From: an uncultured cyanobacterium
GTDB lineage: Bacteria > Cyanobacteriota > Cyanobacteriia > PCC-6307 > Cyanobiaceae
Direction of reading: 5' to 3'
Assembly (NCBI GenBank): GCA_963765575.1
Contig: CAVXWZ010000002.1
Coordinates: 608,001-672,000 of the forward strand
Length of the DNA stretch: 64,000 bases
The notes beneath the pieces are model-generated. The model saw only the letters and a program-made list of their open reading frames with translations. It had not been told where the DNA came from and did no database searches. This document shows, in pieces, positions 1 to 64,000 of the stretch. The translations under genes and the position numbers were made by a program. Positions within the stretch are counted from its first letter, which is position 1, and each line of letters begins with the position of its first letter.

Positions 1-857
1 GTCTCCACCGCCGCGGCCACGTTGATGCCCACCGAGCCGCCCATGAACAGGCCCTCGCGCCAGAGCAGCTGATAGATCGTGTCGAGGGCGGCCTGGTCGG
101 CGACGCGCACGGCATCGTCGATCGGTGCGCCCTCAAGGTTGGCGGTGATGCGGCTGTTGCCGATGCCCTCGGTCACCGAGTTGCCCTCGCTGGCCAGGTC
201 GCCAGTCTGCGCCCAGCTGTAGAGAGCACTGCCGTGGGGGTCGGCGAGCACGCAGCGCACCCGCGGGTCGCGCTCCTTGAGAAACAGCGCCACGCCGGCG
301 TAGGTGCCGCCGGTGCCGGTGGCCGCCACCCAGGCGTCCACCCGGCCGCCGGTCTGTTCCCAGATCTCCGGCCCGGTGCTGCCGTAGTGGGCGCGGCGAT
401 TGGCCAGGTTGTCGAACTGGTTGGCCCAGACGGCGCCGGGGGTCTCGGCGGCGATGCGACCCGAGAGCCTCACGTAGTTGTTGGGGTCGCGGTAGGGCAC
501 GGCGGGCACCGTGCGCACCTCCGCCCCGAGGCTGCGCAGCAGGCCGATCTTTTCCGCCGACTGGGTGTCGGGGATGACGATCAGGGCGCGGTAGCCGCGG
601 GCGTTGCAGAGGTGGGTGAGGCCGATGCCGGTGTTGCCGGCGGTGCCCTCCACCACGGTGCCGCCGGGCCGCAACAGACCGTCCCGTTCCGCCTCCAGCA
701 GGATGCCGAGGGCCGCCCGGTCCTTGACCGAGCCACCGGGATTCATGAATTCGGCCTTGCCGAGGATCTCGCAGCCGGTGAGCTCAGACAGGAGCCGCAG
801 GCGGATCAGCGGTGTACGGCCCACCGCGCCGTCAAACCCCTTGCTGATCCCATCCAT
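1..857 (-). CDS. cysK: Cysteine synthase A (O-acetylserine sulfhydrylase), 3' end truncated by the window edge
   Basis: Manual minus-strand translation from ATG 857: MDGISKGFDGAVGRTPLIRL...KAEFMNPGGSVKDRAA (PLP lysine motif), EGTAGNTGIGL, NQFDN, GTGGT. Absent from the ORF track because it runs off the window. Confidence 0.92.
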   Translation of the reverse strand, partial: MDGISKGFDGAVGRTPLIRLRLLSELTGCEILGKAEFMNPGGSVKDRAALGILLEAERDGLLRPGGTVVEGTAGNTGIGLTHLCNARGYRALIVIPDTQSAEKIGLLRSLGAEVRTVPAVPYRDPNNYVRLSGRIAAETPGAVWANQFDNLANRRAHYGSTGPEIWEQTGGRVDAWVAATGTGGTYAGVALFLKERDPRVRCVLADPHGSALYSWAQTGDLASEGNSVTEGIGNSRITANLEGAPIDDAVRVADQAALDTIYQLLWREGLFMGGSVGINVAAAVE

Positions 858-924
858 CGTGCCTCGGCCGCGTGGCGGGATCGTAGGCAAGCTCCCTATG
901 GTCGGGCCTGAGCCCGGCGATGCC

Positions 925-2343
925 ATGAGCAGCGGCCTGCTGAACGGGACCGACCTGGGCGACGCGACTCCCCGCCAAGCCAGGCCCCCACACGCGGCTG
1001 ACGCGCCTGCCCCCGCCGGCCCCTTGGCCCCCCCTGCCAGCCTGGCGGCGCGCCTGGCCAGCGTGCGCGGCCACAGCCTGGCGCTGATCGCCCCCCTCGA
1101 ACCCGAGGATCTCTGCCTGCAGGGCATGGCCGACGCCAGCCCGCCGAAGTGGCACCTGGGCCACACCACCTGGTTCTTCGAGCAATTTGTGCTCAAGCCC
1201 CAGCTGCAGGCGGGGCTGCCCCTGGCCTACAAGCCCGCTCCCGAAGCCTGGGGGTATCTGTTCAACAGCTATTACGACGCCGTTGGGGAACGCCACCCCC
1301 GCCCCCAGCGGGGTCTGCTGAGCCGGCCGCCGATCGCCGAGCTGCTGGCCTGGCGCCGGCGGGTGGATGCCGCCCTGGTGCGGCTGCAGGAGCTGCTGGA
1401 GCAGGTCCCCCCCGCCCGGGCCGCGGCAGTTCGGGCCCTGCTGGAGCTGGGCCTGCAACACGAGCAGCAGCACCAGGAACTGCTGCTGATGGACCTGCTG
1501 GATGGCTTCAGCCGCAACCCCCTGGCCCCGGCCTACGACTGCCGCGCTGAGGGCCCTGGCGCCGAGGGCCCCGAGGCGCTCTGGCTACGGCGGCTCAGCG
1601 GCGGCGACCCCGTCAGCGCTCCAGGCAGCGATCACCACACCCAGGCCAGTGCCTGGCTGGACTGGGACGGGGGCCTGGTGGCGATTGGTCACCCGGCCGG
1701 CGGCGGCTTCCACTTCGACAACGAGGAGCCCAGCCACCGCCACTGGCTGGAGCCCTTCCGCCTGGCCCGGGGGCTGGTGAGCAACGGCGACTACGCCGCC
1801 TTCATCGCCGACGGCGGCTACGGCCGGCCGGAGCTGTGGATGAGCGAGGGCTGGGCCGTGTGCCAGGAGCGGGGCTGGCGGGCGCCGCGCTACTGGCGTG
1901 GACAGGACGAATTCACCCTGGCGGGCCTGCGGCCCCGGCAGCCCAAGGCACCGGTGCGGCATCTGAGCTGGTTCGAGGCCGACGCCTATGCCCGCTGGGC
2001 CGGAGCCCGGCTCCCCAGCGAGGCCGAATGGGAGCTGGCGGCGGGCCTGCAGGCAGCCGCCGGCGGCCTGCCCCAGGCGTTCGGGCTGGTGTGGCAGTGG
2101 ACCGGCAGCCCCTACCGTCCCTACCCCGGCTTCCAACCGGCCGCCGGCGCCGTGGGGGAATACAACGGCAAGTTCATGAGCTCCCAGTTCGTGCTGCGCG
2201 GCAGCGCCTTCCTCACCCCGCCGGGCCACGCGCGCCACACCTACCGCAATTTCTTTCCGCCCGCCTGCCGCTGGATGGCGGCCGGGCTGCGGCTGGCCCG
2301 GGACGGCCAGCCCCCGCTCAGCGATCCGTTCTCCCTGCCATGA
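925..2343 (+). CDS. egtB: Ergothioneine biosynthesis sulfoxide synthase EgtB (DinB-like plus FGE-sulfatase domains)
   Basis: Motifs DASPPKWHLGHTTWFFE, FNSYY, GLQHEQQHQELLLMD (Fe-binding His), GEYNGKFM, YRNFF. Start taken at ATG 925; the ORF-track extension upstream overlaps cysK. Confidence 0.92.
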   Translation: MSSGLLNGTDLGDATPRQARPPHAADAPAPAGPLAPPASLAARLASVRGHSLALIAPLEPEDLCLQGMADASPPKWHLGHTTWFFEQFVLKPQLQAGLPLAYKPAPEAWGYLFNSYYDAVGERHPRPQRGLLSRPPIAELLAWRRRVDAALVRLQELLEQVPPARAAAVRALLELGLQHEQQHQELLLMDLLDGFSRNPLAPAYDCRAEGPGAEGPEALWLRRLSGGDPVSAPGSDHHTQASAWLDWDGGLVAIGHPAGGGFHFDNEEPSHRHWLEPFRLARGLVSNGDYAAFIADGGYGRPELWMSEGWAVCQERGWRAPRYWRGQDEFTLAGLRPRQPKAPVRHLSWFEADAYARWAGARLPSEAEWELAAGLQAAAGGLPQAFGLVWQWTGSPYRPYPGFQPAAGAVGEYNGKFMSSQFVLRGSAFLTPPGHARHTYRNFFPPACRWMAAGLRLARDGQPPLSDPFSLP

Positions 2344-3323
2344 ACCTCACCGCCCACCGTCCCCGGCTGATCGACCTGCATCCGGCCCCAGCCGACATCC
2401 GCGCCCTGGTGCGGGCCGGCATGGAGCAACGGCCGCGGCAGCTGCCCGCCTGGCTGCTCTACGACGCCGAGGGGTCGCGGCTGTTCGAGGCGATCTGCGA
2501 GCAGCCCGAGTACAGCCTCACCCGCACGGAGGTGGCCCTGCTGGAGGGGCAGGGGGAGGCGATCGCGGCGGCCATCGGCGAGCCGGCCCCGGTGGTGCTG
2601 GAATTCGGCGCCGGCAATGCCCGCAAGGCCGGCCCCCTGCTGCGGGCCCTGCAGCCGAGCGCCTACCTGGCCCTGGACATCAGCCGCAGCGCCCTGGAGG
2701 CCACCTGCGCGGCGCTGCAGGCCAGCCATCCCGCCACCCGGGTGCTGGGGGTGTGCTGCGATTACAACGCCCAGCCGGCGCTGCCGGAGCTCGCCGAGCT
2801 GGCGGGTCGCCGCCGCCTGGGGTTCTACCCCGGCAGCTCGCTGGGCAACTTCGACCCCGCCGAGGCCCGCGCGATGCTGGGACAATTCCGGCGCCTGCTG
2901 GGGCCCGGCGGGCTGCTGCTGATCGGCATCGACCAGCCCAAGGCCGTGCAGCGCCTGGAGGCCGCCTACAACGACGCCGCCGGCGCCTCGGCGGCCTTCG
3001 CCCGCAATCTCCTGGTGCGCCTCAATCGCGATCTGGAGGGCGACTTCGACCCGGCCGGCTTCCGCTACCGGGCCCGCTGGCAGCCCCAGCACAGCCGCAT
3101 CGTCATGGCCCTGGTGAGCGAGCGGCCCCAGACGGTGCGGCTGGCGGGGGGCCACTGGACCTTCGCCGCCGGCGAGGAGCTGATCACCGAAGTGAGCATC
3201 AAGTACACACCGGAGGCTTTTCTGCAGCTGGCCGGGGCGGCCGGCTGGCAGCCCCACCAGCGCTGGAGCGACCCGGCCGGCGATCTGTCCCTGCATCTCC
3301 TGGGCCAGGCAGACTCCACCTGA
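2340..3323 (+). CDS. egtD: L-histidine N-alpha-trimethyltransferase EgtD
   Basis: Motifs LYDAEGSRLFEAICEQPEYSLTRTE, EFGAGNARK, GSSLGNF, AAYNDAAG, ITEVSIKY. ATGA overlap with the egtB stop. Confidence 0.93.
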   Translation: MNLTAHRPRLIDLHPAPADIRALVRAGMEQRPRQLPAWLLYDAEGSRLFEAICEQPEYSLTRTEVALLEGQGEAIAAAIGEPAPVVLEFGAGNARKAGPLLRALQPSAYLALDISRSALEATCAALQASHPATRVLGVCCDYNAQPALPELAELAGRRRLGFYPGSSLGNFDPAEARAMLGQFRRLLGPGGLLLIGIDQPKAVQRLEAAYNDAAGASAAFARNLLVRLNRDLEGDFDPAGFRYRARWQPQHSRIVMALVSERPQTVRLAGGHWTFAAGEELITEVSIKYTPEAFLQLAGAAGWQPHQRWSDPAGDLSLHLLGQADST

Positions 3324-3341
3324 GCTCTGCCGATCGCCACC

Positions 3342-3578
3342 ATGTCCAGGGAAGCCCAGCGCCAGGCCGTGCGCGCCCTGCGCGAAGGCCTGATCAGCGA
3401 ACTGGAGGATCTCTATGCCGCCAGCTTCGAAAAACTGGCCGGCCAGGACCTGGGGGAGGGCGGCATCGCCCGCCTCACCCAGCTGCTGCTGCGCTCACGC
3501 GAGGCCGCAATCACCCCCCTGCAGCAGGAGATCGAGGCGCCGCTGATCACCAGCGCCCCGGCACATCCCGAGCCATGA
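3342..3578 (+). CDS. Small cyanobacterial protein co-occurring with egtBD (hercynine metabolism small protein)
   Basis: 78-aa helical ORF (…GEGGIARLTQLLLRSREAAITPLQQEIE) immediately after egtD; its stop overlaps the next ATG. Family recognised from memory. Confidence 0.75.
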   Translation: MSREAQRQAVRALREGLISELEDLYAASFEKLAGQDLGEGGIARLTQLLLRSREAAITPLQQEIEAPLITSAPAHPEP

Positions 3579-4093
3579 CCGCCAGTGACTGGTTCAGCCG
3601 GCTGGAGCAACAGCTCGAGCAGCAGCTGGAGTCGTTCCTGCGCGCCAACCCCGAGCAGGAGCAGCTGCTGCACCAGCAGGAGCACAAGGAACGGCAGCAG
3701 CGTCTGCGCCGCCGCCGCCTCGAGCTGCAGACCAGCGCCGAGCAGAGCCGGGCAGAACTGCTGCAGCTGGCCGGCGAGATCGGCGAGTGGCAGCGGCGGG
3801 TGGAGCGGGCCCGCGCCGCCGGCGCCGACGCGCTGGCGGCGCGGGCCGAGCTGCACGTGGCCAAACTGAGCGCCCGCGGCCGCGACCGCTGGCAGGCCCT
3901 GGCCGAACTGGGCGTGGCCTTCCGCCAGCTGGAGGCCGACCTGAGCGCCCCGGCGGAGCCTGGGAACGCGGCCGGCGCCGATGCCGGGGCCGCGAACGGT
4001 GCGCCGGCCGATCCCAGGGTCGATCTGGATCAGGCCTGGGCCGACTTCGAAGACCAGCAGGAACTGGAGCGGCTGCGCCGCAACCAGGGCTGA
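3575..4093 (+). CDS. Coiled-coil hercynine metabolism protein (PspA/Vipp1-like appearance)
   Basis: ATGA-coupled; MTASDWFSRLEQQLEQQLESFLRANPEQ…EIGEWQRRVERARAAGADALAARAE…LDQAWADFEDQQELERLRR. Confidence 0.75.
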   Translation: MTASDWFSRLEQQLEQQLESFLRANPEQEQLLHQQEHKERQQRLRRRRLELQTSAEQSRAELLQLAGEIGEWQRRVERARAAGADALAARAELHVAKLSARGRDRWQALAELGVAFRQLEADLSAPAEPGNAAGADAGAANGAPADPRVDLDQAWADFEDQQELERLRRNQG

Positions 4094-4124
4094 GCCCGCC
4101 CACGCCACCGCCAGCCGCTCACCG

Positions 4125-4934
4125 ATGGGTTTCCTGCTCTCCAAACTGCTGCCGCTGCTGCTCTATCCCCTGGGGCTCGGCCTGGGACTGGGACTGGCGG
4201 GACTGCTGGGCCGGCGCCGCCGCTGGGGGCCGTGGCTGGGCGGCGCCGGCCTGGGGCTGATCTGGCTGTTCGCCCTGCCGCTCACCAGCCGGCAGCTGAT
4301 CTGGGGGCTGGAGGAGCGCGCCCTGGCCCTCACACCGGCGGAGATTCCCGTGGCTGACGCGGTGGTGGTGCTGGGGGGCGGGCTGCGGCCGCCGCTGCCG
4401 CCGCGCCGCGCGGTGGAGGTGGCCGAAGGCGGCGACCGGCTGCTCACCGGCCTGCGACTGCTGCGCCAGCAGCGGGCCCCGCTGCTGGTGACCAGCGGCG
4501 GCTGGGTGAGCTTCACCAGCGGCGATCCGGGTCTGCCGGAGGCCATCTGGGCCCGGGATCTGGCCGAGGAGCTGGGGGTGCCCCCCGAGCGCATCCTGCT
4601 CAACCCGGGCTCACGGAACACCGCCGAGGAGGCCCGCGACATCGGTGCCCTGGGCCGGCGGCGCAACTGGCGGCGCATCCTGCTGGTCACCAGCGCCTAC
4701 CACCTGCCCCGCTCGCTGGAGAGCTTTCAGCGGCACAGCGGCCTGGAGGTGATTCCGGTGGCCTGCGACTTCCAGCTGCCGGACCGCAACCGTTTCGGCG
4801 ATCCCACCGCGGCCAGCCTGGCCCAGGATCTGCTGCCCAGCGCCCAGGCCCTCGAGCTGAGCAGCGTGGCAATCAAGGAGCACCTGGGCACGATCACCTA
4901 CACGCTCCGCGACCGGCTGCCAGGCGGGAGCTGA
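4125..4934 (+). CDS. YdcF/ElyC/SanA (DUF218) family membrane protein
   Basis: N-terminal TM segments, then VVVLGGG, LVTSGG, SRNTAEEA, LLVTSAYHLPRS motifs. Confidence 0.85.
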   Translation: MGFLLSKLLPLLLYPLGLGLGLGLAGLLGRRRRWGPWLGGAGLGLIWLFALPLTSRQLIWGLEERALALTPAEIPVADAVVVLGGGLRPPLPPRRAVEVAEGGDRLLTGLRLLRQQRAPLLVTSGGWVSFTSGDPGLPEAIWARDLAEELGVPPERILLNPGSRNTAEEARDIGALGRRRNWRRILLVTSAYHLPRSLESFQRHSGLEVIPVACDFQLPDRNRFGDPTAASLAQDLLPSAQALELSSVAIKEHLGTITYTLRDRLPGGS

Positions 4935-4969
4935 GTGCCGTTCAGGGCTGCTGAGTGCCGTTCAGGGCT
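4930..4969. repeat. 20-bp tandem duplication GCTGAGTGCCGTTCAGGGCT x2
   Basis: Read directly; it spans the stop codons of two convergent genes. Confidence 0.9.
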
Positions 4970-5225
4970 TCGGGGCCGGCGGCACCAGGCTGACGCCCTC
5001 GGGTGGCGGGGTGGGATCGGGATCGGCGATCAGCATGTGCTGCAGCACGATCTCCGGCCGCTCACTGTCCCGCCAGCGGATGCGGTAAGCCGGCATCTTC
5101 GTGCCCCGGCTCGTGGTCTGCTCCACGGGCTCCATCACCCAGCCGCGACGCGAGCGGCCCTGGGGGTTGCGCTTCACGACCGCATCCGCATGTTGGAAGC
5201 GAAAACCAACGCGCTCGCCACTCAT
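4962..5225 (-). CDS. Conserved hypothetical picocyanobacterial protein (87 aa)
   Basis: Clean ORF downstream of lysS with protein-like composition (MSGERVGFRFQHADAVVKRNPQGRSRRGWV…AYRIRWRDSERPE). Confidence 0.75.
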   Translation of the reverse strand: MSGERVGFRFQHADAVVKRNPQGRSRRGWVMEPVEQTTSRGTKMPAYRIRWRDSERPEIVLQHMLIADPDPTPPPEGVSLVPPAPKP

Positions 5226-5296
5226 GAAATCGTTGCCCCTGCTGGGGAGATCGGCTACCTGAGCAATTATCCCATTGCGCCCTCTCGGGCCTCGCT

Positions 5297-6793
5297 TCAG
5301 GCCTCCGGGCGGAGCAGCGGAAAGGCAATCACATCGCGGATCGAGGCGCTGTCGGTGAGCAGCATCGCCAGCCGATCGATGCCGATGCCCAGGCCGCCGC
5401 AGGGCGGCATGCCCACCTCCAGGGCATGGAGGAAGTCCTCGTCCACCCCCTGGGCCTCGAGATCACCGGCGGCCCGGCGCTGCTGCTGCGCCTCAAGGCG
5501 GCGGCGCTGCTCCACCGGATCGATCAGCTCGCTGAAGGCATTGGCGGTCTCGCGGCCCACGATGAACAGCTCGAAGCGCTCCACCAGACCGGGCTTGCTG
5601 CGGTGGGACCGGGCCAGCGGCGAATTCTCCAGCGGGTAATCGAGCACGAAGGTGGGCTGCACCAGGGTGTCCTCCACCCGTTGCTCGAAGGCCTCCACCA
5701 GCAGGCGGCCCACCGAATCGGCCAGGGCTGGCACCTCCAGGCCCTGGTCGGCCATGGCGGCGGCGGCTTGCTCACGACTGGCGAAGGTGTCGAAATCGAG
5801 GCCGGTGGCCTGCTGCACCAGCTCATGCATCGTCGCCCGACGCCAGGGGGGCGTGAGGTCGATGGCGGTGTCCTGGTAGGTGATCGTGGTGGCACCGCAC
5901 ACCTGGCGGCAGACCGCGGCGATCAGCTCCTCGGTGAGGACCATCATGTCGGTGTAGTCCGCGTAGGCCTGGTAGACCTCCACGGAGGTGAACTCGGGGT
6001 TGTGGCGGGTGCTCACCCCCTCGTTGCGGAAGATCCGCCCCAGTTCGTAGACGCGCTCAAAGCCCCCCACCACCAGCCGCTTGAGGTGCAGCTCGGTGGC
6101 GATGCGCAGCGTGAGCGGCAGATCGAGGGTGTTGTGGTGGGTTTCGAAGGGACGGGCATCGGCGCCACCGCTCACCGTCTGCAACACCGGGGTCTCGATC
6201 TCCAGGAAGCCCCGCTCGTCGAGCCAGCGGCGCATGCCACTCACCAGCAGGGCCCGTTTGCGAAAGGTGTCGCGGGTGTGGGGGGAAACGATCAGGTCGA
6301 GGTAGCGCTGGCGGTAGCGCTTCTCCACGTCTGCCAGGCCGTGCCACTTGTCCGGCAGCGGCTGGAGCGCCTTGCTGAGCATCTGCCAGCCCGTCACCTT
6401 CACCGACAGCTCACCGCGATCGGTGCGCCGGAGGGTGCCGCTCACCCCGATCAGGTCGCCCGCATCCACCAGGGTGGTGAGCTGGGCGAAGGCACCGGGC
6501 GCCGGGGCCTCGGGGTTGGCCGCCTGGAGGGTGGCTTTCTCGAGAAACAGCTGGATCGGGCCGCTCTCATCCACCAGGGTGAAGAAGGCCAACTTGCCCA
6601 TCACCCGCCGGGTCATCACCCGCCCGGCCACGGCCACGGCCACGTCGCGCTCTTGGCCGTTGGCCAGGTCGCCATGGGCGGCCTGCAGCTCGGCGGTGCG
6701 GTGGCTGGCCTCGAAGCGCAGGGCGTAGGGGCCCTGGCCGAGCCGCGCCAGGGCAGCGGCTTTCTCCAGACGGGTATCGCGCAGCTCCGACAC
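5297..6793 (-). CDS. lysS: Lysine--tRNA ligase (class II)
   Basis: [17 protein letters not shown], motif 2 [15 protein letters not shown], motif 3 [22 protein letters not shown] start. Confidence 0.98.
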
Positions 6794-6854
6794 GGGGGCG
6801 GGGAGGATTCAGCAGGCAGCCATCCTGCAGGACAGGCACCCGGTGCCCGAGCGT

Positions 6855-7634
6855 TCAGCCGGCGGCGACCATGCCGCCATCCCCCAGCCGCTGGGAGGCG
6901 TACCCGGTGCCGCGCACGGTGAGGATCAGCTCCGGGTTGCGCGGATCGGGCTCAAGCTTGCCCCGCAGCCGGGCCACATACACGTCCACCACCCGCAGGT
7001 CAGCGGCGCGGCGGGGTGGGTAGCCCCAGAGCTGCTCGAGGATCTCGGCCCGCGGCACCACCCGGCCGGGGTCGCGGAACAGCAGCTCCAGCAGGCTGAA
7101 CTCGGTGTAGGTCAGGGCGATGCGGTCGCCGTCGCGGGTGACCTGGCGGCGGTTGGTGTCCACCACCAGATCCCCCACCCGCAACACACCATTGCCGGAG
7201 GGCAGCTCGCGCGGCTCGCTGGTGGCCGAACCGCGGCCCACCCGGCGCAGGATGGTGGCGATGCGGGCTTCCAGCTCCTTGGGGCTGAAGGGCTTGGGCA
7301 GGAAGTCGTCGGCGCCCAGATCCAGGCCCGAAACCCGCTCGGCGATGGCATCGAGGGCCGAGAGAAAAATGATCGGCACGCAGGATTCGGCCCGCAGCCG
7401 GCGACAGACGGCGAAGCCGTCGAGCCGGGGCATCATCACGTCGAGCACCACCAGGTCGGGCTGCTCCTGGTGGAAGAGAGTGATGGCCTCCTCGCCGTCT
7501 TCGGCGCACACAACCCGGTATCCGGCCAGCTGCAGACGCATCAGCAGCACCCGTCGTACCGCGGCCTCGTCGTCGACCACCAGCACCGTGGCCTTGGGAT
7601 CGGCCGGCTGGGTCGACCTGTCCGCCGAGGGCAT
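6855..7634 (-). CDS. OmpR-family response regulator of the RpaB/SrrA group
   Basis: Receiver domain (VLVVDDE, LDVMMP, KPFSPKELEARI) and winged helix (RVVDVYVARLRGKLEPDPRNPELILTVRGTGY). The position next to lysS suggests the SrrA paralogue rather than RpaB itself (inference). Confidence 0.85.
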   Translation of the reverse strand: MPSADRSTQPADPKATVLVVDDEAAVRRVLLMRLQLAGYRVVCAEDGEEAITLFHQEQPDLVVLDVMMPRLDGFAVCRRLRAESCVPIIFLSALDAIAERVSGLDLGADDFLPKPFSPKELEARIATILRRVGRGSATSEPRELPSGNGVLRVGDLVVDTNRRQVTRDGDRIALTYTEFSLLELLFRDPGRVVPRAEILEQLWGYPPRRAADLRVVDVYVARLRGKLEPDPRNPELILTVRGTGYASQRLGDGGMVAAG

Positions 7635-7776
7635 GGGCAAGGCACCAACGGTGTGAAGTTTCGCAACCCTACCGTTCGATCGATCACCCGAGCCTGCATC
7701 CGAAGGCACGGGCGCCACGGAAGCGGGCAGATTTAAGAATGTTTTCCAGAGCGGTCGCCGTGGTGGCCGGCGCCGC

Positions 7777-9129
7777 TCAGGGCCAGCGCGCCTCGGCGTA
7801 GCGGTTCCACTCCCGCTCCGCCTCCGCCAGGGCCCGGTCGCTGTCCACCTGGCCGAGCATCGCCCGCTGCAGCTGGGTGTACACGATGGCCTGCAGGCGC
7901 TTGATGCCCGGAATGGCCGGCACCAGCACCCGGGCGCGCTGCAGGGTGCGGGCCGAGAGCAGGCGCGCCTGCTCCACCAGCTGGTTGGCCGCATCCCCGG
8001 CGGCGGGCTGGGCCAGGGCGGCCTCCAGCTGGCTGAGGGCCTGGCGGGAGGAGGGCAGCACCCGGGCCTCCTCGGCGAAGGCCAGCTGGTTGGCGGCATT
8101 GGTGAGAAACAGCCCGAAGCTCACCGCCTCGGCGGCCATGGCGCTCTGGCGCGGCACCACCAGGTTCATCACCGCGACGTTGGCGGCGCCGTCATCGCCA
8201 CGGATCGGCGGGAAGGGGGCGGTGTCGCGGGCAATGCCCGGGGCGTTCGTCTGCAGGTTGCGCAGGAAGTCCGGGCCCGTGGCCACCAGGGCCAGATCGC
8301 CGGCCTGGTAGAGCTCCACGGCCCGGCGGAAGCCCTGGCTCACCACCTCCCGCGGCAGCAGCCCGCGGCGGTAGAGCTCACTCCAGAACCGGAAGGCCTC
8401 ACGCCCGGCAGGGCTGTTGAAGGCGGCCCGGCGGCGCCCGTCCAGCAGCTGCACCCCCATCTGCACCAGGGTCTCCAGCATCTCGGCGGAGTCGTCCGGC
8501 ACCACGGTCACGAACAGGGCGTAGCGGCCGGTGCGGCGCCGCACCGCCTCCGCCCAGGCCGGCACCTCCCGCCAGCGCTGCGGCGGGGCCGTGCTGCCGG
8601 CCTCCTGCAGCAGCCGGCGGTTGGCCATGCTGATGCGGGCGGTGAGATACCAGGGAATGGCGAACTGGGACCCGTCCTGGCCGCCCGCCGCCCAGATGGC
8701 CGGCAGGTAGCTCTGGGCGGCCTCGGCGCTGACCAGCGGGGTCAGATCCAGCAGCCCGCCCTTGCTGGCCAGATTGGCGGCGAAGGGCGGGTTGAGATTC
8801 ACCAGGTCGGGGGCGGTGCGGGCGAACACCGAGGCCAGCAGCTTGCGCTCCACCGATCCCCAGGGCACATCGGTCCAGCGCACCGTCTCGGCCGGGTTGG
8901 CGCTCTCCCAGGCGGCCATGACCCCGCCCAGGTAGTCGTTGAACCGGGGGGCCAGGTCGAGGGTCCAGAGGTTGAGCTCCCGGCGGCCATCGCCCGGGCC
9001 GCCCCGCCGCCCGCAGGCGGCCACCGCGGCCGAGCCCCCCGCTGTGGCCAGCAGGCGCAGCAGCCGCCGGCGGGACATCGGGTTGCTGGCCATCGGATCG
9101 CTCGCCATCGGGTCGCTGGGCATCGTCAT
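7777..9129 (-). CDS. ABC transporter sugar-binding lipoprotein
   Basis: SRRRLLRLLA…AVAAC (Tat-like signal plus lipobox), WTDVPWGSVERKLLA, PDLVNLNPPFA, AIPWYL. Start is ambiguous among several ATGs (9078-9129). Confidence 0.85.
   Translation of the reverse strand: MTMPSDPMASDPMASNPMSRRRLLRLLATAGGSAAVAACGRRGGPGDGRRELNLWTLDLAPRFNDYLGGVMAAWESANPAETVRWTDVPWGSVERKLLASVFARTAPDLVNLNPPFAANLASKGGLLDLTPLVSAEAAQSYLPAIWAAGGQDGSQFAIPWYLTARISMANRRLLQEAGSTAPPQRWREVPAWAEAVRRRTGRYALFVTVVPDDSAEMLETLVQMGVQLLDGRRRAAFNSPAGREAFRFWSELYRRGLLPREVVSQGFRRAVELYQAGDLALVATGPDFLRNLQTNAPGIARDTAPFPPIRGDDGAANVAVMNLVVPRQSAMAAEAVSFGLFLTNAANQLAFAEEARVLPSSRQALSQLEAALAQPAAGDAANQLVEQARLLSARTLQRARVLVPAIPGIKRLQAIVYTQLQRAMLGQVDSDRALAEAEREWNRYAEARWP
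9076..9123 (-). repeat. Imperfect 15-bp tandem repeat encoding MPSDP-MASDP-MASNP-M
   Basis: CAT (ATG on minus) recurs at 9076, 9091, 9106 and 9121, i.e. every 15 bp. Confidence 0.8.
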
Positions 9130-9629
9130 CAGCTGCGCAGTCCCGGCGCCAGCTGGCGCCAGAGCAGCAGTTGCAGCGAACACAGCATCGGCGCCAGCAG
9201 ACCGGTGAGCAGGGTCTGGGCCAGCAGGGTGTGCAGGACGGCGGCACTGGCCAGGCCCAGCCAGAGCTGCTGCAGGGCCAGCGAAGCCCCCAGCAGGGCG
9301 CTGCCCAGCAGGGCCAGCAGGCCGAGGTTGAAGCTGCGTTCGATCGGCGGTCCCCGCCGCCCCAGCCGTCCCCACCACCAGCCCAGCAGGGCCAGGGCGG
9401 GAATCTGGGTGAGCGGGCCGGGATGGAGGCCGTCGAGCAGCAGCCCCAGCACGACCCCCAGCAGCAACCCGGAGAGGGGCCCATCCACCAGCGCCCAGGG
9501 CAGCAGCCAGAGCACCGCCCAGCTCGGGGGCACCCCGGCCAGCTTCAGGGGCGCCGGAGCGGCGAGCACCAGCAAGGGCACCGCCAGCACGGTGACCAGG
9601 GTCCAGCGCTGGCGCGCCAGGCCGCTCAC
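9129..9629 (-). CDS. mreD: Rod shape-determining protein MreD
   Basis: Hydrophobic 166-aa protein (GVPPSWAVLWLLPWAL) directly after mreC. Confidence 0.88.
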   Translation of the reverse strand: MSGLARQRWTLVTVLAVPLLVLAAPAPLKLAGVPPSWAVLWLLPWALVDGPLSGLLLGVVLGLLLDGLHPGPLTQIPALALLGWWWGRLGRRGPPIERSFNLGLLALLGSALLGASLALQQLWLGLASAAVLHTLLAQTLLTGLLAPMLCSLQLLLWRQLAPGLRS

Positions 9630-10375
9630 GGCGCCGTCACCCGCACCTGCACCCAGTCGATCGCCTCAGCCGGGGCACTGAGCTGCACCACCGCTTCGGG
9701 GGCCGGCACCGCCTGCTCATTCACGCTCTGGACCACGCCCACGGTGAGATTCGGCGGCAGCAGCGTGCTGGCGGGGGAGGTGGTGACGACGTCGCCGGGC
9801 CGCACACCCACATCCTGCTGGATGAAGCGCAGCAGGGGGCGGTCCGTGCCCTGGCCCACGAGCATGCCGTGGTGCCGCACCCGCCCCACCCACACGCCCA
9901 CGCGGCTGGAGGAGTCGGTGAGCAGGGTGACGGTGGCGGTGGTGGGGGTGACGCTGGCCACCCGGCCCAGCAGCCCGCCCGGGGCGAGCACCGCGGCACC
10001 GCTGGCCACCCCCTGCAGCGAACCGTGGCCGATCACCAGCTGCTGCCACCAACCCCCGGCCTGGCGGGAGATCACCGGGGCGCTGAGCAGGCCGCCGGAG
10101 CTGCCCTGGAGCTCCAGCAGCTCCCGCAGCCGCCTGTTGTCGGCCTCCAGTTGCTCCAGGCGGGTCTGCTGGTCGAGCTGCTGGGCGGCACGCAGCCAGG
10201 CCGACTGGGCACTGCCGGGCCAGAACGGCCGACTGAGCAGGGCATAGGCATCGCTGAGCAGCGCCCCCTTGCTCAGCCGCACGGCCGCCAGGGCCAGCAA
10301 CACCAGCAGCCAGGGCCAGGCTGCGGTGAGCAGGCGCAGCGGCGGGAGGCGCAGCCTGCGGCCCGGCGACTGCAT
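9626..10375 (-). CDS. mreC: Rod shape-determining protein MreC
   Basis: TM helix, coiled coil (LEADNRRLRELL), GGLLGRV, GDVVTTS; lies between mreB and mreD. Confidence 0.92.
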   Translation of the reverse strand: MQSPGRRLRLPPLRLLTAAWPWLLVLLALAAVRLSKGALLSDAYALLSRPFWPGSAQSAWLRAAQQLDQQTRLEQLEADNRRLRELLELQGSSGGLLSAPVISRQAGGWWQQLVIGHGSLQGVASGAAVLAPGGLLGRVASVTPTTATVTLLTDSSSRVGVWVGRVRHHGMLVGQGTDRPLLRFIQQDVGVRPGDVVTTSPASTLLPPNLTVGVVQSVNEQAVPAPEAVVQLSAPAEAIDWVQVRVTAP

Positions 10376-10380
10376 CGCGA

Positions 10381-11427
10381 TCAGGCCAGCTGGCGCACGA
10401 AGTCAGGGGTGTCGAGCACGCGCTCCAGACGTTTGTAGTCCTCGAGCACCATGCCGCAACCCTGCACCACACACAACAGCGGCTCTTCGGCCACATGGGT
10501 GAGGATGCCGGTCTCGTGGCTGATCAGGTCACTGATGCCGCGCACCATGGCGCCGCCACCGGCGAGCATGATGCCGCGATCGACGATGTCGGCGGCCAGC
10601 TCGGGGGGCGTGCGCTCGAGGGTGCGCTTCACCGCCTCCACGATCACGTTCAGCGGTTCGGCCATCGCCTCGCGGATGTCGCCGGCGCGCACGTTGATGG
10701 TGCGGGGCAGACCGGAGAGCAGGTGCAGGCCGCGCACATCCATCGACGTCTCGTCGTGGACCTCATCGGGGAAGGCGGAGCCGATGCGGATCTTGATGTC
10801 CTCGGCGGTGCGTTCCCCCACCACCAGGTTGTGCACCTTCTTGAGATACACGCCGATGGCATCGCTGAGCTCATCGCCGGCCACCCGCACCGATTCGCTG
10901 AGCACGGTGCCGCCGAGGCTGAGCACCGCCACCTCGGTGGTGCCGCCGCCGATGTCCACGATCATCGTGCCCACGGGCTCGGTCACCGGCAGGCCGGCGC
11001 CAATCGCCGCGGCCACGGGCTCATCGATCAGGTGCACCTCGCGGGCGCCGGCCAGGCCGGCCTCGCGCACGGCGCGGCGCTCGACGCCGGTGACGCCGCT
11101 GGGGATGCCGATCACCAGGCGCGGCGCCACGATGCCGCGGCCCTCATTGCCCTTCTGGATGAAGGTCTTGATCATTTGCTCGGCGGCGTCGAAATCGGCG
11201 ATCACGCCGTCGCGCAGCGGCCGGATGGCCCGGATGTTGCCGGGGGTGCGGCCGAGCATCATCTTGGCCTCATCACCCACGGCCAGGGGCACGCCACGCT
11301 CGAGATCGAGGGCCACCACCGAGGGCTCCTGGAGCACAATGCCCTTGCCGGACACGTACATGAGGGTGTTGGCCGTTCCCAGGTCGATGCCGATGTCGCG
11401 GGAGAACTGAAAGCGACGGAAAAACAC
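10381..11427 (-). CDS. mreB: Rod shape-determining protein MreB
   Basis: DIGIDLGTANT, RPLRDGVIADF, IVDIGGGTTEVA, LAGGGA. GTG start at 11427. Confidence 0.98.
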   Translation of the reverse strand: MFFRRFQFSRDIGIDLGTANTLMYVSGKGIVLQEPSVVALDLERGVPLAVGDEAKMMLGRTPGNIRAIRPLRDGVIADFDAAEQMIKTFIQKGNEGRGIVAPRLVIGIPSGVTGVERRAVREAGLAGAREVHLIDEPVAAAIGAGLPVTEPVGTMIVDIGGGTTEVAVLSLGGTVLSESVRVAGDELSDAIGVYLKKVHNLVVGERTAEDIKIRIGSAFPDEVHDETSMDVRGLHLLSGLPRTINVRAGDIREAMAEPLNVIVEAVKRTLERTPPELAADIVDRGIMLAGGGAMVRGISDLISHETGILTHVAEEPLLCVVQGCGMVLEDYKRLERVLDTPDFVRQLA

Positions 11428-11574
11428 GGGGCGGGACCAGGCCGGAAGGCGCCGAATCATAGGGGGGTGTTACGGCCCCACCCCCGCGGTGGCACTGGAA
11501 GAACGGTGGCGCCGCAGGCCGAAATCCGGACCCGGGTGCCGCATCATTGATCCCTACGAACGAGGACACACGCC

Positions 11575-11988
11575 ATGGGCGTCAACTCCATCACCCTGGT
11601 GGGCCGTGCCGGCCGCGACCCTGAGGTGCGGTACTTCGAATCCGGCAGCATGGTCGCCAATCTCACCCTGGCGGTGAACCGGCGCAGCCGCGACGACGAA
11701 CCCGACTGGTTCAACCTCGAGATCTGGGGCAAGCAGGCCCAGGTGGCAGCCGACTATGTGCGCAAGGGCTCCCTGCTCGGAATCATCGGCAGCTTCAAGC
11801 TCGACCGCTGGACCGACCGCAGCAGCGGCGAGGAGCGCACCAAGCCGGTGATCCGCGTGGACCGGCTGGAGCTGCTGGGCTCCAAGCGCGACGGCGAAGC
11901 CGCCATGGCGGGCGCTGGCAGCTACGGCAGTGGCGGCGCCGGTGGCTTTGGCGGCGGCGAGCCCAGCGAGGAGGAAGTGCCCTTCTGA
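11575..11988 (+). CDS. ssb: Single-stranded DNA-binding protein
   Basis: NSITLVGRAGRDPEVRYF, WFNLEIWGKQA, acidic C-terminal tail EEEVPF. Confidence 0.97.
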   Translation: MGVNSITLVGRAGRDPEVRYFESGSMVANLTLAVNRRSRDDEPDWFNLEIWGKQAQVAADYVRKGSLLGIIGSFKLDRWTDRSSGEERTKPVIRVDRLELLGSKRDGEAAMAGAGSYGSGGAGGFGGGEPSEEEVPF

Positions 11989-12103
11989 GCGCCGCGCCGT
12001 GGCGCTCGGGCTGGTTCAGCGCTCACAGGCTGTGCTGAGACCTGTGCAGAACGCCGAAAGGCAGAACCCTCACCCTGCACTGCCGCCAGCCCCCCGGCCC
12101 CGA

Positions 12104-12159
12104 GTCAGCCCGCCGAGGGGCGTCCGGCCCCTGGCCGGTGGCCGCCCGACGCGGGCTGA
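12104..12159. terminator. Possible hairpin between convergent ssb and ahcY
   Basis: Inverted repeat TCAGCCCGC…GCGGGCTGA enclosing smaller GC stems; no U-tract. Confidence 0.35.
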
Positions 12160-12171
12160 GCAGGCGGCACC

Positions 12172-13608
<1,437 letters not shown>

Positions 13609-13701
13609 GCTCCTGAAAAGCGCTCGCTCCCGACTGGGAGGGCGTGGATGGGAAATATCTGCAGAGACGCCGAGGCTTCGGGCTCGCTGGGCGGCAATCT
13701 A
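13609..13701 (-). promoter_or_regulatory. Putative ahcY promoter (-10 TAGATT) and structured 5' leader
   Basis: TAGATT on minus at 13701-13696; hairpins at 13671-13686 and 13627-13640 in the predicted leader. Confidence 0.5.
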
Positions 13702-13721
13702 CCGAGAGTCTCCCGAGCGCC

Positions 13722-14252
13722 GTGAACCCGAGCTCCCCGCCCGCCGCCAGCCCGCGCCCAGGCGCAGGCCGGGGCAGGCAGCACTGGCGGCTGGCGGATG
13801 CCGCGGCCACCCGGGCCCTGGGACGGGATCTCGCCCCCCGGCTGCTGGCCGCCCAGCTGCCCCTGCTGCTGGAGGGGGAGCTGGGCGCCGGCAAAACCTG
13901 CCTGGTGCAAGGGATCGCGGCGGGGCTGGACATCGCCGAGCCGATCACCAGCCCCAGCTACGCCCTGGCCCAGCACTACACAGGCCGCCACCCCGACGGC
14001 ACCGCCACCGCCCTGGTGCATCTGGACCTCTACCGCCTGGAGCAACCGGCGGCGGCCGAGGAGCTGTTCGCCCAGGAGGAGGAAGCGGCCGCAGAGTTGG
14101 GGGCGCTGCTGGCGGTGGAGTGGCCCGAGCGGCTGCGGGCCCTGCCGCCGCAGGCCTGGTGGCTGCACCTGGAGCTGGCCGATCCCGTCGACCCCGACGC
14201 GGGCCGCGTGGCCTGGCTCCAAGGTCCGGCCTGCCTCAACCAGGGCGGCTGA
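13722..14252 (+). CDS. tsaE: tRNA threonylcarbamoyladenosine biosynthesis ATPase TsaE
   Basis: LEGELGAGKTCLVQG P-loop, ITSPSY, HLDLYRL, VEWPER. GTG start assumed. Confidence 0.92.
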   Translation: MNPSSPPAASPRPGAGRGRQHWRLADAAATRALGRDLAPRLLAAQLPLLLEGELGAGKTCLVQGIAAGLDIAEPITSPSYALAQHYTGRHPDGTATALVHLDLYRLEQPAAAEELFAQEEEAAAELGALLAVEWPERLRALPPQAWWLHLELADPVDPDAGRVAWLQGPACLNQGG

Positions 14253-15273
14253 GGCAGGCCCGGACCTGGGCCAGGGTGGGCTGGGGCTCGATGGCGCCGG
14301 AGCCCTGGCACACCAGGGCGCCACAGGCGCTGGCGAAGCGCATCAGCTCCGTCAGGGCCGCCGCATCGGTCCCATCGAGCAGCTCGGGGCGGGCGCAGAG
14401 CCCGTGCAGCAGGCCGGCGGTGAAGGCGTCGCCGGCGCCGGTGGTATCGAGCGGGGTGATCGGCAAGGGGGCCAGGGCACCGCGCGCCGCACCGCAGCAC
14501 CAGCGCACCGGATTGGGGCCATCGCTCACCACCACGGCCGGCCGGCCGGGCAACGCGGCGCTGAGCAGCGCCGGATCGTCGCTGCCGCAGAGCCACAGCG
14601 CCTCCTCACGGGCGCACTTGATCAGGGCCGCCTGCTCCAGCAGGGGCTGGCAGCGGCGCAGCTGGCCGGCATCGGGACCGCTGGCCGGGTCGGCGGCCGG
14701 ATCCCAGAAGGTGGGTCGCCAGTTGACATCCACCGCCACCGCCACGGCGACCGCCGCGGCCCGCCGCAACGCCACCTCCAGGGCAGCGGCGGCGGCAGGG
14801 GAGGCAAGCGGAATGGTGCCCACCAACAGCCAACGCGCCGCCGGCAGCAGCGCCGGGAGCGCGGTCGCCAGCGCATCGGCGGCGAGGGCCTGATCCGCGA
14901 AGCCCGCGTCCCGGCCACCGGCGAAGCCGCCAAACTGGCGCTCGCCGCCGGCATCGCGGCGCACCAGCACGATGCGGCTGGGCCGCTCGGGATCGCGCTG
15001 CAGGCCGCCGGTGTCCACACCGCGGCTGGCGAACAGACGGGCGAATTCAGCGCCGATGGCGTCGCTGCCCAGCCGGCCCAGAAAGGCCGCCGGCGTTCCC
15101 AGGCGCGCCAGGGCGCAGGCCACGTTGGCCGGGGCACCACCAAGGCAGTCGACACCGGCGCTGGCCGGGTCACCGCCGGGGGGACCGAGGCGATCCACCA
15201 ACGCCTCACCCAGGCAGAGCACCTGAGGGGCAGGGGTGGCCGTTGTGGTGGACGGCGCTGGCGATGGGAGCAT
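14236..15273 (-). CDS. PfkB-family carbohydrate kinase (fructokinase-like)
   Basis: CLGEALVD, GGAPANVA, DVNWRP, DTTGAGDAFTAG. Confidence 0.92.
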   Translation of the reverse strand: MLPSPAPSTTTATPAPQVLCLGEALVDRLGPPGGDPASAGVDCLGGAPANVACALARLGTPAAFLGRLGSDAIGAEFARLFASRGVDTGGLQRDPERPSRIVLVRRDAGGERQFGGFAGGRDAGFADQALAADALATALPALLPAARWLLVGTIPLASPAAAAALEVALRRAAAVAVAVAVDVNWRPTFWDPAADPASGPDAGQLRRCQPLLEQAALIKCAREEALWLCGSDDPALLSAALPGRPAVVVSDGPNPVRWCCGAARGALAPLPITPLDTTGAGDAFTAGLLHGLCARPELLDGTDAAALTELMRFASACGALVCQGSGAIEPQPTLAQVRACLSRPG

Positions 15274-16457
15274 CAGGCGGCCGGGCGGCTCTCCCCAGCC
15301 TGCTGCCCATCGACGCCTGGATCCAGCCGCGCCTGCAGCGCCGCGATGATGCGGGCGTTGGCGGCCGGGAAGGGGAAGTTGGCCAGTTGCCCGGGCCGCA
15401 CCCAGCGCACCTGCTGACTGGCGAGCGGCTGGGGTTCGCCCGCCAGCCAGCGGCACAGGTGCACCACGAAGCGCAGCCTCTTGTGGCTGTAGGCGTGATC
15501 GAGGGTGATCAGTTCATCCCCCACCGCCACCTCAATCGCCAGCTCTTCGCCCAGCTCGCGCACGATGGTGGCCGCGATCGCTTCGCCCGGCTCCTGCTTG
15601 CCGCCGGGGAACTCCCAGAGGCCACCCAGCAGGCCCTCGTTGAGCCGCTGATCAATCAGCACCTCGCCGGCTCCGTTGAGCACCACCCCCACGCCGATCA
15701 CCTGGAAGGGCAGCGGGCGCGGGGCATCCTTCACGGGATAGGCGGCGGCGTCGCCGGCAGCGTAGGCAGCGCAGTGCCCCTGCCAGGGACAGGCGCCGCA
15801 ATCGGGCTTGCGGGGGGTGCAGACGGTGGCGCCCAGGTCCATCAGCGCCTGGTTGAACGCCCGGGGCCGCTGCGGATCGAGCAGCCGTTCACTCAGTTGC
15901 CAGAACCCCGCGAGCTGCCGCGCCGGCGGCCGCGGGCTGGCGATCAGCCGCGCCAGCACCCGCTTGACATTGCCGTCGAGGATCGCGAACGGCAGATCAA
16001 AAGCCGAGGACAGGATGCTGCCGGCGGTGCTGCGGCCGATCCCCGGCAGCGCCAGCCAAGCCTCGAGCGTGCGCGGCCAGGGTTCACCGGCCGCCCCACC
16101 CGGCCCAGCCGCCGCCCCCAGCAGCTGCCGCGCCGCCTGCTGCAACCGCCGGGCGCGGGCGTAGTAGCCCAGCCCCTGCCAGAGCAGCAGCAGATCGTGC
16201 GCATCGGCCGCCGCCAGGCCCTCCAGCGTGGGCCATGCGGCCATCCAGCGCCGCCAGTAGGGCAGTGCCACCTGCAGCTGGGTCTGCTGCAGCATCACCT
16301 CGGCGACCCAGATCGGGTAAGGATCCAACGCCTCACCCGGCCCGGGCAAGTGGCCATCGCACCGCTGTTTCCAGGGGATAGCCTGCCGACCGTGCTCCTG
16401 CCACCAGGCCAGCAGCTGCTGGCGCAGCTCGGCTCGATGGAGGTCGGCCCGGATCAC
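15273..16457 (-). CDS. mutY: A/G-specific adenine glycosylase MutY fused to a C-terminal MutT/Nudix domain
   Basis: EVMLQQTQ, WQGLGYYARAR, HhH LPGIGRSTA, LDGNVKRV, FeS motif CTPRKPDCGACPWQGHC, Nudix box GGKQEPGEAIAATIVRELGEELAI. Confidence 0.93.
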   Translation of the reverse strand: MIRADLHRAELRQQLLAWWQEHGRQAIPWKQRCDGHLPGPGEALDPYPIWVAEVMLQQTQLQVALPYWRRWMAAWPTLEGLAAADAHDLLLLWQGLGYYARARRLQQAARQLLGAAAGPGGAAGEPWPRTLEAWLALPGIGRSTAGSILSSAFDLPFAILDGNVKRVLARLIASPRPPARQLAGFWQLSERLLDPQRPRAFNQALMDLGATVCTPRKPDCGACPWQGHCAAYAAGDAAAYPVKDAPRPLPFQVIGVGVVLNGAGEVLIDQRLNEGLLGGLWEFPGGKQEPGEAIAATIVRELGEELAIEVAVGDELITLDHAYSHKRLRFVVHLCRWLAGEPQPLASQQVRWVRPGQLANFPFPAANARIIAALQARLDPGVDGQQAGESRPAA

Positions 16458-16672
16458 CGCCGCAGTCGGCCCACGGCATACCCAGCCAGCAAGCCAGCCG
16501 CCGCACCGATGTCAAAACTGAAACTGCGGCGGGGGTGCGCTGGCGCAGGCTTCAGCTGCTTCGCCTCCCCAGGCGGCTGGCGTTGTAGGCGCTCGGCGCC
16601 CTCAATCTCGCGCTCCAGGCGCTGGAGCTCATCGGCTGCGCTCATGTCCCCAGCCTGCACCACGACGCGCAT
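16454..16672 (-). CDS. Hypothetical small protein with C-terminal hydrophobic helix
   Basis: About 72 aa; stop overlaps the mutY GTG (GTGA coupling); ends GAAAGLLAGYAVGRLRR. Confidence 0.45.
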   Translation of the reverse strand: MRVVVQAGDMSAADELQRLEREIEGAERLQRQPPGEAKQLKPAPAHPRRSFSFDIGAAAGLLAGYAVGRLRR

Positions 16673-16928
16673 CAATTCTGGCCACCTGGGCAGTGGCCGT
16701 CGGCATGGACGACGTGCGCCTCAAGCTCAAGGCCTCGCAGGCCAGTCCAGGTGGAGGCCCTGCCGGTGCAGGGGCCGAGGGCGCCAACGCCCGCGATCAG
16801 CCAGCGGCTGGCTTGCTGAAAGGCCCCTGGCCATCAACACTGGATTCAGCCCCATCCCCGCGCCCTCCATGCCGCAGCCGACGCCAAAGCCGCACTCAGC
16901 GCAAATGGTTCCGCATCGCCAGCGGGCC

Positions 16929-18056
16929 ATGGCGTTCCCCGGCACCGTGGCCAGGGCACTTCCCCATGGCCTGGCCCTGGGCCTGCTGCTGCTGAGCGCG
17001 GCCCCGCCGGCTGTGGCCGGCAAGGCCAAGCCTGTGGCCAAAGCGCTCGGGCCCCTGCCCGCCAGCTGGGTGGGCGACATTCCGGGCGCCTCGGGGGCGA
17101 TCCGCTGGCAGGTGGACCTGGAGGCCGACGGCACCTTCCAGCTGCGCCAGACCTACCTGAACCGCGACCCGGGGCAGAACTTCGACGACATCGGCCGCTG
17201 GCGGCTCGAGTCCGGCGGCAAGCGCCTGGTGCTGCAGGGCGGCCGCGAGGCCCCGGTGTTCCTGCAGCCGAAGCGCAACGGCCGCAGACTGCGCAAGCTC
17301 AACCTGGAGGGCCAGCGGATCCGCTCCGGGCTCAACGACCGGCTGACGCGCATGGACCCGCCCGAGCCGATCGACCCGCGCCTCAACCTGGTGGGCCTGT
17401 TCCGCTACATGGCCGATGCGCCCAGCATCGAGCTCTGTGCCACCGGCCGCACCCTGCCCGTGGCGATGGAGGCCGACTACCTGCCGCTGGAGCGGGCCTA
17501 CCTGCAAAGCAAAGCCGCTGGAGCGCCGCGGCTGGTGAGCATCGACGGCCTGATCACCAACCGGCCGTCAATGGAGGAGAGCCAGCCGCCGCAGCGCACC
17601 GTGGTGGTGAAGACCTTCGCCAAGCTCTCCGACCGCCAGAACTGTCCCAGTGCCGAGGCACTGCCGCTGCGGGGCACCAGCTGGCGGCTGCAGAGCCTGG
17701 AGCGTGAAGACGGGCCGGCTCCAGCCCCGACCAGCGGCCGGCCGGTGGAGCTGCTGTTCGATCCCGACAGCGACCGGGTGAGCGGTAGCGGTGGCTGCAA
17801 CCGCTTGATGGGGGGCTTCGAGCTCAACGGCGCCAAGCTGCGCTTCTCCCCCCTGGCCAGCACCAAGATGGCCTGCCCGCCGGCGCTGATGGACTTCGAG
17901 ATGCGGATGTTCCAGGCCCTTGAGCAGGTGCGGGGCTGGCAGATCGAGGCCGAAACCCTGGCGCTGCTGGATGCCGGCGGTCGCACGCTGCTGGCGTTCA
18001 AGGCCGTCCCCAAAGCCGATGGCCAGGCGGACAGCCCGGCTCAGACGACCCGGTAG
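16929..18056 (+). CDS. Secreted NlpE-like plus META (HslJ) domain protein
   Basis: Signal peptide, NlpE-like N-domain (WVGDIPGASG, DGTFQLRQTYL, DDIGRW), OB-like GLFRYMADA, META domain (LRGTSWRL, VSGSGGCNRLMG, ASTKMACP). Confidence 0.82.
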   Translation: MAFPGTVARALPHGLALGLLLLSAAPPAVAGKAKPVAKALGPLPASWVGDIPGASGAIRWQVDLEADGTFQLRQTYLNRDPGQNFDDIGRWRLESGGKRLVLQGGREAPVFLQPKRNGRRLRKLNLEGQRIRSGLNDRLTRMDPPEPIDPRLNLVGLFRYMADAPSIELCATGRTLPVAMEADYLPLERAYLQSKAAGAPRLVSIDGLITNRPSMEESQPPQRTVVVKTFAKLSDRQNCPSAEALPLRGTSWRLQSLEREDGPAPAPTSGRPVELLFDPDSDRVSGSGGCNRLMGGFELNGAKLRFSPLASTKMACPPALMDFEMRMFQALEQVRGWQIEAETLALLDAGGRTLLAFKAVPKADGQADSPAQTTR

Positions 18057-19097
18057 CGCTCGGGATCGGCGAGCATCGCCCGCAGATCCGGCACCGCGGC
18101 GAGCCGCTCGCCGGTGCGCAGCCGCAGCAGGCGCGAGTGGAACGCCCCCCGTTCCACACCCTGCCAACGCCAGCACAGCACCTGCCAGTCGAGGCCCAGC
18201 AGCCGATAGAGCCAGCTGCTCAGCCGCAGCCGCCGGCGTAACCAGCTCGTCGCCCTGGGAGCGAGCGTCCATGGGGCGGCCCACCTCCCGGGCCAGCCGC
18301 CGCAGCCGGCGAGGGATGCGGGCACGGAACTGGCGGGGGCTGCACTGGCTCAGCAGCTGCACCAGCCGCTGGTGCTCGGGGGTGCTGGCGTCGTAGCGCC
18401 GCCTGCTGCCGCGGTGGTTGTGGGTCACCACCCGCACCCCGAGCAATCGGGATCCGAACACGAAGCGGCCCCCCAGGCGCCAGGCCCGCAGCAGCCAGTC
18501 GCGCAGGGGGGTGCGCCAGAGGCGGCTGGAGTGGGTCCAGGGCCCGACACGCCGGGCGAAGGCCGTGCGCACGAGCCAGAAACTGCTGGGGTCATAGAAA
18601 AGATCCTCGGGCCGCAGGAGCAGGCGCAGATCCCGCAACTGCGGCCGCACCGTCAGCCGCTTCATGAAGGCGGGACGGATGCAGCCATCAGCATCCAGGT
18701 GGCAGTCGATCAGCTTGACCGCCGGGGCGATGAGGATGTCGGCCCGGCTGCGGCGCAGCAGGGGCAAGGCCTGCTGCAGATGGTCCCTGAGCAGGATGTC
18801 GTCGTGGTTGAGAAAGCAGACCACCGGAGCACGGGCCAGGGCCAGGCCGAAGGAATTGGGCCCGGACTGTTCACCGAAGCGCTCGGTGAGGTTGTAAAAA
18901 CGCAGGCGCGGATCGGCCAGAGCCGCCACCATCGCACCGGTCTCGGCATCGCAGCAGTCGCCCACGATGATGGCCTCCCAGGCGTTGACGTTCTGCAGCT
19001 GCAGCGCCCGCAACGTGCTGCGCAGGGCATCCACCCGCTTGTAGGTGGCGATCACAAAGCTCACCCGGGGCTTCTTCACTGCGTCGATCGCCATCAC
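18041..19097 (-). CDS. Glycosyltransferase family 2, interrupted by a +1 frameshift near 18263
   Basis: VSFVIATYKR, IIVGD, FLNHDD in the 19097 frame. The protein-like C-terminus (WLYRLLGLDW…DPERYRVV*) is in the frame ending at 18041, while the uncorrected frame runs 489 bp antisense into the META gene. Confidence 0.75.
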
Positions 19098-19111
19098 CTC
19101 ATCCCATCGAC

Positions 19112-20464
19112 TCAGAGGTAGGCCAGCAGCATGGAGATCAGGCTGCGCGCCTCATTCGAAAACAGGCCCTGGTGATGCACCAACCGGGAAATCTGTCCGA
19201 GGGTCATCCAGCTCAATGTCTCCGACTCGGGCAGGGGCTCGGCGTCATCCAGCAGGCAGATGCTGTAGCGCGCCACGGAACGGTAGAAGCGGCCACCCTC
19301 GTCGGAGTGGAGGTTGGAGAGCACCGGCACGGCCCGTCGGCTGAGCACCTCCAGCTGGTGCTCTTCAGGATCGAGGGCCGGAATCGGCGAGGGCGCACCG
19401 CCGGCATCCTGCACCGCCGGGCCGTACTGGAAGCCCTCCTGAAAGCCGATTTCCGGGCGGCAGCGGAACAGGACATGCAGCACCCCCCGGATCTTGCGGA
19501 CGAGCACCACAGCGGTGCCCTCATCGACCTGGGCCACCAGGGGCTGATCCCAGCTCTGCACCTCCCGCTCGCTGCAGGTCACCGCCACCTGCCGCACGTC
19601 AAAGCTGCCGGCTGGACCCAGCAGCCGCGGTTCCTCGCCGTTCAGCCAGCCCTGCTGATCGTCCAGGGGCACCACGCCCACGCTGAAGGGATGGGCGGCC
19701 CGCACCGCGCTCAACTGCGCCACGATGGCGGCGTCACTGGCGCACTGTTCGGCCTCACCGGCCTGAAAAGAACGCAGCAGGTCCTCGCCAAATCCCCCCC
19801 GACCACGCCAGCGCGCGAAGGGTGAGCCGGCAGCGGCCAGCGCGGTCCAGTCGGAGGTCGCCAGCACCGAGCGGGCATCGGTGTTGATCTGGAAGTCCGT
19901 CACCAGCAGGTCACACACCTCGGCCACCGGTGCCCAGTGGTAGGGGCCGTCGCAGGGGAGCTCGAGATCCTCGGGCACCTCCACGGTCATGTTGCGGTTG
20001 TACTTGCCGAGGAAGCGGGTGCCCTGCTCCGACTGCAGGCTGTCGGCGCGCACGCTGGCCACCGGGTCACCGGTGAAGTAGTTGAGGAAGGGGGTGGCCT
20101 TGCCCTGGTGGAGGCGCTGGTAGTTGCTCTTGGTGGCCTGCACCGAGGGCGCCGCCTGACAGAGGCCGATGTTGCCGGGTTCGGGCTTGGCCTGAATCAG
20201 CAGGTGGGGAACCCCGGCCCGCCGCTGCAGCAGAAAACCGAGGATGCCGATCTCGGGCTGGTTGATCAGGGGCTGGCGCAGGGTGACCGCCCCGCCGGCC
20301 GTGCTTTCGACCCCGACGATGCTGAAGAAACCACTGGAGTGGTGCCGCAGCGCACCATCGCGATAGGCCCATTCCCGCGACTCGCGCCAGGGGATTTCCT
20401 GCACAGCCATGTCACAGAGCTCGCGCCGACGCTCCAGCCAGGAGGACAGGGACTCGGGTGGCAT
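19112..20464 (-). CDS. NDP-hexose 2,3-dehydratase family protein
   Basis: Two-repeat architecture: HSSGFFSIVGV, QPLINQPEIGILGFL, QAKPEPGN, PSVQATKSNY, QSEQGTRFLGKYNRNM; second repeat REVQSWDQPL, HSDEGGRFY, SNEARSLIS. Confidence 0.88.
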   Translation of the reverse strand: MPPESLSSWLERRRELCDMAVQEIPWRESREWAYRDGALRHHSSGFFSIVGVESTAGGAVTLRQPLINQPEIGILGFLLQRRAGVPHLLIQAKPEPGNIGLCQAAPSVQATKSNYQRLHQGKATPFLNYFTGDPVASVRADSLQSEQGTRFLGKYNRNMTVEVPEDLELPCDGPYHWAPVAEVCDLLVTDFQINTDARSVLATSDWTALAAAGSPFARWRGRGGFGEDLLRSFQAGEAEQCASDAAIVAQLSAVRAAHPFSVGVVPLDDQQGWLNGEEPRLLGPAGSFDVRQVAVTCSEREVQSWDQPLVAQVDEGTAVVLVRKIRGVLHVLFRCRPEIGFQEGFQYGPAVQDAGGAPSPIPALDPEEHQLEVLSRRAVPVLSNLHSDEGGRFYRSVARYSICLLDDAEPLPESETLSWMTLGQISRLVHHQGLFSNEARSLISMLLAYL

Positions 20465-20542
20465 GGAGAACGGTTGGGGAGTGGGGTGGCCTGGACACAC
20501 CAGGCGCCGAAGCTAACCCGGCCCCCGCAGGGCGAAGCCGGC

Positions 20543-21638
20543 TCAGCTGGCCACGTAGGCCTCCACCGCGTCACCGAGCTGGCGCAGACGGGCCAGGGCA
20601 TCGCGCTCGAGGTTGCGCACCCGGTCACGGCTGATGCCGATGATGCGGCCGATGCCGGTGAGGCTCATGGGTTCGCCGCCCTCGGGCGCATCGGGGCAGG
20701 GGATGCCGTAGCGCATCTTCAGCACCCGCCCCTGCAGCTCCGGCAGCTGCTCCAGCAGCGCCCGCAGGTCACCCTTCAGGCACTCACCGTCCACCCGCTC
20801 ATCCGGCAGTTCCTCATCCCCGGCCAGCAGCTCCAGCAGCTCCGTGTCCTCACCGTCGCCCACCTTCGTCTCCAGGCTCACCGGCTGCCGCGCACGGCAC
20901 AGCAGGTCCTTCACCTCCTCCTCCGGCAGCTCCACGAACTCCGCCAGTTCCGTCACCGTCGGCGTGCGACCCAGCGTCTGGCTCAGCTCCCGCTGACCCT
21001 TCTTCAGCTTGTTCAGCGTTTCGGTGATGTGGATCGGCAGCCGGATCGTGCGGCTCTTCTCCGGCGATCGCCCGCGTGATCCCCTGCCGGATCCACCAGT
21101 AGGCATAGGTTGAAAATTTGTAGCCCCGCGTCGGGTCGAACTTCTCCACACCCCGCACCAGCCCGATCGTGCCCTCCTGGATCAGGTCCAGCAGTTCCAT
21201 GTTCCGCTTGGTGTATTTCTTCGCCACGCTCACCACCAGCCGCAGGTTCGCCGCCACCATCCGCTCCTTCGCCCGCCGGCCCGCCTGCAGCCGCTTCTTC
21301 AGCAGCAGCGGGCTCAGACCCGCCGCCGCCGCCAGCTCCACACCGCTCGGCTTGCTGCCGCCGGCCCGCATCGTCAGTTCCTGTTCGATCTCCTCCAGAC
21401 CCATCAGCTCCTGCACCTGGCGGCCCAGCGTGATCTCCTGCTCGTGGCTCAGCAGCGGCACCCGGCCGATGTCCCGCAGGTAGCTGCGCACCAGGTCGCC
21501 ATCGGCGGCGGGCTGGGAGCGGGAGGTCTTGGGGGCGATGGAGAGCTTGCGGGCGGGGCCGGAAGCCGCGGCAGCCGTGAGGCTGCTGGGCTGGTCAGTG
21601 CTGGGACGGTCCTGTACGGAAGCCAGTGCGGTAGTCAT
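20543..21638 (-). CDS. Group-2 sigma-70 factor (RpoD/SigA family), +1 frameshift at 21062-21065
   Basis: Region 1.2 [16 protein letters not shown], region 2 [13 protein letters not shown]…DLIQEG…[20 protein letters not shown], then after the frame change [11 protein letters not shown], region 4 [15 protein letters not shown]. Confidence 0.93.
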
Positions 21639-21748
21639 GGCGCTGGTCTTGAAGTTCCGTAAAGCCTAACCTGAAGAAGTGTGAACGCCTCTCATCTGAC
21701 TGTTCGGATTGCCGCGGCGGTCCCCGCCAGCGCTGCCGCAAGCCTGGC

Positions 21749-23156
21749 TCAGACACCGATCTTGGCCCGCAGCAGCCAGGCGGCGGTGGAGAGATAGATG
21801 AACACTCCGGCCACGTCAACCGCCGTGGTGATGAACGGTGCCGACATCAGCGCCGGATCCAGCCCCATGCGGTTGAACAGCAGCGGCAGGGAGGAGCCGG
21901 CGACCGCCGCCAGCAGGGAGATGGCCACCAGGCTCACCGCCACCGCCAGGGCCACCAGGGCGCTGCCCCCCATCAGCCAGGCCCAGGGGAACACCACGCA
22001 GGCCAGCAGCGCCCCGAGCAGCAACCCGGCCAGGGTTTCCCGTGCCACCGCCCGGGCCAGGCCCAACTGCTGGATGCGCTGGGTGCTGAGGCCGCGGATC
22101 ACCACCGTGGAGCTCTGGGCGCCCACGTTGCCCCCCGTGCCGATCAGCAGCGGAATGAAGGCGGCCAGCACCACCAGCCGCTCCAACACCGCCTGGTGGC
22201 CGGCGATCACCGCCGAGGTGCCGGAGTTGGCCACCAGCAGCACCAGCAGCCACACCACCCGCCGCCGGGCCACCGAGAACAGGCTGCTGCGGAAGTAGTC
22301 GTCCTCATCGCCCGCCTGCACCGCTCCCGCCGCATACAGGTCCCGCGTCGCCTCCTGCTCGATCACATCGATCACGTCGTCCACCGTCACGATCCCCACC
22401 AGCCGCTGCTCACGGTCCACCACAGGCATCGCCAGAAAGTCGTACCGCTGGATCGCTCGCGCCACCTCCTCCTGGTCCGTGTCCGTGCTCACCCTCACCA
22501 CATCCCGCGTCATCACATCCCCGATCCGCTCCTCCGGATCCGACACCACCAGGTCCCGCAACGACAAAATCCCCGTCAGGTGGCGCGACCCATCCGTCAC
22601 ATACAGCGAATACACCGTCTCCGTATCCCGCGCCCGCCGCCGCACCAGATCCAGCGCCTGGCGCCGCGCTGTGAAACTCCTTCAGGTCGATGAACTCCGG
22701 CGTCATCAACCGACCCGCCGTCTCCGGCGCATACCCCAGCAGTTGCGCCGTCACCCGACGCTCCGCCGGACTCAGTTCCGCCAGCAGCCGCCGCACCACC
22801 TTCGCCGGCAGTTCGTCGAACAGCCGCGCCCGGTCGTCCGGTGACATCTCCTCCACCAGCTCCAGCACCTCCCCCGAGCGCAGACGCTCCAGCAGGCTCT
22901 GCTGCACCTCCACCGGCAGATACTCATAAATGTCGATCGCCTCGTCCTTCGGCAGCAGCCGGAACGCCAGCGCCTGCAGCGTCCGCGGCAGACGCCCGAT
23001 CGCCTCCGCCGCATCCGCCTCCTGCACAGGCCGCAGCAGCAGCTTCGCTCCGTCGTAGTTCCCCGCCTGCAGCAGCGCCTCCAGCTGCGACGCCACCACC
23101 TCAGCGATGGGCGTGGCGCCGGCTTCGGCTCGGGTGGTCCCGGGGGTGAGGCTCAT
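21749..23156 (-). CDS. mgtE: Magnesium transporter MgtE, copy 1, +1 frameshift at 22661-22664
   Basis: MgtE N-domain (MSPDDRARLFDELP, YAPETAGRLMT), CBS pair, TM motifs FIPLLIGTGGNVGAQS and DPALMSAPFITTAVD. Confidence 0.92.
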
Positions 23157-24525
23157 GGTGTCGACCCCAGGCCAGGCAACAGCCAGCGGGCCGTGCGCAG
23201 GTAGATGACCACCCCGACCACATCCACGGCCGAGGTGATGAACGGTGCTGACATCAGCGCCGGATCCAGCCCCATGCGGTTGAACAGCAGCGGCAGGGAC
23301 GAGCCGGCGACGGCCGCCAGGGTGGTGATCGCCACCAGGCTGAGGCCGGTGGTCCAGGCCACGCGCAGATCCCCACCCACCTGCCAGGCCCAGGGCACCA
23401 CCGCTGCCATCAGCATCAGGCCCAGGATCAGGCCGGCGATGCCCTCACGCAGCACGGTGAGGCGGCGGCCGTTGATCAGCAGCTGCTGGGTGCTGAGGCC
23501 GCGGATCACCACCGTGGAGCTCTGGGCGCCCACGTTGCCCCCCGTGCCGATCAGCAGCGGAATGAAGGCGGCCAGCACCACCACCCGGCTGAGGATGTCC
23601 TCCTCACGGGCGATCACCGCAGCAGTGATGCTGTTGGCCACCAGCAGCACCAGCAGCCAGACGATGCGGCGGCGAACCACGGTGAACAGGCCGGTCTGGA
23701 AGTAGTCGTCCTCATCGCCCGCCTGCACCGCTCCCGCCGCATACAGGTCCCGCGTCGCCTCCTGCTCGATCACGTCGATCACGTCGTCCACCGTCACGAT
23801 CCCCACCAACCGCTGCTCACGGTCCACCACAGGCATCGCCAGAAAGTCGTACCGCTGGATCGCTCGCGCCACCTCCTCCTGGTCCGTGTCCGTGCTCACC
23901 CTCACCACATCCCGCGTCATCACATCCCCGATCCGCTCCTCCGGATCCGCCACCACCAGGTCCCGCAACGACAAAATCCCCGTCAGGTGGCGCGACCCAT
24001 CCGTCACATACAGCGAATACACCGTCTCGGTATCCCGCGCCCGCCGCCGCACCAGATCCAGCGCCTGGCGCCGCGCTGTGAAACTCCTTCAGGTCGATGA
24101 ACTCCGGCGTCATCAACCGACCCGCCGTCTCCGGCGCATACCCCAGCAGCTGCGCCGTCACCCGACGCTCCGCCGGGCTCAGTTCCGCCAGCAGACGCCG
24201 CACCACCTTCGCCGGCAGTTCGTCGAACAGCCGCGCCCGGTCGTCCGGTGACATCTCCTCCACCAGCTCCAGCACCTCCCCCGAGCGCAGACGCTCCAGC
24301 AGGCTCTGCTGCACCTCCACCGGCAGATACTCATAAATATCGATCGCCTCGTCCTTCGGCAGCAGCCGGAACGCCAGCGCCTGCAGCGTCCGCGGCAGAC
24401 GTCCGATCGCCTCCGCCGCGTCCACCTCCTGCACAGGCCGCAGCAGCAGCTTCGCTCCGTCGTAGTTCCCCGCCTGCAGCAGCGCCTCCAGCTGCGACGC
24501 CACCACCTCAGCGATGGGCGTGGCG
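22291..24525. repeat. 828-bp near-identical direct repeat (22291-23118 and 23698-24525), offset 1407 bp
   Basis: Compared by eye; only scattered substitutions (e.g. VVSDP/VVADP, QEADA/QEVDA). Two shorter shared blocks lie at the same offset: 22078-22176 / 23485-23583 and 21827-21913 / 23234-23320. Confidence 0.95.
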
Positions 24526-24569
24526 TGATTCACCCCACCGCGCTCAACCGAGCCGTTCGCCTCGCCCAT
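23153..24569 (-). CDS. mgtE: Magnesium transporter MgtE, copy 2, +1 frameshift at 24068-24071
   Basis: Same domains as copy 1; its stop overlaps the copy-1 ATG (ATGA). Confidence 0.92.
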
Positions 24570-24665
24570 CGCCAGCTGCCACGGCGCTAGGAGTTTATGG
24601 GCCAGCGCCGGCCGGGGCGCAGGAGGCGACGGCTAGCGTCCGGGCTTCTGAACCGGATGCCGTCC

Positions 24666-25145
24666 ATGGGCGTGAACGTGAGTGATGTGGTGGTGCGCGA
24701 CGCCAAGGGCAGTGATCGCCGCCTGGGCGAGTGGGGCGGCCAGGTGCTGCTGATCGTGAATCTGGCCAGCCGCTGCGGCTTCACCCGCCAGTACGCCGGC
24801 CTGCAGACATTGCAGGACACCTACGGCCCCCGCGGCTTCAGCGTGCTCGGCTTCCCCTGCAACGACTTCGGCGGCCAGGAGCCCGGCACCCTGGCGGAGA
24901 TCCAGCAGTTCTGCTCCAGCACCTACGGCGCCGCCTTCCCCCTGTTCGACAAGGTGCACGCCAGCGGCGCCAAGAGCGAGCCCTACAGCACCCTCACCCA
25001 GGTCGAGCCCGCCGGCGATGTGGCCTGGAACTTCGAGAAATTCCTGATCGGCAAAGACGGCATGGTGCAGGGCCGTTTCAAAAGTGCCGTGGAGCCCGAC
25101 AGCGCCGAACTCACCGGCGCCATCGAGGCGGCCCTGGCCGCCTGA
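24666..25145 (+). CDS. Glutathione peroxidase family protein (Cys-type)
   Basis: LIVNLASRCGFTRQY, LGFPCNDFGGQEPG, WNFEKFLI. Confidence 0.95.
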   Translation: MGVNVSDVVVRDAKGSDRRLGEWGGQVLLIVNLASRCGFTRQYAGLQTLQDTYGPRGFSVLGFPCNDFGGQEPGTLAEIQQFCSSTYGAAFPLFDKVHASGAKSEPYSTLTQVEPAGDVAWNFEKFLIGKDGMVQGRFKSAVEPDSAELTGAIEAALAA

Positions 25146-25172
25146 ACGGCTCCAGCCGCCAGGGCAGGCGGA

Positions 25173-25523
25173 TCAGCCGGCCAGCCAACCCCGGCGCAGG
25201 CCGGCGGTGGTGGGCAGTTCCACCTGCAGCCAACGTTCGCCGCCGGGGTGAGCCCAGTGGCGCAGCACCCGCAGGGGCACCCCCGGCTGGGTGCGGCTGA
25301 TCGCTGGAGCCTGGTGGCGCGGCGCGCAGCGCAGGGCCTGCGGCACCACCGACAGCAGCGGCTCCCGGCTGCTCTGGCGGCGGCGCAGCTCGGGCAGGCG
25401 CCAGTCGGCACCACCGGCGGGCAGGCCGGCAGGTGCGACCAGGGCGAATCCCAGCAGGGCGGCCAGGCGCCAGGCTGATGGCGTCACGCGGGAGGGTGGC
25501 GTCACGCGGGAGGGTGGCGTCAC
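25173..25523 (-). CDS. Small secreted SH3-like domain protein
   Basis: Signal-like ALLGFALVAPAGLPAGGA, PLRVLRHW, WLQVE…RRGWL; directly downstream of gyrB. Start uncertain because of the repeat. Confidence 0.65.
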   Translation of the reverse strand: MTPPSRVTPPSRVTPSAWRLAALLGFALVAPAGLPAGGADWRLPELRRRQSSREPLLSVVPQALRCAPRHQAPAISRTQPGVPLRVLRHWAHPGGERWLQVELPTTAGLRRGWLAG

Positions 25524-25533
25524 GCGGGGGAGG
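25480..25533. repeat. 18-bp tandem repeat GGCGTCACGCGGGAGGGT x3 (third copy imperfect)
   Basis: Read directly; encodes VTPPSR repeats at the N-terminus of the SH3-like gene. Confidence 0.9.
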
Positions 25534-25561
25534 GGGTCAAAGGAAAGCGGGCGCGGCCATT

Positions 25562-27604
<2,043 letters not shown>

Positions 27605-27660
27605 CTACCACCGCTCCCCGGGGCCGACGGTGGCGGCGGCGGGCCTGGCAGGGTGGGGGG

Positions 27661-28620
27661 ATGGGCAGCCACCAACCGCTGGTGATCGTGCTGCTGGGCC
27701 CCACGGCCAGCGGCAAGACGGAGCTGGCCATCGCCCTGGCCAGGGCCCTCGATCTGGCGGTGCTGAACGTGGACTCGCGCCAGCTCTACCGGGGCATGGA
27801 CGTCGGCACCGCCAAGCCCAACCGGGCCCAGCGCGCCGCCGCCCGCCACGAGCTGCTGGATCTGCGCGAGCCCGACCGGCCCATCAACCTGCAGGAGTTC
27901 TGCGATCTGGCCCGCTCGGCGCTCGCCACGGAGTTCGCCCGCCCCCGCAGCGGGCCGCCGCTGGCCCTGCTGGCGGGGGGCAGCGGCCTCTATCTCAAGG
28001 CCCTCAGCCAGGGCCTGCAGCCGCCGGCGGTGCCGCCCCAGCCCGAGCTGCGCCGCCAGCTTGAGGCGTTGGGCCAGCCGCTCTGCCACCAGCTGCTGCA
28101 GGGCAGCGACCCCGCCGCCGCCGCCCGCATCGCCCCCGCCGACGCGGTGCGCACCCAGCGAGCCCTCGAGGTGCTGTATGCCACCGGCCAGCCCCTCTCC
28201 AGCCAGCAGCGCGCCACCCCACCGCCCTGGCAGGTGCTGGAGCTGGGACTGGATCCGGCCGACCTCAAGGAGCGCATCGAGCGGCGCAGCCAGGCCCTCT
28301 ACGACGGCGGCCTGGTGGCGGAAACCGAGGCCCTGATGGCGCGCTACGGGGCCGACCTGCCCCTGCTGGAGACGATCGGCTACGGCGAGGCCCGGCGCCT
28401 GCTGGCCGGGGAGTTGGAGCGCAGCGCGGCGGTGGCCCTCACCAGCAGGCGCACCCGCCAGTTCGCCAAGCGCCAGCGCACCTGGTTCCGCCGCCAACAC
28501 CGGCCGCTGTGGCTCAGCGCCACCGACGTGGCCGGGCAACTGCAACAGGCATTGCAGGAGATCGAAGGGCGTCTAGGGTGCTGGCAGAGACCCAATCGTC
28601 CGACTCCAACCAGCGACTGA
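27661..28620 (+). CDS. miaA: tRNA dimethylallyltransferase
   Basis: [51 protein letters not shown]. Confidence 0.96.
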
Positions 28621-29340
28621 ATGCCACCACGTCCCCGTTTTGACCGTCGTGCTCCCGTGCGGGAGCTGCCCAACATCAACGAACGCATCAACTATCCCCA
28701 GTTGCGGGTGGTTGATTTCGACGGCTCCCAACTCGGCGTGATCTCGCGAGCGGATGCGCTGACTGTGGCCAGCGACCGCGATCTGGATCTGGTGCTGGTG
28801 AGCGAGAAGGCTGATCCGCCGGTGTGCCGGATCATGGACTACGGCAAATACAAGTTCGAACAGGAAAAGAAGGCCAAGGAAGCGAAGAAGAAATCGCATC
28901 AGACCGAAGTCAAGGAGGTCAAGATGCGCTACAAGATCGATCAGCACGATTACGACGTGCGTATCGGTCAGGCCAACCGTTTCCTCAAGGCCGGGGACAA
29001 GGTGAAGTGCACCGTGATCTTCCGCGGGCGTGAGATCCAACACACAGCCCTGGCCGAGGTGCTGCTCAAGCGCATGGCCAAGGACCTGGAGGCGGCGGCC
29101 GAGGTCCAGCAGCCGCCCAAGCGCGAGGGCCGCAACATGATCATGTTTCTGAGCCCGCGCAAGACCGCTGCCGCCAAGGCCGCCGCCAGTGGCGGCTCCG
29201 GCGGCGGCTCCAGTGCAGCTGGTGCCGCTGGCAAAGGCATCATCCGCAGCAAGCCGCAGGTGACCAGGTCGGAGAGCGCCGCTCCAGCTGCCGCACCAAG
29301 TGCCGCACCAACAGCGCCCCCCAGCCCCACCGAAGCCTGA
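28621..29340 (+). CDS. infC: Translation initiation factor IF-3 with an Ala/Ser/Pro-rich C-terminal tail
   Basis: [54 protein letters not shown]. Confidence 0.97.
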
Positions 29341-29354
29341 GAGCCAAGCCTGAA

Positions 29355-30161
29355 TCACAGGCGGCGGGCGAACAGCTCCAGCATCTGCTGCCAACCCTGG
29401 GCTGCGGCCTGGGGGTGGAAGTCGGCGCGCTGATCGCAGAGGAAACCGTGGCCGGCGCCGGCCGCCACGACCAAGCGGCGCTCCAGCTCGGGCCGGCGGG
29501 CCCGGTCGCCGGCCAGGGCCGCCTCGATGGCGGCCAGCTCTGCAGCGGGCATCAGCGGGTCCTGATCGCCCACCAGGCAAAGCAGGTGACCGGGGAGGCG
29601 CGGCAGCACCGCCAGGGTGGGCTCACCGCCGCCGGGGCGGAAGCTGGAGACCCGCGCTCCGTAGGCCGCGCAGGTGGCGGCCACCTCCGGCAAGGTGGCC
29701 GCGAGCATCGCCAGATGGCCGCCGAAGCAGAAGCCCACACAGCCCACGGGCCTGTCCAGGCCAGGCTGACGCTGCAGCCAGGTGATGGCGGCACGGGCAT
29801 CGGCGAGAAACGCATCGGCGCTCACCCGGTCGCGGTGCTCCCGGCCGGCGGCCAGGCCCGCCGCGTCGTAGCCGACATCGAGATCGGGGGCGCTGCGCGC
29901 GAAGATCGGCATCGCCAGGGCGGCGTAGCCGGCGGCGGCCAGGCGCTCGGCCACGCCGCGCACCCAGGCGTTGAGGCCGAACACCTCCGGCAGCACCAGC
30001 AGGGCGGCCCGGGCCTGCCGCTGCGTGGGCCGGGCCCACCAGCAGCGCAGGCTGAGCCCGTCCGGACCCGCCAGCTCCTGCCAGCCGGCCTCGACCCCAG
30101 CGGTGGCTGCGGCAGACGCGGTGGCCGGGAGATCGTTGCTGGAGGGCGGGCTGGAGGTCAT
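29355..30161 (-). CDS. Dienelactone hydrolase family protein
   Basis: LPEVFGLN, GCVGFCFGG nucleophile motif, GDQDP, AGHGF. Confidence 0.92.
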   Translation of the reverse strand: MTSSPPSSNDLPATASAAATAGVEAGWQELAGPDGLSLRCWWARPTQRQARAALLVLPEVFGLNAWVRGVAERLAAAGYAALAMPIFARSAPDLDVGYDAAGLAAGREHRDRVSADAFLADARAAITWLQRQPGLDRPVGCVGFCFGGHLAMLAATLPEVAATCAAYGARVSSFRPGGGEPTLAVLPRLPGHLLCLVGDQDPLMPAAELAAIEAALAGDRARRPELERRLVVAAGAGHGFLCDQRADFHPQAAAQGWQQMLELFARRL

Positions 30162-30313
30162 GGCGGGGGCAGCGGGGCTGGAGCAGTCTGAAATCGGCTG
30201 GCCGGGGCCGGGCTTCTGGCCCTGAACCGGCACACACTCCTATGCCAACGGGGGGATTGTCCCCGCCGGGGATGCTCCGTATGGTGAGCCCCAAACCCAA
30301 GGCCCGGCGCGGC

Positions 30314-31303
30314 GTGCGATTTCACATCCAGCAGGAGAGCGACATCCCCGCCTCGACCCAGCTGTACAACCAGATCTGCTTCGCGATCGCGGCCCGGCAC
30401 TACCCGCCTGGGCACCGCCTGCCCAGCACCCGTCAGCTGGCGATGCAGACGGGACTGCACCGCAACACGATCAGCAAGGTCTACCGCCAGCTGGAAACCG
30501 ACGGCGTGGTGGAGGCCATGGCCGGCTCCGGCATCTACGTACGCGATCAGCAGAAGCCGCGCCAGATCAAGCCACCGCCGGGTCCCCGCAACCGGGTGCT
30601 GCCCGACATCGACCGGGAGGTGCGTCAGAGCGTGGACGGCCTGCTGCAGTCCGGCTGCACCCTGCAGCAGACCCGCGACCTGCTCACCCGCGAGATCGAC
30701 TGGCGGCTGCGCTGCGGCGCCCGGGTGCTGGTGAGTACGCCGCGGGAGGACCTGGGCGCCTCGCTGCTGATCGCCGAGGAACTCACCCCCAACCTGGAGG
30801 TGCCGGTGGAGGTGGTGCCGATGGAGGAGCTGGAGGGTGTGCTGGAGCAGTCGAACAACGGCACGGTGGTGACCAGCCGCTACTTCCTGCAGCCGGTGGA
30901 GGAGATCGCTCGCCGCCATGGCGTGCGGGCGGTGCCGGTGGACCTCAACGACTTCCGCCACGAACTCGACCTGCTCAAGGAGCTGCGCAGCGGCAGCTGC
31001 GTGGGGCTGGTGAGCATCAGCCCGGGAATCCTGCGGGCCGCCGAGGTGATCCTGCACAGCCTGCGGGGCAACGAGCTGCTGGTGATGACGGCCACCCCCG
31101 ACACCGGCAGCCGGCTGCTGGCGCTGCTACGGGCCGCCAGCCATGTGCTCTGCGACCGTCCCAGCCTGCCGCTGGTGGAGCAGAGCCTGCGCCAGAACCG
31201 GGGCCAGCTGATGCGCATGCCGGTGGTGCACTGCGCCCAGAGCTACCTGGGCACCGCCACCATCGACGAACTGCGCAAGGAGATTGGGCTGCTGGCGGCC
31301 TGA
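30314..31303 (+). CDS. plmA: GntR-family regulator PlmA
   Basis: VRFHIQQESDIPASTQLYNQICFAIA…LPSTRQLAMQTGLHRNTISKVY; long cyanobacteria-type C-terminal domain. Confidence 0.85.
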   Translation: MRFHIQQESDIPASTQLYNQICFAIAARHYPPGHRLPSTRQLAMQTGLHRNTISKVYRQLETDGVVEAMAGSGIYVRDQQKPRQIKPPPGPRNRVLPDIDREVRQSVDGLLQSGCTLQQTRDLLTREIDWRLRCGARVLVSTPREDLGASLLIAEELTPNLEVPVEVVPMEELEGVLEQSNNGTVVTSRYFLQPVEEIARRHGVRAVPVDLNDFRHELDLLKELRSGSCVGLVSISPGILRAAEVILHSLRGNELLVMTATPDTGSRLLALLRAASHVLCDRPSLPLVEQSLRQNRGQLMRMPVVHCAQSYLGTATIDELRKEIGLLAA

Positions 31304-31326
31304 ATCAGGCCCGGTTCAAACAGGAA

Positions 31327-31398
31327 AGCGGATGAAGAGATTCGAACTCTCGACCCTCTCCTTGGCAAGGAGATGCTCTACCACTGAGCTACATCCGC
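31327..31398 (-). tRNA. tRNA-Gly (anticodon GCC), CCA not encoded
   Basis: Minus strand GCGGATGTAGCTCAGTGGTAGAGCATCTCCTT-GCC-AAGGAGAGGGTCGAGAGTTCGAATCTCTTCATCCGCT folds as a cloverleaf. Confidence 0.97.
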
Positions 31399-31511
31399 GA
31401 GTCCGGCGGTCTCGGCCGGGCACGCCTGGCGGTTTGATGCGCCGGCCAAGCGATCATGCCTGACGGCCTGCCCCCAGGTCAAACCCGCGGCCGCTCCGCC
31501 AGGATGCCTCC

Positions 31512-32261
31512 ATGTTCAAGGCCATCCGCTCCGACCTGGCGATCATCCGGGAGCGGGATCCCGCCGCGCGCGGACCGCTGGAGATCCTGCTCTGCTACCC
31601 GGGTCTGCACGCCCTGGCGCTGCACCGCCTCAGCCACCGCCTCTGGGGGTTGAGGCTGCCGCTGCTGCCGCGGCTGCTGAGCCAGGTGGGCCGCCTGCTC
31701 ACCGGCATCGAGATCCACCCGGGGGCCCGCATCGGCCACGGCGTGTTCATCGACCACGGCATGGGGGTGGTGATCGGCGAGACGGCCGAGATCGGCGACC
31801 AGTGCCTGCTCTACCAGGGGGTGACGCTGGGCGGCACCGGCAAGGCCCACGGCAAGCGCCACCCCACCCTGCGCCGCAACGTGGTGGTGGGCGCCGGCGC
31901 CAAGGTGCTGGGGGCGATCACGGTGGGCACCAACACCCGCATCGGCGCCGGCTCGGTGGTGCTGCACAACGTGGAGCCGGACTGCACGGTGGTGGGCATC
32001 CCGGGCCGGGTGGTGCACCAGAGCGGCGTGCGGGTGGACCCCCTGGCCCACTCCGCGCTGCCGGACACCGAAGCCCGGGTGATCCGCAACCTGATGGAGC
32101 GAATCGACGCCCTCGAAAGCGAGCTGGCCCGCACCCAGGGCTGCCTGCAGGAACTGGCCGCCGGCCGCCCCCTGCGCGAGCCCTGCGGTGGTCTGGCCCA
32201 GAGCCTGCGCGACCGGGAGATCCTGGAATTCCTGGGCGACAACCCGGGCTCCACCAACTAA
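31512..32261 (+). CDS. cysE: Serine O-acetyltransferase
   Basis: [40 protein letters not shown]…KRHP. Confidence 0.97.
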
Positions 32262-32294
32262 CTGATCGCCTGAATCGCGTGGCCCAGAAGCCAA

Positions 32295-35166
<2,872 letters not shown>

Positions 35167-35231
35167 GGTGAGAACGGCTACCGAGTCGTTGCTGGCAGCC
35201 TACCGAGGCTGGTCCCGGGTCCCTGGGGGAG

Positions 35232-36353
35232 TTACCCCACCAGCCCCAGCCGCCCGCCGGTGTAGCCGCCGCGCTCGCGCACGGCTGTGCACCAGCCCTG
35301 CTGCTCCAGATACCAGCGCACCGTGGCCTCCAGGCCCTGCTCGAAGCTGTGGCGCGGCTGCCAGCCCAGCTCGCTGCTGATGCGGGCCGGGTCGATGGCG
35401 TAGCGGCGGTCGTGGCCGGGGCGGTCGGTGACCGGCGTGATCAGGCGGGCGTGGGGGGCGCCGGCCGGGCGCAGCTGATCGAGCAGGGCGCAGATCGCCT
35501 CCACCACCTGCTTGTTGGTGCGCTCACCATGGCCGCCCACGCAGTAGCTGCGGCCCAGCTCGCCGCGGGTGGCCGCCAGCAGCAGGGCGTCCACGTGGTC
35601 GTCCACATAGAGCCAGTCGCGCACGTTGGCGCCGTCGCCGTAGAGGGGGATCGGCTCGCCGGCGGCGGCCTTGAGGATCACCACCGGGATCAGCTTCTCG
35701 GGGAACTGCCAGGGGCCGTAGTTGTTGGAGCAGTTGGTGAGCACCACCGGCAGGCCGTAGGTGTGGTGCCAGGCGCTCACCAGGTGGTCGCTGGCGGCCT
35801 TGCTGGCCGAGTAGGGGGAGCGGGGGTCGTAGGGGGTGGTCTCCGAGAAGCGGCCCGTGGGCCCCAGCGAGCCGAACACCTCATCGGTGCTGATGTGGTG
35901 CAGCCGGAAGGCGGCGCGCCGCTCCTCGGCCAGACCCTCGTAGTGGCCCCGCAGGGCCTGCAGCAGGTGGAAGGTGCCGCTCACGTTGCTGGCGATGAAG
36001 GCCTCCGGACCCTCGATCGAGCGGTCCACGTGGCTCTCGGCGGCCAGGTGCATGACCAGATCCGGATCGGCCTGGCGCACCGCCGCGGCCGTGGCCTCGG
36101 CATCGGTGAGGTCCACCCGCAGCAGCTGGTGGCGGGCCCCGGCGCCGTCACCGAGCTCATCCAGCACGTCCTCCACGCTGGTGAGATCGCTGGCGTAGCC
36201 GCACTTGTCGAGGTTGAACACCGTGGCCTCGCTGTCGCGCAGCAGACGCCGCACCACGGCGCCGCCGATGAAGCCGGCGCCACCGGTCACCAGCACGCGG
36301 CGGCGCTCACCCAGCAGGGCGGCGGCGGTGGAGATCACGGGTGAGGCAGGCAT
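35232..36353 (-). CDS. rfbB: dTDP-glucose 4,6-dehydratase
   Basis: TGGAGFIG, HLAAESHVDRSI, HISTDEVFG, SPYSASKA, CSNNYGP, DRPGHDRRY. Confidence 0.97.
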   Translation of the reverse strand: MPASPVISTAAALLGERRRVLVTGGAGFIGGAVVRRLLRDSEATVFNLDKCGYASDLTSVEDVLDELGDGAGARHQLLRVDLTDAEATAAAVRQADPDLVMHLAAESHVDRSIEGPEAFIASNVSGTFHLLQALRGHYEGLAEERRAAFRLHHISTDEVFGSLGPTGRFSETTPYDPRSPYSASKAASDHLVSAWHHTYGLPVVLTNCSNNYGPWQFPEKLIPVVILKAAAGEPIPLYGDGANVRDWLYVDDHVDALLLAATRGELGRSYCVGGHGERTNKQVVEAICALLDQLRPAGAPHARLITPVTDRPGHDRRYAIDPARISSELGWQPRHSFEQGLEATVRWYLEQQGWCTAVRERGGYTGGRLGLVG

Positions 36354-36399
36354 CGAGAACTGTGGGGGGATGGAGGCCGGTGGACAGCAGAAGGATGGA

Positions 36400-37329
36400 C
36401 TAGCTCACCGCCGCCGTTGCCGCCAGCACCTGCCGCAGGGCGCTGCGCCAGTGCAGGGGCTCCAGCTCCAGCTGGCGGCGGCTGTCGCTGCAGTCGAGCA
36501 GCGAATAGCTGGGGCGCCGCGCCGGGGTGGGGTACTCGGCGGTGGTGAGCGGATGCACCGGGGCCGCCCGCTCCAGCAGGCCCAGCTCCAGCCCCAGCTC
36601 GCCCACCGCCACGGCCACGTCGTACCAGCTGGCGGCGCCGGCGTCGCTCCAGTGCAGCACGGGCGGCAGGGCCTCGGCGCGCGGGATCACAGCCCAGCAG
36701 GCCGCCGCCAGGGTGAGGGTGCTGGTGGGGCAGCCCACCTGGTCGGCCACCACAGCCAGGGGCTGGCCGCTGGCCCCCCGCTGCCGGTGCAGCCGCAGCA
36801 TCGTCAGGGCGAAATTCTTGCCCGCCGGACCCATCACCCAGCTGGTGCGCAGGATCACGCCCCGTGCTGTGCCGTCGGCAGCGGCCCTGCCACCCAGCAG
36901 CTGCTCCACCGCCTCCTCGCCCGCCGCCTTGGTGGCCCCATAGACCCCCAGCGGATCGCGGGGCTGCTCGGGCCGGTAGGGGCTGCCCTGCTGGCCGTTG
37001 AACACGAAATCGGTGCTCAGCTGCAGCAGCCGGCCGCCGCTGTCGGCGAGGGCTGCGGCGAAGGCCCGCGGCGCGCCGGCGTTCACCGCCATCGCCAGCT
37101 CCGGCTCGCTCTCCGCCTTGTCCACCGCCGTGTAGGCGCCGGCGTTGCACACCCAGTCGGGCCGATGCACCGCCACCGCCCGCTGGCAGGCGTCGGCATC
37201 GGCCAGATCCAGCGGCAGCAGCCCCTCGCCGCCGGCCCGGCTGGTGGCGATCAGCTCCACCCCCTCCGGCCTGGCCGCCACCAGGGCCTGGCCCAGCTGG
37301 CCGGCGGCGCCGCTGAGCAGCACCTTCAC
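36400..37329 (-). CDS. rfbD: dTDP-4-dehydrorhamnose reductase
   Basis: GAAGQLG, NAGAYTAVDKAE, LSTDFVF, YGATKAAGE, DQVGCPT, ARRPSYSLLD. Confidence 0.96.
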   Translation of the reverse strand: MKVLLSGAAGQLGQALVAARPEGVELIATSRAGGEGLLPLDLADADACQRAVAVHRPDWVCNAGAYTAVDKAESEPELAMAVNAGAPRAFAAALADSGGRLLQLSTDFVFNGQQGSPYRPEQPRDPLGVYGATKAAGEEAVEQLLGGRAAADGTARGVILRTSWVMGPAGKNFALTMLRLHRQRGASGQPLAVVADQVGCPTSTLTLAAACWAVIPRAEALPPVLHWSDAGAASWYDVAVAVGELGLELGLLERAAPVHPLTTAEYPTPARRPSYSLLDCSDSRRQLELEPLHWRSALRQVLAATAAVS

Positions 37330-37351
37330 AGCCGGCACCCCAGCCAACCCG

Positions 37352-37954
37352 TCACGCGAACACCTCGCCCGCGGCCACGGCCTGCTCGAGGCTGGGCGCG
37401 GCCGCATCCTTGGCGCTCAGCTGGGGGCCGCCCAGCTCGGGGGCCGCCGCCGCCAGTGCCGCCAGGGGCCAGGCGATCGCCAGCTGGGGGTCGTCCCAGC
37501 GGATTCCCCGCTCGCACTCCCGGCTCCAGGTGTCGGTGGTCTTGTAGAGCACCTCGGCGTGCGCGCTGAGGGTGAGGAAGCCGTGGGCGAAACCTGCCGG
37601 CACCCACAGCTGGCGCTTGTCGTCGGCGCTCAGCTCAGAACCGACCCACTGACCAAAGGTGGGGGAAGCGCGGCGGATGTCCACCGCCACGTCAAAGATC
37701 GAGCCCAGCACGCAGCGCACCAGCTTGCCCTGGGGGTGGGGCGGCAGCTGGTAATGGAGGCCGCGCAGCACCCCGACCGTCGAGCGCGAGTGGTTGTCCT
37801 GCACGAAGCGGGTCTCGCCCGCCGCCGCATCGAACGTGCGCTGGTTCCAGCTCTCGAAGAAGAAGCCGCGCGCATCGCCGAACACCCTGGGGCTCAGCAG
37901 CAGCGGCCCCTCGATCTCCACGCCGGCGGCGCTGGTGAGCCGTTCAACCTCCAT
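37352..37954 (-). CDS. rfbC: dTDP-4-dehydrorhamnose 3,5-epimerase
   Basis: [39 protein letters not shown]. Confidence 0.96.
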
Positions 37955-38876
37955 GGCTCTCCTCCAGGCTCGCCTGCAGCGCCCGATGGTCGCTGGTGGC
38001 CTCACTCTGACAGCGCAGCAGGTAGTCGCCATAGCCGCTCTTGCGCAGGGGCTGGGCCAACCGCTGCAGCTGGGCCCCATCGATCCAGCCCATGCGCCAG
38101 GCCACCTCCTCCGGACAGCCCACCTTCAGGCCCTGGCGGTGCTCCAGGGTGCGGATGTAGCTGCCCGCCTCGTGCAGGGAGTCGCAGGTGCCGGTGTCCA
38201 GCCAGGCCATGCCCCGGCCCATCAGCTCCACCCGCAGCAAGCCCTCCTGCAGATACTGACGGTTGAGATCGGTGATCTCCAGCTCACCCCGGGCCGAGGG
38301 CCGCACCCGCCGCGCCCGCTCCACCACCGAGGCGTCATAGAAATAGAGGCCGGTGACGGCATAGCGCGAGCGGGGCCGGGCCGGCTTCTCCTCCAGGCTC
38401 AGCACCCTGCCGTCGGGCGCGAACTCCACCACCCCGTAGCGCTCCGGGTCCCGCACCGGGTAGGCGAACACGGTGGCGGCGCTGCCGGCGCCATTGCTGC
38501 CCTGCAGCTGGGGCACCAGGTCGTGGCCGTGGAAGAGGTTGTCCCCGAGCACCAGGGCCGCCGGGGCGCCAGCGAGGAAGTCGGCACCGATCAGAAAGGC
38601 CTGGGCCAATCCGTCGGGGCTGGGCTGCACCGCATAGCGGATCGTCATCCCCCAGGCACTGCCGTCGCCCAGCAACCGCTCGAAGGCCGGCCGATCGAGC
38701 GGCGTGGTGATGATCAACACCTCACGGATCCCGGCCAGCATCAGCGTGCTGAGCGGGTAATAGATCATCGGCTTGTCGTACACCGGCAGCAGTTGCTTGC
38801 TCACCCCCACCGTGATCGGGTGCAGGCGCGTGCCGCTGCCGCCGGCCAGGATGATTCCCCTGCGTTGCTGTGCCAA
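37944..38876 (-). CDS. rfbA: Glucose-1-phosphate thymidylyltransferase
   Basis: [48 protein letters not shown]. Confidence 0.97.
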
Positions 38877-38919
38877 TACGCCGCTGTGGCTGGGAGGATG
38901 CTGCCATGAGCCGCGTCTG

Positions 38920-39384
38920 ATGGTCGCGATCCGCCTGCTGCGTCACGCCCCAGGGGCCCCCGGCCTGCGCTGGCTGGGTCTTGGCCCCGGGCTGCGGCCC
39001 ACCCGGGGTCTGCTCAAGCTCCGGCGCCTGTTCAATCACCACGCCTTCTGGGCCCGGGAGCGCAGCGACCGCCAGCTGCGCCGGCTGCTGGGGGGCTCGC
39101 CGGTGGTGGTGAGCCTGTGGCGGGGCAAGCGGCTGGTGGGCTTCGGGCGGGCCAGCAGCGACGGTGAGTGCCGCGCCGTGCTCTGGGATGTGGTGGTGGC
39201 CGGCGACCTGCAGGGCCGCGGCCTCGGCCGCCAGGTGGTGGAGGGCCTGCTCAGCCACCCACGGCTCTGCGCTGTGGAGCGGGTGTATCTGATGACCACC
39301 AACAGCGCCGGCTTCTACGAGCAGCTCGGCTTCCGCCGCGTCGGCAGCCAGCAGCTGCTGGTCAGGCAGGCAGGGCGGCCATGA
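38920..39384 (+). CDS. GNAT family N-acetyltransferase
   Basis: LVGFGRA, LWDVVV…LQGRGLGR (acetyl-CoA motif), GFYEQLGF. Confidence 0.9.
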
Positions 39385-39841
39385 GCGAGCCCATTTCGAT
39401 CGCCTGCAGGGCGTAGCTCCAGCCCAGGTTGCTCTTGATGCCGGCCCGCTCCAGGGCCTGCTGCATCGTGTCGGTGGTCAGCACCCCGAAGATCACCGGC
39501 ACGCCGGTGGTGCGGCTCACGGCCGCCACCCCCTTGCTCACCTCGGCCACCACGACGTCGAAGTGGGGGGTGTCGCCGCGGATCACCGCCCCCAGGGCGA
39601 CCACCACCTGGTAGTGGCCGCTGGCCGCCAGCTTCTGGGCCACCAGTGGGATCTCAAAGCTGCCCGGCACCCAGGCCAGGTCCAGCTGGGGGCTGCTGGC
39701 CGTGGTGTCGATGCCATGGCGGTGCAGGCAGTCGAGGCAACCGCTCAGCAGCTTGCCGGTGACCAGGTCGTTGAAGCGGGCCACCACCACGGCCAGGCGC
39801 AGCCCGCTGGCACCGGTGAACGTTCCCTCGAAAGTGGCCAC
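39362..39841 (-). CDS. ribH: 6,7-dimethyl-8-ribityllumazine synthase
   Basis: [40 protein letters not shown]. Confidence 0.97.
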
Positions 39842-39911
39842 GGGCAACCGCCACTGCCGTGGCGCTGATCTGGTGGGCCGAGCCTAGAAGCCGCTGGCGT
39901 TGGGGTCGGCG

Positions 39912-40100
39912 TCAGACCACGAAGAAGCTCATGCCCCAGTTGACCAGCACCAGGGCGACCCAGGCGATGCCACCGAGCAGGATCAGACGGTTGGAGCGGC
40001 CGCTGTCTTCGCTGCTGGCGTAGAGCACCGGCACCGCCACGATCAGGGCGAACGACATCACCACCAGGGCCAGAACGGTGAGGGTGTTGAGGATCTGCAT
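39912..40100 (-). CDS. psbZ: Photosystem II protein Z
   Basis: 62 aa with two TM helices: [19 protein letters not shown]…[16 protein letters not shown]. Confidence 0.96.
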
Positions 40101-40294
40101 GGATCAGCGCGATGGAGCAGCGGGCAGGCCGGCTGGTCGGTTTGGGGATTCTCACACGCTGCTCCCGGCCCACCGGTGGGGTCAGGGATGTTCCTTCACA
40201 AGTTGTCGGAGCCCCAGGCCCTCCATCCCCGCCCGCGGCACCGGGAGGCGGCGGGTTGCCAGCCTTACGATCAACTCCAGGATCTGGGTGGGCC

Positions 40295-43255
40295 GTGGCC
40301 TCGCAAGCCGAGCAGCAGCTGTCGCTCGTGCCCGAGGCCGCCGTGCAGGGCAGCCTGTTCAGCGCGCCCGCCCCGGCATCGCCCGCCTCGGCTGCCGCTG
40401 AGCCCGGTCCCCCCACCCTTGCCGCCCAGGTCCTCGATGCCCAGGCGCTCGCCGCCGACGCCAGCGCTCGCCCTCGCCGCCGGCGCCAGCCCCCCCCGGC
40501 CGCCGCCACCACGCCAGCGGCGGCTGCAACGCCACCCCTGAACGGGTCCTGCAGCCCACGCGACGCCGAGCCCGCCGCCGACGCCGACGCCAGCGCCGAC
40601 TCCGACCTGCCCCCCTGGCACCACCACGGCCTGGTGGATCCCGAGCAGCTGACGCCGATGCTGCGCCACTACGTGCAGCTCAAGCGTGCCCACCCCGAGC
40701 GGCTGCTGCTCTACCGCCTGGGCGACTTCTTCGAGTGCTTCTTCGAGGACGCCCTGACCGTGTCGCGCCTGCTGGAGCTCACCCTCACCGGCAAGGAGGG
40801 CGGCAAGGCGATCGGCCGGGTGCCGATGGCCGGCATCCCCCACCACGCCGCTGAGCGCTACTGCGCCGAGCTGGTGCGCCGCGGCCTCAGCGTCGCCCTC
40901 TGTGACCAGCTCGAGGAGGCCAGCGCCCGCAGCCAGGGCCGCGGCGAGCTGCTGCGCCGCGACATCACCCGCGTGCTCACCCCTGGCACGGTGCTGGAGG
41001 AGGGCCTGCTCGCGGCCCGCCGCAACAACTGGCTCTGCGCCGTGGTCCTCGACGACGGGGCCGGCAGCGACGGCTCGGCCGCCCGCTGGGGCCTGGCGGT
41101 GGCCGATGTCAGCACCGGCGAATTCCGTGTCAGCGAGCGGCTTGGCAGCGACGCCCTGCACCAGGAGCTGCTGCGGCTGGAGGCCGCCGAGGTGCTCTGG
41201 CCCGGCGCCACGGCCGCAGCCCCGGGCTGGTGTCCCGCCGGCCTGGGCCTCACCCCCCGGCCCCGCACCCCCTTTGAGGCCCCGGAAGCCGCCGCCAGCC
41301 TGCGCCAGCGCTTCGGCCTGGCCAGCCTCGATGGCCTGGGGCTGGGGGAGATGCCCCTGGCCCTGCGCGCCGCCGGCGGCCTGGTGCACTACCTCGATGG
41401 CACCCTGGGCGCCCCCCGGATCGGCGCCGGGGAGGCTGGGCTCGATCAGCGCGTACCGCTGGATCCGCCCACCTGCTGGCACGCCGGCGATGCCCTGGTG
41501 CTCGATGCCGCCACCCGCCGCAACCTCGAGCTCACCCGCACCCAGCTGGGCGGCAGCCTGCAGGGCTCCCTGCTCTGGGCCATCGACCGCACCCACACCG
41601 CCATGGGCGGCCGCTGCCTGCGCCGCTGGCTGGAGGCGCCACTGGTGGAGCACCGAGCGATCCTGGCCCGCCAGGACGGGGTGAGCGAGCTGGTGGGGCA
41701 GCGGCCGCTGCGCCTGGCCCTGCGGCGCCTGTTGCGGCCCATGGGCGACCTGGAGCGGCTGGCGGGCCGGGCCGGGGCCGGCAGCGCCTCGGCCCGCGAC
41801 CTGGTGGCCCTCGCCGACGGCCTTGAGCGCCTGCCCCAGCTGGCGGCCCTGCTCGGCGGCGCCAGCAGCGCACCGCTGCGCGAGCTGGCCCGCCCCTGGC
41901 CGGAGCTGGCCGCCGTGGCGGCCGAGCTGCGCCACACCCTGGTCGAGTCCCCGCCGCTGGCCCTCAGCGAGGGCGGGCTGATCCACGACGGCGTCGACGC
42001 CCAGCTCGATGGCCTGCGCAACCAGCTCGACGACCAGGACCGCTGGCTGGCACAACAGGAGGCCAGTGAGCGCAGCCGCAGTGGCATCAGCACCCTGAAG
42101 CTTCAGTACCACCGCACCTTCGGCTATTTCCTGGCGGTGAGCCGGGCCAAGGCCGCAGCGGTGCCGGAGCACTGGATCCGCCGCCAGACCCTGGCCAACG
42201 AGGAGCGCTTCGTCACCCCGGAGCTGAAGGCCCGCGAGGGCCGCATCCAGCAGCTGCGGGCCCGGGCCGCCCAGCGCGAATACGAGCTGTTCGGCGCCCT
42301 GCGCAGCCGCGTGGGCCACCAGGCCGCGGCGATCCGCACGGCTGCCCGGCTGGTGGCCGAGCTCGATGCCATCGCCGGGCTGGCGGAGGTGGCCGGCACC
42401 GGCGGCTACTGCCGCCCACAGATCACCGACCCCGACGGCGCCGATGCCCGGGTGGTGCAGATCGAAGCCGGCCGCCATCCGGTGGTGGAACAGCTGCTGG
42501 TGGAGCAGGGCTTCACCGCCAACGGCATCGCCCTGGGCCGATCGGCGGCACCGGGCAGCGGCAGCGCCGGCGACGCCGACGGCCCCCCCGACCTGCTGAT
42601 CCTCACCGGCCCCAACGCCAGCGGCAAGAGCTGCTATCTGCGCCAGACGGGGCTGCTGCAGCTGATGGCCCAGATGGGCAGCTGGATCCCGGCCCGCTCC
42701 GCACGCCTCGGCATCGCCGACCGCATCTTCACCCGCGTCGGCGCCGGCGACGACCTGGCCGCCGGCCAGTCCACCTTCATGGTGGAGATGGCCGAAACCG
42801 CCAACATCCTTCACCACGCCACGCCGCGCTCGCTGGTGCTGCTCGATGAGATCGGCCGCGGCACCGCCACCTTCGACGGCCTCTCGATCGCCTGGGCGGT
42901 GGCCGAACACCTGGCCACCGCCATTGGCGCCCGCAGCGTCTTCGCCACCCACTACCACGAGCTCAACGAGCTGGCGGCCCTGCTGCCCAACGTGGCCAAC
43001 GCCCGGGTGCTGGTGGAGGAAACCGGCCACGACCTGCGCTTCCTGCACCGGGTGGTGCCCGGCGGCGCCAGCCGCAGCTACGGCATCGAGGCCGCGCGCC
43101 TGGCCGGCGTGCCGGCGCCGGTGGTGCTGCGTGCCCGCCAGGTGCTCGGCCGCATCGAGGCCAACAGCCAGATCAGCCTCGCTCAGCCCGCTTCCGGCGA
43201 GACGGGCGCAGACGGGGACACGGACGGGGACACAGAACGAGGGCTCGCCGCCTGA
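40295..43255 (+). CDS. mutS: DNA mismatch repair protein MutS
   Basis: [71 protein letters not shown]. Start approximate. Confidence 0.97.
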
Positions 43256-43920
43256 AGCCAGCCGGCCCGCAGCAGGGCGTTGCAGGCCGCGGCCACCAGG
43301 GCGGCACCGCCCTTCGCCCCCTCCAGCCGGATCTGGGCCAGGCCACTGGCGGCCAGGTGTCGCTTGCTGGCCGCCACCCCCACAAACCCCACCGGCATGC
43401 CGATCACCAGGGCCGGGGCCGGCAGCGCCGCCGCGGCCACCAGCCGCAGCAGCTCCTCGAGGGCCGTGGGCGCACTGCCGATCAGCACCACCGGGGCCTG
43501 CCCACAGGAGTCCGGCCCAGGGCCCTGCAACGCCGCCAGGGCGGCGGCAAGCCCGGCGGCCGCGCGCGTGGAGCCCGCCGGCGCCTGCGGCGGTGCCCAG
43601 TCGAGCCCGCAGACCACCCGGTTCGCGAAGGTGCGGCCCGCCATCGGCGCCACCGCCGCCGCCGCCATGGCGGTATCGGTGACGATCGGCGCCCCCGATG
43701 CCAGCGCCGCCAGGCCGGCGACACAGGCCCGGGGACTGAAGCGCAGCAGCCAGGCCACCTCCGGGTCGCCGCTGCTGTGGATGCAGCGCTCCAGCACATC
43801 GCGCTCGGGGCCGTTCAGACCCGCCAGCAGCCGCGCCAGCTGGGCATCGCCGCGGGCCTGCTCGGCCAGCAGATCGCGGATCAGCCCAATGCTCTCGGTG
43901 AAGATCGGATGGTCGAGCAC
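43183..43920 (-). CDS. cobH: Precorrin-8X methylmutase
   Basis: [53 protein letters not shown]. Confidence 0.92.
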
Positions 43921-43975
43921 GCCGCCGATTTCTACAGTCCGGCCAGCACCATGGCAGCCCGAGCGTCCTGAGCTG

Positions 43976-45025
43976 ATGCCCATCCACCTGCTCTGGGGCG
44001 ACGACGAGGCGGCCCGCACCCGGGCGCTGGATGCCCTGATCGCCGAGCTGGTGGATCCGGCCTGGGCCGCGATCAACCTCAGCCGCCTCGACGGCCAGGA
44101 GCCGCTGCAGGCTGCCCGGGCCCTGGAGGAGGCGCGCACACCCCCATTCGGCGGCGGGGCCCGGGTGGTGGTGCTGCAGCGCAGTCCCTTCTGCAACCAG
44201 TGCCCCGCCGAGCTGGCCGATCAGCTGGAGGCGACCCTGGAGCTGATCCCGCCGAGCTGCCATCTGCTGCTGCTCAACCCGGCCAAGCCCGACGGCCGCC
44301 TGCGCACGACCAAGGCCCTGCAGAAGCGGGCCCGCGCCGGCGCCGACGGGACTGCCACGGCAACAACCACCGCGGTGCAGGAGCGCAGCTTCGCCCTGCC
44401 GGCGGTGTGGGATGGGGCCGGCCAGGTGGAGCTGGTGGCCCGCACGGCCCGGGAGCTGGGGTTGCAGCTGGAGCCGGCGGCCGCCGAGGCCCTGGCGGCC
44501 GCCATCGGCAGCGACAGCGGCCGCCTGGCCGGCGAACTGGAGAAACTGCGCCTGTTCGCCGCCGGTCCAGGGACCAGTGCCGGGGCCAGCGGCGGCGCAG
44601 CGATCAAGCTGGGAGCGGTGCAGGCCCTGGTGGGCGGCCACAGCACCACCGCCCTGGCGGTGGGCGATGCCCTGCTGGCCGGCCCGCCGGCCGAGGCCAT
44701 CGCCCTGCTCGACGACCTGCTGGCGGCCGGCGAGCCGGCGCTGCGCATCGTGGCCGCCCTCAGCAGCCAGATCCGCGGCTGGCTGTGGGTGGCCCTGCTC
44801 GATCGCCAGGGCGAGCAGGACGTGGCCGCGATCGCCAAAGCGGCGGGCATCGGCAACCCCAGGCGCATCTACGTGCTGCGCCGCCAGATCCGCGGCCGCA
44901 GCCCCGAGCGCTTCCTGCGGCTGCTGGGCCAGCTGCTGGAGGTGGAGGCCGACCTCAAACGGGGCGCCGAAGCGGGCGCCGCTTTCCGCGATGGCTTCCT
45001 GCTGGGCACCGCCGCAGCGGGCTGA
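43976..45025 (+). CDS. holA: DNA polymerase III subunit delta
   Basis: MPIHLLWGDD, TPPFGGGARVV, KPDGRL, GELEKLRLF, GEPALRIVA, GIGNPRRIY. Confidence 0.92.
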   Translation: MPIHLLWGDDEAARTRALDALIAELVDPAWAAINLSRLDGQEPLQAARALEEARTPPFGGGARVVVLQRSPFCNQCPAELADQLEATLELIPPSCHLLLLNPAKPDGRLRTTKALQKRARAGADGTATATTTAVQERSFALPAVWDGAGQVELVARTARELGLQLEPAAAEALAAAIGSDSGRLAGELEKLRLFAAGPGTSAGASGGAAIKLGAVQALVGGHSTTALAVGDALLAGPPAEAIALLDDLLAAGEPALRIVAALSSQIRGWLWVALLDRQGEQDVAAIAKAAGIGNPRRIYVLRRQIRGRSPERFLRLLGQLLEVEADLKRGAEAGAAFRDGFLLGTAAAG

Positions 45026-45079
45026 GGGCAGATAATCGGGCCGATCGATGTGCAGACCGTGTTGGGCGGCTGCGGTGCC

Positions 45080-46933
45080 ATGGCCCTGCTGGTTCAGAAG
45101 TTCGGCGGCACCTCGGTGGCCGACGTGGAGCGCATCCAGGCGGTGGCCAGGCGCGTCGCCCGCTGCCGGGAGGACGGCCACGAGCTGGTGGTCGTGGTCT
45201 CGGCGATGGGTCACACCACCGACCAGCTCAGCGGCCTGGCGCGGGCGATCTGCAGCGACCCGCCCCAGCGCGAGCTGGACATGCTGCTCTCCACCGGTGA
45301 GCAGGTCTCGATCGCCCTGCTGTCGATGGCCCTGCACTCCCAGGGGGTGCCGGCCGTGTCGATGACCGGCACCCAGGCCGGCATCGTCACCGAATCGGCC
45401 CACGGCCGCGCCCGCATCCTGGAGATCCGCACCGAGCGGCTGCGGCGGCTGCTCGACGACGGCCAGGTGGTGGTGGTGGCGGGCTTCCAGGGCACCAGCA
45501 GCGGCCAGGCCGGCACGCCCGAGATCACCACCCTGGGCCGGGGCGGCTCCGACACCTCGGCGGTGGCCCTGGCGGCGGCCCTGGGCGCCGAGGCCTGCGA
45601 GATCTACACCGACGTGCCGGGGGTGCTCACGACCGATCCGCGGCGGGTGGCCGACGCCCAGTTCCTGGACACGGTGACCTGCGACGAGATGCTGGAGCTG
45701 GCCAGCCTGGGGGCCGCGGTGCTGCATCCCCGCGCCGTGGAGATCGCCCGCAACTACGGCGTGCCGCTGGTGGTGCGCTCCAGCTGGAGCGAGGCCCCGG
45801 GCACCAGGCTCACCAGCGGCGCCCCCCAGCCGATCGGCAGCGGCGGGCTGGAACTGGGCAAGCCCGTGGACGGCGCCCAGCTGGAGACCCGGCAGGCCGT
45901 GGTGGCCCTCTCCCATGTGCCCGACTGCCCCGGGGTGGCCGCCCAGCTGTTTGAGGCCCTCGGCGCCGCCGACCTCAACGTCGACCTGATCGTGCAGGCC
46001 ACCCATGAGGGCGGTGCCAACGGCGGCTTCACCAACGACATTGCCTTCACCCTGCCGGAGCACCACCTCGAGCGGGCTGCCCTGGTGTGCCGGAAGGTAC
46101 TCGGCGCCCTCGGGGCCGTGCTGGAGGAGAGCCCCGCCGGCGGCGGCGCCCGCCTGCGCGGTGAAGGGGGGCTGGCCAAGCTGAGCATCTCCGGCGCCGG
46201 GATCATGGGCCGGCCTGGCGTGGCCGCCCGCCTCTTCGACACCCTGGCCCGCTGCGGCATCAACCTGCGCCTGATCGCCACCAGCGAGGTCAAGGTGAGC
46301 TGCCTGGTGGCCGGCGAGCAGGGCCAGCGCGCCCTGCGGGCCGCCGCCGAGGCCTTCGAGCTGCACGAGGACCAGCTGCAGCACAACCCCGAGCTCTGCC
46401 GCCTGGAGGCCCCGGCGGTGCGCGGGGTGGCCCTCGATCGCGACCAGGCCCAGGTGGCCGTGCGGCGGCTGCCGGACCGCCCCGGCACCGCCGCCGCTGT
46501 CTGCCGCGCCTTGGCCGATGCGGGCATCAGTCTGGATGCCATCGTGCAGTCGGAGCGCACCCACGGCGAGGGCAGCCAGCTCAGCCGCGACATGAGCTTC
46601 ACCCTGCGCCGCGATGAGCGCGTCCGGGCCGAGCAGGCCCTGGCGCCCCTGTTGCGCCAGTGGCCTGGCTCCCGATTCGAGGAGGGTCCGGCCATTGCCC
46701 GGGTCAGCGCCGTGGGGGCAGGCATGCCCTGCATCCCGGGCACGGCGGCGCGCATGTTCCGCAGCCTGGCGGAAGCGGCGATCAACATCGAGATGATCGC
46801 CACCAGCGAGATCCGCACCAGCTGTGTGGTGGCCGCCGCCGACGGCGTGCGCGCCCTGCAGACGGTTCACAGCGCCTTCGAGCTCGGCGGCGCTGTGGTG
46901 CACCGGGTCGAGGGCAGTGAGGCGCCCGCCTGA
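45080..46933 (+). CDS. lysC: Aspartate kinase (cyanobacterial type, four ACT domains)
   Basis: [32 protein letters not shown]; two ACT pairs ([15 protein letters not shown] and [15 protein letters not shown]). Confidence 0.96.
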
Positions 46934-46938
46934 TCAGC

Positions 46939-48948
<2,010 letters not shown>

Positions 48949-49032
48949 GCCCACCATTGTCGGCGACCGGGGCAACCTCCGCGGTGCGCCAGACGGCGCA
49001 ATGGCCGCCCCGAACGCCAATGGGCGGACGGA

Positions 49033-49461
49033 TCAGGCCGCCGCGGCCTGGCTCATCAGCGCCGAGACGCGGGTGAAGCCCACGTCAAGGCCGAGCATGC
49101 GCAGGATGATCGCCGACAGCACCGCGTAGACCACCCCGCCGAGCAGGGCGCTGAGCAGACCGCGCTTGAGCCGGAAGCCCTGGATCAGGGCCGCCGCCAG
49201 GCCAAACAGGATCACCGTGATCAGCCAGTTGAACAGCAGGCTCACCGGGCTGATCAGCCCCCCCAGACTGGTCACCGCCCAGACCGGCCCGAGCAGAAGC
49301 TTCAGGGGCCAGATCAGCAGGGTGCCGAGCAGGCCGATCACCGCGGCGGAGAGCAGGGCGATGGGGAAGCTGCTCACTTCCACGCCCAGGGGCAACCAGG
49401 CCACGATCAGCAGAACCAACGCGCGAATCGGCCACTGCAGCAGCCACACCAGGGAACCCAT
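49033..49461 (-). CDS. Four-TM YvlD-like membrane protein (so-called phage holin family)
   Basis: Hydrophobic 142 aa with the pattern ALLSAAVIGLLGTLLIWPLKLL…LAAALIQGFRL…SALLG; no phage genes nearby. Confidence 0.75.
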   Translation of the reverse strand: MGSLVWLLQWPIRALVLLIVAWLPLGVEVSSFPIALLSAAVIGLLGTLLIWPLKLLLGPVWAVTSLGGLISPVSLLFNWLITVILFGLAAALIQGFRLKRGLLSALLGGVVYAVLSAIILRMLGLDVGFTRVSALMSQAAAA

Positions 49462-49534
49462 GGGGGGGAGGGGAGTCAGGCGGCGTCAACCTAGACGCGG
49501 ATCCAGCCCCCGCAACCCCAGGCGCGGATGGCCG

Positions 49535-50323
49535 TTACAGGCGCGAGGCCGCAGCGGCGGCAAGCGGCAGCGTGGCTTGAAGCGTCTCGCGCAGGCCGCG
49601 CACCACGGCCACCATCGCCAGCTCGTCGTCGAGGCGGTTCACGGCCGAGCCCACACCCACACCGGCGGCGCCGGCGGCGATCGCCATCGGCACCGTGACA
49701 GCCGAGAGCCCCGACGCGCAGAGCACGGGCACCTCCAGGCCAGCGGCGGCCAGGGCCCGGGCAATGCCGTGGGTGGCGGCCAGGGTGGGGGCGGCCTTTT
49801 CGATCAGGCCCAGGCTGCCGGGGCTGCAGGGGCGGGCACTGGTGCCGCCCTCGGTCTGGATCAGGTCGGCGCCGGCGGCCACCAGCTCCAGCGCCAGCTG
49901 GTCCTGCTGATCCAACGGCAGCACGTGCGGCACGGTGACGCTCAGCACCACCTCCCCCAGCAGCGCGCGGCTGCGGCGCGTGAGCTCCAGCACCTCGGCG
50001 GCATCGAACAGCCGGCCGAGGGGATAGAAGGCGTCGTAGTTGCCGATCTCCACCAGGGCGGCGCCGGCCGCCACCGCCGCCGGGAAGAGTTCGGGATCCA
50101 CCGCCGACACGCAGATGGGCAGGCCGCTGGCGGCGGCGGCGGCACGCACCAGCTCGGGATCACAGGCGATGTCGATCAGGTCGGCGCCGCCCTGGCCAGC
50201 GGCGCGGGCGATGCGGGTCACACGGGCGGCATCAAAGTTGGTGAGCCCGGCGATCACCTTGAGCAGACGGCGCTGGGCGAGGGCGGAGCGCAGCGGAGCG
50301 GGCAGGCGATCGAGACGCGACAT
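49535..50323 (-). CDS. DUF561 / Ycf23 family TIM-barrel protein
   Basis: LKVIAGLTNFD, PICVSAV, EIGNYDAFY, LSVTVPH, IQTEGG, GVGVGSAVNRL. Confidence 0.88.
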   Translation of the reverse strand: MSRLDRLPAPLRSALAQRRLLKVIAGLTNFDAARVTRIARAAGQGGADLIDIACDPELVRAAAAASGLPICVSAVDPELFPAAVAAGAALVEIGNYDAFYPLGRLFDAAEVLELTRRSRALLGEVVLSVTVPHVLPLDQQDQLALELVAAGADLIQTEGGTSARPCSPGSLGLIEKAAPTLAATHGIARALAAAGLEVPVLCASGLSAVTVPMAIAAGAAGVGVGSAVNRLDDELAMVAVVRGLRETLQATLPLAAAAASRL

Positions 50324-50345
50324 GCCGGGGGAAGCACAGTGGAGG

Positions 50346-51383
50346 GTGATTCTCCCACCCCAAGCCACGGCCTCCTGGAGCGGCGACCACCACCGCCTGC
50401 ATCGCCTGCTGCGGCGCCACCCCGCTCTGCTGCCGGCCGGTGCCCCCCTGCTGCTGGCGGTGTCAGGCGGGCAAGACTCCATGGCCCTGCTGGGGCTGCT
50501 GCTGGATCTGCGGGCCCGCCACGGTTGGCGGCTGACCCTCTGGCACGGCGATCACCGCTGGCGGCCCGAGGCGGCGGCCCAGGCCACCGAGCTGCTGGGC
50601 TGGGCGCAGCAGCGGGGCCTGCCGGCACTGCTGGACCGCTGGCAGCGACCACCCGAGCAGCGGCCCACGGAGGCCGCGGCACGGCACTGGCGCTACGAAC
50701 AGCTGGCCCAGCGGGCCCGGGAGCTGGACTGCACCCGCGTGCTCACCGGCCACACCGCCAGTGACCGGGCCGAGACGCTGCTGCTCAACCTGGCTCGGGG
50801 CAGCCACCGCCGCGGCCTGGCCAGCCTGAGGCTGCGGCGGCCCCTGCAGGGCCCCATCGAGCTGGTGCGGCCGCTGCTGGAGTTCGACCGGCGCGACACG
50901 GGGCGGATCTGCCAGGCGCTGCAGCTGCCGCTCTGGGTCGATGCCAGCAACGCCGACGGGCGCTTCAGCCGCAACCGCCTGCGCCTGGAGGTGGGGCCGG
51001 CGCTCGATGCCCTGCACCCGGGCGCCGATCGGCGCATCGCCCGGGTGGCCGAACAGCTGGCCCAGGCAGAGGACGCCGCCGCAGAACTGCTGCAGCTGGC
51101 CCTGCAACCCCTGCTGACGCCGGCAGCGGCGGGCGCGACCGGCATGGCGCTGCTACGCCGGCCCCTGGCGGAGCTGCAGCGCTGCAATCAGGCCCAGCTG
51201 CTGCAGCACTGGCTGGAGCAGATCAGCGGCCGGCGCTGGCCGGCCCGCAGCCTGGACGCGCTGCTCGACCGGCTGTCGCCCGAACTCGGGCCGGGCCGCG
51301 CCGAGCTCGGCGATGGATGGCAGCTGCGCTGGCAGGGACCCACACTGTGGCTCTGCCGAGCTCCCACCCCCGCAGAGCCATGA
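50346..51383 (+). CDS. tilS: tRNA(Ile)-lysidine synthetase
   Basis: AVSGGQDSMAL PP-loop, EAAARHWRY, TGHTASDRAET, RPLL, DASN…FSRNRLR. Confidence 0.94.
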   Translation: MILPPQATASWSGDHHRLHRLLRRHPALLPAGAPLLLAVSGGQDSMALLGLLLDLRARHGWRLTLWHGDHRWRPEAAAQATELLGWAQQRGLPALLDRWQRPPEQRPTEAAARHWRYEQLAQRARELDCTRVLTGHTASDRAETLLLNLARGSHRRGLASLRLRRPLQGPIELVRPLLEFDRRDTGRICQALQLPLWVDASNADGRFSRNRLRLEVGPALDALHPGADRRIARVAEQLAQAEDAAAELLQLALQPLLTPAAAGATGMALLRRPLAELQRCNQAQLLQHWLEQISGRRWPARSLDALLDRLSPELGPGRAELGDGWQLRWQGPTLWLCRAPTPAEP

Positions 51384-52000
51384 GCCTCACACCCGAGATC
51401 CTGCAGCAGCGCTACGCCACCATCGAACGCCTGTACAGCGAGCGGCAGTGGCCCCAGGTGGAGGCCCTCAGCGAAGCGCTGCTGCGCGAGCTGCCGTCCG
51501 GATCGGACGACCCGGTGCGGCTGCGGCTGCAGCTGCTGCTGGGCCACACGCGCCTCTACGGCATGGGCGCGGTGGTGGATGCCCGCAACCACTACCAGAG
51601 CGTGCTGGACCACTGCAGCGAAACCACCCTGCGCGAGATCGCCCAGCAGGGCCTGCAGCAGTGCCGGCAGGTGGAGGAGGGCCGGGGCCTGCAGGACATC
51701 GCTGAACCGGCAGCCATCACCGGGGCGGCAGCTGTGGCCGGCGGAGCTGCGGCCATGCCCTGGATGGACGAGCTGGAGGTGGACGTGGTGGAGGAGCCGG
51801 AGCAACTGGAGGTGGCTCAGGCCAATCCCGGGCGCGCCCAGGACCTGGAACTGGAGGATGTGGCTGTGCTGAACGCTGCCAGCGCAAGCGGGCGACCCGC
51901 CCGTCGCCAGATCGATCGTCTCGCCTTCGACCCCACCCGCCTCAGCGCCCGGGAGCTGGAGGAGCTCAGCCGGGGACTGCTGCGGGTGAGGCTGACCTGA
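51380..52000 (+). CDS. Hypothetical protein with TPR-like N-terminus
   Basis: ATGA-coupled to tilS; helical N-terminus (LLLGHTRLYG…ARNHYQSVL) and C-terminus ELEELSRGLLRVRL. Confidence 0.7.
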   Translation: MSLTPEILQQRYATIERLYSERQWPQVEALSEALLRELPSGSDDPVRLRLQLLLGHTRLYGMGAVVDARNHYQSVLDHCSETTLREIAQQGLQQCRQVEEGRGLQDIAEPAAITGAAAVAGGAAAMPWMDELEVDVVEEPEQLEVAQANPGRAQDLELEDVAVLNAASASGRPARRQIDRLAFDPTRLSARELEELSRGLLRVRLT

Positions 52001-52016
52001 GGCCCGACGGCCTCAG
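51997..52016. terminator. Perfect 8-bp hairpin between convergent genes
   Basis: CTGAGGCC-CGAC-GGCCTCAG; no U-tract. Confidence 0.45.
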
Positions 52017-52025
52017 CGGGCGCCC

Positions 52026-54044
52026 TCAGCTGGCGCCGGCGGCTGAGCGACGCCGGCGGGTGCGGCCGGCGAATTCCGGCTCCTGAACGGGCGCCGGGGC
52101 ACTGCTGGCGACGGGAGCTGCCGGAGCGGCAGCCGCAGCACCGACGGTCGCCAGCTGGCGCTCCGGCTGGGGCCGGGGGGCGCGATCCTGACGGGCGGTG
52201 GGCCGCTCCGCGGGACGATCGGAACGGGTTGGGCGACCAGCGTCGCGACCGCCCCGACCCCGCGGAGCCGGGCGGGAGTCGGGTTCGGCGTCGGCCCGGC
52301 CCTTGTACACCGGGGTGCCGGCGGGGGCGGGCTGCACCAGGCAGAGGATCAGCGGCTCCACCTGCAGCTCCCGGCGCAGGCGGCGCTGCAGGCCGAGTTC
52401 CACCTCGCGCTGCACGCCCACCCAGTCCACATCGGGAGCCTGGCCGTCACTGGTGCGGCAGAGCTGCTTCCAGCGGTTCTCCAGCACCCAGGTGATCTCC
52501 CGCTCGGCCCAGAGGCTGAGCTTGCGGGGGTCGGCACTGGTCACCACCCCGCGCAGGGTCACCCGCGGCGGTGCCGCCATCGCGCCATCGGTGCTGATCG
52601 CCGCCAGCAGGGTGATCACGCCGTCCTCAGCCAGTTGCTGGCGCTCCTTCAGCACGCGCCCATCGACGATGCCGTTGCGGGAGGCATCAAGCAGTTCGAT
52701 ACCGGCCTTCACCGGCTCGCCGCGGCGGATCGAATCCGGGGTGAGCTCCACCACGTCACCGTTATCGATGATCAGCATGTTGTCGGCCGGCACGCCCATC
52801 GACTGGGCCGTGCGGCTGTGGCACACGAGCATGCGGTGCTCACCGTGCACCGGCACAAAGAACTTCGGCTTGGCGAGGGCAAGCATCAGCTTGTGGTCCT
52901 CCTGGAAGCCGTGGCCCGAGACGTGGATGCCCTCACCCTTGCCATAGACAACCTTGGCGCCCAGCATCATCAGGCGGTCGATGGTGTTGACCACCGAGAT
53001 GGTGTTGCCGGGAATGGGGTTGGCGGAAAAGATGATGGTGTCGCTGGACTTGACCTGCACCTGGGGGTGGTCACCGCGGGAGATGCGGCTCAGGGCTGCC
53101 AGCGGCTCACCCTGACTGCCGGTCATCAGCAGCAGGGTTTCACGATCCGGCAGGTCGCGGATCTGCTTGATCGGCACGAACAGATCGTCGGGGGCACGCA
53201 TGTAGCCAAGCTCCCGGGCCTTGGCAATCACGTTGAGCATCGAACGGCCCAGCAGACCCACCTTGCGGCCGTTCTTGATGGCCAGCTCCAGGATCATCGA
53301 CACCCGGTGAATCGAGCTGGCAAAGGTGGTGATGATCACCCGGCCCTGGGCCTGGGAGATTTGCCGGTCCAGGTTGGGGAACACCGAACGCTCGGACGGG
53401 CAGAAGCCCGGAACCTCCGCATTGGTGGAATCGCTGAACAGGCACAGCACCCCCTGTTCGCCGTAGTGGGCCAGGCGCGCCATGTCAAAGGTCTCGCCAT
53501 CAACCGGCGTATGGTCAAACTTGAAGTCACCGGTGAAGATCACCGTGCCCACCGGGGTGGTGATGGCCAGCGAGAAGCTGTCCGCCATCGAGTGGGTGTT
53601 GCGGATGAATTCCACCGAGAAGTGCTGGCCCACCTTCACCACGTCTCGTGGCGCCACGGTCTTGAGGATGGTGCGGTCCATCACACCGGCCTCCTCCATC
53701 TTGCCGGTGAGCAGGGACAGGGCCAGACGCGGCCCATGGATCACGGGAATGTTGAAGTTCTTGAGGTGGTGGGCAATACCACCGATGTGGTCTTCGTGAC
53801 CGTGGGTCACGATCATGCCGCGGATGCGCTTCTGGTTCTCTTTCAGATAGCTGGTATCCGGCATGACAACGTTGACACCGTGCATGCCATCGCTGGGGAA
53901 GGACAGGCCGGCATCCACCAGCATGATGTCGTCGCCGTACTCAAAAACGCAGGTGTTCTTGCCGATCTCGTGCAGGCCGCCGAGGGGAATCACCCGCAGG
54001 GCCGGCTGCTTGGAACCTTGATTGCTGCCGTTGGAACTGGACAT
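52026..54044 (-). CDS. rnj: Ribonuclease J
   Basis: IPLGGLHEIGKN, THGHEDHIGG, HSMAD, TGDFKFD, GSQGEP, HVSGHG, PVHGE. Confidence 0.97.
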   Translation of the reverse strand: MSSSNGSNQGSKQPALRVIPLGGLHEIGKNTCVFEYGDDIMLVDAGLSFPSDGMHGVNVVMPDTSYLKENQKRIRGMIVTHGHEDHIGGIAHHLKNFNIPVIHGPRLALSLLTGKMEEAGVMDRTILKTVAPRDVVKVGQHFSVEFIRNTHSMADSFSLAITTPVGTVIFTGDFKFDHTPVDGETFDMARLAHYGEQGVLCLFSDSTNAEVPGFCPSERSVFPNLDRQISQAQGRVIITTFASSIHRVSMILELAIKNGRKVGLLGRSMLNVIAKARELGYMRAPDDLFVPIKQIRDLPDRETLLLMTGSQGEPLAALSRISRGDHPQVQVKSSDTIIFSANPIPGNTISVVNTIDRLMMLGAKVVYGKGEGIHVSGHGFQEDHKLMLALAKPKFFVPVHGEHRMLVCHSRTAQSMGVPADNMLIIDNGDVVELTPDSIRRGEPVKAGIELLDASRNGIVDGRVLKERQQLAEDGVITLLAAISTDGAMAAPPRVTLRGVVTSADPRKLSLWAEREITWVLENRWKQLCRTSDGQAPDVDWVGVQREVELGLQRRLRRELQVEPLILCLVQPAPAGTPVYKGRADAEPDSRPAPRGRGGRDAGRPTRSDRPAERPTARQDRAPRPQPERQLATVGAAAAAPAAPVASSAPAPVQEPEFAGRTRRRRSAAGAS

Positions 54045-54129
54045 GTAGGAATGGCTTGAAAAGGATTGGTTGAAAAGGCTCCGATGCGCTGTCTCGATGA
54101 CAGGCCCTGAGCGGGGATCAGCCTTGGCG

Positions 54130-55020
54130 TCAGGTGGGACGCAGGGCGGCCAGGGTTTCGGAAAGGCGTTGTCTCACGGTGTCATCAGCGGGGAGAAGGG
54201 GAAGTCTTGGGGCACCCACGGGCCAGCCGCTCAGCTCCAGCGCGGCCTTGACGGGGATCGGGTTGGTGGTGCAGAACAGCGCCTTGCAGAGGGGGAGCAG
54301 CTGTTCGTGCAGACGCAGCGCCGTGGCCAGGTCACCGGCGAAGAAGGCCTGCACCATCGCACTGATGCGCTCACCGGCCAGGTGACTGGCCACGCTCACC
54401 ACACCCACGGCACCCACGGCGAGCATGGGCAGGGTGAGGGCGTCGTCACCGGAATAGATGGCCAGGCGATCGCCACACACGCTGCGCAGGGCGCTCACCT
54501 CTTCGGTGCTGCCGCTGGCGGCCTTGAAACTCACCACGTTGGGAAGGTCCAGCAGCCGGGACACGGTGGCGGGGGCCAGGCTGGTGCCGGTGCGGCCGGG
54601 AATGTTGTAGAGCATCAGCGGCAGCTCCAGCGCCGCCTCGGCGACCGCCCGGAAATGGGCTTCAAGCCCGTCCTGCGGCGGTTTGTTGTAGTAGGGCACC
54701 ACCACCAGGGCCCCGTCAGCGCCAAGAGCGGCGGCCTGGCGGGTGGCCTCCACCGCCTCGGCCGTGCAGTTGCTGCCGCAGCCGGCCAGCACGGTGGCCC
54801 GGTCGCCCACGGCGTCGCGCACGGCAGCGAACAGGCGGTGCTCCTCGTCCCAGCTCAGGGTGGGTGACTCACCGGTGGTGCCGCAGAGCACCAGCCCGTC
54901 GGAGCCGTGGCAGACCAGATGATCGGCGAGGCGTGCCGCCAGCTCCAGATCAAGGCCACCGCCAGCCCCGAAGGGGGTGACCATGGCGGTGAGCACCCGG
55001 CCGAAGGGAGCGCGACTCAA
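54130..55020 (-). CDS. dapA: 4-hydroxy-tetrahydrodipicolinate synthase
   Basis: [53 protein letters not shown] start overlaps the asd stop. Confidence 0.96.
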
Positions 55021-56093
55021 ACGGCACCTCCCCCGCCAGCCGCGGGGCTCTGCAGCAGCTCGGCGATCTGCACGGCGTTGAGGGCCGCCCCCTTGCGGAT
55101 CTGGTCCCCGCAGAGCCACAGCTCCAGGGCATGGGGGTCGCTGAGGTCCTGGCGGATCCGGCCCACGGCCACCGGATCCCGGCCGGTGACATCGGTGGGC
55201 ATGGGGAAGCGGTTGTGCTCGAAATTCTCCAGCAGCTCCACCCCGGCGGCGGTGGACAGCAGCTCGCGGGCCTCATCCACGGGGAAGGGCTCGTGGAACT
55301 CGATGTTGACGGCCTCGGAATGGGCCCGCAGCACCGGCACGCGCACGCAGGTGGCGGTGAGGCGCAGATCGGGGATGCCCATGATCTTGCGCGTCTCGTT
55401 GAGCATCTTCAGCTCCTCTTCGCAGTAGCCGTTGGGCTGGAGGGGGGAGTTGTGCAGAAACAGGTTGAAGGCCAGCGAGTGGGGCAGCACCTCGCTGCGG
55501 GCCTCGCCCCCATCCAGCACGGTGCGGCTGAGCTGGCGCAGCTCCTCCATGGCCCGCGCCCCGGCGCCGCTGGCGCTCTGGTAGGTGCTCACCACCACGC
55601 GCCGGATCGGCCGCCGCCGATGCAGGGGGGCCAGGGCCAGGGTGAGCAGGATCGTGGTGCAGTTGGGATTGGCGATCACGCCGCGGTGCTCGAAAGCCGC
55701 CTCGGGATTCACCTCCGGCACCACCAGCGGCACCCCGGGATCCATGCGGAAGGCGCTGGAGTTGTCGATCACCACGGCACCGGCCGCCATCGCCGCCGGC
55801 GCCCACTGCCGCGAGGCCGCGCCTCCGGCGGAGGCCAGCACCAGGTCCACCCCTTCAAAAGCCTCGGCGCTGACCGCGGTGATCGGCAGCTCCTGCTGCT
55901 GCCAGCGCAGGCTGCGACCGGCGGAGCGGGGCGACGCCAGGGGCCGCAGCTCCGCCACCGGGAAGCGGCGCTCATCGAGGAGCTGCAGCAGCTCCTGTCC
56001 CACCGCACCGGTGGCGCCGAGAATGGCCACCCGCAGCGGGCGGCGGGGCAGGGTGGTGGGAGCGGACGAGGGGGCGGTGGTGGCGCTGATCAA
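55017..56093 (-). CDS. asd: Aspartate-semialdehyde dehydrogenase
   Basis: [58 protein letters not shown] start assumed. Confidence 0.96.
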
Positions 56094-56603
56094 TGGAGCT
56101 GGGTGAATTGGGGTATGGCCGGATCGGACTGGGTGGCTCAGGGCTGGCATCTGCCGGAGCCTCTGGTGGCGGCAACGCTGCGCGGCAGCGGGACCTCAAG
56201 GGCAGGAGCGCGGTGATCTGGAGCGCGTTGGACTGATGGTGGTCAGATGTTGTGGTGTCGGGGCGTCGGGGTCGCTCAGGTCTGGCGAAGTCTGGGTAGC
56301 GGCTGCGGTGCCACAGGTGGCGGCCGCAACGGGTGGCAGCAGCGGGTGGCAGCAGCGGGATGCAGATCCGGTGAATGGAACCGGTCCGTGGGAACCGGTG
56401 TGACATCAGTTGATTCGGAGTCTGGAGACTGCGGCGGACGAGATCCAGGACGGATCAGTCGAGGACAGATGGGATCTCAAAGCAGGGTCACGGACTGGGT
56501 CCGAGACAATGAGAAAGGAGGGCCTGGAGAGCGTTGGGGCTGAGAGGAATGGCGGCTGAGACGGGCTGTGAAACCGGCTCCACCACGTGTTTGCTATGGC
56601 TGC

Positions 56604-56645
56604 ACAATACCGCTCCTGGGAAGGGGCCGGCCTCTTTCTTAGGAT
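56604..56645. promoter_or_regulatory. Putative divergent promoters for the asd operon (-10 TATTGT, minus) and tig (-10 TAGGAT, plus)
   Basis: ACAATA at 56604-56609 and TAGGAT at 56640-56645 match TAnnnT; a near-palindrome AAGGGGCCGGCCTCTT lies between them. Confidence 0.45.
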
Positions 56646-56666
56646 CAGTGGCTGCGTTTCCCTGCC

Positions 56667-58082
56667 ATGAGTCCCGCCGCCAAAGCCTCCCCATCGGATC
56701 CGGCCACCAGCGGGGCACCGACCCTGCAGGTGACCTCCAGCCCCCGCCCCGGTAGCCGGGTGGCGCTGGAGGTGGCCATCCCCGGCACTCGCAGCCGGGC
56801 CAGCTACGAGGCGGCCGTGGCCAAACTCAGCCGCAGCATCAAGCTGCCGGGATTCCGGCAGGGCAAGGTGCCGCGGCCGGTGCTGCTGCAGCAGATCGGC
56901 CCCCAGCGCATCCGTGCCACCGCCCTCGAAGACCTGGTGGACGCCGCCTTCCGGGACGCCCTGGACATCGAGAAGGTGGCCGCCATTGGGCGTCCGGAAC
57001 TCAGCGAGGGCTTCGAGCTGGTGCTGGAGCGCTTTGAGCCCGGCAGCGATCTGACGATCACCCTGGAGCTGGATGTGCAGCCCACACCCACCCTGCGGCA
57101 GACCCGGGGGCTGACGGCGGAAGCGGAGGAGATCTCCTACGACCCGGCCCGGGTGGACGAGCTGATCGAGCAGTCCCGGCGGCAGCTGGCCACCCTGGTG
57201 CCGGTGGAGGACCGACCAGCCGAGAGCGGCGATGTGGCCGTGCTGAGCTTCCGCGGGGTGTTCGTCGACAGCGGCGAGGAGATTGAGGGCGGCAGCAGCG
57301 ACGCCAGCGAGGTGGAGCTGGAGGAGGGGCGCATGATCCCCGGCTTCGTGGAGGGGGTGATCGGCATGGCCGTGGGCGACACCCGAACCATCGAGTGTCA
57401 GTTTCCCGAGAGCTATCCCCAGGAGGATGCCGCCGGCCGCGGCGCCCGTTTCGAGATCACCCTCAAGGACCTCAAAACCCGCGAGCTGCCACCCCTCGAC
57501 GATGCCTTCGCCCAGCAGGCCAGCGACAAGCAGACCCTGGCCGAGCTGCGGGAGGACCTTGAAGTCCGGCTCAAGGAGGACAGCGACCGGCGCGCCGCCG
57601 CCGCCCGCCACGACGCCCTGATCCAATCCCTGGTGGAGCAACTGGAGGTGGAACTTCCCGAAACCCTCGTCCAGCAGGAAGTGCGCACGCTGATTGAGCA
57701 GACCGCCGGCCAGATCGCCCAGCAGGGCATGGACGTGAAGAAGCTGTTCACCCCTGATCTGGTGCGCTCCCTGATGGACAGCTCGCGGCCGGAGGCCGAA
57801 CAGCGCCTGCGCCGCAGCCTGGCCCTGCAGGCCCTGGCGGCCGCCGAGGCGATCGAGGTGGCCGCCGAGGAGCTGGAGGCCAAGGTGACCGAGGTGCGCC
57901 GCAGTCTCAACCAGGAGCAGGGGCCGGTGGATCCGGAGCGCCTGCGCGGGGTGGTGGCCGACGATCTGCTGCGCGAGAAGCTGCTCGCCTGGCTGGAGGA
58001 GAACAGCACCGTCAGCGCCAAAGCCAAGGCCGATGGGCCGCCCGAGGAGGGCCTGGCAAGCGAGGGGGAGGCTGCGACCTGA
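56667..58082 (+). CDS. tig: Trigger factor
   Basis: [10 protein letters not shown] ribosome-binding motif, FKBP domain [12 protein letters not shown]…[14 protein letters not shown]. Confidence 0.97.
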
Positions 58083-58124
58083 GCCCTCTCCCCATAGATT
58101 GACAGACCCTGCCCAACGCCTCGC

Positions 58125-58898
58125 ATGAGCGCCGCCCACCCGCTGATGCCCGATCCCACGGCCCTGCCCGATCCCACGGCCCTGATCGATCCAGAGTCCC
58201 TGCGGCCCCATCGGGTCGAGAGTCGCTGGACAGGGCCGGCACCTCAGGCAATCAGCGGCCGACCGGTGGCCGCACCGGGCGTGCTGCCCACGGTGGTGGA
58301 GCAGTCGGGCAAGGGTGATCGGGCCTTCGACATCTACTCACGGCTGTTGCGCGAGCGCATCATCTTTCTGGGCACCGGCATCGACGATGCCGTGGCCGAT
58401 GCGGTGGTGGCCCAACTGCTCTTCCTGGAGGCGGAAGACCCGGAGAAGGACATCCAGATCTACGTGAATTCCCCGGGCGGATCCGTCACCTCCGGCCTCG
58501 CCATCTACGACACCATGCAGCAGGTGGCGCCCGATGTGGTCACCATCTGCTATGGCGTTGCCGCGTCGATGGGGGCCTTCCTGCTCTCCGGCGGCACCAA
58601 GGGCAAGCGCCTGGCCCTGCCCAACGCCCGGATCATGATTCACCAGCCCCTCGGCGGTGCCCAGGGACAGGCCGTGGACATCGAGATCCAGGCCAGGGAG
58701 ATCCTGTTCCTCAAAGACACCCTCAACGGCCTGATGGCGGAGCACACCGGCCAACCCCTGGAGAAAATCACCGAAGACACCGACCGCGACTACTTCCTTT
58801 CTCCGGCGGAGGCGGTTGAATACGGCCTCATCGATCGGGTGGTCAGCGACAGCTTCGTCGGCGCCGGGGTCACCACTCCAGCGGCGACACCGGCCTGA
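58125..58898 (+). CDS. clpP: ATP-dependent Clp protease proteolytic subunit
   Basis: [42 protein letters not shown]. -10-like TAGATT at 58095-58100. Confidence 0.97.
58147..58185. repeat. 18-bp tandem repeat TGCCCGATCCCACGGCCC x2 in the clpP 5' extension
   Basis: Read directly; encodes [12 protein letters not shown]. Confidence 0.9.
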
Positions 58899-59156
58899 AA
58901 CTCCAGCGCTCTGCCGGCTCGCTGCCTTGTCCACCCTGGTTCGATCCTTCACGACAGCTGACGAAACCGGCGATGGGGGCAATGCTGGTTCCTGTGCTGC
59001 GTGGAGGATGCACGGCACCCCTCGGGCTCCGAGGTTCCCAGCGCACCCTCCCCGCTCCAGGGACACCCCACCACTCTCTCTTTCCCCCTCCTCCGTTTCG
59101 GTCCCTGCTCTCGTCCCTCCGTCCCGCCCGGACCCTTCCTCCGGCTGACTCACCCG

Positions 59157-60518
<1,362 letters not shown>

Positions 60519-60524
60519 TCTGCC

Positions 60525-61256
60525 TTGGCCGCCGCCGACCATCTTCAGGTTTCCCGCCGGCACGGCCTGTTCAACCACCACGGCATCGATCTGGGCGACG
60601 GCAGCGTGGCCCATTACCTGGAGGGGCGGGAAATTCTGCGCAACTCCCGCGAGGAGTTCAGCCGCAGTGAACCGATCAGCGTTGTCGACTACGGCGAGGG
60701 CGACTGCTCCCCCGCCGGCGTCACCCTGCGGCGAGCCATGGGCCGGCTGGGGGAGCAGAACTACAACCTGCTGTTCAACAACTGCGAGCACTTCGCCCAC
60801 TGGTGCAAGACGGGCCGCCATCGCAGCGGCCAGGTGGAGAACTGGATTCACACCGGCAGCCTCGGCGCCCTGGCCATCGGCCAGTGGCTGCCGGCCGCGG
60901 CCCTGGCCGGCGCCCGCCTGCTGCTGCGGCAGGGGGTGCCGCTGGAGGGGGGGCTGGAGCTGGCCCGCCGCAGCCTGCGCCAGCTCGAGGAGCTGCGTCA
61001 GACGCTGCAGGCGCGGCTGGATGAGGAGCTGAGCAAGGCCGAGTCCATCTGGGGGCAGAGCCAGTTCGAGAGCCTGCGCCGCGCCGCCCTGCGGCTCGCC
61101 GACCAGCTGGCGGAGGTGGAGGATCTGGAGACGGCCCTGGAGCATCGCCTGCAGGGGCTGCTCGAGGGCCAGGACCCACCCCACGGCCTGCTGCAGCCGG
61201 GCCCGGCCGAGCCGTCGTCCCCATCCCCACAGCCCAGCCTGCCGAACCGGCCATAA
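60525..61256 (+). CDS. Lecithin-retinol acyltransferase (LRAT/NC, permuted NlpC/P60) family protein
   Basis: HHGIDLGDGSVAHY and YNLLFNNCEHFAHWCKTG catalytic motifs. Confidence 0.9.
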   Translation: MAAADHLQVSRRHGLFNHHGIDLGDGSVAHYLEGREILRNSREEFSRSEPISVVDYGEGDCSPAGVTLRRAMGRLGEQNYNLLFNNCEHFAHWCKTGRHRSGQVENWIHTGSLGALAIGQWLPAAALAGARLLLRQGVPLEGGLELARRSLRQLEELRQTLQARLDEELSKAESIWGQSQFESLRRAALRLADQLAEVEDLETALEHRLQGLLEGQDPPHGLLQPGPAEPSSPSPQPSLPNRP

Positions 61257-61282
61257 CCGGCCCCAGCGCTCAGCAGCCCCGC

Positions 61283-63148
<1,866 letters not shown>

Positions 63149-63150
63149 GC

Positions 63151-64000
63151 TCAGGCGGTGGCCGGATCCTCCCCGAGGTGGAGGGTCTTGGCCCAGACCA
63201 GCCGCTTGGGCAGCACGGCCATGCGCAGGGTGGTCCAGGGGATCACCAGGAACCAGTGCCCCAGGTAGAGAATCCCGAGGGACAGGTTGAGCGGTCCCAC
63301 GGCCGGCAACGGCGGCCCCTCGCTCAGGCGGCGGCAGCCGCTGACGATCGACACGCCGGAGAGGCCGAAGGCCACGAACGACAACGGCCAGATGGCGGGC
63401 AGGGTGCGGGTGATGGCGGCTCCCAGCAGATCGGCCGCCGCCACCATCGGCAACACGTACTGGAGCAGGAAGAAGCAGGTGAGGTCGAGCTTGGGGCGGG
63501 CGCCCACCCGGTGGGAAAGCAGACCTGGGGAGTAGTCGAAGAAGCGCTGCAGGCCGCCCTCGGCCCAGCGCTGCCGTTGGCGGAAGAGCGCCCTCAGGCT
63601 GAGCACGGCCTCCTCCTGTACGGGGGGATCCCAGGCGATCGCCACCGGCTGGCGACCCAGCAGCAGGCGGATGCTGAGGTCCAGGTCGTCGGTGACCGTG
63701 GCCTCGTTGAAGCCACCGACGTCGAGCAGGGCATCCCGGCGCAGCAGCTGACCGTTGCCGCGCAGCTCCACGACGCCGCCGTGGCTCATGCGCCCCTGCT
63801 GGACCACCGCATCGAGCACCATCTCCATGGCCTGGGCGCGGGTGAGCCAGTTGGCCTCGGGGTTGGCCACCGCCTTGCGCAGTTGCACCGCCCCCCAGGC
63901 CCCGGCCTCGGCCATGGGGATCAGCCGCTCGAGGGTGTCCGGTTGCAGATCGGCGTCGGCGTCGAGCACCAGCATCCAGGGGGCCCGCAGCTGATGCAGG
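63151..64000 (-). CDS. GT2 glycosyltransferase, probably monoglucosyldiacylglycerol synthase (5' end outside the window)
   Basis: VLDADA, ELRGNGQ, TVTDDLDLS, QRQRWAEGGLQRFFDY (QxxRW), C-terminal TM helices and WAKTLH; resembles cyanobacterial MgdA (inference). Confidence 0.8.
   Translation of the reverse strand, partial: LHQLRAPWMLVLDADADLQPDTLERLIPMAEAGAWGAVQLRKAVANPEANWLTRAQAMEMVLDAVVQQGRMSHGGVVELRGNGQLLRRDALLDVGGFNEATVTDDLDLSIRLLLGRQPVAIAWDPPVQEEAVLSLRALFRQRQRWAEGGLQRFFDYSPGLLSHRVGARPKLDLTCFFLLQYVLPMVAAADLLGAAITRTLPAIWPLSFVAFGLSGVSIVSGCRRLSEGPPLPAVGPLNLSLGILYLGHWFLVIPWTTLRMAVLPKRLVWAKTLHLGEDPATA

Follow-up and report, generated by a model that had tools for sequence, protein, structure and literature searches.

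A block of 828–830 nt shared with ~99% identity by two tandem mgtE genes of an uncultured cyanobacterium is written in a codon dialect with G in place of C at synonymous third positions (G share 0.92 vs 0.30 genome-wide, Fisher p = 2.6e-37), and this tract can be read as the footprint of strand-biased gene conversion. The genes lie in a window of 64,000 nt (contig positions 608,001–672,000) of an assembly of 2.71 Mb with 69% GC in 11 contigs, whose genes, cpcBA and a cyanobacterial sigma factor among them, suggest a picocyanobacterium. Biased conversion, whether it acts through mismatch recognition by MutS or through base pairing itself, is in our view a likely cause. The version with recognition by MutS1, in which the tract would be a by-product and not a functional codon code, is favoured with moderate confidence; its sign rule is drawn from comparison of genomes, while its enzymology we infer. 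A previous reading made from the letters of the window (the sequence-only reading) had claimed a shared mgtE block with switched codon usage, and both the block and the significance of its skew against single-copy genes were confirmed.

The gene run on the minus strand consists of gyrB (25562–27529), mgtE copy 1 (upstream, 23153–24569), mgtE copy 2 (downstream, 21749–23156) and a gene for a cyanobacterial sigma-70 factor revealed by profile matches (20543–21638), with a gene for a glutathione peroxidase (gpx) on the plus strand between gyrB and copy 1. Both mgtE genes, recognized from their open reading frames, are predicted magnesium transporters of the MgtE type: the MgtE_N, CBS and MgtE membrane domains were all detected with Pfam, and the C-terminal part of copy 1 matched TIGR00400 with 361.6 bits (cut-off 232.75). 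The whole duplication comprises ~1350 nt (90% identity over 1356 nt). Its homogenised block, which encodes MgtE_N and CBS, is located at 23698–24525 in copy 1 and at about 22291–23120 in copy 2, with 11 codons differing between the copies, while the membrane (TM) halves (23153–23697 in copy 1 and 21749–22290 in copy 2) have diverged.

The third positions of Thr, Ala, Gly, Ser, Pro and Arg codons in the block were distributed as A6 C7 G82 T9 in copy 1 and A5 C7 G86 T8 in copy 2 (G/(G+C) = 0.92), and CTC and GTC codons were completely absent. The TM halves of the same genes use normal (copy 1) and near-normal (copy 2) codons, with G shares of 0.30 and 0.43 (p = 3e-16 and 1e-12 against the block); the single-copy neighbours gyrB, an unskewed control on the same strand, and gpx had G shares of 0.20 and 0.03. 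Third-position GC skew reached +0.64 in the block versus about 0 in single-copy genes, and positions 1 and 2 were unchanged. Among 2553 coding segments of the source genome, called with a self-trained model, seven of the eight with the strongest G dialect belonged to the mgtE blocks and to a sigma-factor pair.

The sequence-only reading described the dialect as C-avoiding and ending in G or T, and the G part of this description holds well. The T component is weak: the T share at two-fold sites was 0.33–0.38 in the block vs 0.22 (p = 0.014), and the rise is carried by Tyr (18 T:9 C vs 22:78 in single-copy genes), with no T shift in Asp (21:54 in the block vs 77:196). The block is thus essentially in a G dialect. 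It had also been proposed that the switch occurs mid-gene and approximately at the repeat boundary, and a change-point fit agrees: the G-recoded tracts, at 23721–24499 in copy 1 (95% G among G/C four-fold sites) and 22314–23092 in copy 2 (97%), end within ~26 nt of the repeat edges in both copies. The skew is therefore bounded by the repeat. The proposal that DNA shared by the paralogues shifts as such was borne out for the 828–830-nt block only. A short TM block of 103 nt (23485–23587 in copy 1), 99% identical to 22078–22180 in copy 2, contained 5 G:10 C and serves as an internal control that is not G-shifted.

The mgtE gene was found in 133 of 150 other genomes of the family, almost always as one match per genome, and of the 29 best loci outside the source genome, 28 had an N-block G share of 0.24–0.43, the exception being G033. 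Within the genus, 28 of 32 genomes gave a match, and nine of them, including the source genome, carry the tandem. Their N-block G share (0.37–0.95) does not overlap that of 11 primary single-copy congeners (0.27–0.36), while the G share of the TM halves was alike in the two groups (p = 0.70). Thus the primary single-copy orthologues lack the skew, as the sequence-only reading requires. In the tree of TM halves, copy 1 and copy 2 form two clades (TM1 and TM2), each with all nine tandem genomes, so that one duplication underlies all nine tandems. Within each tandem genome, copy 1 and copy 2 have near-identical N-blocks. Since the TM halves of these same genes fall into two old clades, concerted evolution of the N-blocks is shown by the trees, which supports the earlier suggestion of a strand-asymmetric bias acting on DNA homogenised by directional gene conversion.

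Five genomes (G033, G159, G168, G173 and G158) contain one G-rich mgtE gene (G share 0.78–0.96). In all five the gene start is of copy-1 type, and in four of them the TM half is of copy-2 type and nested in the copy-2 clade; the G033 gene is a chimera with a copy-1 5' part and a copy-2 3' part that comes from the duplication clade. We read these single G-rich genes as probable pop-out relics of the tandem. A collapsed assembly is disfavoured as their source, albeit not fully, by the fact that no copy-1 TM half was found in the near-complete genomes G033, G159 and G173 (G168 and G158 are incomplete). Since single-copy congeners are normal and the lone G-rich genes trace to the duplication clade, the skew follows the duplication.

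The shift is graded among the tandem genomes. Codons 61–140 had a G share of 0.65–0.96 in all nine tandems vs 0.29–0.61 in single-copy genes, and later codons were shifted only in the group of the source genome. In seven intermediate genomes codons 201–260 showed 93–98% identity at third positions, yet no G shift. Over 22 bins, present identity predicted the G excess loosely (rho = 0.40, p = 0.06), which suggests that the excess records how much conversion has accumulated and not the similarity itself. In the gyrB tree the tandem genomes fall into two groups, so that the cassette may have been transferred or repeatedly lost.

The majority state of single-copy mgtE orthologues was taken as ancestral. 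At four-fold sites of mgtE, 47 of 50 ancestral C had changed to G, whereas 0 of 53 G had changed to C and 0 of 50 C to T; polarization with single-copy genes, as the sequence-only reading had proposed, thus gave a clear direction. At two-fold sites C>T was found in 10 of 40 cases. In the sigma gene C>G occurred at 23 of 38 sites and G>C at none. The odds of G to C at four-fold sites rose 29-fold, and those of T to C at two-fold sites ~2-fold; the force acts specifically between C and G.

These figures bear on a mutational origin, according to which DNA that is single-stranded or resynthesised during conversion would lose C from the leading-sense strand by deamination or error-prone synthesis and GC pressure would park the sites at G, a direct C>G mutator being included. 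Such a process would account for the avoidance of C, the Tyr codon TAT and a few TTG codons, it would act in the same direction as ordinary leading-strand skew, and lagging-strand deamination is among the options named in PMC8256042. However, a route through C>T should raise the odds of T to C like those of G to C, which does not fit the ~2-fold and 29-fold increases and excludes deamination alone, though not a direct C>G mutator; four-fold sites showed no C>T at all, and the background G share of leading and lagging strands is just 0.303 vs 0.289. We therefore regard a mutational origin as improbable. The earlier alternative of a mutation or repair bias is to be narrowed: bias in conversion, by repair or pairing, is supported, and pure mutation bias fits worse.

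The second recoded locus is the sigma gene, whose tract (20727–21475, change-point fit) contains 76% G vs 11% outside. Its regions 1.2–3 are shared with a distant copy (G000:C11:644502–645411) at 95% identity over 914 nt. The pair was homogenised in every genome with both copies fetched, with region 4 diverged, and was G-shifted in most genomes (e.g., 0.62–0.89 in the source genus); two genomes with a single-copy sigma gene had unshifted G shares of 0.27 and 0.28. In G077, G106, G132 and G176 a skewed sigma pair (0.73–0.83) stands beside a normal single mgtE on the same strand, which rules out a regional or gene-specific bias.

All four skewed copies of the source genome (two mgtE and two sigma) are located on the leading strand. 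As a marker of this strand we used T/(T+A) at four-fold sites, which called 34 of 34 held-out 20-kb windows correctly. Sigma pairs with copies in opposite orientation to replication had a G share of 0.19–0.33 (n = 4) vs 0.25–0.85 in co-oriented pairs (n = 20; p = 0.002, genus means p = 0.008), in a comparison where the opposite pairs were those of G093, G146, G236 and G022 (the last ambiguous), two of the four from one genus. A contrast between congeners is given by G236 (opposite, 0.33) and G047 (co-oriented, 0.56). Of the 20 co-oriented pairs, 11 were oriented by the composition of their flanks and nine by the position of dnaN alone; for G118 and G187, where the dnaN-based origin placement disagreed with flank composition, the flank call was used, which in one case helps and in the other hurts the model. 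The comparison covered pairs with both copies oriented, and so leaves aside G033, G157, G162, G176, G229, G231 and other drafts, as well as the AT-rich G034, from which one copy was fetched. The dependence on orientation has exceptions: four of the 20 co-oriented and homogenised pairs were unskewed (G069 0.25, G187 0.38, G080 0.38, G037 0.40), so that homogenisation and orientation are not sufficient for the skew.

Other multi-copy tracts, for which the sequence-only reading had proposed a test of the same shift, gave a divided picture: the sigma pair does so, while psbA, psbD and cpcBA do not show the same shift. Two further pairs, the identical psbA genes and the psbD genes (so named from their motifs), have one copy per strand and a G share like that of psbB/psbC (0.11–0.16). 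Tandem cpcBA on the leading strand (G009, G069 and G187, one genus and so not independent) had a Leu/Val G share of 0.86–0.89 with psbB at 0.60–0.72; on the lagging strand (G000, G077, G132, G106, G058 and G093) it was 0.18–0.36 with psbB at 0.45–0.69, and single-copy cpcBA (G125 and G149) was at 0.65–0.68. Reading frames of cpcBA were taken from blastx, and flank composition confirmed the orientation for G009, G069, G187, G077, G106, G058 and G132 but not for G093 or G125. The contrast between cpcBA and psbB was not significant in G187 (p = 0.08) and G093 (p = 0.42), Thr/Ala/Gly/Ser/Pro/Arg sites of cpcBA carried C/T in both orientations with no orientation signal, and the Leu/Val codons of single-copy apcAB in the source genome are rich in C as well (19 G:21 C).

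Duplicated and homogenised speD was shifted to C, with a G share of 0.04–0.17 in five of five genomes vs 0.19–0.44 in 20 single-copy genomes. Both speD copies are on the lagging strand in the source genome, where alone their orientation is firm; flank calls in relatives were mostly non-significant, and that for copy b of G155 pointed the other way. A shift to G of all homogenised repeats was rejected, as the pooled codons of repeats with at least 95% identity among the matches listed had a normal G share, in a pool that includes many contig overlaps or recent duplicates.

Taken with their exceptions, these comparisons indicate that the sign of the skew probably follows the replication strand and not the coding strand, the sigma, cpcBA and speD sets being not phylogenetically independent and including kin. 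Of the two options for the sign named in the sequence-only reading, coding strand or replichore, the second is thus the better supported, and the lack of the same G shift in psbA, psbD and cpcBA would follow from it. A coding-strand effect or selection (expression-linked codons, RNA-templated copying, R-loops, a skew that came first and promoted conversion, or a foreign segment) is largely refuted and seems to us very improbable. It can appeal to the fact that mgtE and sigma alone cannot tell the coding from the leading strand, and to the two tandem groups of the gyrB tree, which would allow horizontal movement of the cassette. Yet the shift ends in the middle of a gene, orthologues present as single copies on the same strand are unshifted, amino-acid changes in the block show no trend toward G, first-position skew is unchanged, the sign inverts with replication orientation, and a graded skew is confined to the duplication clade. 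A foreign origin of the block, in particular, is rejected by its ordinary GC3 (0.87 vs 0.90) and by a protein close to its orthologues.

In the favoured reading, strand-biased conversion with mismatch recognition, the cytoplasmic domains would have overwritten each other repeatedly after one tandem duplication, a step which the trees show. If conversion is tied to the replication fork, the same strand would be exchanged every time, and a C/G difference between the copies would give a C:C or a G:G heteroduplex depending on which allele is the donor. We infer that the two are treated unequally, so that conversion more often ends in favour of the allele whose leading-sense strand carries G. RecA might repair a lagging-strand gap from the paralogue; in gap repair of this kind the recipient leading-sense strand pairs with the donor lagging-sense strand. 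A donor with G on its leading-sense strand would then produce C:C, which repair in Escherichia coli hardly notices, and the reverse would produce G:G, which that repair recognizes best. MutS1 acting without MutL could block or abort G:G (and G:T) heteroduplexes and miss C:C, as may be supposed from data on E. coli. Selection would keep the protein sequence, leaving turnover at silent sites only, and copies co-oriented to the fork would reinforce the drive while opposite copies would cancel it. Such a model predicts the observed sign, the weakness of C>T and the fact that opposite pairs cancel the effect.

The repair genes are compatible with this scheme. A mutS1 gene with an intact reading frame, revealed by profile search, lies in the same window (40649–43186, plus strand) and is a candidate factor; MutS1 was present in five of five genomes tested, equally in lineages with and without skew. 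MutL was detected in none of five genomes by each of two models and in none of nine genomes altogether, and mutS is reported in nearly all cyanobacteria with mutL patchy (PMC5101192, in part). NucS-dependent recoding is rejected, since no nucS was found in 61 genomes (NucS_C 0/61, with a control that rang in 6/14; NucS_N 0/1). In E. coli, correction of C:C is very poor and that of G:G is the most efficient (PMC3167615, in part), and MutS hinders branch migration by RecA across divergent DNA; MutS of Bacillus subtilis has no anti-recombinase action and can assist exchange, so that the behaviour of MutS cannot be assumed (PMC6382021, in part). The likeness to allelic replacement in E. coli is close, as there too C:C escapes, G:G is removed and one replication strand is far more efficient, but that system is engineered, uses oligonucleotides and has full MutSL, whereas here the process would be natural, on an evolutionary time scale and with MutL not found (PMC3167615, in part).

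RecA prefers G/T-rich single strands. A rather unlikely alternative, though one with as good a fit, is replication-linked biased conversion that is independent of MutS and has the opposite geometry: the leading-sense strand would be exchanged, by template switch or fork restart, with G:G or G:T tolerated better than C:C or A:C during pairing, through duplex stability or through this preference of RecA. The sign rule, the C>G spectrum and the weakness of C>T would all be as in the favoured model; the alternative needs no MutL and fits the equal presence of MutS1 with and without skew; on its own, however, it leaves the four unskewed co-oriented sigma pairs unexplained.

The sequence-only reading knew of no described mechanism. 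The phenomenon has in fact been described and named, as GRINS, with its mechanism stated as unknown (Nivina 2021; PMC8256042). Like GRINS, the mgtE block is duplicated coding DNA longer than 500 bp (828–830 nt) and more than 80% identical (99% in the block, 90% over 1356 nt) which undergoes gene conversion, judging by near-identical N-blocks within genomes and TM halves in two old clades, and has an abrupt third-position skew (+0.64, positions 1 and 2 unchanged) with the protein preserved. Mean absolute GC skew, measured in 150-nt windows with a step of 30, was 0.30 in both blocks against a cut-off of 0.15 (99th percentile of random 830-nt stretches, 0.18). Unlike GRINS, the block is G-only: mean absolute TA skew was 0.07 in both copies, below the cut-off of 0.15, and the correlation of GC and TA skews, which is typical of GRINS but outside their formal definition, was r = 0.11–0.12. 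Measured over the whole duplication, TA skew was 0.13 and 0.175, and it is the hydrophobic TM half that accounts for the second value. The TA cut-off is nominally passed by the sigma pair (0.18–0.19), but with the opposite sign, and 39% of random stretches pass it too. The mgtE tract is therefore a G-only GRINS-like variant and not a formal member, and the published filter would miss such a tract.

GRINS were found in PKS clusters and, in cyanobacteria, 77% of them overlap transposases (PMC8256042), whereas the present cases are core genes, mgtE and a sigma factor; no mgtE or sigma entry stands in the accessible part of the supplementary text of that work. The same authors proposed that skew precedes conversion and pointed out that PKS clusters have both signs on one strand, which a replication bias cannot account for. 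Here the duplication precedes the skew, with graded stages and single-copy relics like those of the proposed GRINS life cycle, and the sign tracks the replication strand, a rule that leaves the PKS point unsettled. In the open-access literature we found nothing pertinent on an orientation rule for such recoding or on concerted evolution of the sigma pair.

Bacterial paralogues such as psbA, psbD, cpcBA, tuf and rrn evolve in concert, which is usually treated as compositionally neutral. As in psbA, psbD and cpcBA measured here, the converting paralogues are more alike within than between genomes, but their change is directional and orientation-dependent. The tract also resembles ordinary GC skew in having G on the leading strand, yet it reaches 0.92, vs a background of 0.303 and 0.289, and is confined to converting DNA.

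The tract is thus not a new class of element but a well-controlled case that fixes the order of events, the type of substitution and a probable sign rule. The GRINS paper leaves origin, order and sign open, and the locus offers natural experiments for all three: one genus has mgtE both as a tandem and as a single gene, together with graded stages and pop-out relics; the sigma pair differs in orientation from genome to genome; and mirror cases are supplied by cpcBA and speD. What the locus suggests is a conversion bias of bacteria that is strand-specific, not GC-directed, and able to override codon preference. Tracts of this kind can be mistaken for horizontal transfer or an odd expression bias, and saturation with G at third positions could date the duration of conversion between paralogues.

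It may tentatively be supposed, though we consider it doubtful, that all GRINS are footprints of one rule, fork-coupled conversion with a fixed strand in which keto:keto (G:G, G:T, T:T) and amino:amino (C:C, C:A, A:A) mismatches fare differently. If so, G (and T) would be driven onto one strand of any long-converting repeat, which would explain the co-variation of GC and TA skews, with a sign set by fork orientation; a G-only or G+T flavour would depend on the mismatch sensor, MutS or NucS, and core genes of picocyanobacteria that have MutS1 but lack MutL would be subject to a hitherto unrecognised, strand-specific biased conversion.

It should be mentioned that the reading frames of three genes in the window are split by extra bases, near 24067 in mgtE copy 1, near 22663 in copy 2 and near 21063 in the sigma gene. 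A motif behind such base errors found no support, as GGCGCC lay close to 27 of the 222 junctions, against an expectation of 17, and other motifs were at chance. Independent public contigs have one base fewer at 21061–21063, 22663 and 24067, and the mgtE and sigma frames of relatives are unbroken. Real lesions that were co-converted between the copies are thereby disfavoured, and errors of the assembly are a very likely source of all three extra bases.

In the nine genomes carrying tandem mgtE genes (positions 21749-24569 in the window), a single cytoplasmic regulatory domain is common to the two copies, while two old and distinct membrane domains have been retained. This arrangement suggests that the pair provides two pore types, or heterodimers, regulated in common. 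Single mgtE genes were found at four other loci of related genomes (L061 [G033:C21:202219-203551], L089, L090 and L036). All four are chimeras that combine the start of copy 1, the upstream gene, with the membrane part of copy 2, and they are still rich in G at silent third codon positions. Likely, these genes are products of pop-out deletions via the block common to both copies. In the public sequencing run X5, one contig with a depth of about 6 followed a path from 23249 back to 21843 in the window. Its layout looks as if the membrane half of copy 2 were placed at the upstream position, which may reflect a third copy, conversion, or a mis-join across 50 shared bases.

In a sigma-factor pair (20543-21638 in the window and 644478-645458 in contig C11), regions 1.2-3 are nearly identical inside each genome in many genera, and region 4, the part that reads the -35 element, has diverged between the copies. 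The pair is also the break point of many draft contigs. We found no publication describing such a pair in the open-access literature.

Duplicated and homogenised speD genes (C11:290277-290675 and C1:192911-193342) were C-shifted in all five genomes of the genus that carry them. A tandem duplication resembling NADH dehydrogenase, located at a contig end (C8:373651-376417), has 94% identity over 1.3 kb, a patchy G share with a maximum of 0.5-0.6 and numerous frame breaks; it may represent early recoding or an assembly artefact. Directly downstream of gyrB, an 18-nt G-rich unit is present in three head-to-tail copies (25483-25530).

Single extra bases at positions 21063, 22663 and 24067 disrupt the sigma gene and both mgtE copies. 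Together with 222 out-of-frame abutting pairs among the 2553 coding segments called genome-wide, they suggest that the assembly contains numerous indel errors. In addition, contigs C5, C7, C9 and C10 duplicate extended portions of other contigs.

An intact mutS1 gene (40649-43186) may encode an orphan mismatch sensor; intact mutS1 occurs in genomes with no detected mutL or nucS.

In this genome, the replichores are visible as T versus A at four-fold sites and hardly as GC skew. One switch, at about 55-60 kb of C5, adjoins dnaN and is likely the replication origin; a second, at about 250-300 kb of C8, is likely the terminus.
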